Source: Dehalococcoidia bacterium
GTDB taxonomy: Bacteria; Chloroflexota; Dehalococcoidia; Bin125
Direction of reading: 5' to 3'
DNA: 64,000 nt
Assembly: GCA_963555985.3 (NCBI GenBank)
Contig: OY820591.1
Span: forward strand, 1,600,001 to 1,664,000
A program made the position numbers and the translations under genes. The notes beneath the pieces were generated by a model. It was not told where the DNA came from. It did no database searches and saw only the letters and a list, made by a program, of their open reading frames with translations. How positions within the stretch are numbered: position 1 is the first letter of the stretch; the number at the start of each line of letters is the position of its first letter. Shown here in pieces: positions 1 through 64,000 of the stretch.

Positions 1-2
1 CC

Positions 3-2330
3 GCCGGCATCCTCTTGATCTTCCTCATCTTCGCCATGCTGGCCGAAGAGCGGAAACCGGAGATGGGCATCGCGCGCGCCGTAGGCATGCAGCGCAACGA
101 TCTGATCCAGATGTTCATCTCCGAAGGCATGGTCTACAACATGGGCGCGGCCGTCGTTGGTGTGGTGCTGGGCTTGCTCTTCGCCATCGGGCTGATCGCG
201 GCCCTCAACCAGGGCTTCGAGAGCTTCGGCTTCCAGTTCACTTGGTCCGTCACGATCAAGAGCCTCGTCATCTCGGCCGGAATCGGCGTCGTGATCACCT
301 TCATCACCGTCGTGTTCTCCAGCTTCCGCGCAGCGCGGCTGAACATCGTCGCGGCGATTCGCGATATCCCGGAGTCGCAGTACGAGGAGACCTATCCGCT
401 CACGCCGTGGCGGGTGCTCAGGAACGTGCTCGGCGTCTTCACCACCGCCATCGGGCTGGTGTTGCTGCTGACGACTCCGATCACCCTCATCCTCGGCGCG
501 CCGATCGCGTTCGTCTTGAACCTGATCGGCAGCCGCTGGGCCCGACGCTTGATCCCCTGGGTACTGCTCTTCGGCTGGCGAGTCCTGCGCTGGAATCCAC
601 AGTGGTGGATCGTTTTCATTGTCGGCGGACTGTACTTGCTCGATCTGGGTCTCAATCAAGAGAGCTTCTTCCCCTACATGACCGGCGTCTCCTTGGTCCC
701 GCTCGGCGTCGTGATGGGACTGAACAAGCTCCGACTCGGCGGGCGGCGCATTCCTCAGCGCCTGCTCTACACCCTCGGCGCCGGCTTCGTCATGTTCCTC
801 TGGTTTATCCCCAACGACTGGCACGAGGGCTTCTTCGACAACAACCTCAACGGTGGACCCGAACTCTTCGTCCTCGCAGGCACGATGCTCACCGCCGCCG
901 GCACGCTGCTGTTGATCTTCAACCTCGATCTGATCGTCGGCGGCATCCGCAACGCCGTCGGCGGCATCGGACGTCTCGCGCCGGTCATTCGCACCGCCGC
1001 CGCCTATCCCGCCGCCGCCCGATACCGCACGGGGATGACGATTGCCATGATCGCCCTGATCACCTTCGCGCTGGTCAATTTCAGCACGATCAACGCCTCG
1101 TTCAGCAAGGCCTTCTCGGGTACCGACACGGCCGGCGGGTTCGAGGTGCTCGCCTTCAACACGCCGGTCAACGCAGTTAGCGACATCCGCGCCGGACTCG
1201 ATGCTGCCGGCGCGGGCGATGTCCTCGACGACATCGAGAACGCCGGACTTGTCGAGGCCGGCCCCCAGCGCGGTACGCGAGCGGTCACCGTCCTCACCGA
1301 GCGCTGGGACGCGGTCGCGGAGCGCCACATCCTCGACCGGGACGGCGACATCCGCCTCGTCGAGACCGATCCGTCCGCAGTCGAGTTGGAAGACCGCGAC
1401 GCCGTGGTGCTCGGCGGCGTCAACGACGAATTCATCGACGGCCAGGAAGTCAAACTCCAGGCCATTTCCTACCGCTACGAGGACGAACGCGCAGTCTGGT
1501 CGGCGCTGCGCAGCGGCGAACCGGTCGCGGTCGCAACCGTTGACGCCATCGACGGCGCGTTCGGCTTTGCTGGCAGTGAACTTGATCCCTGGTCGACTCC
1601 AGACTCCGTAACCGACGAGTCCACGCTCCTGCCGCGCATCGTTGTCGAGGTTGGAATCGGCGAGCGCGCGCGGCAGGTCGAAGTGATCGCGATTCTGGAG
1701 CGGGTGACCGGTGCGTTCGTCGATCTCGACGGCGAAGCCGGTGCGCTGCCGACCCTGCTCGTGCCGATGTCCGTTGCCGCGAGCGTGATCGGCGAGTCGG
1801 AGTCGACGCGACACTACATCGGAGTCAGAGACGGCGCGGACTCACTGGACGTCGCCCAGGGCATCGAGCGCGAGCTGCGCATTTACGCCGTCGACATCAA
1901 GGGCGAACTCGAACGCCAGCAGAGCACGCAGTCGTCGATTCTGGCGCTGTTCCAGGGCTTCATCGGCATCGGCCTAGTCGCCGGCCTGGCCGCGCTCGGT
2001 GTGATTGCGCTGCGCGCCGTCGTCGAACGACGTCAGCAGATCGGCGTCCTCCGCGCGATCGGCTTCCAAGCACGGCTGGTCGGCTTCGAGCTGCTCCTGG
2101 AAATGGGCTTCATCGCCCTCTTGGGTCTCGGTCTGGGCACGGCGCTCGCGCTCGGTCTGGCCTGGCGGCTGTTCGCCGAGGGCACCTTCGGCGAAATCTC
2201 CATGTACATCCCGCTCGGCACTGTTCTACCGATGCTGATCGGCGCATTCGCGGCGTCGCTGATCCTGACATACTTCCCGGCGAGACAAGCCGCCCGAACC
2301 ACGATTGCGGAAGCGCTGCGCTATGAGTAA
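3..2330 (+). CDS. ABC transporter permease, FtsX/MacB family (5' partial)
   Basis: Two FtsX-type motifs (ERKPEMGIARAVG; ERRQQIGVLRAIG), many TM segments, C-terminal PARQAA..IAEALRYE; frame is open from the window edge. Confidence 0.9.
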   Translation, partial: AGILLIFLIFAMLAEERKPEMGIARAVGMQRNDLIQMFISEGMVYNMGAAVVGVVLGLLFAIGLIAALNQGFESFGFQFTWSVTIKSLVISAGIGVVITFITVVFSSFRAARLNIVAAIRDIPESQYEETYPLTPWRVLRNVLGVFTTAIGLVLLLTTPITLILGAPIAFVLNLIGSRWARRLIPWVLLFGWRVLRWNPQWWIVFIVGGLYLLDLGLNQESFFPYMTGVSLVPLGVVMGLNKLRLGGRRIPQRLLYTLGAGFVMFLWFIPNDWHEGFFDNNLNGGPELFVLAGTMLTAAGTLLLIFNLDLIVGGIRNAVGGIGRLAPVIRTAAAYPAAARYRTGMTIAMIALITFALVNFSTINASFSKAFSGTDTAGGFEVLAFNTPVNAVSDIRAGLDAAGAGDVLDDIENAGLVEAGPQRGTRAVTVLTERWDAVAERHILDRDGDIRLVETDPSAVELEDRDAVVLGGVNDEFIDGQEVKLQAISYRYEDERAVWSALRSGEPVAVATVDAIDGAFGFAGSELDPWSTPDSVTDESTLLPRIVVEVGIGERARQVEVIAILERVTGAFVDLDGEAGALPTLLVPMSVAASVIGESESTRHYIGVRDGADSLDVAQGIERELRIYAVDIKGELERQQSTQSSILALFQGFIGIGLVAGLAALGVIALRAVVERRQQIGVLRAIGFQARLVGFELLLEMGFIALLGLGLGTALALGLAWRLFAEGTFGEISMYIPLGTVLPMLIGAFAASLILTYFPARQAARTTIAEALRYE

Positions 2331-3162
2331 CGACCAAATCGAGCTTGAGCTGCTGAGAACGCTCGCCTTCGGCTACGACCGCGACTATCCCCTCAACGCC
2401 AAGACCGAACCGGCCGGCGAGGGTGGCGGCATGACAGTCGAGCGCTTCGAGATCACTTCGCGCTACGAGGAGCGCGTCGCCGGACTGCTGATGCAATCGA
2501 CCGACGCTGACGGCCCTCGACCGCTGATCCTCGTCGGCCACCCGGCCACGCTGGACAAGTCGAGCGACTACGTCCTCTGGCCCGCCGAGCAGTGGGTCGC
2601 CCGAGGCGCGATCTGCGCCATCATCGACCAAGCCGGCCACGGCGAACGCGCCAGACGCCCGGTCGGCATGGAGGATCTCCAGCGCTGGCCCATGCGTCGA
2701 CTCGACCAGTCCCTGCAAACGGTCGTCGACTGGATGCGCACGCTGGACTACCTCTCCGAACGCCCCGAAGTCGACGCCGACCGCGTCGGATTCGTCGGCT
2801 TCTCGATGGGCGGGGTGCGCGGCGCACCCTTTGTCGGACTCGACCAGCGCGTCAAGGCCGCCTCCTTCTGCATCTCCGGCGCCAACGCCCGCTCCAGCCG
2901 AGGCGGCAGCCCCGGCCAGCTGGCAAACCAGCTCACCGACCCCGGAACGTACGCCCCGCTGATGGCCGGACGCGCCATCCAGGTCGTCGCCGGTGAGCAC
3001 GACGACCTGATGACGCCGGAAGCCACCCAACGCTTCTACGATCAACTCTCCGAGCCGCGAGAACTGGTCTGGCTTCCTTGCGGTCACTGGGACTTCATGC
3101 CCCAGGGCATCCAACCCGTCGGCCCCTTCCTCGAGCGGCACCTAGGTTTTGGCGACGGCTAG
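2323..3162 (+). CDS. Alpha/beta hydrolase (dienelactone hydrolase/acetylxylan esterase-like)
   Basis: GFSMG nucleophile elbow, GEHDD acid, C-terminal GH; ATG at 2323 overlaps the end of the upstream gene. Confidence 0.8.
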   Translation: MSNDQIELELLRTLAFGYDRDYPLNAKTEPAGEGGGMTVERFEITSRYEERVAGLLMQSTDADGPRPLILVGHPATLDKSSDYVLWPAEQWVARGAICAIIDQAGHGERARRPVGMEDLQRWPMRRLDQSLQTVVDWMRTLDYLSERPEVDADRVGFVGFSMGGVRGAPFVGLDQRVKAASFCISGANARSSRGGSPGQLANQLTDPGTYAPLMAGRAIQVVAGEHDDLMTPEATQRFYDQLSEPRELVWLPCGHWDFMPQGIQPVGPFLERHLGFGDG

Positions 3163-4403
3163 CTCAGGACGCCGGAAGCGGTGAGTTCGGCGACCTCTTC
3201 GGGCGAGTAGCCCAGCACCTCAGTTGCGACCTCGTATGTGTGCTGACCGAACAGCGGCGCGGGCGACGCGAGGTAGCCCGGCGTGTTGTGCAGCTTGACG
3301 ATCGGGCCGTCGTAGAGCGAAATGTCCGTTTCCGGGTGGTCCAGATACTCGTAGAAGCCTCGTTCGGACAGGTGCTCGTCGTGTTCGCACATGTCCTCAG
3401 CGTCGTGGACGAGCGACGCCGCGACGCCCACCGATTGCAATTGGATCGCCAATGACGCTGCATCGAACGAGGCTGTCCAAGCGGACACTGATTCGTTGAG
3501 TTCGGGTTCATTACGTCGGCGACCGCGCAACGTCGAGAATCGGTCGTCTGAGGCGAAGGCAGAGCCCTCCGCAACTGTGCAGAGTGATTCCCACTGGGCG
3601 TCGCTGCCGACGGCGATGGCGATCCAGCGTTCGCGCCCGGACGGATCGTCGGTGCAGCGATAGATGCCGTGCGGACACATCCAACTCGATTGATTGCCCT
3701 TGCGAATCTGGTTGACGCCGTTCGCCGTGTAGTCCAGCAGCGCCGGACCCATCGTCGCCGAGACCGACTCAATCTGCGCCAGCTCAATCCGCTGCCCTTG
3801 ACCGGTCCGCCGCCGGTGTCGCAGCGCAGCCAGGATGGCAACGATGGTGTGCCCCGGATTGACCGCGTAATCGGGATAGTTGGTCCCGACCCCGACCGGC
3901 CGGCGCTCCGGATCGCCGGACAGATGCGAGATGGCGGTCGTCGGCGTCAGCACTGCGCCGAAACCGAGGAAATCTCGGTGCGGACCAGTGAGACCCTGCA
4001 TCGGCTGGTAGGCGGCGATGATGTCCGGCTTGACTTCGCGCAGTTCGTCATATGTCAGTCCCCAGCGCTCGAAGATGCGCGGGGTGAGGTTGGAGAGGAA
4101 GATGTCCGACCGCTCGATCAGTCGGAGCGCCACCTCACGCGAACCCTCGGCCGACATGTTGAGCAGGAACGAGCGCTTGTCGGCGTTGAAGTTGTTGAAG
4201 TACGCGCAGACGTTGTAGCCCGACTTGCCCGGCTTCTGCGGCTGGCCCAGGCGCAGACCGTCGACGCGGGCCTCTGACTCGATCCGGATCACATCGGCGC
4301 CGAAGTCTGCGAGCGTGCGCCCGGCGATCGGCCCGGCCCCGAACCACGAGAAGTCAGCCACGCGAATGCCGTCCAGCGGTCGTGCGCCATTTGCGGATGT
4401 CAT
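3159..4403 (-). CDS. Class III CoA-transferase (CaiB/BaiF family)
   Basis: PLDGIRVADFS, LADFGADVIRIE, NADKRS, catalytic-position Asp in GTNYPDY, APLFGQHT. Confidence 0.92.
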   Translation of the reverse strand: MTSANGARPLDGIRVADFSWFGAGPIAGRTLADFGADVIRIESEARVDGLRLGQPQKPGKSGYNVCAYFNNFNADKRSFLLNMSAEGSREVALRLIERSDIFLSNLTPRIFERWGLTYDELREVKPDIIAAYQPMQGLTGPHRDFLGFGAVLTPTTAISHLSGDPERRPVGVGTNYPDYAVNPGHTIVAILAALRHRRRTGQGQRIELAQIESVSATMGPALLDYTANGVNQIRKGNQSSWMCPHGIYRCTDDPSGRERWIAIAVGSDAQWESLCTVAEGSAFASDDRFSTLRGRRRNEPELNESVSAWTASFDAASLAIQLQSVGVAASLVHDAEDMCEHDEHLSERGFYEYLDHPETDISLYDGPIVKLHNTPGYLASPAPLFGQHTYEVATEVLGYSPEEVAELTASGVLS

Positions 4404-5683
4404 ATCGCGCCCTCCCCGGCGAATGCGATCAGGTCCTCAGCAGGAATGCCGACCTCGCCGGCCCAGACTTCCTGGTTGTGCTCGCCGATCTGCGGGGCCG
4501 GCCAGCGAATGCCGGTCGGCGTCTCCGACAACCGATAGGGCGGACCGGGGAAGCGCAACGGCGCGTCATCGGCTCCGAGTGTGGTCGGCTGGTTGAACTC
4601 GAGCCACCACTGGCGAGCGTCGAGATGGCGGCTATCGCCCAGATCAGCCGGCGTTGCCACCTGTCCGATCAGCAGTCGGCGGGCCTGACCCTGCTCGTAG
4701 AGTTCCATCGAGGTCTTGGCGGCATAGAAGTTGGTCAGCACTTCCTGCGCCCGATTCATGATCGGCGCGAGTTGCTCCAGTTCCTCGGGGACCATCAGCA
4801 TCCGCATATTGAAGTTGCCGAAGGTGTCCACGTAGATCGGATCGGTCAGGTCTTCCGCCTGGCCTTCCTCGTCCATCCAAGCGATCAACGCGGACCAGGG
4901 CGCGCCGAATCCGGGAACGCCGACCATCGAGAAGATGTAGCCGTCTAGGGTCCGGTACGTTCCGATGCCGGGCATCCGGTGCTGCTCGCCGATCCGCTCG
5001 CGCGACGTGCCCTGGAAGTCCCATTGCAGATGAGCGGTCTCCTGGCAGATTGAAAGCGCCTCCTGCATCGAGGTTTCGACGCGCTGGCCGACGCCCGTGG
5101 CCTCGGCCTGTAACAGCGCCAGCAGCGCGCCCTGCGCCGCCGAGATGCCGGCGACGATGTAGGCCTGATTACCCGCGATCCGCATCGGCGAGCCGTCGGG
5201 GTAGCCGGCGAGCGTGGCGATCCCGGCCGCCGCCTGCGCCACGATGTCGGTCACCTCCCAGCCTGCCTTGAGACCGTCCAGACCGAACCCCGTGATCGAG
5301 ACCCAAATCAACGAAGGCCGCGCCTCCATGTATGTCTCCGGATCAATCCCAAGCTCGGCCAACTCCGACCGCTCAGCCCCCGTCCACGACTCGATCACGA
5401 TGTCCGCCGTCTCAACCAGCCTGCCGAACAGCCAGCGACCGTCGTACTGCCCTAGGTCAACAGTGACCGAGCGCTTGTTGGCGTTGAAGTACCAGAAGCG
5501 CAGCGAAGTCTCGCGCCCCGGCTGACCTTGCCAGAAGGGCGCACGCGCACGCGCCGGGTCGCCGCCGACCGGCTCCACCTTGATCACGTCCGCCCCGAGG
5601 TCGGCCAGCAGCTTGCCGCAATACCAGCCCATCTCGGAGGTGAGGTCGAGAATGCGGACGCCGTCGAGCGCTGCCTGGTTCAT
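4400..5683 (-). CDS. Class III CoA-transferase (CaiB/BaiF family), second subunit
   Basis: ALDGVRILDLT, LADLGADVIKVEP, NANKRSV, APQIGEHN; start moved to the ATG at 5683 (MNQAALDG). Confidence 0.9.
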   Translation of the reverse strand: MNQAALDGVRILDLTSEMGWYCGKLLADLGADVIKVEPVGGDPARARAPFWQGQPGRETSLRFWYFNANKRSVTVDLGQYDGRWLFGRLVETADIVIESWTGAERSELAELGIDPETYMEARPSLIWVSITGFGLDGLKAGWEVTDIVAQAAAGIATLAGYPDGSPMRIAGNQAYIVAGISAAQGALLALLQAEATGVGQRVETSMQEALSICQETAHLQWDFQGTSRERIGEQHRMPGIGTYRTLDGYIFSMVGVPGFGAPWSALIAWMDEEGQAEDLTDPIYVDTFGNFNMRMLMVPEELEQLAPIMNRAQEVLTNFYAAKTSMELYEQGQARRLLIGQVATPADLGDSRHLDARQWWLEFNQPTTLGADDAPLRFPGPPYRLSETPTGIRWPAPQIGEHNQEVWAGEVGIPAEDLIAFAGEGAI

Positions 5684-5719
5684 GCGCAACAGCCTATCGT
5701 GTGTCTGAGGAGGCCGATC

Positions 5720-6076
5720 ATGGTGCTCGAAGACGTAGACAGCCAGTCGGAGGCCGCCCGCGCGGTCACGCCGATGTCGGAGATTCGGCGTCGAAAGTCG
5801 ATCACGCTTGACGAGTTTGATCGCCGCTATCCGGACCATGAGTGGACTGAAGGCCGCAAGGGGATCCTGTTGCAGGACCACCATGGCGGTCTCTGGGTGC
5901 CATTGGTCGACCCACTACACGGGCTGTACTACGAGTTCGATGATCCTGAGTTGACGCCGGAGATCGAGGAGGCGTTGGCCGAGGAGGCACGGAGGGCTCG
6001 CGAGGAGATTCTCGCTGGCGGTGGCATTGATTTTCGCGAGTTGGACGAAGACGAGTCCTTCTGGGCTGACGAGTAG
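5720..6076 (+). CDS. Putative antitoxin (acidic C-terminus), 118 aa
   Basis: GAGGAGG RBS before ATG 5720; very acidic tail ending REEILAGGGIDFRELDEDESFWADE; ends 6 nt upstream of a RelE-type toxin. Confidence 0.6.
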   Translation: MVLEDVDSQSEAARAVTPMSEIRRRKSITLDEFDRRYPDHEWTEGRKGILLQDHHGGLWVPLVDPLHGLYYEFDDPELTPEIEEALAEEARRAREEILAGGGIDFRELDEDESFWADE

Positions 6077-6082
6077 CGGTAA

Positions 6083-6346
6083 GTGCAACTCAAGGTCACC
6101 CTCAAGGAAGAAGCGAGGGCACAACTGCGTGTGTTGACTCCGGTACCGAAACGCGAAGTGCGAAGCACGCTGCGGGAGATGGAAGACGACCCGTACGGGC
6201 TGGACACGATTCCGCTGCAGCCGCCTTTAGATGGACTGTACCGAGTCCGCGTGGGCGACTACCGCATCATCTTCGAGCCTGGGCCTGGGCATCGGCAGGT
6301 CACGGTCACGCGGATCGGTCACCGCGATTGGGTGTATGAGGACTGA
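6083..6346 (+). CDS. RelE/ParE family type II toxin
   Basis: 87 aa; GLYRVRVGDYRIIF and VTRIGHRDWVYE motifs typical of RelE/StbE. Confidence 0.88.
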   Translation: MQLKVTLKEEARAQLRVLTPVPKREVRSTLREMEDDPYGLDTIPLQPPLDGLYRVRVGDYRIIFEPGPGHRQVTVTRIGHRDWVYED

Positions 6347-6511
6347 GGTTGTTCAGCGAAGAATTTTTTCTGGGCCTTTGGATGGGGTGCTTCGGCGACG
6401 ATCTCCTGTGTTTTACGGGGTTTTGTGCGATTTGGGATGGTCAGGATTGGTTAGGTTTGGTTGGCCCTGTTCAGTCGAGTTCAGTGTCGCTGAATCGTGG
6501 TCAAGTGTTGA

Positions 6512-6535
6512 GCGCGGCGGCCGAAACCGCCGCGC
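6512..6535 (-). terminator. 9-bp GC stem-loop (UUCG loop on minus strand) closing the pentamer array
   Basis: Minus strand GCGCGGCGG-TTTCGG-CCGCCGCGC; no clear U-tract, so it may be a 3' handle rather than an intrinsic terminator. Confidence 0.6.
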
Positions 6536-6608
6536 CCGTCCTTGCCCAACCCCGCCCTACCCTGCCGTGCCTGGCCACGCCATACCCAGCCGAGCCAAGC
6601 CTTGCCCT
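6534..6608 (-). ncRNA. Phased GGY-NN pentamer array (15 units); candidate guide RNA of a VIPR-like system
   Basis: Minus strand: AG GGC AA GGC TT GGC TC GGC TG GGT AT GGC GT GGC CA GGC AC GGC AG GGT AG GGC GG GGT TG GGC AA GGA CG GGC; first GGC lies 9 nt after the stop of the RAMP-like gene. Confidence 0.8.
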
Positions 6609-6615
6609 GAGATTG

Positions 6616-7215
6616 TCAGCTTATCTCATCGACCGCCAACACCTCAAACCTGCCGTAATGGCCACTCTTCTCGGGCCGCCAGTCGCCGAGTCCGATCCTG
6701 CGCGAGCCGATGTCCAGCCACGTTTCCAGTTGTTCCTGGTCGACGAGTTCATCATCGACCTCAATACGAAAGCGCGCTTCCCACTCTTCGAACATGGCGC
6801 GCGTGCGCAGGACGCGGTTGCGCTGCACGACAACTCCAGTGGTGAACTGCGCCTTCTTGCCGAGCTGCTCGACCGTCGTGCCGTAACGCTCGCGGTCGTA
6901 TTCGAACTTGGCGTCGCCGAGCACGATCAGGCCCTCGCGTACCTGCGGACCCTGCGTGAGTTTGCGAGCGGAGGTTTCGATCATAGATCGGAACGCCGTT
7001 CTCGGGATTGTCGGCGCTCCGCCCGCGTCGAGCCAAAGAGAGATTTGGCACTCGAGCTCGCGGAGTCGTTCTTCGTCGCTGGCGGTCCTGTTGGATCCCT
7101 TCTTGCGGGTGATTTCCGCCTTCTCGAGATTAGCAGGGCTGCGGGTGTCGAGTCCGGCCGCGCCGTTGTGCATGATGATCGGGCTGATGCCTCGGATGTG
7201 GATGTCGTACTCCAT
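6616..7215 (-). CDS. Orphan Cas7/RAMP-like RNA-binding protein (Vipr-like), 199 aa
   Basis: IHIRGISPIIMHN first strand, TIPRTAFRSMI helix, RTRAMFEEW, Gly-rich C-terminal loop IGLGDWRPEKSGHYGRFEV; RBS AGGAAGGA before ATG 7215. Confidence 0.78.
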   Translation of the reverse strand: MEYDIHIRGISPIIMHNGAAGLDTRSPANLEKAEITRKKGSNRTASDEERLRELECQISLWLDAGGAPTIPRTAFRSMIETSARKLTQGPQVREGLIVLGDAKFEYDRERYGTTVEQLGKKAQFTTGVVVQRNRVLRTRAMFEEWEARFRIEVDDELVDQEQLETWLDIGSRRIGLGDWRPEKSGHYGRFEVLAVDEIS

Positions 7216-7499
7216 GCCTGTCCGATTCCTTCCTCTACGGCTGCCAGGAGCGTGTAGATGTCGCCGCCGTTTCGGGTGAAGCGGCGGAGCGTGGTCGCAA
7301 TCTTGTGGCAAGGCCGGCAGAGCGCGGTGATGTGGTCGGCGCTGACGTTGCACTCGCAGGCGTCGGGTAGGTAGACGGCGAGCCAGTGGTGGCCTTCCTC
7401 AGCGGGGCGCTGTCCGCAGAACTGACAGACGCCGTTGGAGCGCTCGCGAGCGTCCTCTTTCGCCTTGCGGGTGTTGGGTCCGTCGGTGTTGTTGCACAT
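6981..7499 (-). CDS. HNH-like zinc-binding endonuclease
   Basis: ERSNGVCQFCG...EEGHHW...DHITALCRPCH; the domain occupies about the first 95 aa and the low-complexity tail overlaps the RAMP-like gene. Confidence 0.65.
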   Translation of the reverse strand: MCNNTDGPNTRKAKEDARERSNGVCQFCGQRPAEEGHHWLAVYLPDACECNVSADHITALCRPCHKIATTLRRFTRNGGDIYTLLAAVEEGIGQAWSTTSTSEASARSSCTTARPDSTPAALLISRRRKSPARRDPTGPPATKNDSASSSAKSLFGSTRAERRQSRERRSDL

Positions 7500-7570
7500 C
7501 GGTGGTTCTTTCGACCTTATGAGCGATGTTAGCTGGGATTGGTCGTGGAGACAAGGGTGGACTCTTTGAA

Positions 7571-7702
7571 TTCCCTCTCCCCCTGCGAGGGGAGACACAG
7601 AGGGGGGCGATCATCGCGTCGAGCAGATAGGTGACTCAGTGCGCAGCGCGGCGTTCTCACCCCCTCTGTCACTTCGTGACATCTCCCCCTTGAGGGGGAG
7701 AT
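7571..7702. repeat. REP-like palindromic repeat, copy 1 (about 130 bp)
   Basis: ctctccccc..ggggaga hairpin, acagagggggg / ccccctctgt inverted pair, gtcacttcgtgac and atctccccct-tg-agggggagat palindromes. Confidence 0.85.
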
Positions 7703-7715
7703 CGGGACGGCTCGG

Positions 7716-7847
7716 TTCCCTCTCCCCCCGCAGGGGGGAGATACAGAGGGGGGCGATCGTGGCGTCGAGCAGACAGGTGATTCGGTGAGTTGCGCGACGT
7801 CTCACCCCCTCTGTCACTTTGTGACATCTCCCCCTCGAGGGGGAGAT
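7716..7847. repeat. REP-like palindromic repeat, copy 2
   Basis: Direct repeat of 7571-7702 with the same nested palindromes. Confidence 0.85.
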
Positions 7848-8221
7848 TGGCTTTGCTCATGTTGTAGCTGGTTGAGGGTGTTGAGGATGGTGTCCAGCAC
7901 CGCGTCGGTCTCTGTGAGGGCTGTGTGGTTGTCGAAGCGCAGGACTTTGAAGCCTTGGGAGCGCAGATAGGCATCTCGACGCTGGTCGTAGGATTTGCGC
8001 TTGGCGTGCTGATCGCCGTCGAGTTCGACGACGAGGCGCGGGCTCAGGCAAGCGAAGTCGGCGATGTATGGGCCGATTGGGCGCTGACGGCGAAATCGGT
8101 AGCCTGCGAGTTGGCTTTGGCGGAGGCGCGACCAGAGCCGCTGCTCAGCGTCGGTGGCGTCCGTTCGCAACCTTCGGGCGAAGTGAGTGGTCTTGGGATG
8201 CTGTCGGAGTCTTTTGCTCAA
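7814..8221 (-). CDS. DUF559 / Vsr-like endonuclease domain protein
   Basis: ARRLR..TDAEQRLWSRLR, FRRQRPIGPYIADF, LVVELDGDQH, DQRRDAYL..GFKVLRFDN; probable TTG start at 8221 after AAGGA. Confidence 0.9.
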   Translation of the reverse strand: MSKRLRQHPKTTHFARRLRTDATDAEQRLWSRLRQSQLAGYRFRRQRPIGPYIADFACLSPRLVVELDGDQHAKRKSYDQRRDAYLRSQGFKVLRFDNHTALTETDAVLDTILNTLNQLQHEQSQSPPRGGDVTK

Positions 8222-8239
8222 CTGTGTCGTCCTTGTTTG

Positions 8240-8367
8240 CTCTCCCCCCGCAGGGGGGAGATACAGAGGGGGGCGATCGTCGCGCTGAGCAGATAGGTGA
8301 CTCAGTGCGCGGCGCGGGGTTTCACCCCCTCTGTCACTTCGTGACATCTCCCCCTCAAGGGGGGGAT
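8240..8367. repeat. REP-like palindromic repeat, copy 3
   Basis: Direct repeat of copies 1 and 2 on the other side of the DUF559 gene. Confidence 0.85.
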
Positions 8368-9518
8368 CAGGCCCCCACCGCAACCTTCACGTTCGCCGGC
8401 AACCTCGACGTGAACACCTCCACTGCCTCCCTGACCATCTCCTCCAACACTTCCGCCGCCGGACGCAGCTCGTGCAGCAATCCTGAGATCTGGCCCGCCG
8501 CGTTCATCAACAGGTCTTCCCGCTCGCCTTGCTTGGCAGCCTCTGCGATATCCGCAATGAGCAAACCTTGGAGACCCATCGGCAATGCTTGCGTGCCGGA
8601 GCCTTCCCATGCTTCGATGAGTTCGTTGGTGATGTTGCGCATGGTCTTGCCGGAGTACAGCCGCGTCACCCGCGTGTCTTCGTCGTTGGCGGCGAGGATG
8701 CGGCGCTTGCGGAACTCGTCGAGATTGGCCTCTTGGGTGGGGATGAAGACGGTGCCGCACCAGACGCCCACACAGCCCATCGCCAACGCAGCCGCTAATC
8801 CCCGACCGTCGCCGATGCCTCCGGCGGCGATCACCGGCTTGGGGCTGACCGCATCGAGCACCTGCGGGAGCAGGGCCATCGTGCCGATCCGGCCGGTGTG
8901 ACCGCCGGCCTCGTGACCCTGCGCGACCACGATGTCGGCGTTGCCGTCGGAGACGCGGCGGGCGTTCTTGACGTTGCCCACGAGTGAGATCACCTTGCCG
9001 CCCGCTTCGTGCACTTGATCGACGAACGGGGCAGGATTGCCCAAACCGGTCGCGAGTACGGGCACTCTCATGCCGGTGATCGTGTCCACCTGATCCTGGG
9101 GAGTGAAGCGGGGCACGCGCACATCGGCGCGCGGCGCCTGGACATCGGGCAGTTCGAGGTTGACGCGAATCTCGCCGATCAAGTCCTTGTGCTCTTCGGG
9201 GAGTAAGTCGCGCGGGTCTTTGGGGCGCTGGCGTCCACTCGGGCGGCTGGCGACGTTGGAGGGCACGAGAATGTCGACACCGAAGGGTCGATCGGTGAGG
9301 TCCTGGATGCGCTTGATCTGCGCTTCGAGACGGTCGGGCGGGAATCCGGCAGCGCCGAGCACGCCGAGTCCGCCCGCGTTCGAGATCGCCGCGACCAGCT
9401 CGGGCCCGGCGACGCCGCCCTGTCCGCCGCCCACGGTCGGCCCCATCCCGGCCAGACAGATCGGGTACTCGATGTCAAGCAGGTCGCAGAGTTCGGTGTG
9501 GAGGACGGGGCGGGTCAT
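8367..9518 (-). CDS. Nitronate monooxygenase / FabK-like flavin oxidoreductase
   Basis: YPICLAGMG, ISNAGGLGVLG, AQGHEAGGHTG, IAAGGIGDGRG, AGQISGL; start at ATG 9518. Confidence 0.9.
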   Translation of the reverse strand: MTRPVLHTELCDLLDIEYPICLAGMGPTVGGGQGGVAGPELVAAISNAGGLGVLGAAGFPPDRLEAQIKRIQDLTDRPFGVDILVPSNVASRPSGRQRPKDPRDLLPEEHKDLIGEIRVNLELPDVQAPRADVRVPRFTPQDQVDTITGMRVPVLATGLGNPAPFVDQVHEAGGKVISLVGNVKNARRVSDGNADIVVAQGHEAGGHTGRIGTMALLPQVLDAVSPKPVIAAGGIGDGRGLAAALAMGCVGVWCGTVFIPTQEANLDEFRKRRILAANDEDTRVTRLYSGKTMRNITNELIEAWEGSGTQALPMGLQGLLIADIAEAAKQGEREDLLMNAAGQISGLLHELRPAAEVLEEMVREAVEVFTSRLPANVKVAVGA

Positions 9519-9628
9519 GGTGGCTGCCAGTCGTTGCGTCGGGAGGGTGTTTGTCGCTGCATTGTTCCTGTGTCGGCGCACGCGGTCAATCGCGCAGGCT
9601 GCGGAGGAGGCGGGAGTAAGATGGGCGC

Positions 9629-9838
9629 ATGATGATCCGGGCTGCGCTGACTGCGGCGTTGGGGTTCGCGGCAACACTGGCGCTGCGAATCTGGGCGCGT
9701 CTGCGCAAGCCGCTCCTGATTGTGATTGGCGCAGTGATCCTGGTGATGTTGCTAATCGCGGTCTTGCAGTCGGGACTTGGCGTAGACAGTGAACAGACGA
9801 TCAAGGACAGTCAGCGCCCGGAGATCGTGGGCGATTGA
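9629..9838 (+). CDS. Small membrane protein
   Basis: Two hydrophobic segments; GGAG upstream; co-oriented with the following genes. Confidence 0.45.
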   Translation: MMIRAALTAALGFAATLALRIWARLRKPLLIVIGAVILVMLLIAVLQSGLGVDSEQTIKDSQRPEIVGD

Positions 9839-9860
9839 CGAGAGAGGAGCATGAGCCGCT

Positions 9861-10208
9861 ATGCCTCGACCGAGCGAGGGTCTGATTGACGAAGCGAGCG
9901 AGTGGATCGCCGAGCAGCTCTCGGAAGAGGGCCTGATGGTGACGTCCGGATTCGTCGATCTGGTGCTGCGGATGGAGTGGGACTCGATTGACGCCGGTGT
10001 GGACGGCGAGGATCGCACGGCGGTCGTCGCGGCGGTGATGGAGCGAATGCAGCAGGAGAACATCCTCGTTGGGCCGCCGCCGGACACGCTCTCGACCGAC
10101 GGGATCGATACCTCCCAGATCCGGCCGGTACCGCCGCAGTTCGTGGAGCAGGTGTTGTCCTGGGAGGACGAATTCCTCGGTTTCGCCGGCATCTCGCGGA
10201 GCGGGTAG
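9861..10208 (+). CDS. Hypothetical acidic protein
   Basis: GAGGAG upstream, coding-like composition, 5 nt before the ferredoxin gene. Confidence 0.6.
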   Translation: MPRPSEGLIDEASEWIAEQLSEEGLMVTSGFVDLVLRMEWDSIDAGVDGEDRTAVVAAVMERMQQENILVGPPPDTLSTDGIDTSQIRPVPPQFVEQVLSWEDEFLGFAGISRSG

Positions 10209-10213
10209 AGATC

Positions 10214-10534
10214 ATGTTTGGGTCGCAGCACACGGTCACGGTCGAGCCGTCGGGTTTGGTGGTCGAGGTGCCGGAGGGTGAGCGTCTGATGCAGGCCGCC
10301 CGCGATGCGGGTTTGTGGTGGCCGAATCAGTGCGACATGCAGGCGCGCTGCGCGGGCTGTTTCGTGATCGTCCAGGAGGGAGCGGAACACTTCTCGGAGA
10401 TGGGCAGGGCGGAGCGTGAGGCGTTGCTCAATCAGCGCGGGCGGCGGGCGCTGGAGGAACCGGTCCGGCTGGCCTGTCAGGCAGGCGTCTACGGCGCGGC
10501 GATCGTGCGCAAGACCGGCGTTCGCGTCGCCTGA
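10214..10534 (+). CDS. 2Fe-2S ferredoxin
   Basis: CDMQARCAGC and RLACQ cysteine pattern. Confidence 0.88.
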   Translation: MFGSQHTVTVEPSGLVVEVPEGERLMQAARDAGLWWPNQCDMQARCAGCFVIVQEGAEHFSEMGRAEREALLNQRGRRALEEPVRLACQAGVYGAAIVRKTGVRVA

Positions 10535-10551
10535 GCGGGAGTGCGCAAGCG

Positions 10552-11484
10552 ATGCGGGGCATCAGAGGAATCGATCTGTCGCGGCTAGAGGCGTTTGTGG
10601 AGGTCGCCGAAGTGCGCTCGTTCTCGCGTGCTGCGGAGCGAATGAGTCTGACCCAGCCAACCGTGTCGACCCGGATCGGTCAGTTGGAGGCGCAGCTCGG
10701 GGTTGCGCTGTTCGAGCGCATGGGGCGGCGAGTAGCGCTCACAGACGCCGGGCGTGCGCTCTTGCCGCACGCGCAGCGCACCTTGCAGGCGGCGCGAGAC
10801 GCGGCTGAGGCGGTACACGCGCTCCGCGCAGGCGAGGGCGGCAGTCTGGTGATTGGGGCTGCGCCGACGGTGGGGACGTATGTCTTGCCGGCGCTGTTGC
10901 AACGCTTCACGGCGGCGCAACCGAATGTGACTGTGACCGTGCGCACGGGGCACTCCGAGGAGATCTCGCGGATGGTGTTGGACGACGAGGTGCAGTTGGG
11001 CTTCGAGCGCGTGCTGAGCCACCCGGAGATCGCGGCCGCGCCGCTCTACGAAGATGACATCGTGCTGCTGGCGAATCGCAGTCATGCGCTCGCGTCTCGC
11101 GGCCGCGCGAGCGTGGAAGAGGTGGCGCAGGAGTCGATGATCTTTTTCGATACGGGCTCGTCGTTCCATGGCCAGATCGAGGGAATGTTCCGCGGCGCGG
11201 GGGTGACGCCGCGCCTCACGCTGGATGTGGAGAGTCTGGAGCTGGCCAAGCGTCTGGCGCTGCGCGGTCTGGGCCTGGCCTTCCTGCCCCGCGTCGCGGT
11301 CGAAGACGAGCTCACGCGCGGCCAACTGGCGACGATCGAGATCGAGTCGGCCCGCCCCATCCGCCGCAGCATCGGCGTGATCTACCGCCGCCAGCGGGCG
11401 CTGAGCGACGCTGCGCTCTCATTTCTGGCGCTGGTTGGTCACGTTTTTGGCGTCGCCGCGGTACCGGAGGTGCCGGTTCGCTAG
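10552..11484 (+). CDS. LysR family transcriptional regulator
   Basis: SFSRAAERMSLTQPTVS HTH, LFER, LTDAG, substrate-binding domain. Confidence 0.95.
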   Translation: MRGIRGIDLSRLEAFVEVAEVRSFSRAAERMSLTQPTVSTRIGQLEAQLGVALFERMGRRVALTDAGRALLPHAQRTLQAARDAAEAVHALRAGEGGSLVIGAAPTVGTYVLPALLQRFTAAQPNVTVTVRTGHSEEISRMVLDDEVQLGFERVLSHPEIAAAPLYEDDIVLLANRSHALASRGRASVEEVAQESMIFFDTGSSFHGQIEGMFRGAGVTPRLTLDVESLELAKRLALRGLGLAFLPRVAVEDELTRGQLATIEIESARPIRRSIGVIYRRQRALSDAALSFLALVGHVFGVAAVPEVPVR

Positions 11485-12401
11485 GGCAGCAGCCTTGCTC
11501 TGTTATGTCTGCTCCGGGATGTCTGCTCCGGGATCATCGGCAACTCCGACTCATCCCGCAAGGCTCTGAGCACATCCACATCGGCCTTGCCCGGACCTTT
11601 CGTCTCATAACCCGGCACCTCCAGCAGCCAGGCGGCCTTGCGCAAGGTGCGGTTTCGCACCATGCGCCGGAAGGCGGGGAGGCCGATAGTGCCCTGGCCG
11701 AGGTTCTCATGCCGATCACGGCCCGAGCTGAGCGGCGTCTTGGAGTCATTGGCATGAATCGCGCTGAGCAGGTCGGCGCCGATCTCGCGGTTGAATTCGT
11801 CGATCGTCTCTTTGAGTCCCTGGATCGTGGCCACGTTGTAACCCGCCGCGTGCAGGTGGCAGGTATCGAGGCAGACGCGGACGCGGGGATGATCGACGGC
11901 ATCGATGATCGCGGCCAGTTCAGCGAATGTGGAGCCAACTGAACGTCCCGCGCCGGCGTTGTTTTCGAGCAGGAGCAAGGACTCGTCGGGCGTGCGCTCC
12001 AGCGCTTCGCGCATCGCCGCCGCAATCCGTGGCAGGGCGTGATCAAAGCCCGAGCCCATGTGGGAACCGACGTGAAAGATCACACCGGCCGCTCCAATGC
12101 GGGCGGCGAGCTCGAGCTCGGCAGTGAGCGTATCGGTGGACTTGCGCAGCAGTTCGTCGTCGGGGCTGGCGAGATTGATCAAGTAGACAGCGTGGATAAA
12201 GGCGGGGCCACGCTTGGTCTCCCGCAGCTTCTGGCGGAAGGCCTGCACATCCTCGTCAGGGTGGTGCTTACGCCGCCACTGCTGCGGGGCGGCGCCGAAG
12301 AGTTGGAACGACTCAGCGCCGATCGCGACGGCGTTGTCAACCGCCTTGTCGATCCGTCCGGCGGAAGAGACGTGCGCTCCCACAGCGGGGTTTCGAGGCA
12401 T
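11481..12401 (-). CDS. nfo: Endonuclease IV (AP endonuclease)
   Basis: VGAHVS, IHAVYLINLAS, LLENNAG, CLDTCH, HANDS, DRHENLGQG. Confidence 0.93.
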   Translation of the reverse strand: MPRNPAVGAHVSSAGRIDKAVDNAVAIGAESFQLFGAAPQQWRRKHHPDEDVQAFRQKLRETKRGPAFIHAVYLINLASPDDELLRKSTDTLTAELELAARIGAAGVIFHVGSHMGSGFDHALPRIAAAMREALERTPDESLLLLENNAGAGRSVGSTFAELAAIIDAVDHPRVRVCLDTCHLHAAGYNVATIQGLKETIDEFNREIGADLLSAIHANDSKTPLSSGRDRHENLGQGTIGLPAFRRMVRNRTLRKAAWLLEVPGYETKGPGKADVDVLRALRDESELPMIPEQTSRSRHNRARLLP

Positions 12402-12414
12402 ATGCAGGCTCCGG

Positions 12415-12726
12415 CTAGAGGCGCATGCGTCGCGCGGCCGCAGCGAGCAAGCGCCGAACGGGAGTGAGAATGGCTGCCGATTCGACTGCGCCGGTCAGTC
12501 GCTCGGGCGCAAGCTCAGGATCGGTCAGCCGGACGGTCGCCATCCCACTATCGAGACTGCATTCGGCTTCGGCAACGCCGTCAAGTAAACGCAGCGAGTC
12601 GCGTACCCGACGAGCGCAGATCGAGCAGACAAGACCATCAACGGCGAGCGTCGCCGTGGTCTCAGTGCGTCCGACCACACGCGCAGCGGGAACGGTGAAC
12701 AGGCGTCGCGGAATGAGTACTGACAT
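12415..12726 (-). CDS. Heavy-metal-associated (HMA) domain protein
   Basis: LAVDGLVCSICARRV CxxC motif. Confidence 0.75.
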   Translation of the reverse strand: MSVLIPRRLFTVPAARVVGRTETTATLAVDGLVCSICARRVRDSLRLLDGVAEAECSLDSGMATVRLTDPELAPERLTGAVESAAILTPVRRLLAAAARRMRL

Positions 12727-12877
12727 GACACCAGCCTAAGTCCGTCGGGCAAACCACGATCGCTCTTCCCTCATTGCGGGGAGAGAGGGCACGAAGTGCT
12801 AGAGGAGGTCGGCAGAACCAGTCACCTCCAACCCGACTGTGAGCCTCGCCACACTCCGATCAACCTCAGTTCCGACA

Positions 12878-13116
12878 CAGAACGCCTGTCCGTATAGGAT
12901 CGTCCGCATCTCACATTCCGCCTACAACCAACGGAGCCCGCCATGACCGCCAGAACCCGTCTGAAGGAACCAGGACAAACTCGGATGAGCGTCCCCAATT
13001 CCGCTCTAAACACCCCTCATCCAGAAGAATCTGGACAAATCTGGACTATCTCGGACTATCCCTCGCGTGTTTCCCAGCCCACGCCGACAAATTCACCCCG
13101 ACCGCTCGGAAATTCA
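12878..13116 (+). repeat. Dispersed element with decamer (TCTGGACNAW-like) repeats, copy A
   Basis: Colinear with the reverse complement of 51029-51270 (caaccaacgga..cgccatgacc, ccaggacaaactcgga, gaatctggac.aatctggactatctcggacta). Confidence 0.75.
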
Positions 13117-13181
13117 CCCGCCACTGCCAGGCCAACCGCTCACCGCCCCGGTTCGCACAGAGCTCCGTCGATCGAACAGGC

Positions 13182-14651
13182 CTACAGGCTGGCGCGCGAC
13201 TGCCATTCGAGCAGCCGGCTGACGGCGCGAGCGCAGGACTCGATGCTGTGGAAGCAGGCGATCCCGCGTTCATTCAGACGGGTCTGCAACGCAAGACCTC
13301 GCCCGAAGCCTTCGCCGGTTCGCGCCTGCCGGATCACGACTGCGAGCGGCTTCGGCAACTTCCCAACGACAGCTGCCAGGGAGTTAGCGGTGCGCTCCGC
13401 GAAATCGTCGTCGCGTTCCCGGCGGAACCCGCTTTCGACGCCCATGTGCAGCATGAGCCAGTCGATGTTGGGGTCGTCGGCAACAGCGGACAGCGCCGTC
13501 TCGACATGCTCGCCCTCGAACATGAAGCCCGCATCGAGCGGGTTGCGCACGGAAGTGCCTGCGATCGGGGTGAACTCGCTCAACTTGCGCTGGGTGTCCT
13601 GGCCGAACCAGGGCACGGGAATGCCGGCGCGATCGCAGATGTCGGCGGCGAGTACGGAGACGCCCCCTCCGCCTCCGAGAACGGCGCAGCGGGGACCGTG
13701 GAGGTTGGGCATTCGTTCGATCGTCACGGCGATATCGAGCAGTTCCTCAATGCTCTGCGCGGGAATGAAGCGTCCTTGGCGCTGGACTGCGTTCCAGATC
13801 TGCTCCGAACCCGCGAGCGAGCCAGTGTGCGAAGCGGCGGCTCGCGAGCCCGCCTCTGTGAGCCCGCCCTTGAGTACGACCAGGGGCTTGCGCTGCGGAC
13901 CGGGCCGGGCCATCTCGCGCGCGATCCGCAAGAAGCGGCGACCGTCGCGGATGCCTTCGAGATAGGCGAGGACGATCTCGGTGTCCGGATCCTGAGCGAG
14001 AAACTGGAGGAAGTCGGCTTCATTGAGGTCGGATGCATTGCCGAAGGAGGCCATATTGGAGAACAGGACGCCGCGGCGCACGCCTTCCGAGGCGACCTCG
14101 GAGGCGTTCATGCCCGATTGCGAGAGCATCCCTACGCGCCCGGGCATGGACGATGCCTCTGCCATCCAGCTCACACCGCCGCGAGTCGAATGAATGCCCA
14201 TGCAGTTGGGCCCGATCAAACGTATCCCGCCCGCGCGAAGCTTGGCCAACACCTGTTGCTCAAGCTCTGCCCGCTCGGCGCTGCCGGTCTCGCCAAAGCC
14301 GGCAGTGAAGAGATGGATCACCTTCACGCCTTTGACAACCGCATCGTCCACGAGACCGAGAATCGCCGAAGCCGGAACGGCGGAGATCACCGAGTCAACC
14401 GGTCCCGGGACGTCCAGGAGCGACTGATAGAGCGGCGTGCCGTCGGAGAGTTCCCCGCCCCTAGGGTTGAGGCAGTAGACGTTGGGCACGCGACCGAGCT
14501 TGCGGATGCCGCTGAGGAACATCTGCCCGCCGCCCCAGCCGGTGTTGCGCTGCGAGACGCCGGCGATGGCGATCGACTGGGGAGCGAATGCGGTTGCGAG
14601 CGCCCGCTGCGCGCCGGCTTCGCGCTCGGTTCCGGTTGCAATCAAGGTCAT
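13182..14651 (-). CDS. CoA-binding protein, ADP-forming acyl-CoA synthetase alpha-like
   Basis: FAPQSIAIAGVS, GIRLIGPNCMG, SQSG, ASFGNASD, AAASHTGSLAG. Confidence 0.9.
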   Translation of the reverse strand: MTLIATGTEREAGAQRALATAFAPQSIAIAGVSQRNTGWGGGQMFLSGIRKLGRVPNVYCLNPRGGELSDGTPLYQSLLDVPGPVDSVISAVPASAILGLVDDAVVKGVKVIHLFTAGFGETGSAERAELEQQVLAKLRAGGIRLIGPNCMGIHSTRGGVSWMAEASSMPGRVGMLSQSGMNASEVASEGVRRGVLFSNMASFGNASDLNEADFLQFLAQDPDTEIVLAYLEGIRDGRRFLRIAREMARPGPQRKPLVVLKGGLTEAGSRAAASHTGSLAGSEQIWNAVQRQGRFIPAQSIEELLDIAVTIERMPNLHGPRCAVLGGGGGVSVLAADICDRAGIPVPWFGQDTQRKLSEFTPIAGTSVRNPLDAGFMFEGEHVETALSAVADDPNIDWLMLHMGVESGFRRERDDDFAERTANSLAAVVGKLPKPLAVVIRQARTGEGFGRGLALQTRLNERGIACFHSIESCARAVSRLLEWQSRASL

Positions 14652-14699
14652 ATGCGAGCCTTCCCAATCGGCAGCGGTAGCGTATCAAGCGAGCCTCTG

Positions 14700-15329
14700 A
14701 TGACCGAAGTCACCGTCCCTTCCGAACTGGGTTCAATCGACGCCCTCTGGCATCCCCCGCCGCTCAGCGCCCGGCGTGGCGCAATCCTCTGCGTGGGCGG
14801 GTTCGACGGCGGCTTCGATGGTCCGGCGGAGAACATCTACACAGACCTAGCGGAGGTTCTGACGTTGCAGGGGATCGGCGTGCTGCGGCTGGACTTCCGC
14901 GTAAAGACGTCACCCGGCCCAATCGACGACGGTACCGCCGACGTGCTCGCAGGAATTGAGTGGTTAGCGGATCAGGGTCACAACCCAGTAGCGCTGCTTG
15001 GACACTCCTACGGCGGCGCGATCGTGATTCGCGCGGCAGCGCGATCCTCAGCAGTCGCCGGAGTCGCCGCGTTGGCGACGCAAACAGCCGGAATCGATCC
15101 GCCTGATCTGGATCGGATCGCGCCGCGCCCATTGCTGCTCATCCACGGCGCGGCAGATTGGCGACTAGCGGCGCGGCTCTCGCAGTGGGTCTACAGCATT
15201 GCCGGCGAGGGGCGCGAACTGCACATCCTCGAAGGCGCAACACACTCCCTGCGGCAGCGCCGAAGTGAGCTGTGGACTCTGTTGATCGACTGGCTGGAGC
15301 GGGTGTTGCCTCCTGCGACCGGCGGCTAG
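14700..15329 (+). CDS. Alpha/beta hydrolase
   Basis: GHSYGG, PLLLIHGAAD, GATH; real start at ATG 14700 within the long 13248 ORF. Confidence 0.85.
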   Translation: MTEVTVPSELGSIDALWHPPPLSARRGAILCVGGFDGGFDGPAENIYTDLAEVLTLQGIGVLRLDFRVKTSPGPIDDGTADVLAGIEWLADQGHNPVALLGHSYGGAIVIRAAARSSAVAGVAALATQTAGIDPPDLDRIAPRPLLLIHGAADWRLAARLSQWVYSIAGEGRELHILEGATHSLRQRRSELWTLLIDWLERVLPPATGG

Positions 15330-16717
15330 ATCGGCGGTCGCTGCCAGCCGCCGAGCGCAGATTCGAGCGCTCCGGCCAATGCCAGTGACACATCCTCGCG
15401 CCAGGGATGCGCGAGCACTTGGATGCCGATCGGCAGGCCCTCGGAGGATGTACCGCAGCGGACGACCGTTCCCGGCCAACCGGTGATGTTGTACGGACCG
15501 GTCCAGAACATGTTGCGCAGGTCTTGGTCGTAGGTGCGGCCATGCTCAGGCGCGGGAATCGCCGCGACGGGAGCCACGATGGCGTCGTACGGCTGGATGA
15601 ACTGGAGCATCTCGCTGCGGAACTGATCCTGATACTCGAGCGACTCGGTGAATTCGGGTGTGGAGGTGGGTTCCATCGTGGCGAATCCCTTCTCCAGGAA
15701 AGGAGACATCTCTTCAGTACCCCACTTCTTCAGCATCCGGTCGACCCAAGCCCTGCCGTCACCACCGCCCACGCGCGGCCAGAGATCCACGTACTCGCTC
15801 AGCGCCGGCGGCGCATCCTCGTCGACAGACTGAACGTGCTCAGCCAGCGCGGTCAGAGCCGCTTGGAGCGTCGCCAGCGTGTCTTCGTCCGGCGCGAGAT
15901 AGCCCTCCACATCGGAGTAGTAAGCGAGCTTGAGTCCGCTGAGATCCACATCAGCGGGATCGCCGAGTGGCATCGGGACGACGGTTGGGTCAATTCCGTC
16001 CGGCCCGGAGATGATCGGCAAGGCAAGCACGAGATCTTCGACATAGCGCGCCATTGGCCCGATGGTCGTCCACTCATCGATCGCGCCCATGCCCCAGGGG
16101 ACGATGTGACCGTGCCGCGAAACCCGGCCGGCGGTTGGCTTGATCCCGCAGATGCCGTTGAAGTGCGAGGGCAGACGAATGCTGCCGCCGGTGTCGCTGC
16201 CCATGTCGAGCGGCGATCCGCCCGCGCTGACGATCGCGCCTGCGCCGCCGCTGGAGCCGCCGCAAGTGCGCTCAGGATTGAAGGGGTTGCGGGTCTGGCC
16301 GTAGACGAGGTTGTCGGTTTCGCCAGAGAGCGTAAGTTCCGGCGTATTGGTCTTGCCCATCAGGATCGCGCCCGCTGCGCGGAGACGGGCAGCGACAGTG
16401 GAGTCAGCCTCCGGCACATAGTCCTTGCGACCGAGCGTGCCCCCGGTCGTGATCACTCCCTCAGTGTCGTGGGAATCCTTGAGTGTGATCGGCACGCCGT
16501 GCAGCGGCCCGAGGTCGTCGCCGCGGGCGAGTGCGGCGTCGGCCTCGGCTGCTTCGGTGCGGGCGCGGTCGGCGCAGAGTTGCACGACCGCATTGAGGGT
16601 GGGATTGACTTCGTCGATTCGCGCCAGATGCGCTTCCAGAACCTCCGAAGCGGAGACATCCTGGCTGCGAATCGCGGCGGCGATATCGGTCAGTGATGCG
16701 TAGATGAGCTCGTCCAT
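15326..16717 (-). CDS. Amidase (amidase signature family)
   Basis: GPLHGVPITLKD, GGSSGG, GSDTGGSIRLPS. Confidence 0.95.
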   Translation of the reverse strand: MDELIYASLTDIAAAIRSQDVSASEVLEAHLARIDEVNPTLNAVVQLCADRARTEAAEADAALARGDDLGPLHGVPITLKDSHDTEGVITTGGTLGRKDYVPEADSTVAARLRAAGAILMGKTNTPELTLSGETDNLVYGQTRNPFNPERTCGGSSGGAGAIVSAGGSPLDMGSDTGGSIRLPSHFNGICGIKPTAGRVSRHGHIVPWGMGAIDEWTTIGPMARYVEDLVLALPIISGPDGIDPTVVPMPLGDPADVDLSGLKLAYYSDVEGYLAPDEDTLATLQAALTALAEHVQSVDEDAPPALSEYVDLWPRVGGGDGRAWVDRMLKKWGTEEMSPFLEKGFATMEPTSTPEFTESLEYQDQFRSEMLQFIQPYDAIVAPVAAIPAPEHGRTYDQDLRNMFWTGPYNITGWPGTVVRCGTSSEGLPIGIQVLAHPWREDVSLALAGALESALGGWQRPPI

Positions 16718-16758
16718 GTGACTCTCCGTGGCGAGCGCCGCGAGAGACCTTGACGACC

Positions 16759-17565
16759 TCAGCGGCCTCTGAACTGGGCGGGACGCTTTTCGGCGAAGGC
16801 GGTCGTGCCCTCGCGCGCGTCCTCCGTGATCATGATCTCAGAATAAAGCTGCGACTCAAGGGTCATGCCGCTTGCGAAGCCCGACTCCAGCAGAACGCCT
16901 TCGTAGGCGGCTCGTTTGGAGGCTCGCACTGCAAGCGGCGCGTTCGAGGCGATCTCTTCTGCCCAGGCCTGCGCGGTAGGCAGCAGTTCTTCAGGGGGCG
17001 TGACGGCGTTGGCCAGACCAATCCGATGCGCCTCGGCGGCGTCGATGTGGTTGGCGCGGAGGAGGATTTCGAGCGCCTTGCCGAACGGCACGTAGCGGGC
17101 CAACCGCTGCACTTGTCCGCCGCCGGGCAGGAGTCCCCGCTTGGGCGCCATCGAGCCAATTCGCGCGGTCTCGCTCATGATCCGCAGATCGCAGGAGAGG
17201 GCAAGGGCGAACCCTCCCGCGAGACACCAACCGTTGATCGCGGCGATCACCGGTTTCCAGGTCTGGTCCGGTCCCCAGCTGGAGAGTCCGGCGGCGTTGG
17301 AGGGGTCGGACTCGCGCTTGGCGGCGGAGCGGGCGGCTCGATTGATCTCGTCGTTGTGCGCATCAGGACGGACCAGATCGCGACCGGCGCAGAAGGCGCG
17401 GCCCGCGCCGGTGATGATGGCGACGTGGAGATCGTCGTCGCGATCGAACTCGGACCAGAATTCGTCGAGTTGGCGCGACATTTCGGGATTGATCGCGTTC
17501 ATGCGCTCGGGGCGATCGAGCGTGACGGTGGCGATCTTGCCGTCGGTGGTGATGCGGACGGACAT
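16759..17565 (-). CDS. Enoyl-CoA hydratase/isomerase
   Basis: LDRPERMNA, AFCAGRDL, KPVIAAINGWCLAGG, AFAEKRPAQF. Confidence 0.92.
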   Translation of the reverse strand: MSVRITTDGKIATVTLDRPERMNAINPEMSRQLDEFWSEFDRDDDLHVAIITGAGRAFCAGRDLVRPDAHNDEINRAARSAAKRESDPSNAAGLSSWGPDQTWKPVIAAINGWCLAGGFALALSCDLRIMSETARIGSMAPKRGLLPGGGQVQRLARYVPFGKALEILLRANHIDAAEAHRIGLANAVTPPEELLPTAQAWAEEIASNAPLAVRASKRAAYEGVLLESGFASGMTLESQLYSEIMITEDAREGTTAFAEKRPAQFRGR

Positions 17566-17573
17566 CGTTTGGC

Positions 17574-17849
17574 CTAACCCCCCGCAACGGCGGGAACGAT
17601 CGAGACTTCGTCGCCCTGACCGAGTGCAGTGGCGAGCCCGTCCAGGAAGCGGACGTCCTCGCCGTTGACGAAGAGATTGACGAAGCGCCGAATCTCGCCG
17701 TCTTCATCTACGATTCGCTCGCCCATGCCGGGATACTCGGCCTCAAGGTTCTGGACGAGGGTCAGCAGGGTCTCGCCGTCTGCCTGAACGACGTCCTGCT
17801 GCCCGGTCAGGGCTCGCAGCGGAGTGGGGATGCGCACAGTGACGCTCAT
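17574..17849 (-). CDS. MoaD/ThiS family ubiquitin-like sulfur carrier
   Basis: VRIPTPLR, FVNLFVNGEDVR, C-terminal VPAVAGG. Confidence 0.92.
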   Translation of the reverse strand: MSVTVRIPTPLRALTGQQDVVQADGETLLTLVQNLEAEYPGMGERIVDEDGEIRRFVNLFVNGEDVRFLDGLATALGQGDEVSIVPAVAGG

Positions 17850-17951
17850 TGGAGTCAACTCACTTCCATGGCTAGCGGCATGTTCGTGCGTGGTATCGGT
17901 TCTGAGCGTACTGCGCGCCGGTTCAGCGGTCTGTGCGGTCGACTGCAACGG

Positions 17952-18275
17952 CTATTCGTCGTCAGGATCCGAGGGTTCCCAGAGCACGCGGCAACTCTGG
18001 CAGACGAGGGCCGAGATCACGTCGCGGCCGCCTTCGTCCGGGTCTTCTGATTCGAGCGTTTCGTATTCGAGTTCGATTTCAGTACCGCAGTCCGGGCAGA
18101 GCGGGCGCAGCGCATAGTCGAAGTCGCCCGATGTCACCGAGCTGCGGTGAATCAGGGTGTCGATGTCAACCCATTCGTCGAACGGAACGGTTCGTACGGC
18201 GAAGTTCGCCAGGTCGGCGTCGAAATCCGCGCCGCCGGGATCGCCGGGTGTGCGTCCACCGCCGAAACTGCTCAT
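17952..18275 (-). CDS. Small zinc-ribbon protein
   Basis: CPDCG and CQSC pairs in an acidic 107-aa ORF. Confidence 0.6.
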   Translation of the reverse strand: MSSFGGGRTPGDPGGADFDADLANFAVRTVPFDEWVDIDTLIHRSSVTSGDFDYALRPLCPDCGTEIELEYETLESEDPDEGGRDVISALVCQSCRVLWEPSDPDDE

Positions 18276-18320
18276 GGGCGCATGGTAATCGGGTGTGGAC
18301 GTCCAGCCACTCTCAGGCGG

Positions 18321-18620
18321 CTAATTGACGAAACTCCGACGCCCGGCCAAGGCGTAGACCGCGAGCTCAGTCTCGCGGTCGCTGTAGCGCGGCAGCTCGT
18401 GATCGCCGCGCCTCCGACGTCCCGCGTTGCCGGCGAAGATGTCCGAGTTGTTCTTGCGCTCCTCTTCGGGGAAGGAGTTGCGGAAGTCGCGTTCGAGGGC
18501 GCACTTGCGACAACGGGCGTGAGAAATTGGCCCGTTCGGCGGTTCGATCTGCCAGTTGTGCGTGCAGAGGGAGGGGTCGTTCACAGACACGGCAGTTACT
18601 CCCAGAGATCCCGCCACCAA
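18321..18620 (-). CDS. Small zinc-binding hypothetical protein (start uncertain)
   Basis: CTHNWQIEPPNGPISHARCRKC..ERDFRNS (CxH...CxxC). Confidence 0.65.
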   Translation of the reverse strand: MVAGSLGVTAVSVNDPSLCTHNWQIEPPNGPISHARCRKCALERDFRNSFPEEERKNNSDIFAGNAGRRRRGDHELPRYSDRETELAVYALAGRRSFVN

Positions 18621-18881
18621 GCGGTCGCAGACGCCGATTGAGTGGGATTGCGCCTACGTTGCCCGCACGATGTATTCGCAGAGAGCGTATGTCAACTTGT
18701 ACATTTGTGTCTCTGTGGAAAGTTGTTATCTGGTGGAAAGATAAGGCAACCGTTCGTTTCTAGAATCAGTCGAGCTCGTCTTCTGGACTGACGCACCGAG
18801 CCGGCGACGGGTCTGTACAGGCGCACTACGCGATTCCGATGCGTATCGCCGGCTCATGCAACCACATCCGCGGCTCAGGAA

Positions 18882-19343
18882 TCAATCGCTTGTAAGCGCC
18901 TTCACCTGTTCGAGCGCTTCCTCCGGGTGGCGGTTGAAGTCGCGTGGCGCATCAACGATGTGTCGCACCACGCCGTCCGCGTCAATGACATAGGTCATCC
19001 GCGCCGTGATCCCGCGCTCCTCGTTGAGGATGCCCCAGGCTTTGCCGGTGCGGCCCCAGGGGAAGTCGCCCAGCAGCGGAAAGTCGAGGCCAAGCTCGCG
19101 AGCGTAGGCTCCGGCGGCGAACGGCGAGTCAACGGAAATGCCCAAGACCTGGGCGCCGGCCGCTTCGAACTCGCTGTGGAGTTCATGGAAACGGCTGAGT
19201 TCGTTCGTTCAACCGCCGGTGAACGCGAGCACATACCAGGCGACGACGACCGGCTGTCCACGGTAGCCGGACAGGGAGTGTTCCTTGCGGTCGCCGTCCA
19301 TGAGCGTAAAGTCCGGCGCAGTTTGACCGATTTCCACGGGCAT
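18882..19343 (-). CDS. Peroxiredoxin (AhpC/BCP/AhpE-like), probable selenoprotein
   Basis: MPVEIGQTAPDFTL...LAFTGG-UGA(19209-19211)-TNELSRF...GISVDSPF; the UGA sits at the peroxidatic Cys position and the frame continues. Confidence 0.85.
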
Positions 19344-19417
19344 CTTGGCTCCTCAGCAACTTGGTGGCGCGGATCGGGACGTCTGGGTTGATCCTATCCA
19401 GTCGGTATACTCGCTGC

Positions 19418-19957
19418 ATGGCCAACGGCGCGGAGTGGGACTTGGGCGAGGCGGACGCGTTGGAAGCGGAGGCGATCGGCCTGCCCGGTCAGCGCCGCTT
19501 CCGTCTGCGTGTGAGCGCTGGTGCGACAACCGCAGCGATCTGGTGCGAAAAGGAGCATGTCTCCTCTCTGGCGACGGCGATTCAGCAGCAACTGGCGCGT
19601 CACCGGCAGCGGGGCGAAGGACGCCGTCCAACCGCGCCTTCGTTGTCGCCGTTTCCTGATCGACCGACGCACGAATTTCAGCTTGGGCAGCTCGGGCTCG
19701 ACTACAACGACAGCCTCGACAGCCTGATCGTGTACGCGACGGACGTGGAGCAGAGTTCGAACCAACCGACGCTGCGATTTGCGCTCAGCCGGCAGGCGGC
19801 GCGAGTGTTTACGGTGCAGGCCGAACAAACCGTCGCGGGAGGGCGCCCAACCTGCCCGTTATGCCAACAACCTTTGGAGGGCTCGGAGCATCTCTGTCCG
19901 CGCAGCAATGGTCACGGCGACGGCGCCCTGGCGGGCATTGGCCCGCCCGACTTTTAG
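19418..19957 (+). CDS. DUF3090 family protein
   Basis: EAIGLPGQRRFRL, WCEKE, GGRPTCPLC...HLCPRSNGH. Confidence 0.85.
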   Translation: MANGAEWDLGEADALEAEAIGLPGQRRFRLRVSAGATTAAIWCEKEHVSSLATAIQQQLARHRQRGEGRRPTAPSLSPFPDRPTHEFQLGQLGLDYNDSLDSLIVYATDVEQSSNQPTLRFALSRQAARVFTVQAEQTVAGGRPTCPLCQQPLEGSEHLCPRSNGHGDGALAGIGPPDF

Positions 19958-19972
19958 ACGCGGGGCGAGCTC

Positions 19973-21283
19973 TTGGCGGCGTTTGGCGGATTGGCCTCAA
20001 GCGAGCGCTGGTTGACTGCGCGCGCCGCGCCTCAACATGGGCGGCTGCGCTTGGTAGCGACGGCAGTAGGGCGGACGCTACCGCCGCTGCCGCCACAGCT
20101 CTGGACGCTGCAATACGTGCTTTCGCTGTTGGGGACGTTCTCGTTCTTTTCCTGCTTTTTCTACCTGACCACAACGCTGCCGCGCGAAATGACCGATCAG
20201 GGCGCGAACCTATTCGAGATCGGACTCGTAACCAGCGGCTATGCGGTGATCCCGATCTTCCTGCGCCCGTTCGTCGGTCGCTGGAGCGACAGCGGCTTCC
20301 GCGTGCGCCAGATGCGGATTGGCCTGATTGCCTTCGTAGGGTCATTCACGTTGATGATCTTCACCAACGACGTATGGGCCCTGTTTGCGCTGCGCTGCGT
20401 GCAGGGGGTGGGGATGGCGGCTTATCCCACTTCCGCCGGTTCGATGGTGGCCGAGATCGTGCCGCCCCCGCGCCGCGGCGAGGGATTGGGCTTTTTCGGC
20501 CTCTCGACCAGTTTCGCCCAGACCGCGACGCCAGCGATCGGCGGTTTAGTGGCGTTGGCGGGCGGCTTCGACGCGGTCTTGATTCTCGCCGCGGTCACGG
20601 CGGCGCTGTCGTTCGCAGTCACGCTGTTCCAGCGCGAGCCGACGCGGCCACAGACGCAGACGACTGCCATCTCGCTCAAAGCGTTGATTCCGGCGCGGGC
20701 GGTCTTCCCGATGTTGGTATTCCTCAGCGTCACGCTGGGCTTCTCAGTCGCGGCGGCGTTCCTCGAGCCCTTGGGCGACGAGCCAGGGCGCAGTCTAGGC
20801 CCGATCTGGCTCTTCTTCCTGTTCAGCGGCGTCGGCGCGATGATCTCGCGGCCGATGGCTGGGCGGTTGTCGGATCGGATCGGGCGCGTACCGGTGATCA
20901 TTCCGGGGCTGATCGCGACCTGTGCCGGGATGGTCGTGGTGACGCAATCGGAGACGGGGGTGATGTTCTGGGTGGCGGGCGTGTTGACCGGGATTGGCAT
21001 GGGCGGCGCGCACACTGGGTTGTTGGCGTTAGCCGTTGATCGCGTTTCAGCGACTCAACGCGGCGGCGCAACAGCGACCTTCCAATTGGCCTGGGACGTG
21101 GGGGCAGTGTGCGCTTTTCTGATCGGGATCGTGGGGGCATTTTTCGATGTGGAGATGATCTTCTGGGTCGCGGCGTTGGGCGCATTGATCGCCTTGGCCG
21201 GATTGATCCTGGGCCGCGCGATGGGCTGGACTCGTCCGGCGCCGCTGCCTGCGCCGATCGGCGCAGGCGCGGGAGGCGGGTGA
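19973..21283 (+). CDS. MFS transporter (start uncertain)
   Basis: GRWSDSG and GRLSDRIGR motif A loops; about 12 TM segments. Confidence 0.9.
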   Translation: MAAFGGLASSERWLTARAAPQHGRLRLVATAVGRTLPPLPPQLWTLQYVLSLLGTFSFFSCFFYLTTTLPREMTDQGANLFEIGLVTSGYAVIPIFLRPFVGRWSDSGFRVRQMRIGLIAFVGSFTLMIFTNDVWALFALRCVQGVGMAAYPTSAGSMVAEIVPPPRRGEGLGFFGLSTSFAQTATPAIGGLVALAGGFDAVLILAAVTAALSFAVTLFQREPTRPQTQTTAISLKALIPARAVFPMLVFLSVTLGFSVAAAFLEPLGDEPGRSLGPIWLFFLFSGVGAMISRPMAGRLSDRIGRVPVIIPGLIATCAGMVVVTQSETGVMFWVAGVLTGIGMGGAHTGLLALAVDRVSATQRGGATATFQLAWDVGAVCAFLIGIVGAFFDVEMIFWVAALGALIALAGLILGRAMGWTRPAPLPAPIGAGAGGG

Positions 21284-21287
21284 TGTT

Positions 21288-21791
21288 GTGGCCGGTGATC
21301 TGGAGCTGCGCGAGCTACAACGCGAGCGACCGCCGTCCCGCCAACTAAATCGCTGGTGGTTCGTCGCGTCACTCGCGGTCGGCGTCTTTCTGGTCGCCGT
21401 GTTGGGCCTGAGCACTTCTATCTTCGATACCGGGCCAACCGACGCCGACGTAGAAGCCGCGTACCGGGAGGGCACCGATCGGGGCACGATCGAGGGAGAG
21501 GAGTATTGGCTCGAAGAATTGGAGCGCCGCTGGTGGCTCGGCTATCGCCACGGCAGGAATGAACAGTCGTCGATCAGCTTGGATCTCCTGCTCGCGGTGC
21601 GCGACGGATTCTCGTGGGAAGCAGGATTCGAAGCCGGGAAACGCTCGCCGGATCTGGATCCCGCAAAGGCTTACGACGACGGCTGGCGAGCAGGCTATGT
21701 GGCGGGCTGGGGGTCGGTGACTGGCGAAACCGGCATTGATGCTCCAGCGCCGCCGCGTGATCGACGGGCGGAATGGGGCGGCGAGCAATGA
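21288..21791 (+). CDS. Membrane-anchored hypothetical protein
   Basis: One TM then FDTGPTDADVEAAY; G-Y/W-x-x-G repeats; paralog of the next gene. Confidence 0.6.
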   Translation: MAGDLELRELQRERPPSRQLNRWWFVASLAVGVFLVAVLGLSTSIFDTGPTDADVEAAYREGTDRGTIEGEEYWLEELERRWWLGYRHGRNEQSSISLDLLLAVRDGFSWEAGFEAGKRSPDLDPAKAYDDGWRAGYVAGWGSVTGETGIDAPAPPRDRRAEWGGEQ

Positions 21792-22204
21792 TCGAGCTGC
21801 GAGCGCTCCTGCTGTTGGTGATCTCGTTTGCCGCCGGCGCATTGGCGACCGCAGCGATCGGCGGCGCGACCGGCGTGTTTGATCGCGGACCGACCGAAGC
21901 GGATGTCCAAGCAGCTGAAGAGCGCGGGGCGGAAGAGGCCCGGGCATTGCTAGACGTGCGCATGGCCCCGCGCGGCGAGGAGGAGGAACGACGAGGGTAC
22001 AACCGCGGCCGCGAGGCCAACGAGTGGCTCTCGCTGGAGCGACTACCGAATCCCGACGGTTGGTTCGCGGGCGTGATGGCGGGCCGGGCAGAGCGCGAGC
22101 TTGAGACGCAGGAGGCCTACGCGCAGGGCTACGCCGACGGCGAGCTACAGGGGCGGGACGAGGCGGTGGGCGCGCTCCGGCAGCGGAGTGAGCGTGAGGA
22201 TTAG
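21788..22204 (+). CDS. Membrane-anchored hypothetical protein (paralog of upstream gene)
   Basis: ATGA overlap; FDRGPTEADVQAAE; GYxxG repeats. Confidence 0.6.
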   Translation: MIELRALLLLVISFAAGALATAAIGGATGVFDRGPTEADVQAAEERGAEEARALLDVRMAPRGEEEERRGYNRGREANEWLSLERLPNPDGWFAGVMAGRAERELETQEAYAQGYADGELQGRDEAVGALRQRSERED

Positions 22205-22229
22205 GGCGCGCTATCTCCGCTGATTCCAA

Positions 22230-22585
22230 TGCGCGACCTCGTCAAGCAGTCTGCCCAAATCTGCCCAAGTCTGGACAGATTCGAACACTTTCAGCGCGAA
22301 TTCCTCAGACATGTTCAGACTGCGCGAAGTGTATCGGCGCTGTTTGACGGGAGAATTTCGGAGGGATTGACCGGATCTCCTGTTGAGCGCTGAGGATCGT
22401 GCGTTTGTGGGTCTGGATTTGTCCAGATCTGTCCAGATCTGTCCAGATCCGTCTGGATTGATCTCGATGCGGGTGGATTTTTTCCAGGCGAATCCGGGCA
22501 TGTCCGGCGCCGTCCGGGTTTGGAGCGAGGCGTGCACGGGACACAGCGGTCTCCTATGGATTCGTGCGTGTATATGTTCTGAGCA
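22230..22585 (-). repeat. Dispersed decamer-repeat element, copy B (more diverged)
   Basis: Plus strand gtccagatct gtccagatct gtccagatcc gtctggat at 22421-22458; begins cagaac on the minus strand like copies A and C. Confidence 0.55.
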
Positions 22586-22836
22586 TACCCGGTTTCGCCT
22601 CGGTTGAGGAGGGCGGGGCAGGGAGCGCCGAGGCTCAGCCTCGAGACCAGCGCGCGTGCGGGCCGACCGCGCTCGTGGTTGTGTGAACAGGCCCTAGTCA
22701 GCAGCACCGGTGCTGCCCAATCCGCCCAAAATCCCCGCACCGGCTGAGCGTGTCGGAGGATCGACAGACGTTTCGTTCCGCTATCGTGACGTTTGCTGAG
22801 AGTTGACAAGAACACGGTCGAAAGGGTGACATCACG

Positions 22837-24012
22837 ATGTTTCACTCCGGTCAACGCATTTCGCGCCAGACACTTCTGATTGCCGCCCTGGCGGGGGCGG
22901 TGCTCATCCTGCTCGGGATATTGCTCAGCGATGTCACGGCGGGAGATGGGGGCGATGGAGACGTTCGGCTCTCGGCTCGACGGCTGGACGACGGACGAGT
23001 GGAGCTGGCTCTGCAAGAGCGAAGCGATGGTCAGTGGAGCGCGCGCCAGCATCCTGAGGCGCGGTTCCTGCCGACCGACGCGGACGCAGGCGTCTGGCAC
23101 GCGAGCTCGCCGCTGAGAGTCGCAGCGTCGCGCTTGCTCGATGGCGCGCTCGGCTGTGTGGTTCACCACGGCAACCCAGGCGACCCCTTCTGGCGCGACC
23201 TCGCGCCGGCCGGTCACGACTTCAACCTGAACTTGCGGATCACCGGCTCGCCGCAGCCAGTCGAGCAGGCGGCGTTGCTCGACGAATGCGTCGCCGACGG
23301 CGCGGTGGTGATCGCGACGACCCTCGCCGCGCCCGACACGTTGGCGGACGCGATCGCCGCGGCCCGCGCAGCCGGTACACCGGTCGTCTCGTTCAATTCC
23401 GGCGTGAGGCTGGCGGCCGGGGTCGGCAGCGCCATCCATGTCGGGCTCGATGACAAGGACGCGGGCACGATTCCCGCCGAGGCGTTCAACGAGGCTGGTG
23501 TCGAAGGTGTGATGCTTTGCGTCATTCACGAGGAATTCAATGTCGGCCTCGAAGAACGCTGCGACTACGCGGAGACGATCTACGCCGGCGAACTGGAGCG
23601 CTTCCGCGTGCACGAGTTCGGCCTCGCGGATCCGCAGGGAGTTCGGTCGGCGATCGCCGAGCGGCTGCGCGCCGGCGATGTCGGCGCCGTCTTCACCTTG
23701 AATCACGAACTGCTGGAAGTCTCGCTCGCCGCCGCTGAGGATGCGGGCGTGCAGGTCGAGCATGGCACCGTCGGCTTCGACCCGGCGCAGTTGCCCCTGG
23801 TCATTTCCGGCGAGGTCCTGTTCGTGCTCGACGACCTCGCGCCTTTGCAGGCCTATCTGGGAATCGCATCGTTGGTGATCGCGGGCTTCTTCGCAGCGCA
23901 GGGGCTGGATGCGACGGACATATTCGGCAGCGTCGACATGAAAATCGAGCCGGTGCTGATCGACCGGGAACGCGCGCAGGAGGAACTGCAACGGCTGGAG
24001 GACGGCAGCTAG
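22837..24012 (+). CDS. Sugar-type ABC substrate-binding protein with extra N-terminal domain
   Basis: GDPFW, AAGTPVVSFNSG, HVGLDD..AG, LEERC, GTVGFD. Confidence 0.75.
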   Translation: MFHSGQRISRQTLLIAALAGAVLILLGILLSDVTAGDGGDGDVRLSARRLDDGRVELALQERSDGQWSARQHPEARFLPTDADAGVWHASSPLRVAASRLLDGALGCVVHHGNPGDPFWRDLAPAGHDFNLNLRITGSPQPVEQAALLDECVADGAVVIATTLAAPDTLADAIAAARAAGTPVVSFNSGVRLAAGVGSAIHVGLDDKDAGTIPAEAFNEAGVEGVMLCVIHEEFNVGLEERCDYAETIYAGELERFRVHEFGLADPQGVRSAIAERLRAGDVGAVFTLNHELLEVSLAAAEDAGVQVEHGTVGFDPAQLPLVISGEVLFVLDDLAPLQAYLGIASLVIAGFFAAQGLDATDIFGSVDMKIEPVLIDRERAQEELQRLEDGS

Positions 24013-24022
24013 CGGTCGCCCG

Positions 24023-24682
24023 TTACGGCGTGCGCTGGCCCCACTGGTTCCAGTGGATGATCTCGTCCAGCGGCACGCGCGGCGCGGGCTTGAATGTTTC
24101 GCCGGTGAAGTAGGCCATCGGCAGCAGCACCGCCTGGGTGACGTCTTCGGGGATGCCGAGCAGTTCCTGCGACAGCGACTCGTCGCGCAGATGCAGCGTC
24201 GTCCAGGCCATGCCGATCCCGCGCGCGCGGGCGGCCAGCATGAACGACCAGGCGCCGGGGATGATCGAGCCGTAGGTGGCCGCCTGCGCCATCTGGCCGG
24301 CGTCCTCGACCCTGCCCGTAATGCAGGCGATCAGCAGCGCCGGGCAGCGGTGCATCTCGTTGGCCAGATAGGTCGCCGAGCGGGTCACGCCCTCGGCCGC
24401 GGCGGCCCGCGAGTCGCCCTCCGGCCAACGCGGACCCTCGTCCTCCCGCGCGGCGGCCAACTCCATGAAGCTGTCTCGGTAGATCTTGGCGATCCCCGCG
24501 ATCTTCTCCGGGGCGGTCACGACCATCCATTGCCATTGCTGCGAGTTCGACGCGGTCGGCGCTTGTAGCGCGATCTCGAGACACTCGGTGATCACGGCCG
24601 GGTCGATCGGGCGCTCGAAGTCAAGTCGCAGCCGAACCGAACGGGTGGTGGTTAGAACTTGATCGGCGGACAGCTCAGGCAT
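24023..24682 (-). CDS. Nitroreductase family protein
   Basis: TTRSVR, ALQAPTASNSQQW, FMLAARARGIG. Confidence 0.92.
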   Translation of the reverse strand: MPELSADQVLTTTRSVRLRLDFERPIDPAVITECLEIALQAPTASNSQQWQWMVVTAPEKIAGIAKIYRDSFMELAAAREDEGPRWPEGDSRAAAAEGVTRSATYLANEMHRCPALLIACITGRVEDAGQMAQAATYGSIIPGAWSFMLAARARGIGMAWTTLHLRDESLSQELLGIPEDVTQAVLLPMAYFTGETFKPAPRVPLDEIIHWNQWGQRTP

Positions 24683-24711
24683 GGGGTGGCTTCCAGACGC
24701 TTCACGCTTTG

Positions 24712-25626
24712 TTAGTGAGTGAGTTGGCTGAGCCGGGTGATCGTGATCGGCTCCGGCTGCGACTTAGCGTAACGTCGCACGAGTCCGGCCATCACGTTTC
24801 CGGGGCCGAGCGTGAGGAATCGGCGAACGCCTTGCTGATAGAGAGTCTCCAGGGCGTCGTACCACTCGACCGGGCGTGTGTATTGCCCGCGAAGCTCCTC
24901 TCGCAACTGCTCTGGCGACTGGATCAGTTGGCCGCAGTGGTTACCGACGATTGGAGTGAATTCGTCTGCCAGTTGCAGCCGATCGATGAGCACCCGATTA
25001 GCGCGGTCCGACGAGCGGAAGACGGGCGTGTGAAACGCCCCTGCGACTCGCAGAGCGACGGCTTGCACGCCCCGCTCCGGCGCACGCCCTGCCGCGCGCG
25101 CGAGCGCGCGCTCCGATCCGCCCAAGACTGTCTGATCGGACGCATTGTGGTTCGCCAGCACAGCCCCGCTCTCGCTGGCGATCGCTTCGGCTGTTGCCCG
25201 ATCGGCGCCGACGAGCGCGAGCAGACCGCCCGGGTGATCGAGGCAGTCACGGTCCATTGCCCGGCCGCACTCATAAGCGAATCGCAGCGCAGCCTCCAAA
25301 GAGGTCGCGCCGGACAGGGCAATGGCGCTGTTCAACCCGCTGGAGTGGCCCGTCACGCAGGCGATCCGATCGTCGATCCGATCTTGCGCAGCTGCATACT
25401 CCGTTGCCGCCCAAGCGATCAGGTAGGGCTGTAGGAGCGACGGCCGTCTGAGCGCGGTGACATCGGCCGGCTCTGAGCTTTGGCCTAGCTGCCAGAGATT
25501 GCGGTTCACGATCTCGGAGGCGAGATCGAACGAAAGACGGAAGCGAGCCGGGAGATCGGCCAAATCAGCGAGGCCGCCGGGCCGTTGCGCACCTTGACCG
25601 GGACAGATGAGAACAGCGTCAGTCAT
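24712..25626 (-). CDS. Malonyl-CoA:ACP transacylase-like acyltransferase
   Basis: CPGQGAQ, GHSSG, ANHNA..QTVLGG, GAFHT, PVEW, GPGNVMAGL. Confidence 0.8.
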   Translation of the reverse strand: MTDAVLICPGQGAQRPGGLADLADLPARFRLSFDLASEIVNRNLWQLGQSSEPADVTALRRPSLLQPYLIAWAATEYAAAQDRIDDRIACVTGHSSGLNSAIALSGATSLEAALRFAYECGRAMDRDCLDHPGGLLALVGADRATAEAIASESGAVLANHNASDQTVLGGSERALARAAGRAPERGVQAVALRVAGAFHTPVFRSSDRANRVLIDRLQLADEFTPIVGNHCGQLIQSPEQLREELRGQYTRPVEWYDALETLYQQGVRRFLTLGPGNVMAGLVRRYAKSQPEPITITRLSQLTH

Positions 25627-25701
25627 GCGGTTGCCGCGCGCATCCACGCGGTAACTCGAAGCACAGCTGCCGTGTGGCCGGGTCGGCGCACAGGAGCTCG
25701 G

Positions 25702-26094
25702 CTAAGACTTGTGATGATCGGGGCCCATGTCGGTGAGCTCGATAATGTTGCCGTCCGGGTCGGTGCAGAACGCGGCCCAGATGCCATCGTTGGGCCGCTG
25801 CGACGGCTCGCGCATGATCGCGACGCCGCCAGTGCGCAGGCGTTCGACTTCGCTATGGAAGTCGTCGGTGGGGATGTAGAGCGCGAAGTGGGGACCGATC
25901 CCCTCGGAATCCTGGTCGAGTTCACGCTGCATCAGGTGCAGCTGCAAGGCTCCCACCTCGTACCAGGCGCCCGGGAAACCGAAGTCAGGGCGGTCGATCT
26001 CGGGCAGGCCAAGCTGCGCGCCGTAGAATTCTCTGGACGCTTCAACATCGGAGACACAGATGGCGACGTGGCTGTATCCGGCGACTGCGGGCAT
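25702..26094 (-). CDS. VOC/glyoxalase family protein
   Basis: HVAICVSD, FY..LGL, QLHL, HFA, DPDGNIIEL. Confidence 0.9.
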   Translation of the reverse strand: MPAVAGYSHVAICVSDVEASREFYGAQLGLPEIDRPDFGFPGAWYEVGALQLHLMQRELDQDSEGIGPHFALYIPTDDFHSEVERLRTGGVAIMREPSQRPNDGIWAAFCTDPDGNIIELTDMGPDHHKS

Positions 26095-26204
26095 GACGGA
26101 CCTCTCAGACTGCGCGAAACGTGTAATTTTGAGACTGATGATACACATTCAGGAGCGCTGGTCGGCGCAAGCGCGATCCGGCCCGCAAGGGGAAGGCGGA
26201 GCGG

Positions 26205-27677
26205 ATGTCTGAGTTGCGCTGGGAACCGCCGGGCGGCAGCTCCAGCCGTGGACCCGCCGAGGCGTCAACGAGCGACGATGGGCGCGGTCCGAGCCGGTGG
26301 TCCGTCTGCTTGCTCGTGTTCGTGATGTTGGGCGCGGCATTCGCGCTAGGCGTCGGCGTCATGCGCGTAATCGACGAAGACGACGGCTACGGGCAGTTCC
26401 TTCGCAGTTCGCGCGGCGGCGAGATCATGACTCCGGTCCCGGCGGCTGTTGAGACTGATGAAGAGCAATCGTCCGAACGAGGGCCTGTGGTTGAGTCGCG
26501 TGAGGCACGCGCATCGCGGTTCTCGTTGCTTGATGAGATCTACGACGTGCTCGACCGCGACTTCGTCGACCCCGAGAAGTTCGAGTCGATCGACGCTCGC
26601 AAGGCTGCGATCCAGGGCGTCATCGACGCGCTCGAGGATCCGCACACCGTCTTCATTGACGCGGAAGACTACCGCTTGTCCAGTGAGGACATCGGCGGTT
26701 CGTTCGAGGGCATCGGCGCGACAGTGCAAGAGATCGACGGCCAGATCGTGATTTCTCGACCGTTCAAGGGATCGCCGGCGGAACAAGCCGGAATCCGAGC
26801 GGGGGACATCATCCTGGAAGTGAACGGCGAGTCCACCGAGGGCTGGTCGATTCAGTTCGCAGTCCAGGTGATCCGCGGTCCCAAGGGCACGGATGTCGAA
26901 CTACTCGTGCGGCACACCGACGGCACTGAGGAGCTCATCGTGATCACGCGCGATCGCATTGTGGTGCCAAGTGTGGGTTCGATTGCGATCACCGATCGAT
27001 CCGGTCAGCCGGTGGCAGACATCGGCTTCATCTACATCACACAATTCACCGAGCGCACGCGAGATGAGTTGATTGAGCTTCTCGACGCGGCGAACAACGC
27101 CGGCTTGACCAAGCTGATTATCGACCTGCGCGGCAATCCCGGAGGCCTGTTGCGGGCGACAGTCGATACGGTCGGCGAGTTCATCGATAACGGCGTGATT
27201 CTGCGCCAGATCAATCGCGACGGCAGTGAGGAAGTGTTCCGCGACGAGGCCGGCGGCACGGGCATCGAGCTCGAGTTGGCCATTCTGATCGACCGCGGTT
27301 CCGCCTCAGGTTCGGAGGTCATGGCGGCTGCGCTGCGCGACTATGGCCGCGCGGTGTTGATCGGTGAGACGACCGCAGGCAAGGGCACGGTCAACGTCGG
27401 GCGGCGGCTGTCCGACGGCAGCGTGCTCTACGTGAGCATCGCTCGTTATGTCTCGCCCGAAGGCGATCAGGTCGAGGGCGTTGGCGTCGTGCCCGACATC
27501 GAAGTCGTACAACCTGAGACTGGGTTCGAGGCAGAGCTGGATGTCGTCCTGCAAACCGCGATCGACTACCTCCGGGGCGAATGGTCGCCTGCTCCGTCCA
27601 ATCAGCAGCCTGCCGAGTCAGCGGACGAGATTGACGCTGAGGGCGCAGAGGCGGCCGAAGAAGAACCAGAGGAGTAG
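26205..27677 (+). CDS. S41 C-terminal processing peptidase (CtpA/Prc)
   Basis: FEGIG, PDZ domain, DLRGNPGG, SASGSE, TAGKGTV, GVVPD. Confidence 0.95.
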   Translation: MSELRWEPPGGSSSRGPAEASTSDDGRGPSRWSVCLLVFVMLGAAFALGVGVMRVIDEDDGYGQFLRSSRGGEIMTPVPAAVETDEEQSSERGPVVESREARASRFSLLDEIYDVLDRDFVDPEKFESIDARKAAIQGVIDALEDPHTVFIDAEDYRLSSEDIGGSFEGIGATVQEIDGQIVISRPFKGSPAEQAGIRAGDIILEVNGESTEGWSIQFAVQVIRGPKGTDVELLVRHTDGTEELIVITRDRIVVPSVGSIAITDRSGQPVADIGFIYITQFTERTRDELIELLDAANNAGLTKLIIDLRGNPGGLLRATVDTVGEFIDNGVILRQINRDGSEEVFRDEAGGTGIELELAILIDRGSASGSEVMAAALRDYGRAVLIGETTAGKGTVNVGRRLSDGSVLYVSIARYVSPEGDQVEGVGVVPDIEVVQPETGFEAELDVVLQTAIDYLRGEWSPAPSNQQPAESADEIDAEGAEAAEEEPEE

Positions 27678-27714
27678 CCTGTCGCCGAACGCACACGGCC
27701 GGAAGGAACACGTG

Positions 27715-28563
27715 ATGACCTCAGACAGCAACGGATGGGCACGGCCTGAGCTGATCTGCGAAACCGACTGGCTGGCCGAGCACCTCGACGACGAAGACCT
27801 CGTGGTGCTCGACTGCGATCTGCTGGACGCTTACCTGCGTCTGCACATTCCGGGCGCTGTCTGGTCCGTGTCGCGCTATTGGAAGTCCGATCCGCGCGAC
27901 GATTCGCAGATCTACGGACTCGAAGATCCCGAGCAATTCGCCCGGCTGCTCGGGCGTATGGGGATTGGTCCCGACACGCAAATCGTCGGGTACGACGGCT
28001 CCGGCAGCCTCTACGCAGCTCGCGTCTGGTGGACCTTCAACCGCTACGGCCACACCAATTTCAAGATTCTGCACGGCGGACTCGACAAGTGGTACGCCGA
28101 GGGCCGCCCGCTGGTGAACACGAACTTCAGGCCCAGTCCAGTCGAATACCCGGTTCCGGCTGCGCCGCACGATGAATCCATCTGTCGCCTGTCGGATATT
28201 CCCGAGGCGCTGGACGACGACTCACACGTGTTCTGGGACGTCCGCTCGGACGGCGAGTGGACCGGCGCGAACAAGCGGGGCACGCAGCGAGGCGGCCGGA
28301 TTCCAGGCGCGGTGCATCTGGAGTGGCTGGATACCTTGCAATCACCGGTGCGGACCCTGAAACCGCCCTCGGAGCTGCGGGCGATGCTCGCCGACCTGGG
28401 GATCACGCCGGACAAGACGGTCACTACCTATTGACAGGGCGGCATCCGTGCGGCGCACGGATACTGGTTGCTCCGCCTCCTCGGTTTCGACAACGCGCGG
28501 AACTACGACGCATCCTGGCACGAGTACGGGAACGCGCTCGATCATCCGATTGAAACCGAGTAG
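27715..28563 (+). CDS. Tandem rhodanese sulfurtransferase, probable selenoprotein
   Basis: HIPGA, DVRS, GRIPGA, then VTTY-UGA(28432-28434)-QGGIRAAH...RNYDASWHEY; the UGA is at the catalytic Cys and the frame continues to TAG 28563. Confidence 0.88.
28444..28462 (+). promoter_or_regulatory. Candidate bacterial SECIS hairpin
   Basis: ATCCGTGC-GGC-GCACGGAT perfect 8-bp stem starting 10 nt after the in-frame UGA. Confidence 0.55.
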
Positions 28564-28614
28564 GGCTGCGAGCGTTTGGTCGCAGCCACAGCCCCGCCTC
28601 TGAGCGTCGAAGTC

Positions 28615-29811
28615 CTATCCCTCGATCAGTTCGAGCAGGGCTGCTTCGACTTCCTCGAATGGCGCGAATGCCTCGAAGCGTGCGTGAACTCGGCCGGCGG
28701 CGTCAACGACGAACGTCCACTCGTCCGTGTGCAGGCCCCACTCTTCGAGGATCGGCGTCTCGATCGGGAGTTCCCCAAGCTTGACCGCCTCAGGGTTCTC
28801 ATAGAGGTCGATGTGGATGTAGTTCACGCCGGTTGGGTAGCGCTCGCGCAGCTCTGAGAGCACTTGCGCCTGCGGACCGCAGAATGCGTTCGTGCAAAAT
28901 CCCGGCGAGGCGAAGACGACGATGAAGGGCTGGCCGGCGGTAATCGCGTCCTCCACGGTGAGCAAGTAGAGGCCGGGGTCAGGCTCGTCGCCAGTCGAGA
29001 GGTCGCCGATGTTCGGGACCGTGAGGATGGTGCGATTCTGCGAGGGCGGGGCTGCGTCTCCGACCGACGGCGAGGACGTGTCCGCCGCTACGTGCACAGC
29101 GATCGCGACGGTCTGGAAGCCATCGCTGTGCGGTATGGACATAACGAACGCCCAGCGCCCGGGTTGATCGAAGTTCACTTCGGCCACGTGGAAGCCGCGT
29201 ACGCCGTCTGGGAACCGGCTGAAACGCGCAACGATATCCTGAACCATCGCCGGATCGTCCTGAGACATGGCGGTGACGCCGATCGCAGGAAACTCAATCA
29301 ATCCTTCCGGTCCCTCGATCACGACCGAGATACGGTGGAAACCGGGGCTGAGATCGGGCGTTCCGAGCGCGACGGTGTAGCCGCCGGGGTGGATATACAC
29401 CGGATAACCGGCATCGCTGAGCAACTGGAGGCGCGGGCTGAGACTGTCGTAGTCGGCTGGCTCAATTACCGCTACTGCATCACCCGGACCCATGCCCGCG
29501 CCGTCGCCCGAAGCGGACTCTGTCGCTTCCTGAGCCGATTCGGGTTCCGGCTGCTCAGTCTGCCGCTGCTCGGCCTGTGCTTGGCCTTCTTCTTCAGACT
29601 GGGCGGCCTGTGCCGGTTCCGCACGCTGAGTGGTACCAGTTGCGGGGGACGTCGTCGTGGTGGTCGTTGTCGTGGCCGTCTCGGCGTCAGCGGGCTGTTC
29701 CTGCTGTCGTTGAGTCTGGTCATCGCCGCCGCTCGAACAGGCGGCGAGCGCTACAGCGGCCGCGACGGCCACTGCCACAGCAGCGCCGCGCAGAAAAGTC
29801 GATGTGCGCAT
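28615..29811 (-). CDS. Lipoprotein with C-terminal thioredoxin-like fold
   Basis: LAAC lipobox, Q/T-rich linker, FASPGFCTNAFCGP, WTFVVD. Confidence 0.75.
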   Translation of the reverse strand: MRTSTFLRGAAVAVAVAAAVALAACSSGGDDQTQRQQEQPADAETATTTTTTTTSPATGTTQRAEPAQAAQSEEEGQAQAEQRQTEQPEPESAQEATESASGDGAGMGPGDAVAVIEPADYDSLSPRLQLLSDAGYPVYIHPGGYTVALGTPDLSPGFHRISVVIEGPEGLIEFPAIGVTAMSQDDPAMVQDIVARFSRFPDGVRGFHVAEVNFDQPGRWAFVMSIPHSDGFQTVAIAVHVAADTSSPSVGDAAPPSQNRTILTVPNIGDLSTGDEPDPGLYLLTVEDAITAGQPFIVVFASPGFCTNAFCGPQAQVLSELRERYPTGVNYIHIDLYENPEAVKLGELPIETPILEEWGLHTDEWTFVVDAAGRVHARFEAFAPFEEVEAALLELIEG

Positions 29812-29816
29812 CGTGA

Positions 29817-31421
29817 TTACTCCCCGCCGAGGTATGAGCCGAAGGTGAATGCGAAAATCTGCAGCTGATCTGAGTTTGAGCGCAGTTTCAACTCGTGTCT
29901 ACTCCACACATCGAGCTTGACCAGCCGGTAGAGGTCGTTCGTTGTCACGCGAATGTACGAGCGTCCCTGGTCGTCCCAGCGAATGTGTTCCCCGGCCTCT
30001 TCGGACCGGAGCCAGCGACCGTCCATCTCAATGAAGACGTCGAACGGGTCTCCGTCCTCGGCGACGGTCAGCACCACATTGACGGTTCTGGCCTGGAAAT
30101 CGAACGCGAGATAGTCCTCGAGATTCTGGGTTTCGCGCGCGTGGACAATGGCCTCGGGTTCGTTGCGCCAGAGTCCCTGGAGATACCACTTGTGGTGCTC
30201 GCGCTGCTCGCGGGAAGTGTCGATGTCTTCGTAGAAGATGTCAGCGTTCGCCTGGAGGTAGTACTCGCCCTGAGCGGCGTACTGGACGCGACCGTAGTTC
30301 CGGTGCGTGCCCCCGTAGAGTTCGCGTGTCTGGCGGCCGCGATCCGGGTCTCTCACAGGCTCAACGGCGGTCGTGCCAAGCGGGATGCCTGAGACATCCC
30401 GGCCCGCGTCGATCAGCGCTTCACGGATGGCGACTTCGGTTTCGTGATAGTCGCCCTCGCCGAAGTGGAGGTAGCGCACATCCATCGTCGGGCCGATCAG
30501 ATACTTGGCCGGCCAGTAGCGATTGTTGAACGCGCGCCAGGTGCGGTAGTCGTCATCCTGGGGAACGCGGTACTGAATCCCGTACTGCGCGATCGCCGCG
30601 CGGATGTTGTCCGGGTCCTTCTCGAACTCGAACTCCGGCGTATGCACGCCGATGATGACTAGTCCGTGCTCGGCGTACTTGTCGTGCCATTCGGTCAGGA
30701 ATGGAAGGGTACGGATGCAGTTGATGCAGGTGTAGGTCCAGAAGTCAATCAGGACGACGTTGCCTTTAGCCAGTTCCAACGCGATCGAGGTCTCCTCGCC
30801 GTTCAACCAGCGAACGATCCCCGTGAGATCCGCGACGGTCGCATCCGCCGCGATCTCCTCGGCGCGAAGTCGGAGACGTTCGGTTTCACTTGGCCTTGGA
30901 TCGGGTTCTGGCTCGGTCTCAGCCTGCTCCGCTTCCTCCTCGTCCTCCGGCTGCATCGGTTCCGCTTGCTCTTGCGATTGCTGAGCCTGCGATGGCTCCT
31001 CTGCCTGCGACTGACCCTCCACAGGTTCGGGCTGTGTCTGTCCCTCGTCACTCGTATCGCTTGATGATTCGGCCTGCTGTTGCACCTGCCCGCCCGCGGT
31101 TGCCGCCTCTTGCTCCCCTTCCTGCGACTCCTGTGTGGTTGCGGCTCTCGCCTGCTGTGTCTGTGTCTCCGCTTGCTCATCGCTGCGGCTGACAGTCACG
31201 GACTCTTCAGCATCTTGCCGCTGCTCTGTCTCTGTTTCTGTTTGTTGTTCCGTCTGCTCAGTTGCCGCTGCTTGCGAAACAGCCGGCTGCGAGTCAACTG
31301 ATTCGCTTACTTGCTGATCGGTCTGGGATGTCTGTCTAGCTCCGGATTGTGACTCGTCCGAGCTGGAGCAGGCCGCGAAAAACAGGGCGATGCCGAGAAC
31401 AGCGAGGGTGAGGTATCTCAT
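29817..31421 (-). CDS. DipZ-like redoxin lipoprotein
   Basis: FAAC lipobox after ATG 31421, Q/E-rich linker, IDFWTYTCINC, GVHTPEFEFEK, NRYWPAKY, FTFG. Confidence 0.88.
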   Translation of the reverse strand: MRYLTLAVLGIALFFAACSSSDESQSGARQTSQTDQQVSESVDSQPAVSQAAATEQTEQQTETETEQRQDAEESVTVSRSDEQAETQTQQARAATTQESQEGEQEAATAGGQVQQQAESSSDTSDEGQTQPEPVEGQSQAEEPSQAQQSQEQAEPMQPEDEEEAEQAETEPEPDPRPSETERLRLRAEEIAADATVADLTGIVRWLNGEETSIALELAKGNVVLIDFWTYTCINCIRTLPFLTEWHDKYAEHGLVIIGVHTPEFEFEKDPDNIRAAIAQYGIQYRVPQDDDYRTWRAFNNRYWPAKYLIGPTMDVRYLHFGEGDYHETEVAIREALIDAGRDVSGIPLGTTAVEPVRDPDRGRQTRELYGGTHRNYGRVQYAAQGEYYLQANADIFYEDIDTSREQREHHKWYLQGLWRNEPEAIVHARETQNLEDYLAFDFQARTVNVVLTVAEDGDPFDVFIEMDGRWLRSEEAGEHIRWDDQGRSYIRVTTNDLYRLVKLDVWSRHELKLRSNSDQLQIFAFTFGSYLGGE

Positions 31422-31470
31422 GGGTTGAGCGTACCTCGTTAGCCGCCGGACGCATGGGCGGTCGATTCGC

Positions 31471-32415
31471 TCAAGCGCGGTCTTCAGCCCAAGCGCGAAT
31501 GAGCGTATGCGCGATTGCCATTGGGCCAGGCAATGAGAGCGCGCCATCCGGCAATCCGGGCTGACCCAGTTGCGCCGCCGGGCGATCAAGCGCTTCCAGG
31601 ATTTCGGGCCGCGTGAACCACTGCACATCGTCCATCTCGAACTCGTCGTAGTCGATCTCTGCGCTGCCCGCGTCGGCGTGACAGCCAATCATCAGCGAGG
31701 AAGGAAACGGCCATGGCTGCGAGGAGTGGTAGCGGACATTGATCGCCGCGATCCCCGACTCCTCCGCTACCTCGCGGCGCACCGCATCTTCGATCGACTC
31801 ACCGTGATCGATGAATCCAGCCAGGGCCGAGAACATACCGGCCGGCCAGGAGGCCTGCCGGCCCAGCAAACAGCGATCTCCCGCGGCGTCGATCACCACC
31901 GTGATCACGACCGGATCGGTGCGCGGAAAATGCTCGGCGGGACAGCCGATGCAACGACGGAAGATGCCGCCTTGGGCGGATTCGGTGGGCGCTCCGCAGA
32001 CGGCGCAGTAACGATGACGCTCGTGCCAGTCGAGGAAAGCTCGCGCTTGGGCGGCGATGCCGGCGTCGTCGGCGTCCATCACGGCGGCGGCGGCGCGGAG
32101 GTCTTGGAAGGACACATCCGCCGGCAACTCCCAGGTTTGAGGGGCGGCGTCGGCGTTGATGGCGAACCTCGCGCTCCCCTGGTCCGTGCCCAGAAGCAGC
32201 GGTGGATGGCGTTCCGTATCGGCATTGGCGGGCAGATCGGCCCAAGCGAGCCGCAGAGCGCCGTTGACGTTCTGTACCGGGAAGAGCAGACGCTGTAACG
32301 GAAGCCAGCGGGTTTGAAGATTCACGATTTGTTCTCGCACCCAGTCTTCGTCGCGCCGCTGCGCGGCGACCCGATCGAGTGGATTGCCGGAGAAGGTGTT
32401 GCGATGTTCAGACAA
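31471..32415 (-). CDS. nudC: NAD(+) diphosphatase
   Basis: YCAVCG, FPRTDPVVI, Nudix box AGF..GESIEDAVRREVAEESG, SQPWPFPSSLM; start uncertain (TTG 32415 assumed). Confidence 0.92.
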   Translation of the reverse strand: MSEHRNTFSGNPLDRVAAQRRDEDWVREQIVNLQTRWLPLQRLLFPVQNVNGALRLAWADLPANADTERHPPLLLGTDQGSARFAINADAAPQTWELPADVSFQDLRAAAAVMDADDAGIAAQARAFLDWHERHRYCAVCGAPTESAQGGIFRRCIGCPAEHFPRTDPVVITVVIDAAGDRCLLGRQASWPAGMFSALAGFIDHGESIEDAVRREVAEESGIAAINVRYHSSQPWPFPSSLMIGCHADAGSAEIDYDEFEMDDVQWFTRPEILEALDRPAAQLGQPGLPDGALSLPGPMAIAHTLIRAWAEDRA

Positions 32416-32443
32416 GGCTCTGCTCCGCGATGTTCCCGGCCCG

Positions 32444-34075
32444 TCAGGCGGTGTGAATCTCGGCAGTGTGATCAAAGTGGGTCGCTGCCGGCGACTTCGG
32501 GAGACCGGGCATCGTCATGATCTCGCCGGAGATGATCACGACAAAGCCGGCACCGGCTGAGGGACGAACCTCACGCACGGTGAACTCGTGATCCCGAGGG
32601 CGTCCGAGTCTGCCCGGATCATCGGAGAGCGAGTACTGCGTCTTGGCGATACACACCGGCCACTCGTCTTGACCGAGCCGGCGCGCTCGCCGCAAGGTCG
32701 TGTTGGCACTGCGCAGATAAGTGATCGTCCCGGCGCCGTAGACGTTGCGGGCAACCGTTTCGATCTTCTCGGTGAGCGGTTGGGTCAAGTCGTAGAGCGC
32801 CTGAAAATCGAGTCGCTCGCCATCCAGCGCCGCCCGCACTTCGCCTGCAAGGTCCAGACATGCTTCGCCGCCGCCGCCAAACGGATCCGCGATCGCAGCG
32901 CGCACGCCTCGATTGCGGCAGTGGCTGAGCATCGCGTCGAGTTCGGCCTGCGTATCGGAAGGGAAGCGATTGACCGCCACGACCGGCGTCACACCGTGCT
33001 GGAGCACGTTGTCGATATGCGCATCGAGATTCGGCATTCCCTTGCTCAGGGCCTCTAGGTCTTCCACTTCGAGGTCGCGTGCGCGTCGTCCGCCGTGACG
33101 TTTGACCGCGCGCGCAGTAGCGACAATCACCGCCGCTTGAGGGCTGAACCCGCCGATCCGCGAGACGACGTTGAAGAATTTCTCCGCGCCAAGGTCAGAG
33201 CCAAATCCAGCCTCAGTCACAGTGATCTCGGCGCTCGACAACGCCGCCCGGGTCGCGGCAATCGAGTTGCAGCCAAGCGCGATATTGGCGAACGGGCCGC
33301 CATGCACGAACGCGGGACCGCCTTCGCCGGTCTGGACGAGATTGGGCCGAATGGCGTCTTGAAGCAGAACAGTCATCGCGCTATCCACGCCCAGATCGCG
33401 ACATCTGATCGCCTGTGGCTGCCGTTCGGGCGTGTAGCCGATGATGATGTCGCCTAGCCGCCTGTTCAGATCGTCAAGGTCGGCAGCGACAGAGAGGATC
33501 GCCATCACTTCCGAGGCGGGTGTGATGTCAAACGACTCCTCACGCGGTACCCCATCACTTGCGCCACCCATGCCGATCACCGTGCCGCGCAGGGCGCGAT
33601 CGTTCATGTCGAGGCATCGTCGCCAAGTGATCCGGCGCGGATCGAGGCCAAGTGGATTGCCGTGGAACAGGGAGTTGTCGATTGCCGCGGCGAGCAGATT
33701 GTTCGCCGCAGTGACGGCATGTAGGTCGCCCGTGAAGTGCAGGTTGATGTCGTCAGCCGGCAATACCTGCGAATGGCCGCCGCCGGTACCGCCGCCCTTG
33801 ATCCCGAAGACCGGTCCCATGGAAGGCTCACGCAGCGCGACAGCAGCGTTCGCGCCGCTTTTGCGCAGCGCCTGCGTTAGCCCGATCGCAGTGGTCGTCT
33901 TCCCCTCCCCGGCCGTGGTTGGAGTGATGCCAGTGACCAGCACAAGATCGCCCTGAGGCTGCTCGCGCAGACGCGCAAGCGCGGGTGCGCTCAGCTTTGC
34001 CTTGTTCCGTCCGTAGAACTCAAGGTCGTCGCCGCCCAGTCTGAGTTCCGCAGCTACGTCGACGATCGGCCGCAT
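32444..34075 (-). CDS. fhs: Formate--tetrahydrofolate ligase
   Basis: ITPTTAGEGKTTT, REPSMGPVFGIKGG, INLHFTGD, VHGGPFANIA, TEAGFGSDLGAEKF, AKTQYS, MPGLP. Confidence 0.96.
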   Translation of the reverse strand: MRPIVDVAAELRLGGDDLEFYGRNKAKLSAPALARLREQPQGDLVLVTGITPTTAGEGKTTTAIGLTQALRKSGANAAVALREPSMGPVFGIKGGGTGGGHSQVLPADDINLHFTGDLHAVTAANNLLAAAIDNSLFHGNPLGLDPRRITWRRCLDMNDRALRGTVIGMGGASDGVPREESFDITPASEVMAILSVAADLDDLNRRLGDIIIGYTPERQPQAIRCRDLGVDSAMTVLLQDAIRPNLVQTGEGGPAFVHGGPFANIALGCNSIAATRAALSSAEITVTEAGFGSDLGAEKFFNVVSRIGGFSPQAAVIVATARAVKRHGGRRARDLEVEDLEALSKGMPNLDAHIDNVLQHGVTPVVAVNRFPSDTQAELDAMLSHCRNRGVRAAIADPFGGGGEACLDLAGEVRAALDGERLDFQALYDLTQPLTEKIETVARNVYGAGTITYLRSANTTLRRARRLGQDEWPVCIAKTQYSLSDDPGRLGRPRDHEFTVREVRPSAGAGFVVIISGEIMTMPGLPKSPAATHFDHTAEIHTA

Positions 34076-34127
34076 GGTCTGCGCTCCCTTGTCCGCGCGC
34101 TCCGTCGGCAGGCAGGGTAGCGCAGGC

Positions 34128-34562
34128 CTAATTCTCGACCGTGACCTTGACATCGGCCACCTTGCGGGAGTTGACGATCAGGGCGATGTTGAAGTCACCG
34201 TCGTCGTTGAGCCGGAGGGGGATCGCGGCGACAATCCAGGGTGGATCGACACCCTCGTAACGATAGTCGCGGAGTTCGAAATACTCACGCGCGCCGGCGT
34301 CGTATTCGACCCGTACGAGGACATGATCGGCGTCGACGGGTTCGTTCATTTCGAGTCGCAGCCAGAAGGGTTCGTCGAGTTTGAGCGGTCGGTTGAGCGG
34401 GGTGAGGACGGCCTTGTCGTCGGCCTGTTCGTCTATGTGGAGGGCGGCCTCGGCGGCGCCGCCGACGCCGGAGAAGATGCCGCCTCGGGAGGCGTTGCAG
34501 CCCGCAGCGACGATGATCAACAAGGCAAGGACGACGATCGCGCAGAGCCACTGAACACGCAT
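34128..34562 (-). CDS. Putative lipoprotein
   Basis: Hydrophobic N-terminus with AAGC lipobox; beta-rich body. Confidence 0.55.
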   Translation of the reverse strand: MRVQWLCAIVVLALLIIVAAGCNASRGGIFSGVGGAAEAALHIDEQADDKAVLTPLNRPLKLDEPFWLRLEMNEPVDADHVLVRVEYDAGAREYFELRDYRYEGVDPPWIVAAIPLRLNDDGDFNIALIVNSRKVADVKVTVEN

Positions 34563-34608
34563 CGATTGACAGAGTAGTCTGCATTCCAAACCCGAAGGAG
34601 GCTGCGCG

Positions 34609-35844
34609 GTGTCAGCAGACCGAGAAACAGCGCTCTCAATCCGGGGGCTGTACAAGGTGTTCGCCGACGACGATGGCGTTGGTCTGAACCTGGCGCGCCA
34701 AGGCCGGGGCAAAGACGAGATTCAGGAGGAAACCGGCGCGGTCGTCGGTTTGCGCGACGTCAACATCGAGATCGCGCGGGGCGAGCTGTTCGTGGTCATG
34801 GGGCTGTCGGGCTGCGGCAAGTCGACGCTGGTGCGCTGCATCAACCGGCTGATCGAGCCGTCGGCGGGCGAGGTGCGGCTGGACGGACGGGAGATCACGG
34901 AGATGAGCGAGGAGGAGCTGCGCGAGGTTCGGCGTCACGACATGGCGATGGTCTTCCAGCATTTCGGACTGATGCCGCATCGCAACGTGCTCGACAACGT
35001 GGCGCTGCCGCTGGAGATCGGCGGCGCAGCGAAGGCGGAACGGCGCGAGCGGGCGGCGGCGGCGCTGGAAATCGTGGGGCTGGGCGACTGGACCGGATCG
35101 ATGCCTAATCAGTTGTCGGGCGGGATGAAGCAGCGCGTCGGACTGGCGCGGGGTCTAGCGATGGAGACGCCGGTGCTGTTGATGGACGAACCGTTCTCGG
35201 CGCTGGATCCGGTGATCCGGCGCGATTTGCAGGACGAGTTGTTGGGCTTGCAGGCCTCGGTTCAGAAGACGATCGTGTTCATCACGCACGACCTGAGCGA
35301 GGCGGTGAGGGTGGGCGACCGGATCGCGATCATGCGCGATGGCGAGGTGGTGCAGGTCGGGGCACCCAACGATGTGGTGCTCAATCCGGCCGACGACTTC
35401 GTGCGCGAGTTCACCCAGGACGTGCGGCTGCACGGGATGGTGACGGCGGCGTCGATCATGGATGCGTCGTTCCGCTCGCTGAGTGGCGCTACGCCGGTCG
35501 AGGAGGCGATCAGCTTCATGCAGGACTCCGATCTGACCGGCATCTGTTGCGTCGACGATGAGCGTAAGTATCTGGGCACGGCGTACCTCTCGCGCCTCCT
35601 GCCGGCGCAACGCAGCGGCCTCAGGCGGTTGGATGAAACCGCTCTCTACATCGGCGATGCGGTTTGGGAGGAGACGGTGTTGGACGATCTGGTGCCGGCC
35701 GGTCTGCGGGCGCAGCATCCGCTGGCGGTGCTGGACAACGACGGCGTGCTGATCGGCGTGATTCCGCTCGACCGCCTGGCCCGAGCGATGGCGTCGGACG
35801 AAGCAGCGGCGGCCGTCGCGGCTGAGAGCGGAGTCGAAGCATGA
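34609..35844 (+). CDS. proV: Glycine betaine/proline ABC transporter ATP-binding subunit
   Basis: GLSGCGKST, LSGGMKQRVG, MDEPFSALDP, C-terminal CBS pair. Confidence 0.93.
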   Translation: MSADRETALSIRGLYKVFADDDGVGLNLARQGRGKDEIQEETGAVVGLRDVNIEIARGELFVVMGLSGCGKSTLVRCINRLIEPSAGEVRLDGREITEMSEEELREVRRHDMAMVFQHFGLMPHRNVLDNVALPLEIGGAAKAERRERAAAALEIVGLGDWTGSMPNQLSGGMKQRVGLARGLAMETPVLLMDEPFSALDPVIRRDLQDELLGLQASVQKTIVFITHDLSEAVRVGDRIAIMRDGEVVQVGAPNDVVLNPADDFVREFTQDVRLHGMVTAASIMDASFRSLSGATPVEEAISFMQDSDLTGICCVDDERKYLGTAYLSRLLPAQRSGLRRLDETALYIGDAVWEETVLDDLVPAGLRAQHPLAVLDNDGVLIGVIPLDRLARAMASDEAAAAVAAESGVEA

Positions 35845-36860
35845 GCGAAGCCGGTCAGCCGCCGCCCTCGTCGCCAGCGCGGACGGTCTTGCGTCTGCTC
35901 GCCTTCGGCAGCGATCGACCACTGCCGTCGAAGTGGTGGATCGCGCCGAGTGTGATCGCGGCGGTCGGTTTGCTCTTCGTGCTCGCCTACTTCCTGGTCG
36001 CCGATGAGTTTCCCTTCGACGTGGGCCGCGATGTGGGCTACCGGATCGATGTCTGGCTGGACTGGCTGAAGGACAACCTGTCGGGGCTGTTCCAAGCGAT
36101 CAAGAACGTGATTGTCTGGTTCCTGGTCTCGCTGGAAGACATGATGCTGTGGCTGACCTGGCCGGCGTTGATCGGCGGCATCGCGCTGACCTCATGGCTG
36201 CTGGTCTCGTTCCGCATGGCGCTGTTCTCGGCGGCGTCGCTGCTGCTGCTGGCGACCTTCGGGCTGTGGGAATCGACCGTCGAAACGATCGCGCTGATCG
36301 TTGTGACGGTCACCCTCTCGATTCTGATCGCAGTGCCGATGGGCGTCTGGGCGTCGCAGAGCGATCGGCTCGACGCCCTGCTGCGCCCGATTCTCGACGC
36401 GATGCAGACGATGCCCTCGTTCGTCTATCTCGTGCCGGCGATCGCGTTCTTCTCACTGGGCGACACGCCGGCGGTGCTGGCGACGCTGATCTACGCGGTG
36501 CCGCCGGCGGTGCGGTTGACCAATCTGGGCATTCGGCAGTTGCCGGCCGACACGCTGGAGGCGGCGGAGTCGTTCGGAATGACCCAGAGCCAGATGTTGA
36601 TCAAGGTCAAGGTGCCGCTGGCGATCCCGACGATTATGGCGGGGGTCAACCAGACGACGCTGATGGCGCTCTCGATGGTGGTGATCGCCTCGCTGGTCGG
36701 CGCAGGCGGTCTGGGTCTGGACGTGAACCGCGCGCTGGGGAGGATCGAGCCGGGTAACGCCTTCCTGGCGGGGCTCGGGATCGTCTTCGTGGCGATCATC
36801 ATCGACCGAATCACGCAGGCGCTGACGCGGCGTCAACAAGCGTCCCTGGGTTCGGACTGA
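35841..36860 (+). CDS. proW: Glycine betaine/proline ABC transporter permease
   Basis: RPILDAMQTMPSFVYL, RLTNLGIRQ, EAA loop, IMAGVNQT. Confidence 0.93.
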   Translation: MSEAGQPPPSSPARTVLRLLAFGSDRPLPSKWWIAPSVIAAVGLLFVLAYFLVADEFPFDVGRDVGYRIDVWLDWLKDNLSGLFQAIKNVIVWFLVSLEDMMLWLTWPALIGGIALTSWLLVSFRMALFSAASLLLLATFGLWESTVETIALIVVTVTLSILIAVPMGVWASQSDRLDALLRPILDAMQTMPSFVYLVPAIAFFSLGDTPAVLATLIYAVPPAVRLTNLGIRQLPADTLEAAESFGMTQSQMLIKVKVPLAIPTIMAGVNQTTLMALSMVVIASLVGAGGLGLDVNRALGRIEPGNAFLAGLGIVFVAIIIDRITQALTRRQQASLGSD

Positions 36861-36882
36861 GGCTGATTGGAGGAGGACGGCA

Positions 36883-37101
36883 ATGGCGAATCTGTTGCGG
36901 CGCATCGCAGAGGTACCGGGGCTGACGCTAGGTTGCGCAACGGTGCTCTGTTGGGTCTTGACCGCGTTCGCGTTGGCCGACCCCGATCTGTCGGAAAACG
37001 CCACACTGGGCGGGGCGAAGGCGCTGTTCGTGGTCTTCGCGGTGCTGATGACCCTGCTCACTGTGTGGAAGGCGACGGCAAGGCGACGCAGCGATGGGTA
37101 G
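36883..37101 (+). CDS. Small two-TM membrane protein
   Basis: GGAGGAGG RBS; overlaps the start of the next gene. Confidence 0.6.
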   Translation: MANLLRRIAEVPGLTLGCATVLCWVLTAFALADPDLSENATLGGAKALFVVFAVLMTLLTVWKATARRRSDG

Positions 37102-38074
37102 CCGCTGGATTGCGGTCGTCGTCGCGGCGTTGTTGGGACTGCTGGCGCTGGCCGCATGCGGCGGGAACGGGGGTGAGCGCGAGCCGATCGTGTTCTCCGA
37201 TCTGAACTGGTCCTCAGCCGAGATTCAGAATCGGATCGCGGCCTTCATCGTCGAACACGGCTACGGCTATCCGACCGAATTGATTGCGGGCGACTCGATC
37301 TCGCTGCAACAGGGGCTGGCCAACAACGATACGGACGTGACGATGGAGGTCTGGCTGCCCAATCAGGTTGATTTGTGGCGCGAAGCGCTGGCCGAGGAGA
37401 TCGTGGTGGATGTGGGATCGTCGTTGGACGACAACTGGGAGGCGATCGTCGTTCCCCAATATGTGAAGGACGCGCATCCGGGCCTGGTCTCGGTGGCGGA
37501 CATCCCCACGTACGCGGAGCTGTTTGAGACGCCCGACTCGCGCGGACGGGCGCGGCTAGTCGGTTGTCTGGCGGGCTGGGCCTGCGAGCAGGTGATTCAC
37601 GAGAAGCTGCGCGGCTACGGAATCGCCGAGTCGGTGCACGTGGTCGATCCGGGCAGCGAGGCAGCTCTGTTCGCCGATCTGTACAGCGCCTACGAGCGGG
37701 GCGAGGCCTGGTTGGGCTACATGTGGGGGCCGACGCGCCCGACGGCAGAACTGGACCTGTATGTGTTGGAGGAGCCGCCGTTCAGCGAGGAGTGCTGGGA
37801 GGCGGACAAGGACTGCGCCTGGCCGATCACGAATGTGCGGATTTACGTCCACCACACGCTGATCGAGCGTGCGCCCGAGGTGATTGCGTTCCTGGGCGAG
37901 TGGTCGTTCCCGGCGGCGTTCCAGGTCGCGGCGGAGAAGTGGATGCTGGCCAACAACGAGACGCCGGACGGTGCGGCGATCTGGTATCTGCAAACGCAAC
38001 GCGAGCAATGGGCGTCGTTCGTGCCGCCCGATGTGGCGGAGAAGATCGATGAAGCGTTGGAGGCGTTAGGCTGA
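37094..38074 (+). CDS. Glycine betaine ABC substrate-binding lipoprotein (ProX-like)
   Basis: LAAC lipobox, DLNWSS, EVWLP, GCLAGWAC, GYMWGP. Confidence 0.9.
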   Translation: MGSRWIAVVVAALLGLLALAACGGNGGEREPIVFSDLNWSSAEIQNRIAAFIVEHGYGYPTELIAGDSISLQQGLANNDTDVTMEVWLPNQVDLWREALAEEIVVDVGSSLDDNWEAIVVPQYVKDAHPGLVSVADIPTYAELFETPDSRGRARLVGCLAGWACEQVIHEKLRGYGIAESVHVVDPGSEAALFADLYSAYERGEAWLGYMWGPTRPTAELDLYVLEEPPFSEECWEADKDCAWPITNVRIYVHHTLIERAPEVIAFLGEWSFPAAFQVAAEKWMLANNETPDGAAIWYLQTQREQWASFVPPDVAEKIDEALEALG

Positions 38075-38137
38075 GGGCAGCGCGGCTGAGCGGCTCGCCT
38101 AGAGTCGTTCGAGAGCGGGCCGTGAGGGGCGTACGTT

Positions 38138-39262
38138 ATGTCACGATTGACCTCAATACTGAGGATCATCGCCATCCCGGCGTTGATCGTCGCAGCGATT
38201 ACAGCGGCAGCATGCTCATCGGACGACGAGCAAGGTCAGCAGGCGCAGTCCGCGGCGGCGCAGGCAGAAGAGCAACAGCAGGCCGTCCAACCGGCTGCCC
38301 AGCAGCAGGCGGCTCAGGCCGAACAAACTCAACAGGCCGAGCAGGCCCAACCCGCCGACGACGGCGACAAGACCACCATCGTCTTCTCCGACCTCAACTG
38401 GACCTCCTCCGAGATTCAGGTGCGGGTCGCCGCTTACATCGTGGAACATGGTTACGGCTATCCGACCGACCTGATCGCCGGCGACACCACAAACCTGTTC
38501 CAGGGGCTGATCAATGGCGACACACAGGTGACGATGGAGATTTGGCCAGCGCAGCAGCCCTGGATCGACGAGCTCGACGATCCCAGCGTGATCGAGATCC
38601 TGGGCGACTCGCTCGACGAGAACTGGGAAGGCTGGGTCATCCCCCAGTACCTGAAGGACGCCAATCCCGGGCTCGTTTCAGTCTCCGATATCCCCGACTA
38701 CATGGACCTCTTCGTGACCGCCGACTCGCGCGGCAAGGCGCGCTTCGTCGACTGCGTGCCCGGCTGGGCCTGTGAGCAGGTCAACGGCAACAAGGTCGTC
38801 GCCTACGGCCTCGAGGACGTGCTCGAGCTGGTCAAGCCCGGCTCCGGCGCGGCGCTGTTCGAGGACCTGGAATCGACCTACAACCGCGGCGAGCCCTGGA
38901 TCGGCTACATGTGGGGCCCGACCAAGCCGACCGCCACGCTCGACCTCTACCGCCTGGAGGAGCCGGAGTGGACCGAGGAATGCTGGAACGGCGATCAGGG
39001 CTGCGCCTACCCCGCCTCCGAGGTGCGCATCGCGGTCTACCACACGCTGCTCGACGACGCGCCCGACGTGGTCGAGTTCCTGCGCGCCTGGGATTTCGCC
39101 GCTGAAGTCCAAATCCAGTCGGAAATCTGGATGTCGGACAATAATGCCTCGCCCGACGAAGCGGCGATCTGGTACCTGAGGACCTATCCCGAGGTCTGGT
39201 CGGCTTACGTGCCGGACGACGTGGCCGAGGCGGTGCAGGAAGCGCTGGCCGAGGAGAGCTAG
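38138..39262 (+). CDS. Glycine betaine ABC substrate-binding lipoprotein, second copy
   Basis: AAAC lipobox, Q-rich linker, DLNWTS, DCVPGWAC, GYMWGP. Confidence 0.9.
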   Translation: MSRLTSILRIIAIPALIVAAITAAACSSDDEQGQQAQSAAAQAEEQQQAVQPAAQQQAAQAEQTQQAEQAQPADDGDKTTIVFSDLNWTSSEIQVRVAAYIVEHGYGYPTDLIAGDTTNLFQGLINGDTQVTMEIWPAQQPWIDELDDPSVIEILGDSLDENWEGWVIPQYLKDANPGLVSVSDIPDYMDLFVTADSRGKARFVDCVPGWACEQVNGNKVVAYGLEDVLELVKPGSGAALFEDLESTYNRGEPWIGYMWGPTKPTATLDLYRLEEPEWTEECWNGDQGCAYPASEVRIAVYHTLLDDAPDVVEFLRAWDFAAEVQIQSEIWMSDNNASPDEAAIWYLRTYPEVWSAYVPDDVAEAVQEALAEES

Positions 39263-39269
39263 AAGAGCG

Positions 39270-39491
39270 CTAACGGGCGCGTCCCCACAAGAACCAGTAG
39301 CCGGCAGCGGTCGAGAGCAGTCCGACCGCTGCCAAGGGCGGCCACCAGGGGCGCAGTTCGGCGAACAACGGCGGATGCACCAGCACCGCTGCGCTGACTG
39401 CGAGCGCAGCCAACAATCCGCTCAAGGCCAGCAGCCCAACTGCCCGCAATCGCCAAGACAACCAGCGCTCGCGCCAGGTCAGATCAGACAT
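39270..39491 (-). CDS. Small membrane protein
   Basis: Two hydrophobic segments from ATG 39491; fills the gap before smpB. Confidence 0.45.
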   Translation of the reverse strand: MSDLTWRERWLSWRLRAVGLLALSGLLAALAVSAAVLVHPPLFAELRPWWPPLAAVGLLSTAAGYWFLWGRAR

Positions 39492-39533
39492 GCAGACCAT
39501 GCTATTCCTGTCCCCGCAGCCTAAGCTCGGCAC

Positions 39534-40046
39534 ATGGCGAAGAAATCGAAGTCTCGCAAACAAGGCGCTCGGAACAACGGGGCGCAGCCGAACGATCGCG
39601 TCGTCGCGCGTAACCGCCGTGCCGGATTCCAATACGAGATCCTGCGGCGCTACGAAGCCGGCATTGAGCTGACCGGCAGCGAGATCAAATCGATCCGCGA
39701 AGGACGGGTCAGCATCGCCGAGGCCTATTGCCGCCCGCGCGAACGCGAGCTCTGGTTGGTCGGTGCGCACATCGCCCGCTACGAGCCGTCCGGACAGACC
39801 AACCACGAACCTACCCGCGACCGCCGCCTACTACTCCATCGCCGCGAGCTCGCCCAACTCGAAGAAGCCTTCGCCCAACGCGGACTCACCCTCGTTCCGA
39901 TCCGCCTCTATCTGACTCGCGGCCTAGCCAAGCTCGAGATTGGTGTCGGCCGCGGGCGCCGCGTCCACGAAAAGCGCCAACGCATGGCGGAACGCGACGC
40001 CCAGCGTCAGATCGCACGCGCAGTCGGCCGAACCAGCGGCCGCTAG
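39534..40046 (+). CDS. smpB: SsrA-binding protein
   Basis: NRRA, EAGIELTGSEIKSIR, RRLLLH, GRGRRVHEKR; adjacent to tmRNA. Confidence 0.97.
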   Translation: MAKKSKSRKQGARNNGAQPNDRVVARNRRAGFQYEILRRYEAGIELTGSEIKSIREGRVSIAEAYCRPRERELWLVGAHIARYEPSGQTNHEPTRDRRLLLHRRELAQLEEAFAQRGLTLVPIRLYLTRGLAKLEIGVGRGRRVHEKRQRMAERDAQRQIARAVGRTSGR

Positions 40047-40181
40047 CAGACCGCCTCGATTCATCCGCCACCGAACCTGGACTGTACGGCGAGTATCAGA
40101 TCTCGTCGCTCGGCCGCGCCCCTTTTCTGTCGCGCCCGGCTACCATTGACCTCACGCCGAGACGGACTCGGTGCAACCGAT

Positions 40182-40539
40182 GGGGACGAAAGGGTTCGAC
40201 AGCGGCTGACTGATCGGAGCTGCGCGCCGAGGAGCCGCACCTCGTAAATCCGCGGCGACCTTCCTTTACCCGGCGAAACCAAGGAACTCGCCCTCGCCGC
40301 CTAACCGCGGCGACGCCGAACCCGAGCTGCCGCCGAGCCGGCTGGGTCCCGGCGCCGACTAGCACGGCTGCCTGCGATGGACGGTCAGGACCATTGCGGA
40401 AAGACCAACTGACTCACCTGAAGGTAACGGTAGGCCGACGCGCCGGCCTTCGGGGACAGACCAAGCGACGGCTACGCGCGTAGACGCGACGAGGAGCGGT
40501 CGTCTGGACGGGGAGTTCGATTCTCCCCCGTCTCCACCA
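40182..40539 (+). ncRNA. ssrA: tmRNA
   Basis: 5' GGGGAC..GGTTCGAC, 3' T-arm GGGAGTTCGATTCTCCC and TCCACCA end; tag frame GETKELALAA-stop at 40272-40304. Confidence 0.95.
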
Positions 40540-40743
40540 TCTCCCCCGCCGACGTACCCGGTGCCTGCCCGCTCCCAGCGACACAGCCTCGCGCGGCTGT
40601 GTTGATGAGCCGACCGACTCTAACGACAACTACGACACAGTTTGTGATATGACACAGGTGCCGTTCTCCAAGCATATGCTGACGCAATCTAGGCTAGATA
40701 CGCCGGGTTATGAGTAGCATTATGAGGTTGCGGAGGCGTCGAA

Positions 40744-41139
40744 ATGGAGTCTCTCGGAGCGAGGATTCGGCGTTTGCGTGCGGACCAAGGGCTCTCTCTG
40801 AGCGAGTTGGCCCGGCTCTCGAACGTGTCCAAAGGATATCTGTCGCAAGTCGAACGTTCGCCCCAGGCGCGACCGTCGGCCGCCACGCTTTTCGCCGTCG
40901 CACGTGTGCTCAGTGTCTCTGTTGCGGATCTGTTTGAGGGGACAGACAGTGATGAGAGTGCGGATACGGGCGCGGAACTGCCGCCGGGCCTGGCTGAATT
41001 CGCAGAAGAAGCAGGATTACCGCCGGCGGATTTGGAGATGCTGTCTCACATTCACTATCGCGGAATGGTACCGCGAAACAAAGAAGACTGGCGCTTCATC
41101 TACGAATCGATCCGCCGCAGCGTGAGAGTCGACCGCTAA
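40744..41139 (+). CDS. XRE family HTH regulator (DdrO-like C-terminus)
   Basis: LGARIRRLR, SKGYLSQVE; C-terminal HIHYRGMVPRNKEDWRFIYESI. Confidence 0.85.
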   Translation: MESLGARIRRLRADQGLSLSELARLSNVSKGYLSQVERSPQARPSAATLFAVARVLSVSVADLFEGTDSDESADTGAELPPGLAEFAEEAGLPPADLEMLSHIHYRGMVPRNKEDWRFIYESIRRSVRVDR

Positions 41140-41475
41140 GAAACTTCCCGCAGATTTGTCCCCTTTCCCGTGTTCCGAGAGAAGAACTCGTACAGCGCAA
41201 ATCCTCTCTCCCGCATCGGAGAGAGGTCGCGAAGTGACAGAGGCGTCCGGCCACCCCCCTCCGCAACTCCCCGTCGCTCTAATCGCCGAGCCGCAATTCG
41301 ACGAAGCCCTTGAGTGCGCACATCGACGGATGCGCAGACAATTCGTGTCGCTGAACTAAGTTTCAGAAACCGCCACCCTGTGATGTACGCTGCGTTACAC
41401 CACGTGAATGGACTGATCGTGAACCAGTTCCGTTCAGCACGAAGGCGGGGACGGTCCCCGTCGCAGGAGGAAGAC

Positions 41476-43560
41476 ATGAGCGAGCGAAACTATTGGACTC
41501 GGATGCGTCGCCGCCGGATGTCGCGGCGCGCCCTGCTCGGCGCGTCAGCCCGCGCCGGCGTTGGCGCCGCTGGTCTGGCGCTGGTCGGCTGCGGAGACGA
41601 TGACGACGACGGCCAGCAGGCCGCCGCGCAGGTCCAGCAGCAGGCGCAGCAACAACAGCAGGCGATGCAGCAGCAAGCGCAGCAACAGGCCGACCAGCAG
41701 GCGGCGCAGGCTCAGCAGCAGGAACAGTCCGCCGAGGACGCGGCTGAGCAGCAGGCGCAAGCCGAACAGCAGGCCGCCGTTGCGGCCGCCGGACCCGTTC
41801 GCGGCGGCATCCGCACCGCCCCCTTCGTCGGCCCCTACTCCGGCGACCCGCCCACCCTCGACCCCTACGAGAACCTCACCTACCGCGCCCAGATTCCCTC
41901 GGGCTTCCACTACTCGAAGCTGATCCAGGCCATCACCGGCGCCGACGGCGTCAACCCGATCAACCTGGCCGAGTACGAGCCCGACCTCGCTGAGGCGATG
42001 CCCGAGATCCCCGACCCGACCACGTTCGTCTTCCGCATCCGCGAGGACGCCACTTGGCACGACGTCGACCCGCTCAACGGCCGCCAGGTGACCCTGGACG
42101 ACGTGGTCAAGACCCACGACCGCTTCCAGGAGACATCGCCCAACGCGGCTGGCTGGAACAACGTGATCTCCAGCTTCGAGCCCGGCGAGGACAACTCCCT
42201 CACTTTCAAGCTGCACCGCCCGCACGCGCCGATCCTCACCCTGATCGGATCGAGCCAGCACCTCTGGGTGATCCCGCAGGAGATCGTCGACGACGGCACG
42301 GTCGCCCAGCGCCCGGTCGGCTCTGGCGCCTTCATCTTCGAGGAGTTTGAGCCAGGCGTCGCGATTCGCTGGCGGAAGAACCCGAGCTGGCACCGCAGCA
42401 ACGACTACGGCCTCGACCTGCCGCTCATGGACGGCATCATCGCCACCATGAACGGCGCCACCGACGTGCTGATCCCGGCGCTCGGCGACGGGTCGCTGGA
42501 CTTCTCCCAGCTCTCGCCTGCGATCTACCTCCAGGCGGTTGAAGCGGCCCCGCAGATCGAGGAAAACGGCTACGTCTTCACCCCCAACACCGTCCCCGGC
42601 GGCTTCTACTTCAACTTCTCGATCCCGCCCTGGAACGATGTCCGCATGCGCCAGGCGCTCTCGCTAGCGATGGACCGCGACGGCGTGCTCAGCGTGACCG
42701 ACGACACCGGCCGCGGCGGCTGGATGTCCGGCATCTCGCAGTTGCCGCCGTACTGGATGGACCCCAAGGACCTGGACAAGTTCGGCGAGAGCTTCGAGGG
42801 CGAGCCCTCTGGTTCGCTCTTCCACGTGAACATCGCCGAAGCACGCAAGCTGATGGATGCTGCCGGCTACCCGGACGGCATCCAGGCCACTCTGCACGGT
42901 ACCGCCGACTACGGCGCGACCGTGGTCAACTTCTACGAGGCCTGCGCAGCCTCGGTGGCGCTGGCCGGCTTCCAGTTCGAGTTCTTCTTCAAGGAGTACG
43001 CCGCCTACATCGCCTCGATCTTCCGCGGCAACTTCCCCGACGGCTGGGACGGCGAGTCGAGCCACCTCGCGATCGGTCCGCTCTACGGCGGCGCGACCGA
43101 CCCCGAGGACCTCTTCGCCGCCTGCTACGCCCGCACCTCCGGTCGCCACAACTGGGGTTCCGCCGGTCGTGTCGCCGAGGACTCCGTCTCAGCGATCGAC
43201 ACCGGCGGCAACGCCGAGGCATGGCATCACCCGAACGCCGTTTCCGGCGGCGGTCCCGAGACCGACGAGCGCCTGCACGACATGTTTGAGACCCAGAAGG
43301 GCCTCCTCGACCTCGAGGAGCGGATCGAGTACATCAACGACATCCAGCGCTACATGGCGACCAAGATGTACCTCGTACCCTACACCGCGGCCCCCGGCGT
43401 CTACGCCTTCAACCCCTGGATGCAGCAGTGGGACGTCAACACCGGCGGCCCGATCGACAACGCCACCCAGCGCATCTGGCCGAAGGCTACCTACGGCTGG
43501 GGCCAGGAGTCCGAGCACACCTTCATGCTCAACCAGGAGATCAAGGACGAGTACGTCTAG
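41476..43560 (+). CDS. Family 5 (peptide/nickel) ABC substrate-binding protein, Tat lipoprotein
   Basis: SRRALL Tat motif, LVGC, Q-rich linker, PDLAE, PVGSGAF, DVRMRQALSLAMDR; GGAGG RBS before ATG 41476. Confidence 0.9.
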   Translation: MSERNYWTRMRRRRMSRRALLGASARAGVGAAGLALVGCGDDDDDGQQAAAQVQQQAQQQQQAMQQQAQQQADQQAAQAQQQEQSAEDAAEQQAQAEQQAAVAAAGPVRGGIRTAPFVGPYSGDPPTLDPYENLTYRAQIPSGFHYSKLIQAITGADGVNPINLAEYEPDLAEAMPEIPDPTTFVFRIREDATWHDVDPLNGRQVTLDDVVKTHDRFQETSPNAAGWNNVISSFEPGEDNSLTFKLHRPHAPILTLIGSSQHLWVIPQEIVDDGTVAQRPVGSGAFIFEEFEPGVAIRWRKNPSWHRSNDYGLDLPLMDGIIATMNGATDVLIPALGDGSLDFSQLSPAIYLQAVEAAPQIEENGYVFTPNTVPGGFYFNFSIPPWNDVRMRQALSLAMDRDGVLSVTDDTGRGGWMSGISQLPPYWMDPKDLDKFGESFEGEPSGSLFHVNIAEARKLMDAAGYPDGIQATLHGTADYGATVVNFYEACAASVALAGFQFEFFFKEYAAYIASIFRGNFPDGWDGESSHLAIGPLYGGATDPEDLFAACYARTSGRHNWGSAGRVAEDSVSAIDTGGNAEAWHHPNAVSGGGPETDERLHDMFETQKGLLDLEERIEYINDIQRYMATKMYLVPYTAAPGVYAFNPWMQQWDVNTGGPIDNATQRIWPKATYGWGQESEHTFMLNQEIKDEYV

Positions 43561-43578
43561 TCTCTTGCCGATTCCCGC

Positions 43579-43611
43579 CTGGAGAGCCTGGCCTCGCGCC
43601 GGGCTCTCCAG
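43579..43611 (+). terminator. Stem-loop after the SBP gene
   Basis: ctggagagcc...ggctctccag 10-bp inverted repeat. Confidence 0.5.
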
Positions 43612-43698
43612 TCTGGGAGTGGCGTGATGCTCGCCGCCGCCTCACCCTTGGGCGGCGGCGCGACCGTCTAGGCCACGCACACGGAGAGGCTGCGGACG

Positions 43699-44664
43699 AT
43701 GCGGCAGTACATCTTTCGCCGAGTCTTGCTGATCATCCCGACGCTGATCGGGGTCACGATTGTCGTCTCGCTGCTGACGCAGCTCCTGCCCGGTGATTTC
43801 ATCGACGTGATGCTCGCCGACCACGTCGCCGGCGGTGAGGACAAAGAGGCCATTCGGGCCGAGTGGGAAGAGCAGCTCGGCTGGGACAAGCCCTGGATCG
43901 TGCAGTACGGCATCTGGCTCTGGGACGCGGTCCGAGGCGACCTAGGCACCTCCTTCATCGGCGGCTTCCAGCCGGTCACGGCAGAACTGGAAAGCCGGAT
44001 CCCGGTGACGCTCCAGCTTGGCGTCCTGGCCCTCCTGGTCGGTGTCGCGATCGCGCTGCCGATCGGGATCATCTCCGCCGTCCGGCAGGACTCGGTGATT
44101 GACTACGTCTTCCGTGGCGGCGCGATCCTCGCGCTCTCGGTCCCCGGATTCTGGCTCGCCGTGATCATCATCCGGATCGTCTTCCCCCAGTTGGGCCTGC
44201 CCTCGCTTCCACTGCTCTACAACGATCCGACCGAGAATCTCGCCGAGAACATGCGCCAGATGTACGTCCCGGCGATCATCCTCGGCATCGGTCTGGCCGG
44301 ACCAGTCATGCGCCTCACTCGCGGCGAGATGCTGGAAGTCCTCCGCCAGGATTATGTCCGCACCGCGCGGGCCAAGGGCCTCCAGGAAAACTCCGTAATC
44401 GTGCGCCATGCCATGCGCAACGCGCTGATCCCGGTGCTCACATTGATCGGGCTATCCGCCTCGATCCTAATCGGCGGCTCCGTGATCATGGAGAGCATCT
44501 TCTCGCTGCCCGGCATGGGCCTGCGCATGCTGGTGGCACTCAAAGATCGCGACATCCCCGTCGTGATGGGCATCATGGTCGTGATCTCGATCGTCGTGGT
44601 CGTGGCCAACCTCGTGATCGACGTCGCCTACTCGCTGGTCGATCCGCGCATTCGGTACAACTAA
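43699..44664 (+). CDS. Peptide ABC transporter permease (OppB/DppB-like)
   Basis: LLPGD, GDLGTS, PGFWLA, DYVRTARAKGL, RHAMRNAL, DPRIR. Confidence 0.93.
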   Translation: MRQYIFRRVLLIIPTLIGVTIVVSLLTQLLPGDFIDVMLADHVAGGEDKEAIRAEWEEQLGWDKPWIVQYGIWLWDAVRGDLGTSFIGGFQPVTAELESRIPVTLQLGVLALLVGVAIALPIGIISAVRQDSVIDYVFRGGAILALSVPGFWLAVIIIRIVFPQLGLPSLPLLYNDPTENLAENMRQMYVPAIILGIGLAGPVMRLTRGEMLEVLRQDYVRTARAKGLQENSVIVRHAMRNALIPVLTLIGLSASILIGGSVIMESIFSLPGMGLRMLVALKDRDIPVVMGIMVVISIVVVVANLVIDVAYSLVDPRIRYN

Positions 44665-44703
44665 CCCGGCTGGCTGTCGGCCGTCTGCGAAAGGGCGCCG
44701 TTC

Positions 44704-46071
44704 ATGGCCCAAGCGGAAACCGCGATCACCACTGAGGCCCAGGCTGGCATCGCCGACTGGCTGCGGGACCAACAGCAGCTCCTGATCGACCGCTCAGTCT
44801 CGAGTCCGCTCGGATTCCTGGTCGCGGTTGCGACCCTGCTCGTCGCTGGCTCGATCGGCTTCCTCGTCGGCGTGTTGATCATGCCCTACTGGATGTTCCG
44901 CCGGAAGAAGTACCTCGGTGCGTTCGGCGCGCTGATTCTGCTCTTCTGTGTGGTCGTCGCAGCCGTCGCGCCGCTGCTCGAGACGACGGAGCCCCCCGAA
45001 GGCGTCGCCATTGCCCCCTACGCACTGGCCGTCTTCTCCGACCGCTTCGTGGCCCCCAACGCCGACCACATCTTCGGCACCGACAACCAGGGCCGCGACA
45101 TGGTCACCCGGATCATCTACGGCACCGAGGTCACGGTGCTGGTCGGATTTGGCTCGGTGATCGCGACCGCGCTGTTATCCACCTTCATCGGGCTCACGTC
45201 CGGCTACTTCGCAGGCACGCAGATGCAGTGGGGGATGCGAGGGCCGGGGCCCATCGTCAACTTCACGCTTCCTGGACCGTTAGCGCCCGTTCCGGTCTGG
45301 TGGTTCCTCACCCTGCCGTTTGCCCTCCTGGTGCTGGCAGTTCAGGTGGTCATCAAACTCATTGACATCGGCACGCTGGGTCTGTTCAGCGAACAGATCG
45401 AGCGATTCTCCGACAACCTGCTCGGAGGCATCCCGCAACGCGGGGGGGCGCTGCCCGACATCGATCTGCTCTTCCAGCGACTCGTCGACGTGTGGAACGC
45501 GTTCCCGGCGATCTTCCTGATCCTCGCCGTGCTAGCCGTGCTCGGATCCGGCGGAAACGGCTTCTTCGGCCTCGGGTTCGGGCCGGATATCGGCCCGCAG
45601 GCGAGCATCGGCGACGAGTGGTTCTGGCAGGTGTTCGCCCGCACGACCACCGTGATTCTGGTCGTCGCGCTCGTGCTCGCCGCCGGTAACTCGCGGATCA
45701 TCCGCGGCTCGGTGCTGGCCACTCGTGCAGCCCAGTACGTCGAAGCCGCACGCACCCTGGGCGCGTCCAACGTCCGCATCATGGTTGCCCACATCGTGCC
45801 CAACATCATGGCCACGATCATCATCCTCGCCTCGCTCAACCTCGGCGCTGCCGTGCTGATTGAAGCCGCAGTCTCCTTCCTCGGCTTCGGCATCCCGCCG
45901 CCTTTCCCCACCTGGGGCCGCGACACTGGAGGCCTCGCCCTGACCTACGCGACCGAAGCCTGGTGGCTCGGATTCTTCCCCGGCTTCTGCATCATGGTCG
46001 CCGTCTTCGGCTTCAACATGATGGGCGACGCCATGAGAGACATCCTCGACCCACGCCTCCGCGGTACATAG
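44704..46071 (+). CDS. Peptide ABC transporter permease (OppC/DppC-like)
   Basis: HIFGTDNQGRD, YVEAARTLGA, HIVPN, SFLGFG, GDAMRDILDPR. Confidence 0.92.
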   Translation: MAQAETAITTEAQAGIADWLRDQQQLLIDRSVSSPLGFLVAVATLLVAGSIGFLVGVLIMPYWMFRRKKYLGAFGALILLFCVVVAAVAPLLETTEPPEGVAIAPYALAVFSDRFVAPNADHIFGTDNQGRDMVTRIIYGTEVTVLVGFGSVIATALLSTFIGLTSGYFAGTQMQWGMRGPGPIVNFTLPGPLAPVPVWWFLTLPFALLVLAVQVVIKLIDIGTLGLFSEQIERFSDNLLGGIPQRGGALPDIDLLFQRLVDVWNAFPAIFLILAVLAVLGSGGNGFFGLGFGPDIGPQASIGDEWFWQVFARTTTVILVVALVLAAGNSRIIRGSVLATRAAQYVEAARTLGASNVRIMVAHIVPNIMATIIILASLNLGAAVLIEAAVSFLGFGIPPPFPTWGRDTGGLALTYATEAWWLGFFPGFCIMVAVFGFNMMGDAMRDILDPRLRGT

Positions 46072-46100
46072 CCCCACCCCTCAGAACCCCAACCCGCACG

Positions 46101-46124
46101 TGAGGCCGCCTACGGGCGGCCTCA
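46101..46124. terminator. Hairpin between convergent genes
   Basis: tgaggccgcc-tacg-ggcggcctca perfect 10-bp stem. Confidence 0.7.
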
Positions 46125-46140
46125 ATCGTTGATGCAACTC

Positions 46141-47964
46141 CTACGTGCGCCCAAACTCCCGCAGCAAGTCGTCGGCAGCGATCTCAACCAGCGTCGGGCG
46201 TCCGTGCGGGCAAGAATGCGGATTCCGGCAGCGCTCCAAGTCTCGCAGCAGCGACCCCATCGCCGCCGCGTCCAACGCCGCGCCGCGTCGCACCGAGCCA
46301 TGACAGGCTGCCGAGGCGGCCACTGGATCGAACCGATCCGGCGGCCGGTCGATCGCGCTCAGATCCGCAAGAATCCCCCGCAGCAACCGCTCGCCATCGG
46401 CCACCGATGGCAGCGCCGCAGGCAACGCGCGCAACCGCACAGCGCGGTCGCCAAAGAGATCAATCTCAAATCCGAGCCGCGCCAGCGATTCGTTCGCCCC
46501 GCTCCAGGTCGCCGCTTCGTTGGCGTCCAGCGTGATCACTGGCGGATCGAGCAGCGGCTGTCGCACCGCTCCCGCATGATCATCACTCGCGGCGAGAAGC
46601 CGCTCGTAGACGACCCGTTCATGCGCGCCGTGTTGGTCGATCAGGACGAGACCGTTCGGACCTTCGGCAATGATGAAGGTGCGATGCAGCTGTCCGACCA
46701 TACGCAGCGGCGGCAAGCGCCCTGGCCACGTCGACTCAACAGGCTTGGCTGCGGTGGAAGTGTCGGGAATGGCGCTGCGCGGACTCCCTGCCAGCCCCGG
46801 CTGAATAGGCCTGAAAGGGCGCAGCTCCTCGGCGTACTCGAGATCGGGGCGCTGACCCTGCGACGAAGCGAGCCGAACCGGAGCGGCGGAACGATCTTGC
46901 GCGAGCGTTTCCCGCAGCGTCCGCTGCACCAAACCGAAAGCCCGATCCGCGTCGCGCAGCTTGACCTCGGTCTTCGCGGGATGAACATTGACATCGACGC
47001 GATCCGGCGGCGCGTGCAGTCGAACAATTGCAAGCGGAAAGCGGCCCGACGGCAGCCAATCGCGATACGCCTCCTGAACCGCATAGCTCAGACGGCGGTC
47101 GTGGACCGGACGGCCGTTCACGAACAGACGGATTCCGTCACGATTGCGCCGGGCGTCCTGAGTTGCGCCCGCGAAACCGTCAAGGCTGAGTCCGTCCTCG
47201 TCCGTCGCTGCGAAGACGACCGCACGCTGAGCGGGGCCGGGACCGAAGACACTGGCGAGCGCGTACCGCAGGTCGGTGTAGCGTTGCTCCGTTATGTCTT
47301 GACTTTGTGCTTCGGCCGCTTGATGGTTGAGCACCTCGCGTCCGTCAATCTGGAGCCGGATCGAAACAGACGGATTGGCGAGAACGGCGTCCGACGCAAC
47401 TCGAACCAGCGCCGCACGCTCAGCGCGAGGTCCGGCAAGAAACGCCTTGCGAGCCGGCTGGTTGGCGAACAGGTCAAGCAGTTCCACGCTGGAGCCGGGC
47501 GCACGAGCAGCGGCCCGCACGTCTTCTTCCCGTCCGTCGCGGAACGTGATTTGTGCAGCGGCAGGGCTGTCATTCGTCCGTGTGGTGAAGGTGAGAGTTC
47601 CAGCAGCAGCGGCGATAGCGGGCAACGCCTCGCCGCGAAAGCCGTAGCTCGTCAGACTGAAGAGTTGGCGTGCAGTTCGCAATTTGGAGGTCGCATGACG
47701 AGCGAACGCGAGCGTGAGCTGCTCTGTCGGGATTCCACAGCCGTCATCATGTACCGCGATCCGCTCACGACCCGCATCTTCAACTTCAATGCTGATTCTG
47801 GTCGCGCCCGCGTCCAGGCTGTTCTCAATCAGCTCTTTGAGCACCGCGGCCGGGCGCTCGATCACCTCGCCTGCGGCAATCTGAGCCGCCACTACGTCGG
47901 GAAGCCGCTCGATCACTGCTTGACCATCGAGCGGCCGCGCGGAGGCGCCCGCCGCGCGGCTCAC
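46141..47964 (-). CDS. mutL: DNA mismatch repair protein MutL
   Basis: IAAGEVIERP, GFRGEAL, DVNVHPAK, endonuclease motif DQHGAHER, ACH, CPHGRP. Confidence 0.97.
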   Translation of the reverse strand: MSRAAGASARPLDGQAVIERLPDVVAAQIAAGEVIERPAAVLKELIENSLDAGATRISIEVEDAGRERIAVHDDGCGIPTEQLTLAFARHATSKLRTARQLFSLTSYGFRGEALPAIAAAAGTLTFTTRTNDSPAAAQITFRDGREEDVRAAARAPGSSVELLDLFANQPARKAFLAGPRAERAALVRVASDAVLANPSVSIRLQIDGREVLNHQAAEAQSQDITEQRYTDLRYALASVFGPGPAQRAVVFAATDEDGLSLDGFAGATQDARRNRDGIRLFVNGRPVHDRRLSYAVQEAYRDWLPSGRFPLAIVRLHAPPDRVDVNVHPAKTEVKLRDADRAFGLVQRTLRETLAQDRSAAPVRLASSQGQRPDLEYAEELRPFRPIQPGLAGSPRSAIPDTSTAAKPVESTWPGRLPPLRMVGQLHRTFIIAEGPNGLVLIDQHGAHERVVYERLLAASDDHAGAVRQPLLDPPVITLDANEAATWSGANESLARLGFEIDLFGDRAVRLRALPAALPSVADGERLLRGILADLSAIDRPPDRFDPVAASAACHGSVRRGAALDAAAMGSLLRDLERCRNPHSCPHGRPTLVEIAADDLLREFGRT

Positions 47965-50726
47965 GAGCCACCCCCCGCAGCAACGTCGGGCGCAATCGTG
48001 CGCAACTCCCGCTGCGCCTGATCGCGTAGCGCATAGAGCGCCGAAATCGCCTCCAGCGGAGTCATCCCATCGATATCAAGCTCGGCAAGATCTTGCAGCA
48101 CGGGATGAGTCGGCGGCGGCATCAGCATGAGCTGAGGCGTAGCCGCCGATCGCCGCCCAGAGAGCGACCGCCGGCTCCGCTTCCCTGCTCGTGCATTACG
48201 ATCCCCCGACTCCAACTCGCGGAGTAGCTCGGCTGCGCGGGCGACCACGCCGGCAGGAATCCCGGCCTGCGCGGCAACCTGCACACCATACGATCGGTCA
48301 GCCGCGCCGGGGCGAATGCTGTGCAGAAATTGAATTTTGCCTTGCTCGTCCTCTTCAACCTCAACGGCTGCATTGGCAATTCGCGGCATAGCGCCAGCGA
48401 GCGCCGTGAGTTCATGGAAGTGAGTCGCAAAGAGCGTGCGCGGCCCACGCCGCGGACGGCTCGATTCGCTCGCCAACTCCTCCGCCACCGCCTGCGCAAT
48501 CGCCAGACCGTCCCAGGTGCTGGTGCCGCGACCGATCTCGTCCAGCAGAATCAGAGAACGATCGGTCGCTCCGTGGAGCAAACGCGCAGTCTCAAGCATC
48601 TCGACCAGAAACGTGCTGCGTCCGGCCGCGAGATCGTCATGCGCGCCCACGCGGGCGAAGATCCGGTCAACCAATCCAATGCGGGCGGACTCCGCAGGCA
48701 CATAGGCGCCCATCTGGGCGAGGATGACGATCAGCGCCGCCTGACGCAGATAGGTGCTTTTGCCGGCCATGTTCGGCCCGGTCACGAGCAGGAGCTGGGG
48801 CGCGTGCAGGCCGTCGTCGGAGAGTTGCAGGTCGTTGGGCACGAATGCGCCCTGTGCGGCGGCGGCTTCAACCACGGGGTGCCGTCCTGCCGCGATCTCG
48901 AGCTCGCCGCTTACTTCAATCTGTGGCCGTGTCCAGGCATGGTCGGCGGCAAGGTCCGCGAGCGCGCAGGCGGCATCCAGGCGCGCGATCGCGCCCGCCG
49001 AGCGCAAAATGATCCCCGAGTCGCCGACCAGGGCGACGCGAAGCTGCTCCACACATTCCCGCTCAGCCTCGGCGAGCGCAATTTGGGCCGCCGTCAGTTC
49101 CTCTGCAATCTCGCGCAGCCGAGGCTCGCTATAGCGCTCACGGTCGCGCAGCGACTGCCGCCGTTCCCAGCCCTCCGGCGCGAGCCGCGCCTGTCCTCGC
49201 CGGAGCTCGATGTAGTGCCCGAACGTGCGGTGGTACCCGACTTTGAGATTGTTGATCCCGGATTCCCCGCGCAGTTGCGACTCCAGCTTGGCCAGACGTT
49301 CGTTCGCTGCATCGATCCGGGCAGCCGCACGATCGACGGCAGCGTCAATCCCGGCCCGGATCACACCTTGCCCGTACTCCGCCGGTGGTCGTTCGACCAG
49401 TGTCTGTGCGAGCAGTCTGGCGGACTCCGGAACCCGCCTCATGGGTTCGACAAGAGATACCAGCACGTCTTCGCCAGCCTGATCGACGGCGCGTTCGATT
49501 TGGGAAGTCAGCTCCCCGGCCGCAATCAGCCCGCGTGCAAGCGCGGCAAGGTCAGCAGGCGACGCGATACCCGTGGCGGCCCGCCCGAGCAGACGCTCCA
49601 GGTCGGGAATGTCGCGAAGTTCGGCAGCGAGCGAGCGGCGCAACGGCTGGCGGCGGAGCAAAGCCTCAATCCGATCGAGGCGGCGCTCAATCCGAGCCTG
49701 ATCCAGCAGTGGCGAGAGCAAGGCCGCGCGGAGCCAACGTCGACCGAGCACGCTCGCGCAACGATCCAGCACATCGAACAGGGTCCGCGGCATGCCGGGC
49801 GAACCAGCTCCCGGTCCCGTATCGACCAGCGCCAGCGCACGTTCGGTGGCCGCGTCCCACTGCAACCGCGCTTCGGGGATCACCAGTTGCGGCGCCTCCA
49901 GATGGCGAAACGAGCTGTATTGAGATTCGAGCTCGTCCTCGAGCTGGGGGAGTGCGTCATTGAGATACGCCAACAATGCGCCGACAGCCGAAAGCGTCGC
50001 CGGACGCTCGTCGAGGCCGAACGCGGCGGCCGGCGCTGAGTATTGGCTCTGCAACGCGGCTTCTGCACGGTCGCGGCGAAAGTCACGCGCCGGGCGTGGA
50101 TGCGGTTCGATGCCCAGGTCCGGCGGCGGCGCGGGATCGCCACTCTCATCGGAGCCAAAACCGTCGGATACAAGCAACTCGCGCACGCCGAACCGCTGAA
50201 GTTGATCGCGGAGCAGCTCCCACAGCTCAGACGGATCGGAGTCGGCCGCCGTTTGGATCAGCTCGCAGACCTGAAAGCGGCCGGTCGTGACATCGGCGCT
50301 GGCCAACCCGATGCGGAGCCGCCGCCGCTCTCGTTCGACATGGACAGCCGCGCAAGCGCTTGGCTCACCCGCTTCGAGCAAGGTCGGCTCTAGGGCGGTG
50401 CCGGGCGAGACCACCCGCACGACCCCGCGACGGACCAGCTTGCGCGAGGCTCGGGGATCTTCGAGTTGTTCGCAGATTGCGACCCGGTGCCCGCGTTCGA
50501 TCAGACGGGCGAGATGATGATCGACGTTTCTGACCGGCACGCCGGCCAAAGGGACGCGAAGGCCTGCGCCCATCGGTTTCGAGGTGAGGGTGATCCCCAG
50601 CTCACGCGAGACCAGCTCCGCGTCTTCGTCGAAGGTCTCGTAGAAATCACCCAGGCGGAAGAACAGGATCGCATCAGGATGGCGAGCCTTGAAGTGGAGG
50701 TACTGGCGGCGAACGGGTGTCGTCAT
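47961..50726 (-). CDS. mutS: DNA mismatch repair protein MutS
   Basis: FFRLGDFYETF, GRHPVVE, TGPNMAGKSTY, STFLVEM, DEIGRGTST, SYG. Confidence 0.97.
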   Translation of the reverse strand: MTTPVRRQYLHFKARHPDAILFFRLGDFYETFDEDAELVSRELGITLTSKPMGAGLRVPLAGVPVRNVDHHLARLIERGHRVAICEQLEDPRASRKLVRRGVVRVVSPGTALEPTLLEAGEPSACAAVHVERERRRLRIGLASADVTTGRFQVCELIQTAADSDPSELWELLRDQLQRFGVRELLVSDGFGSDESGDPAPPPDLGIEPHPRPARDFRRDRAEAALQSQYSAPAAAFGLDERPATLSAVGALLAYLNDALPQLEDELESQYSSFRHLEAPQLVIPEARLQWDAATERALALVDTGPGAGSPGMPRTLFDVLDRCASVLGRRWLRAALLSPLLDQARIERRLDRIEALLRRQPLRRSLAAELRDIPDLERLLGRAATGIASPADLAALARGLIAAGELTSQIERAVDQAGEDVLVSLVEPMRRVPESARLLAQTLVERPPAEYGQGVIRAGIDAAVDRAAARIDAANERLAKLESQLRGESGINNLKVGYHRTFGHYIELRRGQARLAPEGWERRQSLRDRERYSEPRLREIAEELTAAQIALAEAERECVEQLRVALVGDSGIILRSAGAIARLDAACALADLAADHAWTRPQIEVSGELEIAAGRHPVVEAAAAQGAFVPNDLQLSDDGLHAPQLLLVTGPNMAGKSTYLRQAALIVILAQMGAYVPAESARIGLVDRIFARVGAHDDLAAGRSTFLVEMLETARLLHGATDRSLILLDEIGRGTSTWDGLAIAQAVAEELASESSRPRRGPRTLFATHFHELTALAGAMPRIANAAVEVEEDEQGKIQFLHSIRPGAADRSYGVQVAAQAGIPAGVVARAAELLRELESGDRNARAGKRSRRSLSGRRSAATPQLMLMPPPTHPVLQDLAELDIDGMTPLEAISALYALRDQAQRELRTIAPDVAAGGGS

Positions 50727-51028
50727 GAGCTGATCTTACACGGAAACGTGTACGCGCCGATGCGCTGAACCGTACACCCAGATTAGCAATAGGAGATGCA
50801 GACTCGCGTTCCGGACCTGAAGACGCCGTCACGACGGTCGCCAGCGCGGATACTGATTCCCACAGTAGGCGCTGAGCCTGGTGCAGTCGGCATCAGGTTC
50901 TGTGAAGTGAACGCAGGGGGCGTCTGCGCGCCTACGAGCAGAGTTCGAGCACAGTCGCTCCGGTGCTTGTTCGAATGGACGAAGGTCTGTGCGGAGCGAC
51001 TCGGTTGCCGGTTTGCTCGGAGCGGGCC

Positions 51029-51270
51029 TAGGAATTTCCGGGTGGACGCGACGAATTCGCGGCCGAGGGCGGGGAATTGGGCGAGAGGTAGTCCGAGATA
51101 GTCCAGATTCGTCCAGATTCATCTGGATCTCAAGGGTGTTTGGAGTCGAACTGAACGTGTTGCTCCGAGTTTGTCCTGGATTGTCTAGGTGGATTCCGGT
51201 GGTCATGGCGAGTTCCGTTGGTTGCAGATGAGGACCGGATGCGGTCGATCGTATATGCACGAGCGTTCTG
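51029..51270 (-). repeat. Dispersed decamer-repeat element, copy C
   Basis: Reverse complement aligns by eye with 12878-13116. Confidence 0.75.
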
Positions 51271-51445
51271 TAGCAGATCGGGGAGTGAGTGGGGTGTTGC
51301 AGAGGGCACAATGGGGTTAGAGGCGACAGCAACTTCGTAGGCGCGGGAGGTAGCCGACTCCCTCCGCCCTCTGTCCAAGCCAGCGGCAGGCTTTCGGCCT
51401 CTCCCTCATGTGAGGGAGGGGAAAGAAGGCCGTGGCAAAACTCGA

Positions 51446-53350
51446 CTAGTCTCCGGCGACTGCGGTGAGCATGGCGACGAAGCGATCTTCCACGCGCACG
51501 GCGTTCGGGGCGAGTTCGCGGCAGACATCGCAGCGGATGCACTTGGCGTCGTCGATGCTCCAGCCGCTCGGCTCGCCTTCGTCGTCTTCACGCTGAAGGA
51601 TCGCCTGCGTGGGACAGAGCTCGGCTGCCTCTGCGAGCGCCGGTTCCGCTGGGTCGGTGACGAGGTAGCGAATCAACCCGGGCGCGGCCTTGGCCGGATC
51701 GCGCTTGTCGTCGATGTGAATGTCGAGCTCGTCGCGGAAGTAGTTGACCAATCCGCGCACGGCGTAGGGCGTGAACTGTCCGTGCAGACAGTTGGCGTTT
51801 TGCAAGGTGCGATCGATCGCGCCGATCCGTTCGAGGTCTTCCTGGCGTCCGTCGCCGTGCAGGATTCGCTCGAGCACTTCAACCAAGCGCTGGGAACCGC
51901 CGTGACAGGTGGTGCAACGGCCGCAGGACTCGTCCTCGCAGAACTCGGAGAAGTAGAGCGTGAGGTCAACCGCCGAGGCGCGCTCATCGAACAGAATCAG
52001 CCCACCGGAGCCGAGCAGCACCCCGCGCTGGGTGAAGGGCGGGCGTTCGAGCGCCAGCCCGAGATCGGAGGCCGGCAAGAGTCCGCCCAGGGGACCGCCG
52101 GGTTGGATGCCTTTGGGCGTATGTCCGTCCGGCGGACCGCCGCCTGCGCCGAGCAGCAACTCGTCCATCGGCAGCCCGAAGGGAACCTCGAGGATGCCCG
52201 GGCGTTGCAGCGAACCGGAGATGCTGAACATCTTGGTGCCCGGATCGGACTCGGTGCCGAACTGCCGGTACCAGGCTGCGCCGTTGCGGACGATCGAGGG
52301 GACGTTGGCGTAGGTCTCGGTGTTGTTGACGTTGGAGGGCTGATCGAAGACTCCGCGCTGAGCAGGGAAGGGCGGACGAATCTTGGGCATCCCGCGCAGA
52401 CCCTCAACGGAGGCGATCAGGCCGGTCTCCTCGCCGCAGACATACGAGCCTGCGCCGCGGGTGATTTCGAGGTCGAAACTGAAGTCGGAGCCGAGCAGGT
52501 TTGAGCCCAGCAAGCCGCGCTCACGCGCCTGCTCGATCGCCAATTCCATTCGCGCAATGGCCAACGGGTATTCGTCGCGGATATAGACGAAGCCGTAGTC
52601 GGAGCCGGTCGCGCGGCCCGCGATCGCCATGCCCTCGATCACGAGGTGCGGGTCGGATTCCATCAGGACGCGGTTGACGAACGCGCCGGGGTCGCCCTCA
52701 TCGGCATTGCAGACCAGGTACTTGGTCGGGCCCGGCGCGCCGAGCAGGAACTTCCACTTCTGACCCGCAGGGAAACCACCGCCGCCGCGACCGCCGACGC
52801 CGGCGGCGAGCACGAGGTCGCAGATCGCCATCGGGTTCATCTCGACCGCGCGGTCAAGCGCTTCATATGCGCCCTCGGCGATCGCCTCGTCGATCCGCTC
52901 CGGGTCGATGATGCCCATGAACTCCATCAAGCGGCGCTCCTGGAGCGACCAGAAGGGATGCTCGCTGAGCGGGGGCACGCCGGGCGCGGGCAAGCGCGCG
53001 CCGATGATCCAACGTTCGGCGTCAGCGGCCGGGTTGTCGCCCAAGGCGGCCGAGAGGAAATCCGCTGCGTCGGCAGGCTGTACCGGTCCGTAGACCACGG
53101 CTCCGGCGCCGGGCGTCTGAATCTCGACGGTCGGTTCCAGCCAGGAAAGTCCGAGCGTTCCCACCCGCATCAGTTCGGCGTCGTAAGCGCCCGACTCCAG
53201 TTCGGCCTCCAGCGCTTCCCAGAGCAGGTCGGCGCCGGCGGCGATGGAGGAGGTTGAGAGATCGACGCGGATCAGGGGGCGCGCAGGGGCTCGGCGCGCG
53301 GCGGCGCTGGCCTCAGCGGCTTCGCGGACGGCCTGGTATTCGCTGCTCAT
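51446..53350 (-). CDS. NuoF/HydB-like NAD(H)-binding flavoprotein subunit
   Basis: GRGGGGFPAG, CNADEGDPGA, GAGSYVCGEET, ESCGRCTTC, C-terminal CIRCDVC. Confidence 0.92.
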   Translation of the reverse strand: MSSEYQAVREAAEASAAARRAPARPLIRVDLSTSSIAAGADLLWEALEAELESGAYDAELMRVGTLGLSWLEPTVEIQTPGAGAVVYGPVQPADAADFLSAALGDNPAADAERWIIGARLPAPGVPPLSEHPFWSLQERRLMEFMGIIDPERIDEAIAEGAYEALDRAVEMNPMAICDLVLAAGVGGRGGGGFPAGQKWKFLLGAPGPTKYLVCNADEGDPGAFVNRVLMESDPHLVIEGMAIAGRATGSDYGFVYIRDEYPLAIARMELAIEQARERGLLGSNLLGSDFSFDLEITRGAGSYVCGEETGLIASVEGLRGMPKIRPPFPAQRGVFDQPSNVNNTETYANVPSIVRNGAAWYRQFGTESDPGTKMFSISGSLQRPGILEVPFGLPMDELLLGAGGGPPDGHTPKGIQPGGPLGGLLPASDLGLALERPPFTQRGVLLGSGGLILFDERASAVDLTLYFSEFCEDESCGRCTTCHGGSQRLVEVLERILHGDGRQEDLERIGAIDRTLQNANCLHGQFTPYAVRGLVNYFRDELDIHIDDKRDPAKAAPGLIRYLVTDPAEPALAEAAELCPTQAILQREDDEGEPSGWSIDDAKCIRCDVCRELAPNAVRVEDRFVAMLTAVAGD

Positions 53351-53910
53351 GCGATCTCCTCGCCGGAGTGCCCATTGCCCTGGTGGTACGTCGCCTCAGC
53401 ATCAACGAAGACCGCCGGCGCGATCTTGATCGGGCGTTGCGGCCATTCGAGCACGTCTTCGCCAGCGCGCAAGCGTCGCGCGAGCTTGACCGTCTCGACC
53501 ATCGTCAGCGGTCCCACCACGCGCCCGTTGACCCAGACCATCGGCGCTTTCTCACAGGTGCCGTTGCACTGGCCCAGCCAGAGCCCGAGCTCGTCGTCGT
53601 CCGTGTTCTCTCCGAGCTTGCAGCCGAATTCAGCCTCGAAGATGCGGCGAACCCGGTCGCCGCCGACCACGCGGCAGGATGGTCCGGAGCACCAGGTGAC
53701 CAGCGTCTTGGGCGGCGGCGAATGCCGGAATTCGGCGTAGAACGTGGCGGGACCGTAGACCTGCGCCTCGCTCACGCGGAGGTGACGAGCGATCAGGCGG
53801 ATCGCGTCGCGCGAGATCCAGCCCAGTTCTTCCTGAGCGAGATGAAGGGCGCGCAGCATCTGACCCTGATGGCGGGGCAGCTGCTTCAAGAGTCCGGCAA
53901 AGCGTTCCAT
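53347..53910 (-). CDS. NuoE/HydC-like 2Fe-2S subunit
   Basis: QEELGWI, ATFY, CSGPSC, CNGTCEKAP. Confidence 0.92.
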   Translation of the reverse strand: MERFAGLLKQLPRHQGQMLRALHLAQEELGWISRDAIRLIARHLRVSEAQVYGPATFYAEFRHSPPPKTLVTWCSGPSCRVVGGDRVRRIFEAEFGCKLGENTDDDELGLWLGQCNGTCEKAPMVWVNGRVVGPLTMVETVKLARRLRAGEDVLEWPQRPIKIAPAVFVDAEATYHQGNGHSGEEIA

Positions 53911-54003
53911 GGCAGTCCAGAGCGCGGGCGCGCCGGTCGGGAGCGACGCTGAGCTAGATGCTATCCGCGCACCAGCGGGCGAACAAGGCCGCGTCTTCGG
54001 CGG

Positions 54004-54930
54004 TTAGGCGTTGTAGTTGAGACGCAGCCCGGGACGCGGCCAGTCGCAGGCGATCAGGCGTCCGGTGGTGCTCAACGTGATGTAGGCGGTGCGCATGTCT
54101 GCGCCGCCGAAACAGATGTTGGTCGTGAGCGGATCATCACCGACGGCGACGTGTTCGACCTCGCCGCTCTCGGGGTTGATCACGGTGATACCGCCCGGGC
54201 CAATCGTGGCGACGCAGACGTTGCCGTTCTCTTCCACGGCCAGCGAGTCGAAGAGCGTGTAGCCGCCTGCGTTGGCGATGAAGGCGTGGAATCCCGCAAC
54301 AGCGTTGTCCGCCGCGAGCACACCCGGCTCCGCGATCTCCCAGCCGAAGAGACGTCCGGTCGGCGTCTCGGCGATGTAGACGTGGTCGCCGTTGGGCGAG
54401 AGACCAACCCCATTCGCGCCGCCCGGGATCGGGAAGACGGCGCGCGAGATCTGCGATCCGTCCGCCTTGGCGTAGTAGAGCGCGCCGAGATCGCGGTCGA
54501 ACTCCCGATTCTTGCCGAGATCGGAGAACCAGAATCCGCCGTGCGCGTCGAACACGATGTCGTTCGGCCCCTTGAGCGGGATCCCGTCGCATTCCGTGTA
54601 GACGGTCTCGACCGCGCCGGTTTCGAGGTTGACGCGCTGAATGGAGCCGCCCGCGTAGTCGTCCGGCTGCGGACCCGGCAGAATCCGGCCGCCGCTGCGA
54701 TTCCAGCGAAAGCCGCCGTTGTTCGTAATCCAGACATGCCCATCGGGTCCAAGCGCCGCACCGTTAGGACCGCCGCCGGTGTCGGCGATCACGCTGACCC
54801 GACCGTCGGGTGTGACACGAGAGAGGGTGGGCCGGGCGATTTCGGTGAGGATGACGGATCCGTCGTCCATGGCGATCGGGCCTTCGGGGAACTGAAGGCC
54901 GGAGGCGAGCTCGCGGAATTCCATCGTCAT
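54004..54930 (-). CDS. SMP-30/gluconolactonase family protein
   Basis: GLQFPEGP, GPND, NGVGLSP, DSLAV, TNICFGG. Confidence 0.92.
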   Translation of the reverse strand: MTMEFRELASGLQFPEGPIAMDDGSVILTEIARPTLSRVTPDGRVSVIADTGGGPNGAALGPDGHVWITNNGGFRWNRSGGRILPGPQPDDYAGGSIQRVNLETGAVETVYTECDGIPLKGPNDIVFDAHGGFWFSDLGKNREFDRDLGALYYAKADGSQISRAVFPIPGGANGVGLSPNGDHVYIAETPTGRLFGWEIAEPGVLAADNAVAGFHAFIANAGGYTLFDSLAVEENGNVCVATIGPGGITVINPESGEVEHVAVGDDPLTTNICFGGADMRTAYITLSTTGRLIACDWPRPGLRLNYNA

Positions 54931-55003
54931 GGGGCGCTCCAGACGCTGAGCGGGAGATGAGTGTCGCGTGAATGCAGAATATGCGACAACGCGAGCCGAC
55001 CGG

Positions 55004-55342
55004 CTAGCCGGTCTGGAGGAAGTAGGTGCGGCCGTTGGGTGGACCGGTGATGTGGTCGATCCGCAGCAGGAGTTGCGCGTCCCGACCGGCCCGGAGCACG
55101 ATCTCCGGCCGTCCGGCGTAGAACAGCGCCTCGAGCGCGCCGTGCGGTTCGACGTTGGTGATTTGGAGGTCGTACGCCTCGTCGGGGATCGACGGGTCTC
55201 GAGGCCGGACTGAGCCGCGCGCCACGAGTGCGCCTGAACGGGTCAAGATCGTGCAGGACTCGGGGCTGACCTGGGAGCGGGCTCGCTGAGCAGTTGGGGT
55301 GACGGGCAGGGGAGCTGCATCGACTCGGGTGACCATGGACAT
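55004..55342 (-). CDS. Hypothetical protein
   Basis: 112-aa ORF filling the gap; GAGAGG upstream of an internal ATG; no motif recognised. Confidence 0.4.
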   Translation of the reverse strand: MSMVTRVDAAPLPVTPTAQRARSQVSPESCTILTRSGALVARGSVRPRDPSIPDEAYDLQITNVEPHGALEALFYAGRPEIVLRAGRDAQLLLRIDHITGPPNGRTYFLQTG

Positions 55343-55553
55343 CCTCTCGCTCGCCGCCGCCAGGCTCCATTCCGCTTTAGCAAGCGCGGCGAAGCAGCGT
55401 CAAATTGGACTTCCAAATCAGGCGCGAACGAGGGCCGCCTATCCACGATCAGGGACGTGCTGCTGTGGAGACGGTGTACGCGCTGCCCGCTGAGCGATCG
55501 CAGACCGGCTTGTATTCTGCAAACGAATCGAGATCGACAGAAAGGGAACGATT

Positions 55554-56504
55554 ATGGCAGGACGACTGGATGGACGGGTGGCGATCGTCACCGGCGCCGG
55601 GCGCGGGATCGGACGGGGCCACGCGCTGCTGCTCGCGCAGGAGGGCGCGAAGGTTGTGGTCAACGACTACGGCGGCTCGCAGGGTGGGGAATTGGACGGC
55701 GCTGCCGGCCCCGCCGACGAGGTGGTCGCTCAGATCAAGGAAGCCGGCGGCGATGCGGCGGCCAACTACGAGTCAGTGGCTGAGATGGCCGCCGGCGAGC
55801 GGATGGTGCAGCAGGCCCTGGACTCGTTCGGACGGCTGGACATTCTGATCAACAACGCCGGCATCTTGCGCGACCGGATGGTCTTCAACATGACCGAGGA
55901 AGAGTGGGATGTCGTCGTTGATGTGCATCTCAAGGGTCACTTCACGGTCACCAAGTACGCCGCCCAGGTCTTCCGCCAGCAGCGCGGCGGGCGGATCGTG
56001 AACACGTCCTCCGAGTCTGGCCTGGGCAACATGGGCCAAGCCAACTATGCGGCGGCCAAGGAAGGCATCGTCGGACTGACCCGCACGCTCGCCCGCGACC
56101 TCGGCCGCTACGGCGTGACGGCGAACGCGATTCGACCCCGAGCAGGCACGCGGCTAACGCTGACCGAAGAACTGGCCGAAGCCCAGCGCCGCGCGCGCGA
56201 AGCCGGACTCGTCGCCGGTGACGCGGGCGACATCGACTTCGGCTCCGACCGCGAAACGATGATGCAGCCGGAGAACGTCTCGCCGTTCGTGGTCTGGCTC
56301 TGCACCGACGCGGCGGCGAACGTGAACGGGCGCGACTTCCTGGTCTGGGGCAACGAGGTCGGGATGTATTCGCTGCCGAAGGTCGAAGCGTCGATCTATG
56401 CCTCCGGCCTGAGTTGGACGATGGACGAGCTCGATCGCGTTGCCTCCCAGTCCTATCTGGGTAGCCAGAAGAATCTGTGGCCGGCGCAGGCGCCGCGGCA
56501 GTGA
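55554..56504 (+). CDS. SDR family oxidoreductase
   Basis: TGAGRGIG, NNAGILRD, YAAAK. Confidence 0.95.
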   Translation: MAGRLDGRVAIVTGAGRGIGRGHALLLAQEGAKVVVNDYGGSQGGELDGAAGPADEVVAQIKEAGGDAAANYESVAEMAAGERMVQQALDSFGRLDILINNAGILRDRMVFNMTEEEWDVVVDVHLKGHFTVTKYAAQVFRQQRGGRIVNTSSESGLGNMGQANYAAAKEGIVGLTRTLARDLGRYGVTANAIRPRAGTRLTLTEELAEAQRRAREAGLVAGDAGDIDFGSDRETMMQPENVSPFVVWLCTDAAANVNGRDFLVWGNEVGMYSLPKVEASIYASGLSWTMDELDRVASQSYLGSQKNLWPAQAPRQ

Positions 56505-56545
56505 GGTCTAGGCGCTGAACCGCGCTCCAAGAGGAAGGAACTGAG

Positions 56546-57238
56546 ATGGCGATTCTGAGCCATGAAACCGTTGAGTTCGCCGCCAATGGCGGAACCGCGA
56601 GCGGATACCTCGCGCGTCCGGTCGACGGCGGCCCCTACCCGGGCGTGGTCGTGATCCAGGAATGGTGGGGACTGAACCCCAACATCTGCGATATCGCAAA
56701 CCGGATCGCAGCGGAAGGCTACGTCGCCTTAGCGCCGGATCTCTTCCACGGCGCAGTCACCGCCGAACCGGATGAGGCGCAGAAGCTGATGATGACGCTC
56801 CAGGAGCCGCAGGCGCTGGTCGACATGTCCGGCGCGGTAGCTGCGCTTCAGGCGCGTGACGATGTTCGCGCCGATCGCATCGGCGTGACCGGCTTCTGCC
56901 TCGGCGGCGGCATGTCGCTGCTGCTAGCGATGAACGATCCCGCGATCACGGCCGCGGCGCCGTTCTACGGTGTCCCGGGCGCGGGCATGGACGACGCCGA
57001 CCAGATCATGGGCGCGGTGTTGGGCTTCTACGCCGGTCACGACGACTGGGTAAACGCCGAAGTGGTCGCCGGGATCGAAGCGGCGCTCAACAACGCGGGC
57101 GTCCGCAACGAGATCCACGTCTACCCGAACTCGCATCACGGATTCTTCAATGACACCAGCGACATCTACGATCCCGAAGCCTCAGCCGACGCCTGGGAGC
57201 GGCTGAAGGCGTTCTTCGCGGCGGAATTGCAAGCCTGA
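56546..57238 (+). CDS. Dienelactone hydrolase family protein
   Basis: IQEWWG, GFCLGG, HGFFND. Confidence 0.93.
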   Translation: MAILSHETVEFAANGGTASGYLARPVDGGPYPGVVVIQEWWGLNPNICDIANRIAAEGYVALAPDLFHGAVTAEPDEAQKLMMTLQEPQALVDMSGAVAALQARDDVRADRIGVTGFCLGGGMSLLLAMNDPAITAAAPFYGVPGAGMDDADQIMGAVLGFYAGHDDWVNAEVVAGIEAALNNAGVRNEIHVYPNSHHGFFNDTSDIYDPEASADAWERLKAFFAAELQA

Positions 57239-57261
57239 GCGTACGCAACTCAGGAACGTGA

Positions 57262-57287
57262 AACGCGCCCGCTCGCACGGGCGCGTT
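57262..57287. terminator. Hairpin between convergent genes
   Basis: aacgcgcccg...cgggcgcgtt 10-bp stem. Confidence 0.65.
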
Positions 57288-57324
57288 CTCGTATGTACGG
57301 CGGAGCTCGGACGGGATGTTTCGC

Positions 57325-57657
57325 CTACAACTCCAACATCCCCGTCTCGCCGTGCTCGTCGTCGCCTTCGAGTTCTTCATCTGCGCCCAGACCGACGCCG
57401 ATGTAGACGAAGCCGCCGGCGGCGAGACCGATGAACAATCCCGCGGCGATGATGATCCAGAGCAGCCAGGCGTCGAAGCCGCCGTTGGCGGAGGAGAGAT
57501 GCTGGTTGCCGGCGCCGAGGTTGACCAGGATTGCGTGTACAACGATGCCGACCACCCCGCCGACGACCATGCCCGGCAGCAGCAGGGCCATCTGGATCGG
57601 AATCGGAGCGTCTTTGAGCCACTGCGGCATCATGAAGGACGGTACGAGCGGGGGCAT
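57325..57657 (-). CDS. Small membrane protein
   Basis: GGAGG RBS, two TM segments, acidic tail. Confidence 0.6.
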   Translation of the reverse strand: MPPLVPSFMMPQWLKDAPIPIQMALLLPGMVVGGVVGIVVHAILVNLGAGNQHLSSANGGFDAWLLWIIIAAGLFIGLAAGGFVYIGVGLGADEELEGDDEHGETGMLEL

Positions 57658-57786
57658 GAGCAAACCTCCGGTACGTGTGCGGTTGTACCATGCAGTATCG
57701 CGCGGGAGCGGGTTGGCGTCTAGCCGGAGCGCCGTAATTGTCGAAAGCGATACCGCCAGAGCCGGATCATGGCTAGGCTGACCGTC

Positions 57787-59697
57787 ATGGCCATATCGAG
57801 TCAGCCGAGTCGTTATGACGCGCTGCGGCGCAGGCGAGTCAGCAGGCGCGCGCTGTTTGCCGCATCCACGCGCGCCGGGGTGGGCGTGGCTGCACTGGCG
57901 CTAGTGGGCTGCGGCGAAGACGAGCCAGAGCCGCAGGAAGCACCCGAGCCGCTTCAGCAACAGGCTCAAGCTCAGGCTCAGCAGGCGGAGCAGAGCGACC
58001 AGGAGCAGCCTCAAGTCGCCCAGCAGGAGCAGGAGCGAGTCGCTCCCATGGAACCGTCAAGAGGCGGCATTCTGCGCGTCTGGTTCCCGGTCGAGCGGCA
58101 TGACCGCTGGGATCCCCATCGCTCGCGCTATCGAACCACGCAGGCGTTTCACAGCCTCATGTACAACCGCCTGATCCGCCCCGTCTCGGTCTCCACCGGC
58201 GAACTCGAGGCCGACCTGTGCGGGTTGCCGGAGATGCCCGACGAATCGACCTACGTGTTCAGCGTGACCCCCGGCGCGGTGTTCTGGACGCAGGTGCCGA
58301 CCGAAGGCCGCGCATTCACGGCTGAGGACATCCGCTGGAACATCGAACGCCAGCAGTCAGCGCTCGATGCCGAGGGCGCGCCCGATCCGTACTTCTTCCG
58401 CCATCGCGCATACGAGCGCACCGCAGCGCTGGAGGTCACGGGCGACGAGACGATCCGACTGACCACGAACGGTCCGGATGCGGCCTACCTCGGCAGCGTC
58501 CATGCGGGTCCGTATGCGTGGACGACCAGCCCGGAGGCGGCTGAAGAGTGGGGCGATGGGTGGCGCGACAACGCCTTCGACGTACAGCTCAACAGCGGCA
58601 CGGGACCTTACGTCCCGATCCAGTACGACGGGCGAGAGCTGATCCTGGCGCGCTCGGAGAACTGGTGGGGCGCGAACGACGCCTGGCCCGACGGCATCGT
58701 CTTCGGCGGCGGCGCCGAAGGCCAGTTGGTCGGCACTTACAGCCTCAAACAAGTCGACTTCGTCGACTATCCGGTTCCCAACGAGGTCGTGCAGGCGCTC
58801 CGCGATGAGCGCCCCGATGACGCCGCCTACGAACTGCCGATGCCGGCCCCGGTGCAGTTACTCGCGCCGCAGGCGGAAGACGCCGCGTCACCGCTCAGCG
58901 ATCCTCGCATCATCCGCGCATTGGGCTTGGCGGTCGATCGGACACGGCTGTTAGAGCGGCTCTACCAAGGCGAGGGGCGAGCCTCCGGGCCATGGCCGTC
59001 CCATCTCAAACCCTGGGCGTTGCCGGAAGACCGTCTGGCGACGCACCCCGGCTACGGTGACGCGCGCGACGCCGACCTTGAGGAGATCGGCGCGCTGATC
59101 GCCGCTGCGGGAGGCGCGAACGCGCTTGGACAGGTACCATTCGTCGCCGCTGATGTGTTCGAAGGCTTCTTCGCCGGCTCAGGCGAAGCGGTGCGCTCAA
59201 TGCTGGCGGACGCAACCGGCCTGGATGTTGACCTGGAGTATCGAGCGTTGGCCGATGCGATCGCTCAAATCGCGAACGGCGAACGCTTCCTCTTCCTCAG
59301 TTGGGGAGAAACTCCGCTCTCGGCAGACCCGACCGATGCCTGGCGGGCGGCGCTGCACTCTACGGGCGAGCGCAACTGGGGCGGCGCACCCGATCCGGAG
59401 CTGGACGCGCTGATCGAGGAGATGGGCATCGCCTTCGATCTCAACGCGCGGCGCGGGCTGGCGCATCAGGTGCAGGAACGGCTGCTGAGCGGGGATTCGC
59501 CGCAGTGGATGATCAATCTGATCAATGGAACCCAGCTAGGGATCGCGCAACCCTATCTGCATCTCGACCCCCGCGCCCGCGAGTTCTCCTGGTCCTGGGA
59601 TCGGCTTGCCAACAGTTGGCTCGACACGGGTCACGAGGAATACGACGCGGAGCGGGCGCTGCCGGAGCCGGAACCAGAGGCAGAAGGCGGCGAGTAG
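57787..59697 (+). CDS. Family 5 ABC substrate-binding protein, Tat lipoprotein
   Basis: SRRALF, LVGC, Q-rich linker, FTAEDI, GTGPY, DPRIIRALGLAVDR. Confidence 0.85.
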   Translation: MAISSQPSRYDALRRRRVSRRALFAASTRAGVGVAALALVGCGEDEPEPQEAPEPLQQQAQAQAQQAEQSDQEQPQVAQQEQERVAPMEPSRGGILRVWFPVERHDRWDPHRSRYRTTQAFHSLMYNRLIRPVSVSTGELEADLCGLPEMPDESTYVFSVTPGAVFWTQVPTEGRAFTAEDIRWNIERQQSALDAEGAPDPYFFRHRAYERTAALEVTGDETIRLTTNGPDAAYLGSVHAGPYAWTTSPEAAEEWGDGWRDNAFDVQLNSGTGPYVPIQYDGRELILARSENWWGANDAWPDGIVFGGGAEGQLVGTYSLKQVDFVDYPVPNEVVQALRDERPDDAAYELPMPAPVQLLAPQAEDAASPLSDPRIIRALGLAVDRTRLLERLYQGEGRASGPWPSHLKPWALPEDRLATHPGYGDARDADLEEIGALIAAAGGANALGQVPFVAADVFEGFFAGSGEAVRSMLADATGLDVDLEYRALADAIAQIANGERFLFLSWGETPLSADPTDAWRAALHSTGERNWGGAPDPELDALIEEMGIAFDLNARRGLAHQVQERLLSGDSPQWMINLINGTQLGIAQPYLHLDPRAREFSWSWDRLANSWLDTGHEEYDAERALPEPEPEAEGGE

Positions 59698-59705
59698 CGC
59701 GACGC

Positions 59706-60113
59706 TCAGGCGTAGCGGGCGCGATGGCTGCGCTCGAACTCCAGAATCCGCCGGTAGATTCTGACCATCTCGCGGTCCTGCGCCAGCGGTTCGCGCGGCG
59801 GACGGATCACCGCGCCGCCGAGCGCCGCGACGATCTCGTGGTGATCGTCAATGATGAAGTCCGGCTCGATGTCGGTGAAGAGGTGCAGCCGCTGGCGGTA
59901 CTGGAAGATCGGCTTGCCCATGATCCCGGCCAGCAGCGGCCAGAGGTCGTGCTTGTCCGCCACCTCGCGCCGCGCCCCGTAGCCCGACCACATGTAGACA
60001 TGGTGCCCCCGATCCTGCAAGCGCTCCAGCACCTCCCGCGCATACGGGCGAATCTGCAGATTCCAGGAGACCAGACAGCCGTCGACGTCGAAGAAGATGT
60101 TGAGCGGGCGCAC
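59706..60113 (-). CDS. HAD-superfamily-like protein
   Basis: FFDVDGCL motif I, WSG motif II, IIDD motif IV. Confidence 0.7.
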   Translation of the reverse strand: MRPLNIFFDVDGCLVSWNLQIRPYAREVLERLQDRGHHVYMWSGYGARREVADKHDLWPLLAGIMGKPIFQYRQRLHLFTDIEPDFIIDDHHEIVAALGGAVIRPPREPLAQDREMVRIYRRILEFERSHRARYA

Positions 60114-60237
60114 GAAATGTAGGGTACGCCATCAGACAAACCGTGGGTCAGGAATGGCGGGCCTGCTTCAAGCCCGACCATCCCTGACCCTGTGCAAACG
60201 CCACGGCTAGAATGGCGTCACCTATCCGACAGGCCCC

Positions 60238-60384
60238 TTAGCACCGTCGATAGGTCGTGCGCTGGCCCTTGCCGCAGTACCCACACGGCGGCAAGCGGTC
60301 AGTGGCATCGTCCAGGTACACGGACCACCTGCAGCTAGTGCAGCAGTAGCGCCCGATGCCTGGTCGTTGGCCAACTTTCCACAT
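60238..60384 (-). CDS. 48-aa zinc-ribbon protein (YjzC/DUF1451-like), below the ORF-track cut-off
   Basis: GGAAGGAGGTG RBS; MWKVGQRPGIGRYCCTSCRWSVYLDDATDRLPPCGYCGKGQRTTYRRC. Confidence 0.75.
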   Translation of the reverse strand: MWKVGQRPGIGRYCCTSCRWSVYLDDATDRLPPCGYCGKGQRTTYRRC

Positions 60385-60480
60385 ACGAAATCACCTCCTT
60401 CCGTTTGGATTCATCCCGTGTTCCGTCTTCACGCCGGGGCAATCCAGCGACAGACGACGCACGCGAATGTGCCAATCAGT

Positions 60481-61656
60481 TCACACCGAGGCCATCATCG
60501 GTGCAGTCTGACTGTCCGCTCCGGCGACGATCAAACGGATCGCCTCCTTGACTTCTTGTCGACGCGCCACCAGAGTTACCTTGCGCAGGTCAAGGACACC
60601 GCTTTCAACCAAGATGCCCTGATTCCCCTTCGATCGGAGGTCGAGGGCATGTATGTGCTGCGCGAGTGCATCAGTCCTTGTGCCAGCGTGTTCCTGCCGC
60701 CATTCAAAGTGACACCCTGCGATGATTCTCAACATCGTCCCGTTGTAGGCGACCGTTTGGCTTCTGCGACCGCTGATGTGATCAGGCTCAAGATCGTCGC
60801 TGAGGAGCTCAACATACTCCTCTCGTGCGGCCGGGAGGAAATCGTCGACCCATTCGATGCCTTCGTCGATAATTCGAGGAAGCTCCAGCTCCGCCTGACG
60901 TTCGCGTTCCTGACTGGCTCTGCCGTAATAGCCGTACTGCAGCGTCTTGATGTTTGTCGCAAGCTGGTTGAATGGCATCAGCTTGTTGCTGGTGCGTGAC
61001 AGGGTCGACAAATTCATGTCGACGAAAGGACTGAGCCAACTGCTCTGCGCCATGACCTCTTCAGCGGCGCGGTTGAATGGATTACGCATATCAAACCGGG
61101 CGGTCGTGACAGCATCCATCTTCCGCTGCTGCGCCATGTCGGCGAACATCTGCCGCATCGCCACTTCATCAGCCTCAGCGTAGAGAGCCACCGGCATATG
61201 GCACGCATCGAATCGCTCGAGGCGATCTTGATCCTCGCCATCGATTGCGGCTTTCCTGAAATCACGGATCGCCCGGCGACGATGTTGGCCATCGAGGATC
61301 TTCAGGCTCTGTGCTCTGCCCTTTTGGATGCGGAGTTCCCCTATCACTGGTGCACCAGTTCCGTCATCCTCTTCCCAAAGCTCAAACTCGATCATCGCAG
61401 GATCGAGGCTCAGGGTGATTGGTCCTAGGACCCAGGAATCGACCCGCCCGAGGTAATCCTGAATTGCTCTGGCATGATTGTGGTTGAATCGGCGATTGTG
61501 AGTGATGATCTTGCTGTCGACATCCGTGGGCAGCGCGTCGTCGAAGTCACCCATCGGGAGGGAGAAATAGTAAACCGACCTACCACCTTGGGCGAGGCGC
61601 TGTGCCGGCTCACGGATCGCGAATGCCGTTGGCTGTCTCTGGATCTTAACTGCCAC
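60481..61656 (-). CDS. DGQHR domain protein (DndB-like)
   Basis: QGGR N-terminal motif, NRRFNHNHA..I..Y, ILDGQHRR, RQMFADM. Confidence 0.88.
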   Translation of the reverse strand: MAVKIQRQPTAFAIREPAQRLAQGGRSVYYFSLPMGDFDDALPTDVDSKIITHNRRFNHNHARAIQDYLGRVDSWVLGPITLSLDPAMIEFELWEEDDGTGAPVIGELRIQKGRAQSLKILDGQHRRRAIRDFRKAAIDGEDQDRLERFDACHMPVALYAEADEVAMRQMFADMAQQRKMDAVTTARFDMRNPFNRAAEEVMAQSSWLSPFVDMNLSTLSRTSNKLMPFNQLATNIKTLQYGYYGRASQERERQAELELPRIIDEGIEWVDDFLPAAREEYVELLSDDLEPDHISGRRSQTVAYNGTMLRIIAGCHFEWRQEHAGTRTDALAQHIHALDLRSKGNQGILVESGVLDLRKVTLVARRQEVKEAIRLIVAGADSQTAPMMASV

Positions 61657-61874
61657 AACGATGTCCTTCCTCTAAGCGCGACGATTAAAGATTCACGAAG
61701 CGCTTCATGTACAGGTTATTTTGCCTGTTCAGTGGACTCTTGTCAACCGGCCCCGTGTATACCGCGATACGATCTCTAGAGTGTGTCGCGGGCGTTCGAC
61801 GGATCGCGGTGAATCTGATGGCCGTAGCTGCTTGCCTCCATCTCTCAATTCCGCCGTCCGGACGCCACTTCCGC

Positions 61875-62111
61875 ATGAAGAACCGTCTGGAGTGTTGGCG
61901 CTGCGCCCTCCGCAACCGGCGAATGCTCCGCCGCTCGATCCTGACCAGCGCAGTCGTCGGGACGATCCTCGTGGCGATCAATCAGGGAACCGTGATCGTC
62001 GCCGGCGATGGCACGTGGGAACTGGCCTGGAAGATCCCACTGACCTACTGCGTCCCGTTCCTGGTCGCCTCCTGGGGTGCGCTGGGCAACGCCTACGCGC
62101 GCAGCGATTAG
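61875..62111 (+). CDS. NrtS-like small membrane protein
   Basis: VVGTILVAINQG...KIPLTYCVPFLV; start uncertain. Confidence 0.7.
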   Translation: MKNRLECWRCALRNRRMLRRSILTSAVVGTILVAINQGTVIVAGDGTWELAWKIPLTYCVPFLVASWGALGNAYARSD

Positions 62112-63487
62112 GTGCGAATCCCCTGATCACGCAGCCGTGCGATCAGGTCCTCTTGCGTACCCGTGCCCTTCGTCGAATTGCACGCCCCGCAGAGCAGTTG
62201 CAGATTCTCAATGTGATCAGTGCCCCCGCGAGAACGCGCCACGACATGATCGATCGTCATGTTGCGGAACGGGAACCAGGTCAGACAACCGTTGCAGCGA
62301 CCCTCTTGCGCGCCGTAGAGCAACTGCCTGTTCGACGGCGAACTGTACGGCGGCAAATCGCCCAGGTCAGTCCGCTGGGGGACATCGGTGCGGTGCGCTC
62401 CGGTGTAGAACAGGCCCAGCTCGCGCTGCATACGAGTGCGGACGAGCTCGGCCGCCTTTGGTGAAATGTCGATCCCGACCCACTGACGCTCCAACTTCTC
62501 CGCCGCCACGCACGCAGTCGCGCAACCGCAGAACGGATCGAAGACGAGATCGCCTGGGTGGGACGAGAGCGAGACGATCCGCTCCAGCAAGGCAAGAGGC
62601 TTCTGCGTCGGATAGCCAGTGCGCTCTCTGGCCCGTCCCTGGATCGGGCCAATGTCATCCCAGACTGAATCAACTGCGCGTCCGGGCTGTTCGTCCAGGT
62701 AGCGCTTGTAGCGAGGGACGCGCCCAGGTGCTGTCTGAACGACGCGACCTTGGGCGAGCGCCTGCTCCATCCGCTCGCGCGTCCAGCGCCAGACTCGATG
62801 AACGCCCAAAAACTCGTAGGTCAGATTCGGGCGGTTCCGATTGGGGTTCGTGAGATCCGTAAGCTGATAGCGCCGCCCCGTTTCTGGCTCGATGTGTCGA
62901 TAGGCTCGCTCCGCGTATTCGGCGTCGTGCGGCTGGTACTGAGCGTGGTACGTCGCGGCGTCGGAGAGCGCATAGCGCAGGAGCAAATCGTGGTTGTTGG
63001 CCATGTTCCGCGTGGCCAGGCCTTTCGCTCGTTGCCGACGCCAGATGATGTCGTTGCGGAACTGCGCCTGGCCGAAAATCGAGTCCATCACCGTCTTCAG
63101 GTAGTGACCGGCGGTCAAGTCGCAATGCAGATAGATGGTGCCGTCCGGCTTCAGGATGCGCTTCAGCTCCAACAGCCGCACCGACATCATGATCAGGTAG
63201 GCCTTCATCGGCCTCCCGTGCGAGAGCCCCGCCGACTCAATCACCGCCGCCAGCGCCGGCTCGCGCTCCGCCACTTCGCCGTGCCAGGCGACATCGAAAT
63301 CGTTCAGCGTCCAGGTGTCCTTGAAGGCAGCGGGCGCGGCCTCCGAGCCGATCGGCGCAGCGTAGTCGCGGTTGGAGTTGAACGGCGGATCGAGGTAGAT
63401 CAGGTCGACAGAAGCGGAGTTCATGCCCCGCATGATGTCGATGTTGTCACCCGTCCAGAGCGTCTGATTGGCCCAGTTCGGCGGCAT
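62108..63487 (-). CDS. N6/N4 DNA methyltransferase (beta class) fused to a C-terminal HNH domain
   Basis: DLIYLDPPF, YPTQKP, DPFCGCAT; C-terminal CNGC..TIDHVVARSRGGTDHIENLQLLCGACNSTK. Confidence 0.92.
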   Translation of the reverse strand: MPPNWANQTLWTGDNIDIMRGMNSASVDLIYLDPPFNSNRDYAAPIGSEAAPAAFKDTWTLNDFDVAWHGEVAEREPALAAVIESAGLSHGRPMKAYLIMMSVRLLELKRILKPDGTIYLHCDLTAGHYLKTVMDSIFGQAQFRNDIIWRRQRAKGLATRNMANNHDLLLRYALSDAATYHAQYQPHDAEYAERAYRHIEPETGRRYQLTDLTNPNRNRPNLTYEFLGVHRVWRWTRERMEQALAQGRVVQTAPGRVPRYKRYLDEQPGRAVDSVWDDIGPIQGRARERTGYPTQKPLALLERIVSLSSHPGDLVFDPFCGCATACVAAEKLERQWVGIDISPKAAELVRTRMQRELGLFYTGAHRTDVPQRTDLGDLPPYSSPSNRQLLYGAQEGRCNGCLTWFPFRNMTIDHVVARSRGGTDHIENLQLLCGACNSTKGTGTQEDLIARLRDQGIRT

Positions 63488-63758
63488 GGACTCACTCTAG
63501 CGGGGGAGACCCAGGCCTCTCGTAGCACAACGATGTCGCATGAACTTCGCTGTCTCACAGGCATTCGCTGCCACCGATCGCCGGCCGGCGCTCAACGCAA
63601 CGGGCACACACCCAGATCGCCCAAAGCGCAGATTCAGCGGTCGGAGCGCTCGGGCATGAGATTCTGTGACCTACTGCGCACCGAATCCCAGCGGCGTCCG
63701 GGCGTGCATTGGGTAACACATGGACGTGAGACTGAGCCAAAGATCCGCTGGTTATCAG

Positions 63759-63899
63759 TCAGCTCTTCTTCTTCGGCGCTTTGGGGCGCGGCCGTTCGTC
63801 GTAACGGCCGCGATCGTCACGACCGACCAGACGCTCTTCCGTCTGGCCATCCCTGTCCGGGTCTTGTGGTTCACGCCGTCGGCGCGTCTGCTTTGCCAT
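63759..63899 (-). CDS. Possible 46-aa charged peptide
   Basis: AGGAG upstream; MAKQTRRRREPQDPDRDGQTEERLVGRDDRGRYDERPRPKAPKKKS. Confidence 0.3.
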   Translation of the reverse strand: MAKQTRRRREPQDPDRDGQTEERLVGRDDRGRYDERPRPKAPKKKS

Positions 63900-64000
63900 G
63901 GTGCCTTCTCCTAACCAAGTCCGATCGGTCACCTCGATCTTCTAGAGGCCAGCGTATCGGGGCTGGAGCGCTTTGGATGAGACAATTGATCAGACATATA

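Follow-up and report, generated by a model that had tools for sequence, protein, structure and literature searches.

Organization of the locus

The minus strand of the window (the whole 64-kb stretch of DNA that was analysed) contains between positions 7499 and 6510, as read from its ORFs and its sequence, an HNH gene, a vipr gene for a 199-aa protein, and an array of GGYNN units with a hairpin. The original prediction had described three co-oriented parts on this strand, and all three were found in place. The vap-like accessory gene (6981-7499, minus strand) encodes a 172-aa HNH protein, with an ATG at 7499 and a stop codon at 6983-6981. The vipr gene (6616-7215, minus strand) encodes a RAMP (Cas7-like) protein, from the ATG at 7215 to the TGA at 6618-6616. 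The two genes had been described as packed together; the start at 7499 was right, but the HNH ORF meets no stop codon ahead of vipr and runs past the RAMP start, down to a first in-frame stop at 6983-6981. It covers vipr codons 1-78 out of frame, and in this dual-coding stretch of 235 nt (6981-7215, minus strand) the +1 frame encodes the putative tail of the HNH protein. The guide part of the predicted vrRNA gene, made of 13 GGYNN units (6542-6606, minus strand), begins 9 nt past the vipr stop and is followed by the 3' tail (6510-6541, minus strand), i.e., a junction unit GGACG and a 12-bp G+C-rich hairpin with a 4-nt loop (6537-6510).

The genome that holds the locus has 3.33 Mb and 65% G+C and is 96% complete. 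The genes around the locus encode a ParE toxin, a DUF559 protein, CoA-transferases, a nitronate monooxygenase, and a LysR regulator, which confirms the predicted chromosomal setting with no phage genes nearby. Such surroundings do not clearly mark a defence island. The Pfam Cas1 model, which was positive in 7 of 14 control genomes, had no match in this genome, and a 22-mer spacing scan of the window revealed no CRISPR-like repeat. These two scans uphold the predicted absence of cas1 and of a CRISPR array, the two items of that prediction that they covered. The locus does not conform to Class 1 CRISPR-Cas: it has one RAMP gene, which is the only one in the whole genome, it lacks Cas1, and it carries an array with a 5-nt period instead of repeat-spacer units. 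No sigma-70-like promoter was found in 6300-7900, and an Rfam scan of the same interval gave nothing near threshold and no ribozyme.

The Vipr protein and its predicted guide array

A profile built from 45 sequences of the family of the 199-aa protein matches PDB chain 36pp_D, annotated as SUSP1 Vipr protein, over its full length (E 1.8e-20), profile positions 3-197 being aligned with chain residues 4-191. The protein also matches phrog_4652 (E 8.1e-30). Neither Vipr nor the HNH protein had a match in Pfam, and PADLOC gave nothing meaningful for either of them. The AlphaFold2 model obtained from a single sequence was of no use (pLDDT 35.5), and its place was taken by an alignment-based model with a pLDDT of 91.1 and a pTM of 0.87. 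The top Foldseek matches of this model are Csm3/Cas7 chains, the best one being 9g9f_D (E 1.8e-5, TM 0.54). There are 63 matches at E <= 0.001, and all the matches listed are chains of CRISPR effector complexes, mostly type III Csm/Cmr subunits. Judged by its sequence and its modelled structure, the ORF that the original prediction had called RAMP-like encodes a true Vipr, a homologue of the solved SUSP1 Vipr with a Cas7-like fold.

According to the cryo-EM preprint, the residues that read the GGY bases in SUSP1 Vipr are H17, R138, D177, W178, and R179. In the HMMER alignment they correspond to H16, R139, D178, W179, and R180 of our protein. H16 is conserved in 39 of the 45 relatives, and each of the other four residues in all 45. 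Vipr proteins are minimal RAMPs with an RRM core, a G-loop, and a thumb; the GLGDWRPEKSG loop is invariant in the family and aligns with the G-loop GVGDWRP of SUSP1.

Cas7-group RAMPs polymerise along guide RNA with a fixed period. The cryo-EM preprint describes the same behaviour for Vipr, and for the protein studied here a polymer with a single protomer on each GGYNN unit is predicted. It is similar to Csm3/Cmr4 of type III CRISPR-Cas in its fold (Foldseek probability 1.00, TM ~0.5) and in forming, as predicted, an RNA-guided polymer with a fixed period. In contrast, its identity to these proteins is only 10-15%, the period is 6 nt there and 5 nt here, no other RAMP gene and no cas1 were found in our genome, and no repeat-spacer array was found in the window.

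The array starts at 6606 and contains 13 strict GGYNN units (6606-6542) followed by GGACG, GGCGC, and GGCGG. This makes 16 phased GGNNN units, 15 of them GGY, in agreement with the 15 phased units and the closing hairpin originally noticed. The NN series of the 13 units is AA TT TC TG AT GT CA AC AG AG GG TG AA, and the last units of the array form the 5' arm of the 12-bp hairpin. The RNA folding of 6615-6490 gave a z-score of -3.45, and none of 200 shuffled sequences folded as well. The window holds only one other strict GGYNN run, of 4 units, and in the rest of the 3.33-Mb genome the longest GGNNN runs have 7 units (three such runs). A chance origin of the array is excluded.

The published vrRNAs are described as having 9-16 tandem YNNGG/GGYNN units, in which GGY is conserved and NN hypervariable, ~100 nt, and a structured 3' tail (bioRxiv 10.64898/2026.04.26.720920). 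At the DNA level, our array lies within this range of units, and the predicted vrRNA would have ~97 nt versus the published ~100 nt. The tails of the related loci are also G+C-rich hairpins, which differ in sequence and follow a GGCRR GGA junction (e.g., in L003, L014, L019, L037, L042, and L056). Between related loci GGY is kept and NN varies, being hypervariable among close relatives. As far as its sequence indicates, the GGY/NN array with its structured 3' tail fits the vrRNA of the preprint. Together with the homology of Vipr and its Cas7-like fold, this bears out the likeness to VIPR that had been proposed.

The HNH accessory protein and its overlap with vipr

The HNH protein consists of an N-terminal zinc-finger HNH domain (approximately residues 1-95) and a C-terminal tail of ~78 residues rich in Ser, Thr, Arg, and Pro. 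Its ORF shows the motifs C25xxC28, H37-H38, and C61xxC64-H65. In an alignment of 37 HNH sequences, whose columns are on average 47% identical, C25, C28, G29, H37, H38, and C61 never vary, and at least 90% of the sequences keep C64 and H65. Thirteen PHROG families match the protein, 12 of them named HNH endonuclease, with phrog_144 as the best one (E 3.5e-7). Among solved structures the closest match is to the HNH domain in Cas5-HNH (8yb6_A, residues 276-339 aligned with profile positions 3-68, E 3.4e-4), and the HNH domains of ZRANB3 (6.2e-4) and IscB were also matched. Since the E-value is modest and the ZRANB3 domain scores nearly as well, a special kinship with Cas5-HNH is only a lead. Moreover, the activity of the protein is not assured, because the Pfam HNH models fail to match it and the Asn position of the H-N-H motif is occupied by His here and by Asp in most relatives. 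On balance, we lean slightly towards a protein that cuts DNA once recruited to the bound target.

The HNH motif, the PHROG families, and the solved HNH domains point to a predicted nuclease as the accessory protein, as described for VIPR type III. In the legend of Fig. S21 of the preprint (bioRxiv 10.64898/2026.04.26.720920) an HNH domain appears among the Vap proteins of types II, III, and VII. Because types II and VII are called DNA binders there, we infer that the HNH domain named in this legend belongs to type III.

The overlap of the two genes is a common trait of the related loci that bear an HNH gene. The +1 frame inside vipr is open for at least 69 codons in 46 of the 47 loci that bear an HNH gene, versus 11 of 13 loci lacking this gene in which the same frame is closed by codon 21. 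The identity at four-fold sites is 0.535 within the overlap versus 0.381 downstream. When codons were shuffled synonymously as a control, the frame stayed open with a median probability of 0.244 per locus, and with one of 0.668 at the locus studied here, where the open frame taken by itself is thus likely by composition. The case for selection on the overlap rests on the 47 loci together, which are kin. The idea of a programmed frameshift leading to an HNH-Vipr fusion was also weighed and set aside, because plain read-through to a separate stop codon better explains why the +1 frame is open over a long stretch and closes at a conserved position.

The HNH gene is nearly always missed by gene callers, as only 4 HNH proteins versus at least 1,144 Vipr proteins were found among the called proteins. 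In the main texts that were searched of VIPR preprints, an overlap between vap and vipr is not mentioned. We tentatively propose a hidden dual-coding HNH gene with its last 70-98 codons inside vipr, whose frame would be kept open by selection (46/47) and whose Ser/Arg-rich tail might be an adaptor for docking of the nuclease onto the Vipr filament. Since gene callers drop the ORF, this nuclease-armed clade may be scored in public surveys as devoid of an accessory gene. As part of the same tentative proposal, the HNH protein may share descent with the HNH domain that replaces Cas3 in the Cas5-HNH Cascade. If so, the Cas5-HNH Cascade and VIPR, two RAMP-based systems, would be linked at the nuclease level too. 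In any event, the overlap is a warning that annotation-based surveys can miss an accessory gene, and its conservation out of frame points to a place where a contact between nuclease and filament could be sought.

Relatives, target search, and proposed function

The original prediction had suggested testing homologues of the RAMP ORF for a period-5 GGY array downstream and an HNH gene upstream. At least six strict GGYNN units were found within 1.5 kb downstream of vipr in 56 of 69 related genome loci. Eleven of the remaining loci were examined. In six of them an array of at least six GGNNN units lies on the same strand a short way upstream, either ahead of the HNH-gene position or inside it, and a seventh (L041) has its array ~770 nt upstream. 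Some relatives carry 2-7 runs. The HNH gene is present in 48/69 loci, and of the 59 full-length relatives 46 have it immediately upstream. Arrays also accompany the distant viral relatives (54/80, on the same strand in 53), and tblastn with Vipr retrieved 158 phage records, including Felixounavirus-type phages; in 154 of these records the match spans at least 80% of the protein. Vipr proteins share 50-76% identity across MAGs titled Dehalococcoidia, Alphaproteobacteria, Caldilineaceae, Binatia, Vicinamibacterales, Acidimicrobiia, and others. In related loci of several phyla the cassette lies between unrelated housekeeping genes (10 flanking ORFs at 7 loci, 7 of these ORFs named by Pfam). The 50-76% identity across many phyla of uncultured bacteria argues for a cassette that moves between hosts by horizontal transfer.

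Targets of the guide were searched under the published 1-nt-skip rule with exact seeds or up to 3 mismatches, where the preprint used an 80%-match scan, so the results do not imply that targets are absent. The own genome showed no match of at least 80%; the best one (19/26) is within the range of 8 shuffled guides, and the sole 26/26 match is the array itself, at skip 3. The full 13-unit pattern had no match in viral contigs, and all five 9-unit seeds gave there one match at 22/26 (L070) and three at 19/26. The L070 contig has 4.2 kb and is apparently A+T-rich in the 81 bases read. At up to 3 mismatches the guide was found in none of 65 genomes of the order and none of 401 of the class. In metagenome contigs a 10-unit seed had no match, and a 9-unit seed had 20 that extend to 18-22/26, with 0-4 of the 8 remaining positions versus 2 expected by chance. 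Seed matches extend only at chance level. With 41 guides of related loci against 5 Mb of sequence, skip 1 was no better than skip 2 (median best match 0.73 for both). As no target was found in any collection searched, the guide function of the vrRNA proposed here rests on homology.

We consider that the region 7499-6510 most probably (about 0.85) constitutes a complete three-part nuclease-bearing VIPR system, with the general VIPR mechanism, on a bacterial chromosome. This reading is supported by the homology, the fold, the conserved RNA-reading residues, the three-part architecture, and the gene overlap. From it we infer the transcription and processing of the vrRNA, the assembly of the RNP, the use of the 1-nt-skip rule here, the activity and recruitment of the HNH protein, and a role in defence. 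The vap(HNH)-vipr-vrRNA operon would be transcribed, and a vrRNA of ~97 nt, capped by its 3' hairpin, would be released. Vipr protomers would bind this vrRNA, one per GGYNN unit, and H16, R139, D178, W179, and R180 would hold the GGY bases away, leaving 13 NN dinucleotides exposed. The filament would recognise dsDNA by reading NNx 13 times along ~38 bp, every third base being skipped. The HNH protein would then be recruited to the bound target and cut it, and the invading element would be destroyed and not only silenced. The C-terminal tail of the HNH protein, encoded inside vipr in the other frame, might be the tether to the filament or to the DNA.

The cutting step could be questioned, as silencing by the SUSP1 type II system is the sole VIPR activity shown experimentally in three of the preprints on VIPR, the 'N' position of the HNH motif is not Asn, and the Pfam HNH models do not match. 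In that case the filament would only block transcription, and the HNH protein would be an inactive DNA-binding module or would act on RNA. We regard this as unlikely, because little or no variation is seen at the catalytic His-His pair, at the C-terminal His, and at the two CxxC pairs across the 37 sequences (47% mean column identity), as expected of an active beta-beta-alpha-metal nuclease. Moreover, the nearest solved relatives, Cas5-HNH and IscB, are active HNH nucleases of RNA-guided systems, and the discovery preprint infers the destruction of targets by nuclease-bearing types (bioRxiv 10.64898/2026.04.26.720920).

A selfish cassette appears still less probable, i.e., one in which the RNA-guided HNH protein would cut cassette-free alleles and aid the spread or retention of a 1-kb module instead of serving in defence. 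OMEGA/IscB-type elements are thought to cut element-free alleles. The tiny size of the module, its position between unrelated housekeeping genes in the sampled related loci, and its probable horizontal transfer would suit such an element, but the empty sites that it should target would be expected in the genomes of the order and the class, where the guide was not found at up to 3 mismatches. No transposase or integrase adjoins the cassette in the window, and the hypervariable NN of close relatives fits changing enemies rather than a fixed homing site. Finally, it is hardly credible that the pentamer run is not a guide RNA and is instead a simple repeat, a terminator, or a region forming G-quadruplexes that lies behind the gene by chance. 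The run has 16 units versus a maximum of 7 elsewhere in the genome, the GGY/NN pattern stands beside a homologous gene in most of the 69 genome loci and in 54/80 viral loci, and Vipr is homologous to a protein solved in complex with such RNA; these observations outweigh the possibility that GG runs 3 bases apart form two-tetrad quadruplexes and that the strong end hairpin is a terminator.

The preferred nuclease-bearing system shares with VIPR type II (Escherichia phage SUSP1, Pseudomonas fulva prophage; bioRxiv 10.64898/2026.04.26.720920, 10.64898/2026.04.26.720927), for which transcriptional silencing has been shown, a homologous Vipr with the same GGY-reading residues, a GGYNN vrRNA with a structured 3' tail, and the absence of a CRISPR array and of cas1. 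Vipr is here ~27% identical to its homologues in Felixounavirus-type Citrobacter and Shigella phages. In contrast to type II, where the accessory protein is the predicted DNA-binding Vap1, the one encoded here is a predicted HNH nuclease. SUSP1 is described with four vrRNAs and a tail pseudoknot, whereas our locus has one vrRNA gene and, in a scan limited to hairpins, a plain hairpin. Type II is phage-borne, and this locus is placed on a chromosome among housekeeping genes.

The preprint (bioRxiv 10.64898/2026.04.26.720920) assigns predicted nucleases or helicases to types III-V and presents III and V as the ones that defend the host and target viruses; it reports that no self-targets of VIPR were found and that some systems have a single vrRNA. 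The predicted nuclease accessory gene, the cellular genome, and the lack of a self-target in our searches resemble types III and V as described there. For type III, a location in defence islands counts as an enrichment and not as a strict rule; here there are ParE toxin and DUF559 genes and otherwise metabolic ones. The type I-E Cas5-HNH Cascade (8yb6; PMC11794572) is similar in that an HNH nuclease serves a RAMP-based RNA-guided complex without Cas3, but there the HNH domain is fused to Cas5, and here it would belong to a separate protein with its own tail.

VIPR has been in print since 2026, and nuclease-bearing types and an HNH accessory protein are already included in the preprint (bioRxiv 10.64898/2026.04.26.720920). 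The novelty implied in the original prediction for a nuclease-equipped variant is thus not sustained, and the locus adds a member of a published kind, not a new system. In three preprints on VIPR, type II, which is carried by phages and only binds its target, is the one type studied by experiment. With one guide of 13 units, a Vipr of 199 aa, and an HNH partner of 172 aa, the chromosomal locus is a compact candidate for testing target cutting by nuclease-bearing VIPRs.

The search of sequencing runs listed no RNA run containing the locus. In four DNA runs of one study the contigs contain an unaltered copy of the locus and, in addition, diverged relatives that align with it except over the array region, which gives a weak hint of array variation.

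The Vipr protein and its predicted guide array

The locus lies on the minus strand. The HNH gene, a vap-like ORF, starts with an ATG at 7499, runs on to 6981 and carries in approximately its first 95 residues a CxxC, a His-His and a CxxC-His motif. The 199-aa ORF vipr starts with an ATG at 7215, preceded by a GAGGAAGGA stretch, and ends at 6616. The pentamer run begins 9 bases past this end with 13 strict GGYNN units (6606-6542), followed by GGACG, GGCGC and GGCGG, to give 16 phased GGNNN units in total, the last of which make up the 5' side of a hairpin (12 bp, 4-nt loop; 6537-6510). Array and hairpin together span 97 nt (6606-6510). There is nothing comparable elsewhere in the window, where the only other strict GGYNN run has 4 units, or in the 3.33-Mb genome, where the next-longest GGNNN runs have 7 units. 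The HNH gene and vipr are each present in a single copy in the genome. Re-reading the ORFs and the array on the minus strand gave the same coordinates and counts as the original prediction.

The 199-aa protein has no match in a Pfam scan, and it matches PHROGs family 4652, of unknown function (E 8.1e-30). It has at least 1,144 relatives in a large protein collection, and a profile (A1) built from 45 of them gave one convincing match among solved structures, 36pp chain D, the "SUSP1 Vipr protein" (E 1.8e-20), with profile positions 3-197 aligned to residues 4-191 of 202. The single-sequence AlphaFold2 model was useless, and the model based on the A1 alignment (pLDDT 91.1, pTM 0.87) was used instead. 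Foldseek comparison of this model with the PDB retrieved chains of CRISPR effector complexes, mainly type III Csm/Cmr subunits and some of types IV and VII (63 matches with E <= 0.001; best 9g9f_D, E 1.8e-5, TM 0.54). The RAMP fold proposed from sequence is thus borne out by the structural profile match, the model and the Csm/Cmr matches. According to the cryo-EM preprint, the SUSP1 Vipr grips the GGY bases with H17, R138, D177, W178 and R179, which align (HMMER) to H16, R139, D178, W179 and R180 of our protein; the last four are found in 45/45 family members and H16 in 39/45. The protein is a Vipr.

VIPR (viral interference programmable repeat) appeared on bioRxiv in April 2026 (10.64898/2026.04.26.720920), where it is described as a Vipr RAMP with vrRNAs (guide RNAs) of 9-16 YNNGG units and a structured tail, recognizing dsDNA by the NN pairs with one base skipped. 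The same preprint sorts the systems into seven types, with six accessory (vap) genes, and reports a single vrRNA in some systems and 25.5% of systems on cellular chromosomes. A second preprint presents cryo-EM structures, a third shows phage-satellite conflict, and a fourth recovers VIPR arrays by a language model. Comparison with the discovery preprint confirmed the proposed resemblance to VIPR. The locus is a genuine and complete member of VIPR, of the nuclease-bearing kind published in 2026. The "nuclease-equipped variant" is a class already described, and the Fig. S21 legend of that preprint mentions an HNH domain in Vap proteins belonging to types II, III and VII. By inference, our system is closest to type III, and its predicted mechanism is taken over from the published VIPR by homology.

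The HNH gene and its overlap with vipr

Twelve PHROG families named HNH endonuclease match the first ~80 residues of the HNH protein (best E 3.5e-7). In an alignment of 37 such proteins (47% mean column identity), C25, C28, G29, H37, H38 and C61 do not vary, and C64 and H65 hardly do; the Asn position of the HNH motif is occupied by His in the window's protein and by Asp in most of its relatives. The best match of the HNH profile among solved structures was 8yb6_A, where it falls on the HNH domain of Cas5-HNH, a subunit of a type I-E Cascade (PMC11794572; E 3.4e-4, residues 276-339), followed by the ZRANB3 HNH (6.2e-4) and IscB (0.009-0.02). We read the protein as an active-looking predicted nuclease of the type that works with other RNA-guided complexes, and a special tie to Cas5-HNH may be taken only as a lead.

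One correction to the original prediction is that the HNH ORF has no stop before vipr; its frame stays open across the vipr start to codon 77-78, giving an overlap of 235 nt in the +1 frame. The first +1-frame stop falls at vipr codon 69-98 in 46/47 HNH-bearing loci (the exception, L024, at codon 31), whereas in HNH-less loci this frame is closed by codon 21 in 11/13, L020 and L025 being open. The +2 frame of vipr has stops throughout. Identity at four-fold degenerate sites is 0.535 in the overlap versus 0.381 in codons 100-195 for HNH-bearing loci, and 0.493 versus 0.499 for HNH-less ones. When synonymous codons were shuffled within each gene, the frame was open that far in a median of 0.244 of trials per locus (range 0.006-0.754). 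The vipr of the window is very G+C-rich and its frame was open in 0.668 of shuffles, so that the window alone proves only that the HNH ORF ends inside vipr; it is the whole set of loci, which are kin, that argues for selection on the second frame. The tail encoded by the overlap looks disordered, with many Ser, Thr, Arg and Pro residues, and we propose that it would anchor the nuclease on the filament or on DNA.

Only four called proteins in the protein collection resemble the HNH partner (two near its length and two shorter), versus the at least 1,144 Vipr relatives, in a word-based search that may miss divergent members; this scarcity is likely due to gene callers rejecting long same-strand overlaps. 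In the main texts of the VIPR discovery and phage-satellite preprints, the word "overlap" refers to other things.

Association of the three parts in related loci

The HNH gene, vipr and the array travel together. Among 69 loci from one-per-species genomes, 56 carry six or more strict GGYNN units in the 1.5 kb that follow vipr (57/70 with the window), and 48 have the HNH gene, which lies directly upstream of vipr in 46/59 full-length relatives (47/60 with the window). Eleven of the 13 loci lacking such a downstream run were inspected: six have a same-strand array of at least six GGNNN units a short way upstream, either ahead of the position of the HNH gene or inside it, L041 has a 6-unit array ~770 nt upstream, in L029 a 6-unit run lies downstream, and no array was found in three. 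The upstream arrays include those of L001 (5535-5704, 17 units), L002 (5484-5704) and L036 (5629-5718, 18 units); the closest Alphaproteobacteria relatives and some others have arrays of 17-18 GGYNN units upstream of the HNH gene and not downstream of vipr. Across loci GGY is constant and NN variable, and the array often ends in GGCRR GGA followed by a G+C-rich hairpin whose sequence varies by locus.

One run is present in 36/70 loci, as in the window, and two to seven in 21/70. Five loci (L005, L006, L007, L040 and L043) have 5-7 consecutive GGYNN runs downstream of vipr, at ~6600-7250, often punctuated by GGAAC or GGAAA plus a few bases; they may be multi-guide or staggered arrays, in contrast to the single guide of the window.

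Of 80 more remote relatives located on viral contigs (identity 22-57%), 54 carry six or more units within 1.5 kb, in 53 cases on the same strand, and only L091, the sole close relative (57%), has this HNH gene. L091 is a 42.9-kb IMG/VR contig classed as viral that stops right after vipr, leaving the array out of view. Contigs of three sequencing runs of one study (X1, X2 and X4) carry vipr relatives diverged by ~12-16%; their alignments skip 65-93 nt of array (window 6546-6640) and match the tail and the gene end, a hint that co-occurring strains or species differ in their arrays.

Spread, targets and genomic setting

The 69 loci come from MAGs labelled Dehalococcoidia, Alphaproteobacteria, Caldilineaceae, Binatia, Vicinamibacterales, Acidimicrobiia, Arenicellales and Thermodesulfobacteriota. 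Vipr identity is 50-76% across these MAGs, and therefore the cassette appears to move horizontally as a ~1-kb unit. This cross-phylum spread, the conserved vap-vipr dual coding and the fact that the HNH gene is almost never annotated merit a specialist's second look. For seven related loci the longest ORFs on the flanks, 10 in all, were compared with Pfam; seven were named, every one of them housekeeping (thiolase, short-chain dehydrogenase, nitronate monooxygenase, ribonucleotide reductase, RelA/SpoT, Lon and DUF2298), and three had no Pfam name. L003 alone has a neighbour in common with the window.

By the published rule, the guide is read as AAxTTxTCxTGxATxGTxCAxACxAGxAGxGGxTGxAA. Its own genome holds no self-target at >=80% (best 19/26, like shuffled guides), in agreement with the discovery preprint, which reports no self-targets. 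Viral contigs, 65 genomes of the order, 401 of the class and metagenome contigs gave no convincing match in searches covering exact seeds or <=3 mismatches only, so that this result is a blank and not evidence of absence; all seed matches extend at chance level.

No phage genes or integrase were found in ~3.2-11.5 kb of the window, in line with the predicted location on a cellular chromosome. Downstream, a ParE-family toxin gene (6083-6346, plus strand; Pfam E 4.6e-6) is in convergent orientation to the end of the vrRNA, and the ORF ahead of it (5777-6076, plus strand), which has no Pfam match, may encode its antitoxin; two family III CoA-transferases are also found on this side. Upstream lies a DUF559 gene (7814-8383, minus strand) and, farther on, a nitronate monooxygenase and a LysR regulator. 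Around the DUF559 gene there are three copies (7571-7705, 7715-7850 and 8240-8367) of a palindrome-rich repeat of 133-146 nt, 81-94% alike, which looks like a REP/MITE-type element; blastn gave 87 genome matches, those listed beyond the three full copies being 45-57-nt cores. Outside the window, at 1758014-1758233 of contig C1, a 22-mer occurs four times at an exact 66-nt spacing in this genome without Cas1, and may be a short tandem or CRISPR-like repeat.
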